A program made the position numbers and the translations under genes. Below are positions 1 through 20,000 of a stretch of DNA of 20,000 bases, in pieces; the first letter of the stretch is position 1, and the number at the start of each line of letters is the position of its first letter. The notes beneath the pieces are model-generated. The model was not told the origin of the DNA. It worked only from the letters and a program-made list of their open reading frames with translations, and did no database searches. This DNA is from an uncultured virus (IMG/VR IMGVR_UViG_3300001255_000001) (taxonomy: Duplodnaviria; Heunggongvirae; Uroviricota; Caudoviricetes), in IMG/VR virus record IMGVR_UViG_3300001255_000001, positions 52,297 to 72,296 of that record. One strand, given 5' to 3'.

Positions 1-1028
1 CTTGCATTAAATAATAGTCCTCGTTTGCCAGTTTCTATTCCATATCCAAATTTAAAGGCAGTTGAATCTGCATCGCCAGCATTTGCTTTTGCTCTAAAAA
101 ATCCACTGACATCTACTGTGCTTGCAATATAAGGGGTTCCACCAACAGTAACATTTGTTCCAGCAACATAGCTAGACGATGTGTTGTTGTATTCATCATA
201 TGTTGCAACTGCTATTTCATAAACCAAACCTGCACCTAATCCCGCAAGCCTGTATGAAGTTCCAGTTCCAGGAGAGTCCGCATATGAGTAGCTTGACTCT
301 GGAGTAGTTATTGGCCTAAATCTTATTCTATATCCACGGATTCCACCTCCAGTAACTGCTGGCCATGATATGTTTGCGTATCCGTTAAATCCTACAATTC
401 CTGTGGTGTCTAGTCCGCCAGATGTGTTTACAGAATCAACGTTTCCTGGACCAGTTACATCTACTACAATTGGGTCAGTTGCTTTAAATGGACCAGAGAT
501 AACGCTTTTTTTTCGATAGTCTTGATCTCTAGTATCTACACGTATCCATCTATTATTTGTATCAGATACTAATATTGTTGCAGAGTTACCATTTCCATTC
601 CAAACTAAATATTCTTCTCCTGCAAATGCTCCAGTTAAGCTTTCGTATATTTGTATATCAATTAGCCATTTATTTTCAGGTAATGATTTATCAATTAGAT
701 CCCACTTAACTCCATAAGATAATAGTCCAGGTGTTACAACTAAATTTGTGACTGGTCTAGTTAAATCAGGTGTCGCCAAAGTAAAAGTAAAGTTTGGAGA
801 ACTTGGTCCAACTATTGTCTCTGAAGTGTTATCTGGATCTTCATACAAGTACGCAAAGGCCATCTTATAGACCGCACCTTGGACAACATTGAATCCTGAT
901 TTTTGTACTGTGAATGAGCCTGGAGTTTTTTTATTTGCATTTGCTGCTGCATCCGCATCTGATCTCTCTTGGTCTGCTGGTATAGTCTCTCCGCCGCCAT
1001 CATGAGCCTGAATCCATCTGAATGACAT
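1..1028 (-). CDS. Fibronectin type III domain tail-tip/fiber protein (3' end runs off the window; not in the ORF track)
   Basis: The ATG at 1026-1028 overlaps the upstream TAA (TAATG). By manual translation the frame stays open to position 1: MSFRWIQAHDGGGETIPADQ...RPVTNLVVTPGLLSYGVKWD...GPGNVDSV...ANISWPAVTGGGIRGYRIRFRP...GTSYRLAGLGAGLVYEIAVATYDEYNN. It shows FN3 hallmarks (P-x-N-L/V, 'ISW', 'GYRI', 'L-x-G-L...Y-x-I-x-V'). Confidence 0.85.
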   Translation of the reverse strand, partial: MSFRWIQAHDGGGETIPADQERSDADAAANANKKTPGSFTVQKSGFNVVQGAVYKMAFAYLYEDPDNTSETIVGPSSPNFTFTLATPDLTRPVTNLVVTPGLLSYGVKWDLIDKSLPENKWLIDIQIYESLTGAFAGEEYLVWNGNGNSATILVSDTNNRWIRVDTRDQDYRKKSVISGPFKATDPIVVDVTGPGNVDSVNTSGGLDTTGIVGFNGYANISWPAVTGGGIRGYRIRFRPITTPESSYSYADSPGTGTSYRLAGLGAGLVYEIAVATYDEYNNTSSSYVAGTNVTVGGTPYIASTVDVSGFFRAKANAGDADSTAFKFGYGIETGKRGLLFNA

Positions 1029-1915
1029 TATAGAAACCCTAAATTGATTTTATATTCTATGTCCATCTCTACTCCCAAAACCTTTACTATTGGGCTAGAA
1101 AGAACTGATCTGCTTATAAGTCCATACTGCGGATTATATCTATCGTCATCATTAAGTCTTAGTCCATCTAAAAGCACTGTCGTAGAGACAGAAGTTTTGG
1201 CTTTTGCTCCAACCTCAATCTTTATTATGTTAGCAAAGTCTGTTGTTCCAGCTGAAGTAAATGCTGAGTTAAAAAGATTTGACAACTTAGTGGTTAATAC
1301 CTTATGCCCAATAGACGTGGCTCCAGCAAATCTAACCTCTTTGTAATTAGAGGCGGAGCTATAAAATCTTGCGTAAACATAATCTAAGTTTAAATCAGAT
1401 TGGTAAAATGCAAAACTTATGCTGTCATCTACACCGTATCCAGAAATATCAAATATAGTATCTAGGCTATACGATTTAGACCCACCGCTAACAGCAGATA
1501 CGGTAAAAAATGAAGATCCTATTTTTGGAGTTGGAATTGAAACTGTTGTTGGTGGGTTACCAGCACTGTCAAGCCAAGAAGATGCATTCTCAAATGAAGA
1601 TATATATTTTGAAGAGTAGTCTGTGTTTTGAGCAAAGGCTGTAGGAAAGATTCCAATTTCTGAAATAATGCCTTCTGTATCTGTTGGTAAAGTAGACTTA
1701 TACACTACAGCATAAGTTGTTTGGCCAGTAGAGGTATTTGTCTGTATGTCTATGCTTCCTAAACTTACTCCAGTTCTATAAAATTCAAATTCCAAGTCTG
1801 TGTCGTTTACGGTTGCTGGTGTTGAGCCTATGCCTATTGCAATATCTTTTTGATTAAAGTTAAGGCCATTTGCTAAGTAAGAAGTAATAAATCTTTTACC
1901 AAATTTTGTTATCAT
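1028..1915 (-). CDS. Minor tail protein (tail-collar/baseplate-like N- and C-termini with a beta-sandwich insert)
   Basis: 295-aa ORF with an ATGA overlap with the upstream gene. The N-terminus MITKFGKRFITSYLA...IAIGIGSTPATVNDTDLEFE and the C-terminus LISRSVL..PIVK....DIEYKI resemble phage collar/baseplate-attachment domains. It lies in the tail-tip region. Confidence 0.65.
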   Translation of the reverse strand: MITKFGKRFITSYLANGLNFNQKDIAIGIGSTPATVNDTDLEFEFYRTGVSLGSIDIQTNTSTGQTTYAVVYKSTLPTDTEGIISEIGIFPTAFAQNTDYSSKYISSFENASSWLDSAGNPPTTVSIPTPKIGSSFFTVSAVSGGSKSYSLDTIFDISGYGVDDSISFAFYQSDLNLDYVYARFYSSASNYKEVRFAGATSIGHKVLTTKLSNLFNSAFTSAGTTDFANIIKIEVGAKAKTSVSTTVLLDGLRLNDDDRYNPQYGLISRSVLSSPIVKVLGVEMDIEYKINLGFL

Positions 1916-2292
1916 ATTATAATAGCCCCTTTTACAATATCTCCTACGCTGTTTTTTACTTCAAAGGTGACTCTGAGAAACCTATTGTTGTTTGAGTCAT
2001 AGTATATTTCTGGGTCAGTAATTATTGATCCAGAAGAATATCGTTTGCCTGTTTTACCTATAAGAGTAATGTCTTCTAGATTTGGAGCCAGAACTGGTTC
2101 TGGCGGTGGCTCTGGAGGTCCATCAGAACCTTCTTCTGGAACATAAGTCTTATCTACCTGGTTTGTATATAGATTTACAAGATCGTATTGATCTGTTTTT
2201 AATATACCAATTAGGGGTGAGTCTAGTGGTAGCTGGACTTTGATTCCACCAGCTATTTGAGATTTTCCTATTTTAGGATTTTTTCTAACCAT
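1912..2292 (-). CDS. Hypothetical virion/tail-tip protein with a Pro-rich linker
   Basis: 126-aa ORF packed between tail genes, with its TGA overlapping the next ATG. Contains GPPEPPPEPVLAP. Confidence 0.65.
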   Translation of the reverse strand: MVRKNPKIGKSQIAGGIKVQLPLDSPLIGILKTDQYDLVNLYTNQVDKTYVPEEGSDGPPEPPPEPVLAPNLEDITLIGKTGKRYSSGSIITDPEIYYDSNNNRFLRVTFEVKNSVGDIVKGAIII

Positions 2293-2298
2293 ATAAAG

Positions 2299-2307
2299 AT
2301 TCTACCA
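2299..2307 (-). promoter_or_regulatory. Extended -10 promoter (TGgTAGAAT) 6 nt before the ATG; probable leaderless transcript
   Basis: Minus strand reads TAAtgaaaTGGTAGAATctttatATG. There is no Shine-Dalgarno motif in the 20-nt gap. Confidence 0.55.
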
Positions 2308-2312
2308 TTTCA

Positions 2313-5300
2313 TTAAACATAAATCGACCTGCATGTTATTCTTGTAGATGGGTCAGAGCTATAGGCCTGCTCTATGTCCAAAACTATATACTTACCTGCC
2401 GTTTTGCCTGTATCCTCTGTAGAATATACTAAGTTATTAGGATAAGATATTTCGACAATATCTCCTATTTCAAGTATTGGGTTGGGGAAAATATCAAGGG
2501 TCAGAACAATCTGTTGCTTTGACCACTGGGTTCTCATCCATTCAGATAATTTTTTTGCCTCTTCTTCTCTTTGTATCCATGTAGACTCAAAGGCTACTTG
2601 CTCATCATTTTTAGTTGAAGAAAAGTCTGGGTCTATGTACTCAAATGGATCCAGTGTTGTTATTGTTTCTCCGACAACAATAAAGCTTTTTTCTCCTCCG
2701 TCTGCTATATCAACAAATGCTCCTGTGTTATTTAATATGTAGGCATCTATTCCAAACGAGGTTGCATCGTGCCCTATAAGTGTAACGTTTGGATTTAAAA
2801 TTATTTGAGGATATTTAACAAGACCTGGCCTTGTTGAATATTTAGTCGATATTTTTTTTATCTCTCTTGCCACTGGCCCAAATTCTTTTATCCATGGGGC
2901 TTTATAGGAAGATTCGGCACCAGAAAAAACAAAATCTCCAAATAAGTTCTGCAAAGAGTTTGATGCTGAAATATATGAGCCATAGTTATCGTACGAGTTA
3001 GAAGAGTTAAATTCATTTTTAGTTAAAGAAGAGCAGTATGCATAGTCAAAGGCTGCCTCTCCTTCAATTCCAATAAGTGAGATCTTTGAGTTTATTGCTA
3101 TAGGGGATTCATCAGTTGCCGTAATGAGTTGATTATTAAATTTAATTTTAAATATTTTTTTACCAGTTGTGGCCTTAGACACCTTAACGTCTATTCTATA
3201 AAATCTTCCTCCAGAAACTCCAGTAATTGAATTGTCTTCAGCTGTTTGTGTGTCTGTTACTTTTGATTCTTTACCGTCTACAAGTTTCCAAAGTTGCACA
3301 TCTCTGTATCCCAATCCTTTGGTTGCAACGTTCTGTGAAGTTGAAATTTTTAATATGTAGCCATTTAAATTACTAGCGTCCAGCCCTATGCCTAGTGCAG
3401 CAGATACCGCTTGCTCTCCAGTTACTCTTCCAAAAGAATTTCTTGCAAGCTTGAAAAACAATGCTGTTCCTACTGAAAAATATTCTTCTGTAGACATGTT
3501 AACGGTATCTGGAGTAATTGATGCACAATAATATTCTTTAGATGCTGGGGGGACAACAATGTGAAGTAGTGATCTTGACACTTCTACTTCTTTTACTATT
3601 GGGCCCTCTGATTGCTTTTCCTTCTGCTTTAATGTAAATACTGATTGATCTGCAACATTTGTTTTTGCAGAAAGATTTAACCTAGATCCAAACCATTCAT
3701 TTTTTAACTTATCAATCTCTACTTTGTGCTCTTCTCCAACACCAACTCCCTTACCAGTAGCATTGAATGAATTTCTTTCTTTGATTCTATATCTTAGAGT
3801 TGATTTAAAAGAACCCAGTACGCTTTCTCCCAACCACTTTGCTATATCTGAATCAGAAGTTATCCATTTATACTTGATTGTATTTGGCGCAGAAATTGGT
3901 TCATACTGAAATTCAATTGCATCGTATTTAATTATTTCATTATTTATTAAAAAATATCCAGACTTATTATAAAAAGATGTGTCGGCCAAAGAACTGTACA
4001 CGCTTATTGGTGCAAGTGATACCACTCCTAATGGGGTGTCTTCTGTAACAGGTGGTGTTGCTAATAAAGTATTCTGTAAGGCGGCTGCACCAATTGCAGA
4101 AGGTGGAGAGACATAAAGGTTGTCTGAAGAACCAGAGTAGTTTGTACTTATTATTGGTGAGTAAATTACTTTAACTGCTTTAACTGAAGGCACAGTTTCT
4201 TTATTCATAGAAATTATATTAGGCAGATTTAATAATTTTTTTTCGCTTCTAAACTTAAAACTAGCTTCTCTTGTTTTATCAAATAGGTAGTCTCTGGGAT
4301 AGAACTGAAGTATGTCGTTGTTATCAAATGTAGCTATCATTTGAGTGTCTCTGCATAAATCCTGTATATGTTCCCAGACTGTCTTTGTGTCTTCTGTATA
4401 CCAAAATAAAGGGACTATGGTAGCTGTATCGGCTAAGTCTGTGCTATCTTTATTATATGTATTAAAATTATATGAATTAAATCCTATGCCGTCTAATAGC
4501 CTTCTAATAATAGCTTGTGATGGAGCATTTTGAATTACAATATCTGGAGCTAATATTTCTTGTAAAAATTTAGCTCCGTCTAGGCCTTGTATATCAATAT
4601 CTCCAAACTCAGATAACATGAAGGAGTCCATATAAAATACTCCCTGAAAAATCATGTCTGATCCTATTTTATTAAATGGCATTATCTTAACGTTTTTATA
4701 CAAATTAATATTGTTTTTATTAAATGCCAAAGTTTTATCATACTCTACTCCCTTTTTATCAAATCCCTCCAGGGATAATGACAAAGCATTTGCTGTTACT
4801 GATCCTACTGGAACAATTCCAGATGAGTCGTCGGAAGACATTTTTGAAGCCTGAAAAGAAATTACTCTGTCAGAAACATCCTGTATGTATCTTGCTCCTA
4901 TTTCAATAACTCCTAGGTATGAGTTTGCCTTGCTAATTGTGTTTACTGTTACAGTAATGTTCTTAATATCTACTGGAACTGATGGCGTTGTAAATTTTGT
5001 AGTTGACCATGAAGATGGGCTTGACCATAGTCCTCCGTTATAATAAAGTTGAAATACTCCTGTATCACTACTCGATACAACTGTATTTGTAAATATAGTG
5101 GCTTCTACATCCTGATGGTTTTTTATTTTAATTGACCAACTGACTGGCTTTGAGTATGAAGTCTCAAATTTAACAACTATAGTATTTGCTACAGCTGTTT
5201 TTACTACTGGATACTCTACAGTAATATTACAGTTAGGTAGAGAAAGGTTTTCTGCTGGGCCAGCCAAAAAGTATTTATACTGATTCTTTGCACTAGCAAA

Positions 5301-5645
5301 ATAAAGTCTGGAAGGTAGCTCCTTTGAAACATTATATTTTGGTATGGCAACTGGTACCATTTTGTTTAATAAAAAATAGCCTATGCCTGCAGAAGAAGGT
5401 CTTCTTGGATCTATTATATTTGTTAGCGGAAATAGTTTTTTATATGGGTAATATTCTTTTCCAGAAGTAGTAGTTTGTTTTATTTTAAGATCGCCTTCTG
5501 GATTTTCATCGGTTCCATTTGGCCCTCTTACTTTAGCACCTAAAATCAAATCGTTCATATTATATTCTAGCCAGCATCCGCCCGACATTGAATAGGATAC
5601 AGACTGATTAATTAAATTTAAGGTTGATGGGCTTACGGTTTGCAT
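2313..5645 (-). CDS. Large minor tail protein (baseplate hub/Tal-position protein), ~1110 aa
   Basis: Long beta-rich ORF two genes after the TMP. The C-terminus 'FESTWIQREEEAKKLSEWM...FPNPILEIGDIVEISY...YIVLDIEQ' resembles hub/tail-protein C-termini. I moved the start from 5678 to MQTVS at 5645, where the ATG overlaps the upstream TAA. Confidence 0.7.
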   Translation of the reverse strand: MQTVSPSTLNLINQSVSYSMSGGCWLEYNMNDLILGAKVRGPNGTDENPEGDLKIKQTTTSGKEYYPYKKLFPLTNIIDPRRPSSAGIGYFLLNKMVPVAIPKYNVSKELPSRLYFASAKNQYKYFLAGPAENLSLPNCNITVEYPVVKTAVANTIVVKFETSYSKPVSWSIKIKNHQDVEATIFTNTVVSSSDTGVFQLYYNGGLWSSPSSWSTTKFTTPSVPVDIKNITVTVNTISKANSYLGVIEIGARYIQDVSDRVISFQASKMSSDDSSGIVPVGSVTANALSLSLEGFDKKGVEYDKTLAFNKNNINLYKNVKIMPFNKIGSDMIFQGVFYMDSFMLSEFGDIDIQGLDGAKFLQEILAPDIVIQNAPSQAIIRRLLDGIGFNSYNFNTYNKDSTDLADTATIVPLFWYTEDTKTVWEHIQDLCRDTQMIATFDNNDILQFYPRDYLFDKTREASFKFRSEKKLLNLPNIISMNKETVPSVKAVKVIYSPIISTNYSGSSDNLYVSPPSAIGAAALQNTLLATPPVTEDTPLGVVSLAPISVYSSLADTSFYNKSGYFLINNEIIKYDAIEFQYEPISAPNTIKYKWITSDSDIAKWLGESVLGSFKSTLRYRIKERNSFNATGKGVGVGEEHKVEIDKLKNEWFGSRLNLSAKTNVADQSVFTLKQKEKQSEGPIVKEVEVSRSLLHIVVPPASKEYYCASITPDTVNMSTEEYFSVGTALFFKLARNSFGRVTGEQAVSAALGIGLDASNLNGYILKISTSQNVATKGLGYRDVQLWKLVDGKESKVTDTQTAEDNSITGVSGGRFYRIDVKVSKATTGKKIFKIKFNNQLITATDESPIAINSKISLIGIEGEAAFDYAYCSSLTKNEFNSSNSYDNYGSYISASNSLQNLFGDFVFSGAESSYKAPWIKEFGPVAREIKKISTKYSTRPGLVKYPQIILNPNVTLIGHDATSFGIDAYILNNTGAFVDIADGGEKSFIVVGETITTLDPFEYIDPDFSSTKNDEQVAFESTWIQREEEAKKLSEWMRTQWSKQQIVLTLDIFPNPILEIGDIVEISYPNNLVYSTEDTGKTAGKYIVLDIEQAYSSDPSTRITCRSIYV

Positions 5646-6097
5646 TATACTTCTTCCAGTGCGATAGATAGGTCCCAAAATGCTTGTGCAGTGTCCGCCG
5701 CATTTTCTTTAACATTTCTTCTTACCATAGTTGCTGAGCATGAAGTAAATGAGGCAAGGAAAGTTTCTGTTCTTGTAGAATTATATGCAATTTTTACATT
5801 AAATGTGCCTTGTCCATGAGCACTTAAATAAAAGTTTTTTATATCTTCTGCTCCCCAGTATCCATCTACGGTCATAGAGGTGTATGAAGGGACCATGCTC
5901 CAGGAGGTAGAGACTGTCTTCTTATCGGCTATAAACAGCTTTCTAAGGCTTCCATTGGCCATCCTAGAAGTCTTCTCGAACCTTTGTGTTTCTACTACTA
6001 TGGGGCTTCTGTTATGTTCAGTTAATGAATGGAAAACGCCAGCAGCGTCTTGCACAAACAAAGCTGCTCCTGCTGGTAAAACTAAAGCCGTTGCCAT
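5645..6097 (-). CDS. Distal-tail (Dit)-position minor tail protein
   Basis: 150-aa ORF directly after the TMP with TAATG coupling at both ends. Sequence pattern 'RMANGSLRK.....K...S.SW..VP' and ending 'WDLSIALEEV', typical of small Dit-like proteins. The function is assigned mostly from synteny. Confidence 0.6.
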   Translation of the reverse strand: MATALVLPAGAALFVQDAAGVFHSLTEHNRSPIVVETQRFEKTSRMANGSLRKLFIADKKTVSTSWSMVPSYTSMTVDGYWGAEDIKNFYLSAHGQGTFNVKIAYNSTRTETFLASFTSCSATMVRRNVKENAADTAQAFWDLSIALEEV

Positions 6098-9000
6098 TAT
6101 ATATTCTTCCCCTGTCCAACCATTTTAACATTAACCTTAGCCTTTTGTCCAATAACTGCTTCTGCTTTGCGAACAATTATATTGGATAGGGCCTCTACAT
6201 CCATTCCATCAGATGCGTATATGTTTTGGTTAACAGTATAAGATGCTCCAGATGAACCTTCCCCTCTTATGCCAAATGAAGGTCTATCAAAATTATATCT
6301 AGGCATTGCCGCCTCTGGATTAAATGGATTCATTGTAGCAGGTATTATAGACTCATTTTTATGAATCAGAGCTAACATATCTTGTGGAACTACATTAATT
6401 CCATCTTTAAATTTAGGAACATTTAGTTTTCCATTACTAATATATCCGCCTGTAGCAGCGGATGTTGAATTATGTATAGCTGGCCAGATTCCTTCTAGCA
6501 GTGGTTTAAAAGATTTTCCATATTTTTCATACTGCTCTATAAATCTTTCAAGAGTAGAAGGCAAAAATTCATCAAGAACTCCATGGGTTTTTATAAGTTC
6601 TGATTTTGGCAATATATTTTTTAATAGCTTTATACGGTTTTCTGGGTCTAGCGTGGCAACAACGGCATGGAATGTGTCGGAATTTGTTAGCTTTCCGCCA
6701 GTATGAACAATGGTGTCCATTAACCATTTTGGACCACCTTTGCCATTTACGGCAAATGCTTCGTTTAAATATTCTCCCTGGAATAATGATAGCCTGTCTA
6801 TTAACGCTTTGCTAAGCCTTGCTACGCCTGGGACCCTTTCTCCAGCTAGCATATCCCTTGCTTCTTCTCTTGACATTTTTAAAACATCAATAAAATATTT
6901 TTCTACAGCCGCATAACCCTTTTTGTTTTGTGACCATAGAGAAGGAGCTCCGCCTCGCATGTCCCATACCTTTGACATGTCTTCTGGGACTCTAAATAAA
7001 GTTTTCCATAACGATCCGCCTTTTTCTGCATTTTTACCTACTGCATACTCTCTTGCCATTATTTTTTCTACAGTAGCAAATAAATCAAAATTAAATATGT
7101 TTCCGCTTAAAGAAACATTTTTAGAAGATGGAGTTAGTCTATTTAAAAGATCTTCTGGTAAGTTTCCTCCATGATAAAAATCTTGTTTAAAAAGTTCTTC
7201 TAATGAAAGGTCTAGCCCTAGGCCTGTGTCGGCTGTAGTTTTGCTCATATTCATCTTTTTTGCTGATCTTAGTGCTTGAATACTTCCTACGGGGGTATAT
7301 CTGTAAAGAAAATCAGATATCATTTTTGGTGAAAATTTTAAAAGTTTCTGTGAGATATTTTCTTTTGAGAACATTGAAGTTAATTTACCAACTCCATTTT
7401 TTAATGGAGTCATGACTGGGTTTATAAATTTATTTTTCATTGCTGCTGCGGCCTCTCCCAATGCTTGCATGGGATGGAGTTTAGATGGAGGCAAGTTTGT
7501 AAACCAATCATCATCATTTGCAGGCCCTGGTGGAGCACCTGATCCGCTTCGCCTTGGTGGAGGTGGCCTATTAACTATATCTTCAAAATAAGACTTTCCA
7601 GTTGTTGATGTATAGTCAAAAGCATTTTTAAACTTGCGAATTAGACCTTCTGGTTTAAGGCCTATTGCTTTATATAAATTATTTTGAAGTGGCTTTACTT
7701 TACCTAAAGTGTTCCAGGTGACTAATTTTAACAGATCCTTTCCAAGAGACGGTATTTTGCTAAGCGCTCTAATTAAAGGTGCGCCAAGTGAAGATGACTG
7801 TTTTGCTACATTTGCTGTCGGATTTGCAAGTGCCGATCTGGCAGACCCCATTCCAAGAAAGTTGAGTGGGAAAAGTATTGAACTTAGAGTATCTCCTGAT
7901 TCAGCCTGTCCAGCCATTTTTCTTAATATTGATCCAGCACCAAGAGCGTCTGCTTTGTTGTTTGATGTCATGAAAGATGGAAGCATTCCTGCTGCTTCTT
8001 TTTGAGATTTTGTTAGCTCTGATACATATCTTTGGAACCAATTTTGTTTTTCTGGAAGATTTCTTCCGTGCCTATGCCCAACTGGTCCACCCTTGTGGAA
8101 CAACAGTGGGCCAAACCCATATGCACCGTTTCCAGAAAAGCCCATAGAGGCTCCAGATCCTGCTAAACGCATTGGATCTTTATCAATACCCATTCCTGGA
8201 CCACGATATTTACTTGGCTGCTCAGCCATCTGATGCCAGTAATCTGATTGTTGTGGTGTCTTTCCAGTAAATTTAAGTCCTGGAATTTCTGTTCCGCCCC
8301 AGATGTCTTTACCCTTTGAAGGATTGTATCTTAGCTCTCCCCACCTTCCAGTGCGTGGATCTCCAGTTGGCTTTCCGTTGCTCCAGTAATCTGGAAGATC
8401 AGGACGCCATGGGAAAAATGGAAGCTGCTGTTTTTGAGGCTTCTGTTTACCTACTGGGCCACCTTCTGCTCTTCTAAGGGCTTTGTGCAAAGAATCTACG
8501 GCGTCTGGTCCACCAGCTGCATCTACAGCCTTTGCACTAAATACATATTCTCCATCTGAAAGCATTGCTGGAATTGAATCTGATGTTGCGGTACCTGGAC
8601 CAGATACTTTTCCGCCTTCATGTAAAGCGGGGCCCTTTGGAGCTGGCCCAGTCCAAATTGGAGTTCCGCCAGTAGTATTTTGTCTATATCTTTGGCCATC
8701 AACTATAAATGTTTCTCCTGGCTGAAGGTCAAGTCTCTTTCTAATAGCGTCACGAGCTTGTGCATTCAGAACTTGTACTTTTTTGCCATCATACTCTTTA
8801 GTTTCTTTGCTGTCAGAATAATCACCAGTTACCTTAATGTTTTCTCTTAGTGCAGGTTTTCCATTTATTCCCTTGACTGCATCAACAACATCTTTTAGAG
8901 TTGCTCCGTCACCTAATGCTTTTACAAGAGCCGTATTTACTCCTGTAGCAGCACCAGATTTTGCTAGAAGCTCTAATGCGTTTTCATATGGGGCAATTGG

Positions 9001-12000
9001 AACCTTTTCTGTAACCAACATGCTGCCATTATAATATGTTCTTTCTTTATACTTTGGCATCGCTGCGCCAGTAGCAGCTTGCATTGCAGCTACAAATCCA
9101 GCAGACGCTTCTTTATTTTTCTTTGCGTAAGCCTCAACCGTTAATCCTGCTGCTGCAGCATTTCCATATAAAGCAGTCATAGAATCATTTACTTTTTTAA
9201 TTGCTGCTTGTTGCTTATCGTATCTATCTTTTAACTTATCTAAACTTTCTGCAGCAATTGCTGCTGCGTCTCCAAGCTTTTCTTGCTTGTTTGAAATAGC
9301 ATCGGCGGCGGCCTTTAAAGGCTTAATTGCGGCTTCGGCAGCGGTATCTATTGCCTTCATCTGGGCATCTGTTTGCTGCTGTGAAGTTAGTGACTCTAAA
9401 TCAATTCTTAGACTTTGTGCCTTTTCCGTATCTCCGACTGCCTCTGCATTTTGTATCTCAAGTCTAACCTTTTCAATTTGTCTTCCAAGGTTTGCGTCCT
9501 CTTGTGCGGCAGATAATGCTTTCTTTCTTGCCTCTGCAAGCTTATTTATAGCCTCTATTTGTTTATTAAGTGCTTTTAGTCTATCTCTATCAGATATTTG
9601 TTCTGCAACTGATTGTCCCTTAAGAGCTTTTGTATAATTCTTAATTTGCTTTTCTAGTTTATCAAGTGATGCGTACTGATCTTTTAATATTCCAACTCTG
9701 TTTTTTGCAACCACAGCATCAGATATTGCTGCAAACGAATCTGCAATAAGCTTTGTTTGAGCAGCATTTAATTGAGAAAGATCTCCATTAAATCCTTGGG
9801 CCTGTAATCTAATCTTTTGCCATACGCTTACTACAGTATCAGATCCATTAATCATCTTCTTTACTTCTGGATTTGCTTTTGCCATTTCATCAACTGTTTC
9901 TTGAGTAATGGCTGTGCGAGCCTCGCCAGACCTGTTAATTTTGTCTAGCATTATCTTTTCGGCTTCTGCGTATGTTAGAAGCTCTTTTTTACCACTTACA
10001 TCTTTTGCTACTTCTCTTGCTCTCTTGGCCATCAAATCATTTATAGCAGTTTCAGTTGCAGTCAAAGCTGTGTTTAGTGACATAGCTCTTTCTTTGCTGC
10101 CCTGATCTCTTGTGTCCGCTCCAAAACTTGTTACAGCAGAAACTGCAGCACTTTGTGGATCTGTAATATTTTTAAACTTTGCATTACCAATTGTTGCAGT
10201 AATTGATTGATCTTTTTTATTTGAAAGCTGAAGCATGGTGAAAACCTTTTTAGTTGCTTCATCTGCAGACATGCCAGCTGCAATTAAAGACTCTTTAATT
10301 CTACGAACAGCATCTGGAACTTTTTCTGAAGGCTGTCTATCTAGAACTGCTATTTGCTCTGCAAATGTTTCTTTGACTTCCTTCTTAAGCTTTTTATACT
10401 CTGCAATTGTCATCTGGAATGGGGTTCCGCCATCCTTCATACTTTCATATACAAGCTTATTTGCAGCAGCTAGATCTTCTGAGTCCTGAATAGTATCTTT
10501 TATCTTTGACCCGAAATCAGTAAATCTAAGACCAGCTTTTTTAGCAGCCTCTGCGGTTAAACCAAAACTTTGTATGTTAAGTTCTTGTCCTCGTTTATAG
10601 TGTCCCCACATTTTGTATGCAGCATATCCTGCTGCAGCAACTGCAGCTAATGGCGCAACCAAGCCTGCTACTCCAGCGGCTGTTGCTGCAAGTCCTGCTT
10701 TTACAGCTCCTGCTGCAACTGCTTTACCAGCCATTGATGTAACTAATTTTCCAGCGCCTTGCATAATAGCTGGACCAGCCATCGACCCAACCATTGAGCC
10801 CATCATCATTCCATTTTGTCCACCAACAGCATTTCCTATTGCTCCACCTGCTGCCATTCCGCCGATTGTTCCAACTAGCATTCCGCCAGCGCCACTACCA
10901 AAAGGTCTATCTGGATCTGCTCCCATTCCCTTGCTCTTTAGGAATTGCAATGGGTGCATCATTGCTGCAGTTGTATATTTTGCATTTGTTGAAAATGCTG
11001 TGCCTGCTCGTTTTGCTTTGCTTACACCTGAATCTTCTCCGAACGCAGCTGGTCCATATGATTGCCCAACTCCAGCTGCGAGTGAGCCAGGAACACCATA
11101 TGCTAATATTTGAGATCCGCCAGGGCTGTAAGTAGAAGTAAATCTTCTTACTGTCGAAGCAATTGAAGTTGAAGCTGCTGTAGATGTTGTTTTAATTGAT
11201 GTTCCAAGTTTTTGAATACTTCCAGTTAATGCCATCATTGATGAATTAATTTCTGAGCCCATCATTCTGGCTCTAACAACTAATTTGTCGGATGAAATCT
11301 TTAGCCTACTAGCAATAGATCCTATTGCAGAATCTATAGCCTGGTTTGCTCTTTGAAGAGGCACTGATGGGACATAAGGCAATGATCCTTGAATAGTTGG
11401 AACGTTTGTTCTTACCCCTCCATTTCCAATTATTGTTGTTGTTCCAACAGATAGTGGGCCAGGCTTAGGTGGTGTTCCAACAACTGGCATTGGAGTTCTA
11501 GATGCAGCAAGGTTATTTAAATAGAGCTGTCCCATAGCTCTTTGGCTTGGGTCTCCTGATTTTAAAAGACGCTTTGCATGCTCTTTAGATGTAATCTGAC
11601 TAACATCAGTAATCTTTTCACCATAAAAATCTTTACTTCGCTTAATTAATCCACCAAGTGCAAACTGTGGGATTATGTTGCCGCTTTGTAGCGGACTAAA
11701 TATTTCTGGACCCTTTTCTCCAACTAAATAACTTTGACCTGGAGATACTGGTCCGCCCATTTCTCTTTCTCCGTCAATGCCGAATATCTTTTTCTTAAGC
11801 TCAGCTGTGATTGGAGTATCTTTTTTAGAGTCCCAATTTAAATATCTTCTTTTAAGTATGTCTCTATCAATTGGTGACAGCTGCTTAAAAGCAGATCTGT
11901 CTGAAATTAAGTCGCTTGCGGCTTTTCTAATAACAGCATCTAGTGAACTTGGCTCAAGCGCATTTCTTAAAGATCCGTCTGGACCCTTAACATATCCGTA

Positions 12001-15000
12001 AGGCTTTTCTTTAGCTAATGCTGCAGCGAATTTGTCATATAGAAGTTTTTGTGAATACGGTCTTAGTCCAGTACTTGCAAATAAAGTCTCTGCTGCTTTA
12101 ATAGATAAAGAGCTAACTCCCCATGGAGCTGACTCATACATGCTAGGCTTTGGTGCACCTGTTGGCCCAAACCCTGCACCAATTCTTCTCATTGCTAATG
12201 ACTTTAGAACATTTATTATTCCTCCGCCATTAAATCCATTAAGCGGAGTTTTAAATGAATTGTCGCTAAGAGATATAGCATGACCTCTCTGGCGTATTCT
12301 TAGCTCTGCTTCGTCTTTTAATTTCTTTAATGCTGCTGGTGTTAGTGCTTTAGGAGGAGAAACTTTTACAGCAGAGTGAATTCCATGAAACTCTTCCCAA
12401 TTTACTCTTCTTCCTTCCTCTAATCTTTTTATCATTGCAGCATAAACTGCTGCCTCTGTTGGATTTAGGTCGCCAAACTTAGCAATTGTTTCTTTTAGTT
12501 TTGGAAGTACTTCATCAATTTCATCAATCATTTTTTGATGATACTGTTGTGGCGTCATGCCTTTTGGAATATTAAGAGTTGCTTCTGCAAAGAATCTCTT
12601 AGCTCCGCCTTTTACTCCAAGTAAATTGATCCGTGCCATCTCTTGCATAGACGGCATTTTGTCGATCCATTCTCCATCTTTCCATTCTCCATGGAATCTT
12701 CTCTTTCCAGAAGCTCTATCGTATACTCCATCTGTTCCTGTATCATTAACGTTTCTTCCAGATATGTTGTCTCTACTTAAATCTTTATCTCCTCTTAGGT
12801 TGGCAGCAACCAATTGTTTAAAGTAAGCTTTTTCATCAAACACCCCACTTTGAGTAGCAAAGGCTTTATCGTAAGGAGATTCAAGAACAATAAGTTTTCT
12901 TCTGCCAGCTGGATCTGTAGGGTCAATCATTGTTCTAATTTCTTGTGTAGGAGAGTGCATTTCATGCCCACCCCTTACAATCATTGTCGCACGTTGTTGT
13001 GAAAGGGCTGCGTCTTCATCCATTACTGGCTTAACAAATACTTTTGATCCGTCTGGCTTTATATATACTCCACCAATTCCTTCTACTGGGAAACTATGTC
13101 CAGTTGTAGGAGTATCAAGCTTACCGAAATTAGTTGGTGGCATTGTTGAATATTTACCAGTTCTAACTCCAGCATCAATTTCTTCCATAGTAAGTCTAGC
13201 TTGTCTTTGTTTTTCTACCTGCTTAATACTTCTAGGCATTCCGAGGAATAATCTTCCGTAGTTAAACTTTCCAGGCTTTACTTTTCCTCCGACAATTCCG
13301 CCTGAATTTTTTCTCTCTACTACATTTCTTTGTAATTCTTTTAGTTTCGCAGCAGATCCTCCTGCTGAAACTATACTTGAATCAATAAGCGGTATAAATG
13401 AATCAAAGGTTATGTCTCCCTTTTCATCTCCAATTTTCTTTGACTCTTTGCCCCTAAGAATAGCTTTAATCTTTTGGTCAATTTCTTTTTCTGTATCTGC
13501 CCATTTTTCTTGAGGAACTCCAGATTTACGCATCAGCCTATCGTACTTGCCAGTTCGACCCATGTTTCTATCTAAAAAGTCTTTAGCTAAAAGTGTGCCT
13601 TGGTTTGCCTGCAAGTTAGATTGAGCGTCATAGTCAACAGTGTATTTGCTAACATATCTCTTTCCATTTATTACAACCGCTCTTGTTAAATGTGTTGCAT
13701 GTATAATCTTGTTAAGGTCAAGAGGAGGTAATTCATTCTCAGCTAGTTTTTTAGCTAGTGCTCCTTTATTAGACTCTAGGTGTCCTGCTTCTATTGCAAA
13801 TGCGTCCCTTCCTCTTGGTGCACCTCTTTCAGCAGCTTTTTTTGTAGTTTCTATAGAAGCAGAAAATTCTTCTATAACTTTTGCTGCTTTTCTTCTTTCA
13901 GATGGAGATAATGATCTCATGTAGTCATCTATAGCTGCATTTGTTGATGCGCCTCTAGTGACCCAAGTTCTTCCTCCATATGATCCTATAATTTGCGTAT
14001 CTCTTCCACGTGGATCTAGTCTTGTTTTATTTTTTTGCTCTGCAAGTTCAGCTACTCGTTTTCTATATTCAGATATCTTATCTTTAAAAAGTGGTCTTAT
14101 AGTAAGTGCAGGAACTCCATAACTAGATCTAGACAGCTTAATTTTTCCTCCAGCTGCATGCTGTGGAAGAGGAACTCCATTATTTGCTGCATCTACTGCT
14201 CTGAAAAGTTCTGGGTTATCTTGAATGCCTGGACCAAATACTGTTTCTTTTGGTGTAAGTAAAGCAGTTATGTTGCTTCCAGAATTATCATATGTAGATG
14301 GTGCAGCTGCAACCAGTGGAGCATTTCTTGGATCCATTGATGCAGATTGGTTTAATACATATCCTCCTAGTGGAACATCTCCCATTCTGTCATCATATGT
14401 TATAGATGCTGGACCAGTAACCTGAGTTTTATTTGGGCCAAACGATTCTATTTTTCCGCCAGTATTAAATCTAGGCTTTGTTGTATGAATACTATATCCA
14501 GCACCAGAAGTTCTAACTCCCAAACCTCTTGCAATTGCATCCACCATTTTTGCAGTTTCTGTTTTGTGGAAAAGCTCTTTCATATTAGACTTTCCAGTTG
14601 CGCTTACAACTGGCTGGCTAGTTAATGGTACTGTAGTTAAGCTAATAGTTCTTGCTTGAGCGGCGGCAACACCTTGTGCTGTTTGAACCATCATTGCTTC
14701 AACCTGAGCATTTAATGCAAATATTTTAGCTCTTGCGGCTTCTACAGTAATCTTTCCAGCCTGCAGTTGTTGAACTATCAATGCTGTTTCATCTGCAGCA
14801 AGGGTAGTTATTCTTGTCATTTGTGGTAGAAGTGCCTGGTAAGAATCTGCAAGCGATGCTGTTATTGTTCCTGTTGCAGCAACTTCTGTCTTAAGTATTG
14901 CTAATTCTGCCTTTGATTGCATAGCAATTGCTGCAGTCATTGAGTGCCACTTGGCAGCTTCTGATGCAACTATTCCATTAGAAACTCCATTGACTGCAGT

Positions 15001-17175
15001 AACTCCATGAATTCTTGGAAGATCCTCGTGCATATATGTTTGTGGTGAATTTGAAAGTCTTAGATTTACTGGCTTAGGACCAGGAACTGTAGAGAATATT
15101 GTTTCATCTGCTCTTTGTTGAGGAGTCTTAGATCCAGTTGGTATAACATGTGACATGTCTCTTGAGTATGGCCTACCTACAAGAGGATTGTCTTTGTCTA
15201 CAATTCTTCCGCCGCCCGAAAGCACTGTGCTTCCTCCAACTGTAGAAATTCCATTGGATGTCGCAACTGTTGCGCTCATAGCACTTGCTTTTAATCTATC
15301 AAATGAGGCTGCTAAAGTAAGTACTGCATCTGAGAATGTAGCAGCCGCCTTAGTATCGCTATAGAATGACTGCTCTACAGTTTTAGCAGCAGCAGATGCT
15401 GCCATTAATTCTGGTGTTAATAATTTAAATCCAGTTCCGCCCTTACCAATATTTTTAAGAGCTAATACTCCCTTAATTATGTATCCAAAGAAGTTTGCAA
15501 GCACACCAGTAAGCATGATGATAGGACCAGCAATTGCTGTAAGCCCGCCAATAAATCCTAGTACTGCTTTAATTGGTGCTGGTAGATTCCCAATAAACTT
15601 TAAAATGCCATCAATAGCATTTAATACAAATGCACCAATTTTTAAGAACTGATCTCCAACTACAGCCAGTTCTGCCTTAACAGATTCGAGTGCTCTTCTG
15701 TATTTACCAGATGCAGACTCTGTAAGCGCTGTTAATTCTCGTGCTGAAATTGCAGCTAAGTCTTGTGTACTTGCTTTCATCAAGTCTAAGACTTGAAGAG
15801 TCTGGCTTCCTTCTTTACCTAAGTTTTCGAATAAAGCATTTATTCTAGCAAACTGGAACTTTCCAAATAGCTGCTCAATTGCTCTTGCTCTTTGTAATGG
15901 CTCAAGTGAATCTAATGAATCCTTTAATGCCATTATTGTGCCAGTTAAATTTCCAGCATTTTTATTTACAATGCCAGATAAGTCTATGCCAAACCCCATG
16001 AACATTTCTTTTGCAACCTTTGTGGGGTTGATAACAGATGCTAAAGCAGACTTTAATGCGTTAGCACCTTCTGATGCATTAATTCCACCTTCACGCATAG
16101 CAGTTAAATAAAGTGCAAGGTCTTGTACATCTCCGCCCAAAGCCTGAACAACTGGTCCTGCTTTTGGAATAGCAGTTACTAAGTCATCTAGAGTAGTAGA
16201 CGTCTGGTTTTCAACTGCGTTCAAGAAGTCAATAGACTCAGCAAGCTCCATCGTATTTTGACCGAAGGCTGTCTGAATTGCAAGTGTGGCCTTCATGGCT
16301 TCTTGTCTATCTACTTCACCAAGAATTGCAAGTCTAGTTGTTTGTCTTGTAGAGTCTATAAGATCTGCGCCTTGTTTTCCAGTTGCAGCAATATCTGCTG
16401 CTAAAGCGATAGTCTCTGTAAAGTTTGCTCCTAGTCCAGAAGCTAATTCTCTAGAAACTGCCATAACATCTTTGCGAACTTGAAGAAGATCAGCGCTTGA
16501 TGTTGCAGTTAATCCTCCGTAAACTTTTGTTAAGCGAGTTAATTCTTGATCTGCTTCTTTAAATGCTTTTGCTGCAGCCATACCAAATGCTGCTAAAGGA
16601 ACTGTAAGACCAACTGTTAGCTGTCTACCAGCCCACTGTGTATTCTTACCCCAGTTAATTAGCTGATTAGATCCATCCATCATAACCTTATTCATGATGG
16701 CTAGCTCTTGTCTTAGAAGCGCTGACTTATTCTTTGTAACGTCTAGTCCAGATTGAACCATTACGTTGTATTGCATTAATCCTTGTGCATTTTTACCAAT
16801 AGGCTGAATTATTGCATTCTCAAGCATAACCTGCTGCTTGGCTAAATCTCTAACTAGTGAGCTAGTCTTTTGTGTATGACCTTGCCAAGTTCTAAAGTAT
16901 TGGCCAAGCTTCATTCTTCCGCTATCTAGGTTTTGACCAAACTTAGATACGTCTGAAGTTAATGTTACAAAGTGTCTAGAGAACTGACCAGTGGAGCGCA
17001 TGGTTTCGTCAAACTGACGATTCATGACTCCAACCTGGCTAGTCAGATTCTTATTTAAACCAATTGTTGTAGCTTGGAGTTTTAAGAGTTGCTGAGTAAC
17101 CGCTTGTAACTGCGCTGTTAGGCTAGAAAAATTAGCCGTCGCAGTTATGTTGGTTACTATATTTTGATCTGCCAA
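6097..17175 (-). CDS. Giant multidomain tape measure protein (3692 aa) with inserted kinase-like and ADP-ribosyltransferase-like domains
   Basis: TTG start with AAGGAG 6 nt upstream, directly after the chaperone pair. A TP901-type tape-measure core lies at ~15680-16580 (GLTVPLAAFG...AIPKAGP...GANALKSAL...IEQLFGK). Hydrophobic segments lie at ~15457-15576 and ~10606-10899, and a coiled coil at ~9180-9680. C-terminal 'GG..GPG...DSIPAMLS.GEYV' motifs are typical of TMPs. Confidence 0.93.
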   Translation of the reverse strand: MADQNIVTNITATANFSSLTAQLQAVTQQLLKLQATTIGLNKNLTSQVGVMNRQFDETMRSTGQFSRHFVTLTSDVSKFGQNLDSGRMKLGQYFRTWQGHTQKTSSLVRDLAKQQVMLENAIIQPIGKNAQGLMQYNVMVQSGLDVTKNKSALLRQELAIMNKVMMDGSNQLINWGKNTQWAGRQLTVGLTVPLAAFGMAAAKAFKEADQELTRLTKVYGGLTATSSADLLQVRKDVMAVSRELASGLGANFTETIALAADIAATGKQGADLIDSTRQTTRLAILGEVDRQEAMKATLAIQTAFGQNTMELAESIDFLNAVENQTSTTLDDLVTAIPKAGPVVQALGGDVQDLALYLTAMREGGINASEGANALKSALASVINPTKVAKEMFMGFGIDLSGIVNKNAGNLTGTIMALKDSLDSLEPLQRARAIEQLFGKFQFARINALFENLGKEGSQTLQVLDLMKASTQDLAAISARELTALTESASGKYRRALESVKAELAVVGDQFLKIGAFVLNAIDGILKFIGNLPAPIKAVLGFIGGLTAIAGPIIMLTGVLANFFGYIIKGVLALKNIGKGGTGFKLLTPELMAASAAAKTVEQSFYSDTKAAATFSDAVLTLAASFDRLKASAMSATVATSNGISTVGGSTVLSGGGRIVDKDNPLVGRPYSRDMSHVIPTGSKTPQQRADETIFSTVPGPKPVNLRLSNSPQTYMHEDLPRIHGVTAVNGVSNGIVASEAAKWHSMTAAIAMQSKAELAILKTEVAATGTITASLADSYQALLPQMTRITTLAADETALIVQQLQAGKITVEAARAKIFALNAQVEAMMVQTAQGVAAAQARTISLTTVPLTSQPVVSATGKSNMKELFHKTETAKMVDAIARGLGVRTSGAGYSIHTTKPRFNTGGKIESFGPNKTQVTGPASITYDDRMGDVPLGGYVLNQSASMDPRNAPLVAAAPSTYDNSGSNITALLTPKETVFGPGIQDNPELFRAVDAANNGVPLPQHAAGGKIKLSRSSYGVPALTIRPLFKDKISEYRKRVAELAEQKNKTRLDPRGRDTQIIGSYGGRTWVTRGASTNAAIDDYMRSLSPSERRKAAKVIEEFSASIETTKKAAERGAPRGRDAFAIEAGHLESNKGALAKKLAENELPPLDLNKIIHATHLTRAVVINGKRYVSKYTVDYDAQSNLQANQGTLLAKDFLDRNMGRTGKYDRLMRKSGVPQEKWADTEKEIDQKIKAILRGKESKKIGDEKGDITFDSFIPLIDSSIVSAGGSAAKLKELQRNVVERKNSGGIVGGKVKPGKFNYGRLFLGMPRSIKQVEKQRQARLTMEEIDAGVRTGKYSTMPPTNFGKLDTPTTGHSFPVEGIGGVYIKPDGSKVFVKPVMDEDAALSQQRATMIVRGGHEMHSPTQEIRTMIDPTDPAGRRKLIVLESPYDKAFATQSGVFDEKAYFKQLVAANLRGDKDLSRDNISGRNVNDTGTDGVYDRASGKRRFHGEWKDGEWIDKMPSMQEMARINLLGVKGGAKRFFAEATLNIPKGMTPQQYHQKMIDEIDEVLPKLKETIAKFGDLNPTEAAVYAAMIKRLEEGRRVNWEEFHGIHSAVKVSPPKALTPAALKKLKDEAELRIRQRGHAISLSDNSFKTPLNGFNGGGIINVLKSLAMRRIGAGFGPTGAPKPSMYESAPWGVSSLSIKAAETLFASTGLRPYSQKLLYDKFAAALAKEKPYGYVKGPDGSLRNALEPSSLDAVIRKAASDLISDRSAFKQLSPIDRDILKRRYLNWDSKKDTPITAELKKKIFGIDGEREMGGPVSPGQSYLVGEKGPEIFSPLQSGNIIPQFALGGLIKRSKDFYGEKITDVSQITSKEHAKRLLKSGDPSQRAMGQLYLNNLAASRTPMPVVGTPPKPGPLSVGTTTIIGNGGVRTNVPTIQGSLPYVPSVPLQRANQAIDSAIGSIASRLKISSDKLVVRARMMGSEINSSMMALTGSIQKLGTSIKTTSTAASTSIASTVRRFTSTYSPGGSQILAYGVPGSLAAGVGQSYGPAAFGEDSGVSKAKRAGTAFSTNAKYTTAAMMHPLQFLKSKGMGADPDRPFGSGAGGMLVGTIGGMAAGGAIGNAVGGQNGMMMGSMVGSMAGPAIMQGAGKLVTSMAGKAVAAGAVKAGLAATAAGVAGLVAPLAAVAAAGYAAYKMWGHYKRGQELNIQSFGLTAEAAKKAGLRFTDFGSKIKDTIQDSEDLAAANKLVYESMKDGGTPFQMTIAEYKKLKKEVKETFAEQIAVLDRQPSEKVPDAVRRIKESLIAAGMSADEATKKVFTMLQLSNKKDQSITATIGNAKFKNITDPQSAAVSAVTSFGADTRDQGSKERAMSLNTALTATETAINDLMAKRAREVAKDVSGKKELLTYAEAEKIMLDKINRSGEARTAITQETVDEMAKANPEVKKMINGSDTVVSVWQKIRLQAQGFNGDLSQLNAAQTKLIADSFAAISDAVVAKNRVGILKDQYASLDKLEKQIKNYTKALKGQSVAEQISDRDRLKALNKQIEAINKLAEARKKALSAAQEDANLGRQIEKVRLEIQNAEAVGDTEKAQSLRIDLESLTSQQQTDAQMKAIDTAAEAAIKPLKAAADAISNKQEKLGDAAAIAAESLDKLKDRYDKQQAAIKKVNDSMTALYGNAAAAGLTVEAYAKKNKEASAGFVAAMQAATGAAMPKYKERTYYNGSMLVTEKVPIAPYENALELLAKSGAATGVNTALVKALGDGATLKDVVDAVKGINGKPALRENIKVTGDYSDSKETKEYDGKKVQVLNAQARDAIRKRLDLQPGETFIVDGQRYRQNTTGGTPIWTGPAPKGPALHEGGKVSGPGTATSDSIPAMLSDGEYVFSAKAVDAAGGPDAVDSLHKALRRAEGGPVGKQKPQKQQLPFFPWRPDLPDYWSNGKPTGDPRTGRWGELRYNPSKGKDIWGGTEIPGLKFTGKTPQQSDYWHQMAEQPSKYRGPGMGIDKDPMRLAGSGASMGFSGNGAYGFGPLLFHKGGPVGHRHGRNLPEKQNWFQRYVSELTKSQKEAAGMLPSFMTSNNKADALGAGSILRKMAGQAESGDTLSSILFPLNFLGMGSARSALANPTANVAKQSSSLGAPLIRALSKIPSLGKDLLKLVTWNTLGKVKPLQNNLYKAIGLKPEGLIRKFKNAFDYTSTTGKSYFEDIVNRPPPPRRSGSGAPPGPANDDDWFTNLPPSKLHPMQALGEAAAAMKNKFINPVMTPLKNGVGKLTSMFSKENISQKLLKFSPKMISDFLYRYTPVGSIQALRSAKKMNMSKTTADTGLGLDLSLEELFKQDFYHGGNLPEDLLNRLTPSSKNVSLSGNIFNFDLFATVEKIMAREYAVGKNAEKGGSLWKTLFRVPEDMSKVWDMRGGAPSLWSQNKKGYAAVEKYFIDVLKMSREEARDMLAGERVPGVARLSKALIDRLSLFQGEYLNEAFAVNGKGGPKWLMDTIVHTGGKLTNSDTFHAVVATLDPENRIKLLKNILPKSELIKTHGVLDEFLPSTLERFIEQYEKYGKSFKPLLEGIWPAIHNSTSAATGGYISNGKLNVPKFKDGINVVPQDMLALIHKNESIIPATMNPFNPEAAMPRYNFDRPSFGIRGEGSSGASYTVNQNIYASDGMDVEALSNIIVRKAEAVIGQKAKVNVKMVGQGKNI

Positions 17176-17178
17176 CTC

Positions 17179-17556
17179 TTACTCCTTTTTGTATCCGAGG
17201 CCAGCTCCGATACCAAATCCTGCGTCTGATGCAAACTGACCTTGTAGCGAAACAACATCTGATGCATCTGCAGTAATTCCAAGTGCTTTTCTTTTTACAT
17301 CTTCAAAGCTCTTGGGTCTTTCTTCTTCGCCGCCATCAAGGTCTACACCTTGTATTGCAGCTAAGAACTTTCTTTTTTCTGACTCAGACTTTTGCATAGA
17401 TGTAAAAGTTTGAATCAGTTCTGGCATTGAAAGATTATCTTCCAATTCCTCGTAATTCTTATAGTTTCCTATTAGAAATACTTCTCCTTCTAAGGCAGCT
17501 AGATCTAGTTCTGACCAGCTAGAACCGCTGCTGCTAGCAAATTTGGATCGTCCATC
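17179..17556 (-). CDS. Tail assembly chaperone, downstream (T) frame; probably expressed as a G-T fusion by -1 frameshift
   Basis: The frame is open from 17556, well upstream of the track's TTG at 17445, and reads SKFASSSGSSWSELDLAALEGEVFLIGNYKNYEELEDNLSMPEL. It overlaps the end of the G ORF in the -1 frame and lies immediately before the TMP. Confidence 0.8.
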   Translation of the reverse strand, partial: DGRSKFASSSGSSWSELDLAALEGEVFLIGNYKNYEELEDNLSMPELIQTFTSMQKSESEKRKFLAAIQGVDLDGGEEERPKSFEDVKRKALGITADASDVVSLQGQFASDAGFGIGAGLGYKKE

Positions 17557-17837
17557 TTAATGCCGCCGCATACTTCAAGGATACGATTAATTGTTGGTAC
17601 ATCTAATACGTCCTCGAATGCGTCTCTATCTGCAACTAATTCTGGAAGCTGCTTTTCTAGTGCTACTGCACAAGCATCAATAAGAATTGTTAAAGTTTCA
17701 TCTTCTGTAGTTACTTCTGCTGTCTTACTAATAGCAGCCATAAACTTTCTAAGCTCTTTAATTGTTAAAGGCTTTAGCTTTACGTTTGCCCCGTTTTGTA
17801 GCTGAATTTCTTCTACATCATATACTGTTGTTGCCAA
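17505..17837 (-). CDS. Tail assembly chaperone (lambda gpG-like position)
   Basis: 110-aa acidic ORF between the major tail gene and the TMP. TTG start with AGGAGG upstream; motifs 'LKPLTIKELRKFM' and 'LDVPTINRILEVCGGIKMDDPN'. Confidence 0.85.
   Translation of the reverse strand: MATTVYDVEEIQLQNGANVKLKPLTIKELRKFMAAISKTAEVTTEDETLTILIDACAVALEKQLPELVADRDAFEDVLDVPTINRILEVCGGIKMDDPNLLAAAVLAGQN
17538..17544 (-). other. -1 programmed ribosomal frameshift slippery heptamer A AAT TTG
   Basis: Fits the X XXY YYZ pattern in the G reading frame (CCA AAT TTG). It lies inside the ~50-nt stretch (17508-17556) where both the G and -1 frames are open. Confidence 0.7.
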
Positions 17838-17867
17838 TTTAAATCCTCCTAGGATCTCGTCTTAATT

Positions 17868-17896
17868 ATTGTATCATATCAGAAATACCAATACAA
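17868..17896 (-). promoter_or_regulatory. SigA/sigma70-type promoter for the chaperone-TMP genes
   Basis: TTGTAT (17896-17891), a 17-nt spacer, then TACAAT (17873-17868), with an extended -10 TG. It sits just downstream of the terminator. Confidence 0.6.
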
Positions 17897-17929
17897 TAGC
17901 AAAACCCCCTAATTTCTTAGGGGGTTTTG
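17896..17929 (-). terminator. Intrinsic terminator after the major tail gene (symmetric, potentially bidirectional)
   Basis: Perfect 13-bp inverted repeat CAAAACCCCCTAA-tttc-TTAGGGGGTTTTG at 17900-17929, with T runs following the GC stem on both strands. It lies 17 nt after the stop codon. Confidence 0.85.
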
Positions 17930-17946
17930 TAATTAATTATTATTAA

Positions 17947-18711
17947 TTATACTGCTAGAACGCGGTCTACGATGAAACCATATTCTTGGCCGACCTTTGC
18001 GCCGTCTGGTAGCAAACGGAATGTAACTGGGAATGTTGATGCTGCGTTACGAGCCAAAGAGAACTGTGACTGTTGTACAGAAAGAACACGACGTGCATAG
18101 TATACACGCTCAGTTAGAGTTGCTTCAGATGTTGGTGCCTGACCTACTGCAATAAGTTGACGCTCTGTTGGCTGCTCACCAAGAGCTCCACCTGCAAGTC
18201 CAAGCTTGTCCTCTGCTGCTAAACCAGTAGCAACAGTCTGTCCTGTCATCTTAGGTACTAATGTGCTTGAACGCTGACCGAATACTGCTAGAACGTTCTC
18301 AAGAGTACCTTCTGCCATTTCTGTTGCGATCATAACTTCCATTGACTCCTTGAAAAGCTTTGCTGTATCAAGAAGCTGATCTACTGTTACTGAACCGTAT
18401 GATGGGTTGTATGTAACCTGAAGACCGTTATTTGTAAAACCTACGTTGCGATAAAATGCACCCTTGTCATCAAGAGCTGGTGCTGTTGCGCCAGTTGCTG
18501 ATGTTGCTACATCTACTGCATTCAAAGAATCAATGTATGATGTTGCTGACTTAAATGCTGGTACTGTCTTGTTCTTGTTTGCTGCAAAAGCATTAAGAAC
18601 TCCTGCTTCAGCATTTGGGACGTAATCTGAATCGGTAACATCTGTCACTGAAAGAAACAGTGGTGATGCACCAACAAGTATGTTTTTTGCATTACCTGTA
18701 ATTTGTGCCAT
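17947..18711 (-). CDS. Major tail (tube) protein
   Basis: 254 aa with GGAGG upstream and its own promoter and terminator. Motifs 'NILVGA..LF', 'VGFTNNGLQVTY.P.Y..VTVDQLLD..KLFK..M...IAT..AE.TLEN' and 'FPVTFRLLP' are typical of siphovirus tube proteins. It is followed by the chaperones and TMP. Confidence 0.88.
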   Translation of the reverse strand: MAQITGNAKNILVGASPLFLSVTDVTDSDYVPNAEAGVLNAFAANKNKTVPAFKSATSYIDSLNAVDVATSATGATAPALDDKGAFYRNVGFTNNGLQVTYNPSYGSVTVDQLLDTAKLFKESMEVMIATEMAEGTLENVLAVFGQRSSTLVPKMTGQTVATGLAAEDKLGLAGGALGEQPTERQLIAVGQAPTSEATLTERVYYARRVLSVQQSQFSLARNAASTFPVTFRLLPDGAKVGQEYGFIVDRVLAV

Positions 18712-18801
18712 GTTGTAAAACCTCCATTAAATAAATATATATATATTGACTTGCTGTATAACTTTAAATTAAGCTGGCTAGGCTCTTTTCCTCTTGGTAT
18801 A

Positions 18802-18830
18802 ATTTTATCTTACAATCAACTAAAAGGCAA
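18802..18830 (-). promoter_or_regulatory. SigA/sigma70-type promoter for the major tail gene
   Basis: TTGCCT (18830-18825), a 17-nt spacer, then TAAAAT (18807-18802), in the 120-nt intergenic gap. Confidence 0.6.
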
Positions 18831-18831
18831 A

Positions 18832-19338
18832 CTAGTCAAATCTACCCTTTGGGCCAACTGTCCTAGAGTATTTGACCTCTATAATAACATCTGCCGCCAA
18901 GAAGCCTGCTAGCTCTGTAGATGGCTCTGTTGGGGACATCTCTAGTATAAGGGTGTTGTGGAATATGATCTTGTCTGTTGATCTTGATTTATTTAGGTCT
19001 CTGGCTGAATCGTCCATTCTTCTAAAAACATCCATCATCATGTTTCTGATTATATTGATTTCGGCAAAGTCCACTGAGTATATTGTAAAGGATATCTTCT
19101 CACAGCATATAAGCCAATTTTCTTCATAGGTGCTTCCAATCTTGTCATAAACAATATGGGTCTTGCCGCTTAAGAATTGATTCATTTCTGGAGCCTGCTG
19201 AACTGGAATAATTGGAATTATAGATTCGCCAAGATTATCGCTATAGTAAGCATTTTGATCAATTATGTTATTTGACAAAAGCTCTTGCCAAAGATGTTTT
19301 CTTATCTCGTACATGGCGTCTATTCCATAATTAGTCAT
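18832..19338 (-). CDS. Tail terminator/tail completion-like protein
   Basis: 168-aa acidic ORF immediately before the major tail gene, with TAATG coupling. Pattern 'IIPIIPVQQ.PE....HIVYD....E.ISFTIYS'. The function is assigned from synteny. Confidence 0.6.
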   Translation of the reverse strand: MTNYGIDAMYEIRKHLWQELLSNNIIDQNAYYSDNLGESIIPIIPVQQAPEMNQFLSGKTHIVYDKIGSTYEENWLICCEKISFTIYSVDFAEINIIRNMMMDVFRRMDDSARDLNKSRSTDKIIFHNTLILEMSPTEPSTELAGFLAADVIIEVKYSRTVGPKGRFD

Positions 19339-20000
19339 TAAAATACTCCTCCGAATTTTTCTGTTAGTGCCGCCTCGGCCTGTAGTCTAATTGTACCTGG
19401 ACTAAAGGAATAACGCACCTTGGCAATAGATGAAGGAACTTTCATCGCTCTTTCAAATTTAGCTCCGAATAGGTTCTGAAATCCAGACATCTTTATTGAG
19501 TTGCTAACCATTGGTCCGCTAAAATATCTACTATATGTTAAATCGAATTGATTTGTTGATGCTCTGCCTCCAGGGCTCTTTACTGTAACTGACTTACCCT
19601 TTGGCATAAAAACCTTTTCTCCATCAATTTCAAAAACTAATCTCTCAGCAGATTTTGGTCTAATTACAACTGGCATTCCTTTTTCCATAACAGCTGCTTT
19701 TCTTTCAAAAACATATCTACTTGTCTGCTCTCTATTTTTAGATGGGACCGAAGATTTTGAAATCTTAAACTCATAGTTAATTCTAAATGATAGCCCAACT
19801 CCGTCTAGCTGGTTTAATTTAAAAAGACGAGCAGTTGCTTGTCCTGTCTTATTCCACTCATATACATGATGTAATGACTTTGGCTTTGTTCTGGCTTGCG
19901 AATCAATAAACAAACCAAAATCTTTTTCTATCTGATTAAATATTGTTGTCTTAAATAGTCTTTGAAATGCCTTATTGGATTCTAGTCTGGCTGCAACATT
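19338..20000 (-). CDS. Basic neck/head-tail joining region protein (5'-truncated)
   Basis: The frame is open to the window edge (NVAARLESNKAFQRLFKTTIFNQIEKDFGLFIDSQAR...), so the track's start at 19913 is internal. Contains 'SLHHVYEW' and 'VIRPK...RLVFEIDG..VF'. Confidence 0.6.
   Translation of the reverse strand, partial: NVAARLESNKAFQRLFKTTIFNQIEKDFGLFIDSQARTKPKSLHHVYEWNKTGQATARLFKLNQLDGVGLSFRINYEFKISKSSVPSKNREQTSRYVFERKAAVMEKGMPVVIRPKSAERLVFEIDGEKVFMPKGKSVTVKSPGGRASTNQFDLTYSRYFSGPMVSNSIKMSGFQNLFGAKFERAMKVPSSIAKVRYSFSPGTIRLQAEAALTEKFGGVF

Follow-up and report, generated by a model that had tools for sequence, protein, structure and literature searches.

Motif-bounded, exchangeable modules in a freshwater phage's tape measure protein, including a predicted kinase and a likely ADP-ribosyltransferase

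The tape measure gene and its surroundings

The window, by which we mean the whole 20,000-nucleotide stretch of DNA analysed here, is part of a 72,296-base phage contig. It contains a tape measure protein (TMP) gene (6097..17175, minus strand), a single open reading frame with a TTG start that encodes 3,692 amino acids and no cysteine. Two TMP family domains scored above their cut-offs, PF10145 at aa 243-438 (89.2 bits against 33.2) and TIGR01760 at aa 192-547 (89.7 bits against 28.8). The gene comes after the tail tube and chaperone genes and before the tail-tip genes, an arrangement shared with Streptomyces phage Tomas, which is also the best cultured match of the protein (38% over aa 157-638). 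On one side are a likely tail assembly chaperone gene (110 aa) and the next gene (88 aa) (together 17179..17837, minus strand; synteny with Tomas genes 61-62), followed by the major tail protein gene (17947..18711, minus strand; PHROG label and position as in Tomas). Directly downstream of the TMP gene are a 150-aa gene and the gene of a 1,121-aa minor tail protein (2313..6097, minus strand; ORF list, PHROG and Tomas synteny). The product of the 3,692-aa reading frame is a bona fide siphophage TMP. Its stop codon overlaps the start of a conserved tail gene, and no small immunity-type gene was seen between the TMP and the downstream tail genes. In this the locus differs from polymorphic toxins with immunity genes, which have theirs adjacent.

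The contig carries a whiB gene (PF02467, 40.9 bits), which was used as a marker of actinobacterial phages in PMC6802176. On this basis, the host is probably a freshwater actinobacterium. All 24 of the listed runs that contain the phage were freshwater or lake metagenomes, and none of them was an RNA dataset.

A protein of this kind could be a product of misassembly, as the sequence-only reading of this DNA had cautioned. The full reading frame was recovered at 99.97% in three other IMG/VR contigs. Of four runs compared with the gene, two were flagged as possible sources. In run X16, which carried no such flag, five contigs with 0 differences cover the gene except for two small gaps and bridge all of the insert junctions, with no one contig covering the whole gene. 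An assembly chimera was thus ruled out.

Several other genes of the phage were recorded in passing. We observed a subtilase (Peptidase_S8) with an apparent signal peptide (L144:1397-2569, minus strand), a CHAP-domain protein (L144:5601-6230, minus strand) and a 185-aa gene with a Met-Thr start and no Pfam match (L144:3125-3682, minus strand; genome positions 23125-23682). The product of the last gene presumably resembles proteasome-beta/Ntn peptidases and would be a speculative candidate for a TMP-processing protease. A cluster of small genes (G000:C1:10329-22569) seemed by eye to encode proteins of redox and hydroxylase types, namely a peroxiredoxin, AhpD, a glutathione peroxidase, a thioredoxin and 2OG-Fe oxygenases; ROS-defence genes in lake phages were described in PMC6802176.

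Scaffold, variable zones and the boundary motif

We collected relatives by scanning 26 of the 64 parts of IMG/VR with aa 1-600 of the TMP. There were 565 confirmed relatives, of which the best 80 were taken; 51 of these had a complete reading frame of more than 2,000 aa, and the 29 partial or broken rows were left out. An estimated 1,500 or so such stretches exist in IMG/VR. The 51 complete relatives, which include the query's own twin and some other redundant rows, ranged from 2,090 to 3,819 aa. Three regions (aa 1-650, 651-905 and 2093-2480) were kept in all of them. All variation lay in two zones, A (aa ~903-2090) and B (aa ~2850-3575), which flank a Gly/Ala-rich uncharged stretch and a helical core. 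Membrane-type hydrophobic stretches were found at aa 537-573 and ~2091-2195, with Kyte-Doolittle peaks of just 1.5-1.7. As some relatives of ~2,100 aa have few or no recognised cassettes, no cassette is essential.

From the N-terminus, with every part on the minus strand, the protein begins with a conserved scaffold (aa 1-902; 14470..17175; 51/51) that contains PF10145 and the uncharged hydrophobic stretch at aa 537-573. Zone A is opened by joint domain 1, which comprises two tandem copies (aa 903-1005; 14161..14469). It continues with insert 1, a predicted folded alpha/beta module (aa 1006-1288; 13312..14160; 6/51) with invariant H1159, T1161, H1162 and N1187, with insert 2, which has a predicted atypical kinase fold (aa 1289-1647; 12235..13311; 18/51), and with the small, mostly helical insert 3 (aa 1648-1803; 11767..12234; 21/51). 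Joint domain 2 (aa 1804-1837; 11665..11766), which also occurs in the TMPs of unrelated cultured phages, is followed by a sixth, fast-diverging segment (aa 1838-2090; 10906..11664; 9/51). The central scaffold (8626..10905) consists of the Gly/Ala-rich uncharged stretch (aa ~2091-2195), an Ala-rich core and a more variable end; its aa 2093-2480 are those present in 51/51.

Zone B starts with joint domain 3 (aa 2851-2901; 8473..8625) and insert 4, which is rich in Gly, Pro and aromatic residues (aa 2902-3025; 8101..8472; 4/51). Insert 5 (aa 3026-3572) is made up of a ~290-aa leader and a ~250-aa ART-like domain, which moved as one in the comparisons made. The leader, insert 5a (aa 3026-3320; 7216..8100; 2/51), has a conserved basic start and a helical or low-complexity spacer, and insert 5b (aa 3321-3572; 6460..7215; 2/51) is a likely ADP-ribosyltransferase-fold domain. 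Joint domain 4 and the C-terminal anchor (aa 3573-3692; 6100..6459) complete the protein. The five inserts described in the sequence-only reading were thus located where it had placed them, and its expectation that inserts vary while flanks are conserved was borne out (scaffold 51/51, inserts 2-21/51). Plain helical TMP repeats, which it had named as the result that would count against it, were rejected for inserts 1-3, since their models, in which pLDDT was often over 70, were either mixed alpha/beta or compact.

The boundaries share the motif F/Y/H/R-x-x-G-G-x-[V/I]. The inserts had been proposed to be bracketed by GG motifs. They are indeed motif-bounded, but only about ten of the 41 GG dipeptides in the TMP are boundaries, and cutting the protein at every GG would break the kinase and the ART-like domain. 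In 66 non-redundant long reading frames, we counted 242 motif matches against 24.9 ± 4.8 in 100 shuffles, a roughly tenfold enrichment that comes from a partly circular test, since the pattern was derived from the very sequences tested. There were nine matches in the first 880 aa and 222 in the remainder. The query TMP alone had four matches, against a mean of 0.52 and a maximum of five in 2,000 shuffles. By eye, no DNA-level recombination site was seen at the motifs, and the DNA of the motif was not conserved beyond codon needs, which points to selection on the peptide. We also observed that the C-termini of five relatives (L024, L052, L076, P0014 and P0018) carry 4-6 tandem GG-motif peptides, 9-27 aa apart and free of modules, like empty slots.

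Small joint domains (35-100 aa) were placed after the motif at three positions (aa 903, 2851 and 3585) by hmm matches, with a profile that already contained the first two as rows; the joint domain at aa 1804 was seen by eye and through a PHROG match. Joint domain 3 is homologous to parts of the TMPs in PDB 8rk3 (aa 1020-1067; E 2.4e-6) and 8zdo (two copies; E 5.9e-24), the two TMPs matched by the best-conserved form of the joint. In the passages of PMC11445458 that concern the phage JBD30 TMP (8rk3), aa 1022-1066 form a predicted hook beside a proposed cut at 1066. Both the hook and the cut are predictions, for a segment to which joint domain 3 is homologous. Those two TMPs have one or two copies of the joint, whereas here there are four, each of which opens or closes a cassette zone. 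In the Tomas TMP, joint-like stretches (aa ~1636-1697 and 2011-2058) enclose a C-terminal M23 peptidase.

Pairs of relatives revealed where modules had been exchanged. Compared with relative L090, the query DNA was 95% identical up to aa 3039, unrelated up to aa 3584 and then 91% identical. At the position of insert 5, L090 has a different 496-aa module (L090:16043-17530) with R-S-E-type ART-like motifs recognised by eye. Compared with L084, identity was 90% over aa 3027-3620, starting at a motif, and 63-73% elsewhere. This sequence pattern suggests that the insert-5 block has passed between distant scaffolds. L024 and L076 were 98% identical until aa 2785, with similarity resuming at 3620, and L018 and L020 had breaks at 2532-2673 and 2751-3655. 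Eight of the ten swap ends in these four pairs were no more than 12 aa from a motif, and ~9% of the positions in the variable part of the query would qualify. The two ends off the motif were 3620 (31 aa past it) and 2532. Homologous recombination by itself would be expected to place swap ends at a conserved motif.

Modules have also changed order and zone. In P0013, inserts 5 and 4 are reversed, and in L087, the insert-2 kinase sits in zone B. On a quick tree of 46 scaffolds, cassettes were patchy even inside one tight clade. The order in zone A seemed to follow a simple grammar, in which one variable module is followed by either the kinase (19/46) or an R-S-E-like module (9/46), never both, and then by insert 3; shared ancestry may explain part of this exclusivity. 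The earlier suggestion that the inserts are swappable thus gained support from the swap ends at the GG motif and from the patchy presence of the cassettes.

Enzyme-like modules

We modelled aa 1006-1845 from 22 sequences. The mean pLDDT was 64.8, and the kinase part was mostly at 80-95. The closest structure to insert 2 was CotH (5jda; Z 11.0, rmsd 4.1, 216 aligned), followed by neighbours such as MavQ (Z 9.8), CtkA (9.1), PI4KIIalpha (9.1) and HipA (8.6); with Fam20 included, these families spanned Z 8.4-9.8 against the model. Kinases filled the hit lists, and 45 kinase rows preceded the first non-kinase. Foldseek also listed kinases alone, although weakly (best E 0.011). PI3K/PI4K-type kinases ranked 2, 4 and 5 among the neighbours, but the Z gaps among kinase families were too small to name a substrate. 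K1382, D1463, D1465, N1470 and D1478 were invariant in 20/20 insert-2 rows at 46-75% identity. From the kinase motif, we take these residues to be the catalytic Lys, the catalytic-loop Asp and Asn and the metal-binding Asp. The alphaC position 1393 is Gln in this copy and Glu in the other 19 of the 20 rows. Insert 2 is therefore predicted, from its model, to have an atypical kinase fold of the CotH/HipA/PI4K type, in line with the kinase-like character noticed earlier. It shares with CotH/HipA/CtkA/PI4KII-type kinases the predicted fold and the catalytic K, D-x-D...N and D, and it differs from them in its low identity (8-12%) and in being embedded in a TMP. There was no Pfam match to Kinase-PolyVal.

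The evidence for insert 5b is a chain of sequence comparisons. Nine proteins were recovered when 1.84 billion representatives were searched, and the seven strong matches were all TMPs or pieces of TMPs. The insert-5b profile also reached P0027, a 1,914-aa protein that is not a TMP (E 0.027 database-wide), and both halves of the insert aligned collinearly with it (P0027 aa 465-538 and 615-683). This region of P0027 is ART-PolyVal by Pfam (PF18760, 38.8 bits against 31.2). The atlas lead for insert 5b was also ART-PolyVal, with a score of 0.87, below 0.9. Another cassette family found in TMPs, which has an H-Y motif, also matched (E 9e-5). The triad positions of insert 5b are H3335, F3366 and H3503; there is a His where H-Y-E enzymes have Glu, and P0027 shares this terminal His. 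The putative ART residues were invariant in 8/8 rows, down to 32% identity. Insert 5b itself had no direct match to PF18760 in Pfam at E<=0.05, searching PDB sequences with the alignments of the ART-like and H...N modules produced nothing beyond chance matches, and the zone-B model (pLDDT 35.9, best Z 4.6) was too poor for an informative fold search. We conclude that insert 5b is likely an ADP-ribosyltransferase-fold domain, weakly linked to ART-PolyVal. The insert that had earlier been called ART-like probably is so, by way of the collinear link to P0027.

None of the inserts in the window had a match above cut-off in Pfam, PHROGs, NCBIfam or PADLOC, nor was there a PADLOC anti-defence match better than E 0.05. 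A zincin-like processing metallopeptidase in the TMP was not found with Pfam or NCBIfam. For inserts 1, 3 and 4, no enzyme identity passed a test. Insert 1 is predicted to be folded in part, with a hairpin and a helix in the model, and H1159, H1162 and N1187 were kept in 7/7 rows. By eye, we take its H...N motif to recall His-Me finger nucleases. Insert 1 had no family match, no atlas match and no stand-alone homolog among 8,000 candidates. The nuclease reading gained no support from a profile comparison with the other H...N cassette family, which did not align with insert 1 (probability 0.5%). Other first-slot modules (L002:4577-5449, L023:8228-9025 and relatives; alignment A10) have a near-invariant R-x-H...N, which to our eye presumably recalls His-Me nucleases too. 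Similar His motifs were seen in many unrelated first-slot families.

In the 66 reading frames, the modules formed 42 clusters, most of them without a family match. Among 67 modules that we scanned, relatives contributed two with OmpA-family peptidoglycan-binding domains and one with CHAP and LysM (the three at L037:16244-16852, L084:7256-7864 and L052:10167-10931), and an APH/ABC1-like kinase fell below the cut-off. A further 27 modules yielded one GNAT slightly below the cut-off. Cell-wall modules were in zone B alone (5/5). These OmpA and CHAP-LysM cassettes indicate that the cargo is not solely for host takeover. The R-S-E ART-like modules occupy the kinase slot in 9/46 TMPs, never alongside the kinase (L024:13715-14542 and relatives; alignment A8), and their motifs were recognised by eye in L090 and seven other rows. 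For these modules, searches of Pfam, PHROG, PDB and phages were all empty, and a tblastn comparison of three ART-like cassettes with cultured phages yielded no usable match. In distant TMPs, we observed a GNAT-like module (L137:11357-11839) and a weak match to LPD3, a polyvalent-protein domain (L131:10714-13443).

The conservation of the putative active sites bears on whether the modules are enzymes at all. The cassettes might be tolerated passengers, or spacers for length or adhesion, with the enzyme folds as relics and selection acting on tail length or envelope crossing. The lack of a universal cassette, the three inserts without an enzyme signal, the low complexity of inserts 4 and 5a and the lost alphaC Glu in this kinase copy would agree with this explanation. 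However, the kinase residues are invariant down to 46% identity and the putative ART residues down to 32% (8/8 rows), and one slot holds either the kinase (19 of 46) or the R-S-E-like module (9 of 46) and never both, even if ancestry may explain part of this. We consider passengers or spacers unlikely.

The direction of the enzymes can also be questioned. PMC6802176 found VIP2-like ARTs in 24 freshwater phages, some of them predicted to be actinobacterial, and proposed an anti-grazer role. By extension, the ARTs and kinases here would be a 'Trojan horse' against flagellate grazers that swallow infected cells or virions, rather than act on the bacterial host; the eukaryote-directed effector kinases MavQ and CtkA are among the top structural neighbours of insert 2. 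But CotH and HipA, which act in bacteria, score equally high, no binding or translocation module was seen, the location inside a DNA-delivery protein points to the bacterial cell, and the published ARTs were not traceable to TMPs, with 'tape measure' occurring 0 times in the main text and eight supplements of that paper. A role against grazers thus seems very improbable. We give even slightly less credence to the idea that all of the modules serve envelope penetration by remodelling the wall or membrane where injection takes place; the kinase would then be tethered to the TMP channel and have a membrane lipid, for instance phosphatidylinositol, as its substrate. Phosphatidylinositol is made by Actinobacteria, PI3K/PI4K-type kinases hold ranks 2, 4 and 5, and relatives have OmpA, CHAP-LysM and M23 modules in the same zone. 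Against this, ART-like modules depend on NAD+ and commonly have proteins or nucleic acids as their targets, and the kinase-family Z differences are too small to name a substrate.

Possible delivery from the tail and comparison with known systems

We regard as fairly probable that the TMP carries motif-bounded, exchangeable modules which are released at injection, and that the predicted kinase and the likely ART then refold and modify the host before phage gene expression. The sequence-only reading, in which the TMP doubles as a carrier of swappable host-takeover or anti-defence enzymes, is partly supported. The modules would be stored unfolded in the tail lumen. It is established that siphophage TMPs occupy the tail as trimers and leave it with the C-terminus ahead; the T5 TMP has a muralytic C-terminal piece that is cut, retained in the tail and expelled first (PMC10038345). 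If this TMP also exits C-terminus first, zone B would leave before zone A, bringing cell-wall modules (in relatives) as well as ARTs and kinases, and zone A would follow with one H...N module, next either a kinase or an ART-like module of the R-S-E type, and finally insert 3. Because zone B holds ARTs and kinases too, the zones do not map neatly onto compartments. The modules might be released into the host envelope and cytoplasm and refold there, after which the predicted kinase and the likely ART would modify host molecules ahead of phage gene expression. The motif and joints might be protein-level hinges or cut sites that double as crossover points. For cutting at the motif itself, we would put the chance at somewhat below even. 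The modules could alternatively remain tethered to a membrane-inserted TMP, as has been proposed for the polymerase of phage P23-45; the sections of PMC10770324 on this TMP-fused RNA polymerase describe it as active and full-length in virions.

Tail length offers a comparison. Published figures give 0.155-0.165 nm per residue for JBD30 (1,158 aa, 180 nm), for Katyusha (a 9,084-bp TMP gene, 3,027 aa, tail about 500 nm; PMC4919401) and for P23-45 (5,002 aa, 800 nm). As enzyme-bearing TMPs have ~0.16 nm per residue, enzyme residues appear to count as length. From this analogy, we infer a tail of 570-610 nm with the cassettes stored unfolded, and the 550 nm calculated in the sequence-only reading is plausibly no paradox, since TMPs with enzyme domains keep ~0.16 nm per residue. 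Tails of cluster-BE phages are 328-365 nm (PMC12509530, PMC13191466), and the TMP of Tomas has 2,094 aa. Sister phages that are 700 residues apart would be predicted to differ by ~110 nm in the tail.

Cysteine was almost absent, with 0 in the 3,692-aa TMP and 3 in 132,665 aa of the 51 TMPs. The cassettes had 3 in 41,959 aa, compared with 36 in 4,322 aa of non-virion enzymes, as expected if cassettes are under TMP constraints. However, several other virion proteins of this phage are also Cys-poor (9 in 3,101 aa), so the signal is not specific to the tail lumen.

These data also bear on whether the modules travel in the tail. Assembly might include their excision at the motif, and they would have another site of action: they could be packed into the head, or be active at a late stage in the cell that produces the phage, with co-infecting phages as one conceivable target. 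In that case, the TMP gene would be an expression vehicle for a polyprotein, and the mature ruler would be short. The TMPs of T5 and lambda are proteolytically matured (PMC10038345), a subtilase is encoded in the genome, and the motif is conserved in protein and not beyond the codon level in DNA. On the other hand, the T5 piece is retained by the tail, gp96 of P23-45 occurs at full length in virions (PMC10770324), enzyme-bearing TMPs keep ~0.16 nm per residue (3,027 aa for about 500 nm in PMC4919401), and the cassettes are as Cys-poor as the TMP. We therefore judge excision to be improbable, and prefer release of the modules at injection.

A broader form of the preferred reading is more doubtful. 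The tail lumen of long-tailed phages of freshwater actinobacteria might serve as a magazine, with TMPs cut at F/Y-x-x-G-G, injected before the DNA and re-armed by recombination; we hold this only tentatively. The slots of such a polyprotein would contain a nuclease-like module, a kinase or ART and a small module in that order, with wall enzymes and more ARTs or kinases at the tip. If it were true, tail length would be a by-product of effector load, and there would be a distinct and widespread effector-delivery system of siphophages with dozens of uncharacterised anti-host or anti-defence domains. Siphophages have hitherto been thought poorly equipped for protein injection (PMC9503650), and NAD+/ADPr systems were found in 16% of siphoviruses versus 60% of myoviruses and tied to head packaging in the same paper. 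If TMPs carry exchangeable enzymes, abundant lake phages would have an overlooked route to host manipulation before expression. The motif would be a simple rule for mining new effector domains, and the cultured phage Tomas is a ready test system and possibly a means of loading proteins into tails.

Enzyme-bearing TMPs and polyvalent proteins are already known, each separately. In the literature surveyed, with Ghai et al. 2017 and Iyer 2017 supplements outside its scope, we found no description of multi-slot, motif-bounded cassette exchange in TMPs, and neither the main text of PMC5512222 nor that of PMC9503650 contains the word 'tape'. The present analysis contributes a count of breakpoints, a grammar of slots, a link between insert 5b and ART-PolyVal, a constraint on Cys and a cultured phage for tests. 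Gp96 of Thermus phage P23-45, as the gp96 passages of PMC10770324 present it, is likewise a giant TMP (5,002 aa) with a non-muralytic enzyme, and some relatives lack the fusion. It has one fixed N-terminal enzyme of proven activity, whereas the TMP studied here has multiple internal slots, many alternative modules and exchange that is motif-bounded, and the activities are predicted. T5 pb2 (PMC10038345), Katyusha (PMC4919401) and Tomas gp63 also have an enzyme domain that lies inside the ruler, close to the C-terminus. Among cultured phages, the closest relative is Tomas, with a common gene order and joint-like stretches around its M23 peptidase. Unlike these muralytic TMPs, the TMP studied here has no recognisable wall hydrolase; its modules are kinase-like and ART-like, and some lie between the two hydrophobic stretches.

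The polyvalent proteins of Iyer et al. 2017, as outlined in the general description in PMC5512222, unite disparate predicted enzymes (ART, kinase, GNAT and peptidoglycan hydrolases) in one mosaic polypeptide of the virion region. The TMP resembles them in its predicted kinase fold, in a weaker link to ART-PolyVal, in its setting among virion genes and in being mosaic between relatives. It differs from them in that the carrier is a TMP, and in the C-lobe of its kinase: Kinase-PolyVal is truncated and has lost the whole C-terminal subdomain, whereas the model of insert 2 keeps a helical C-lobe that aligns with CotH.
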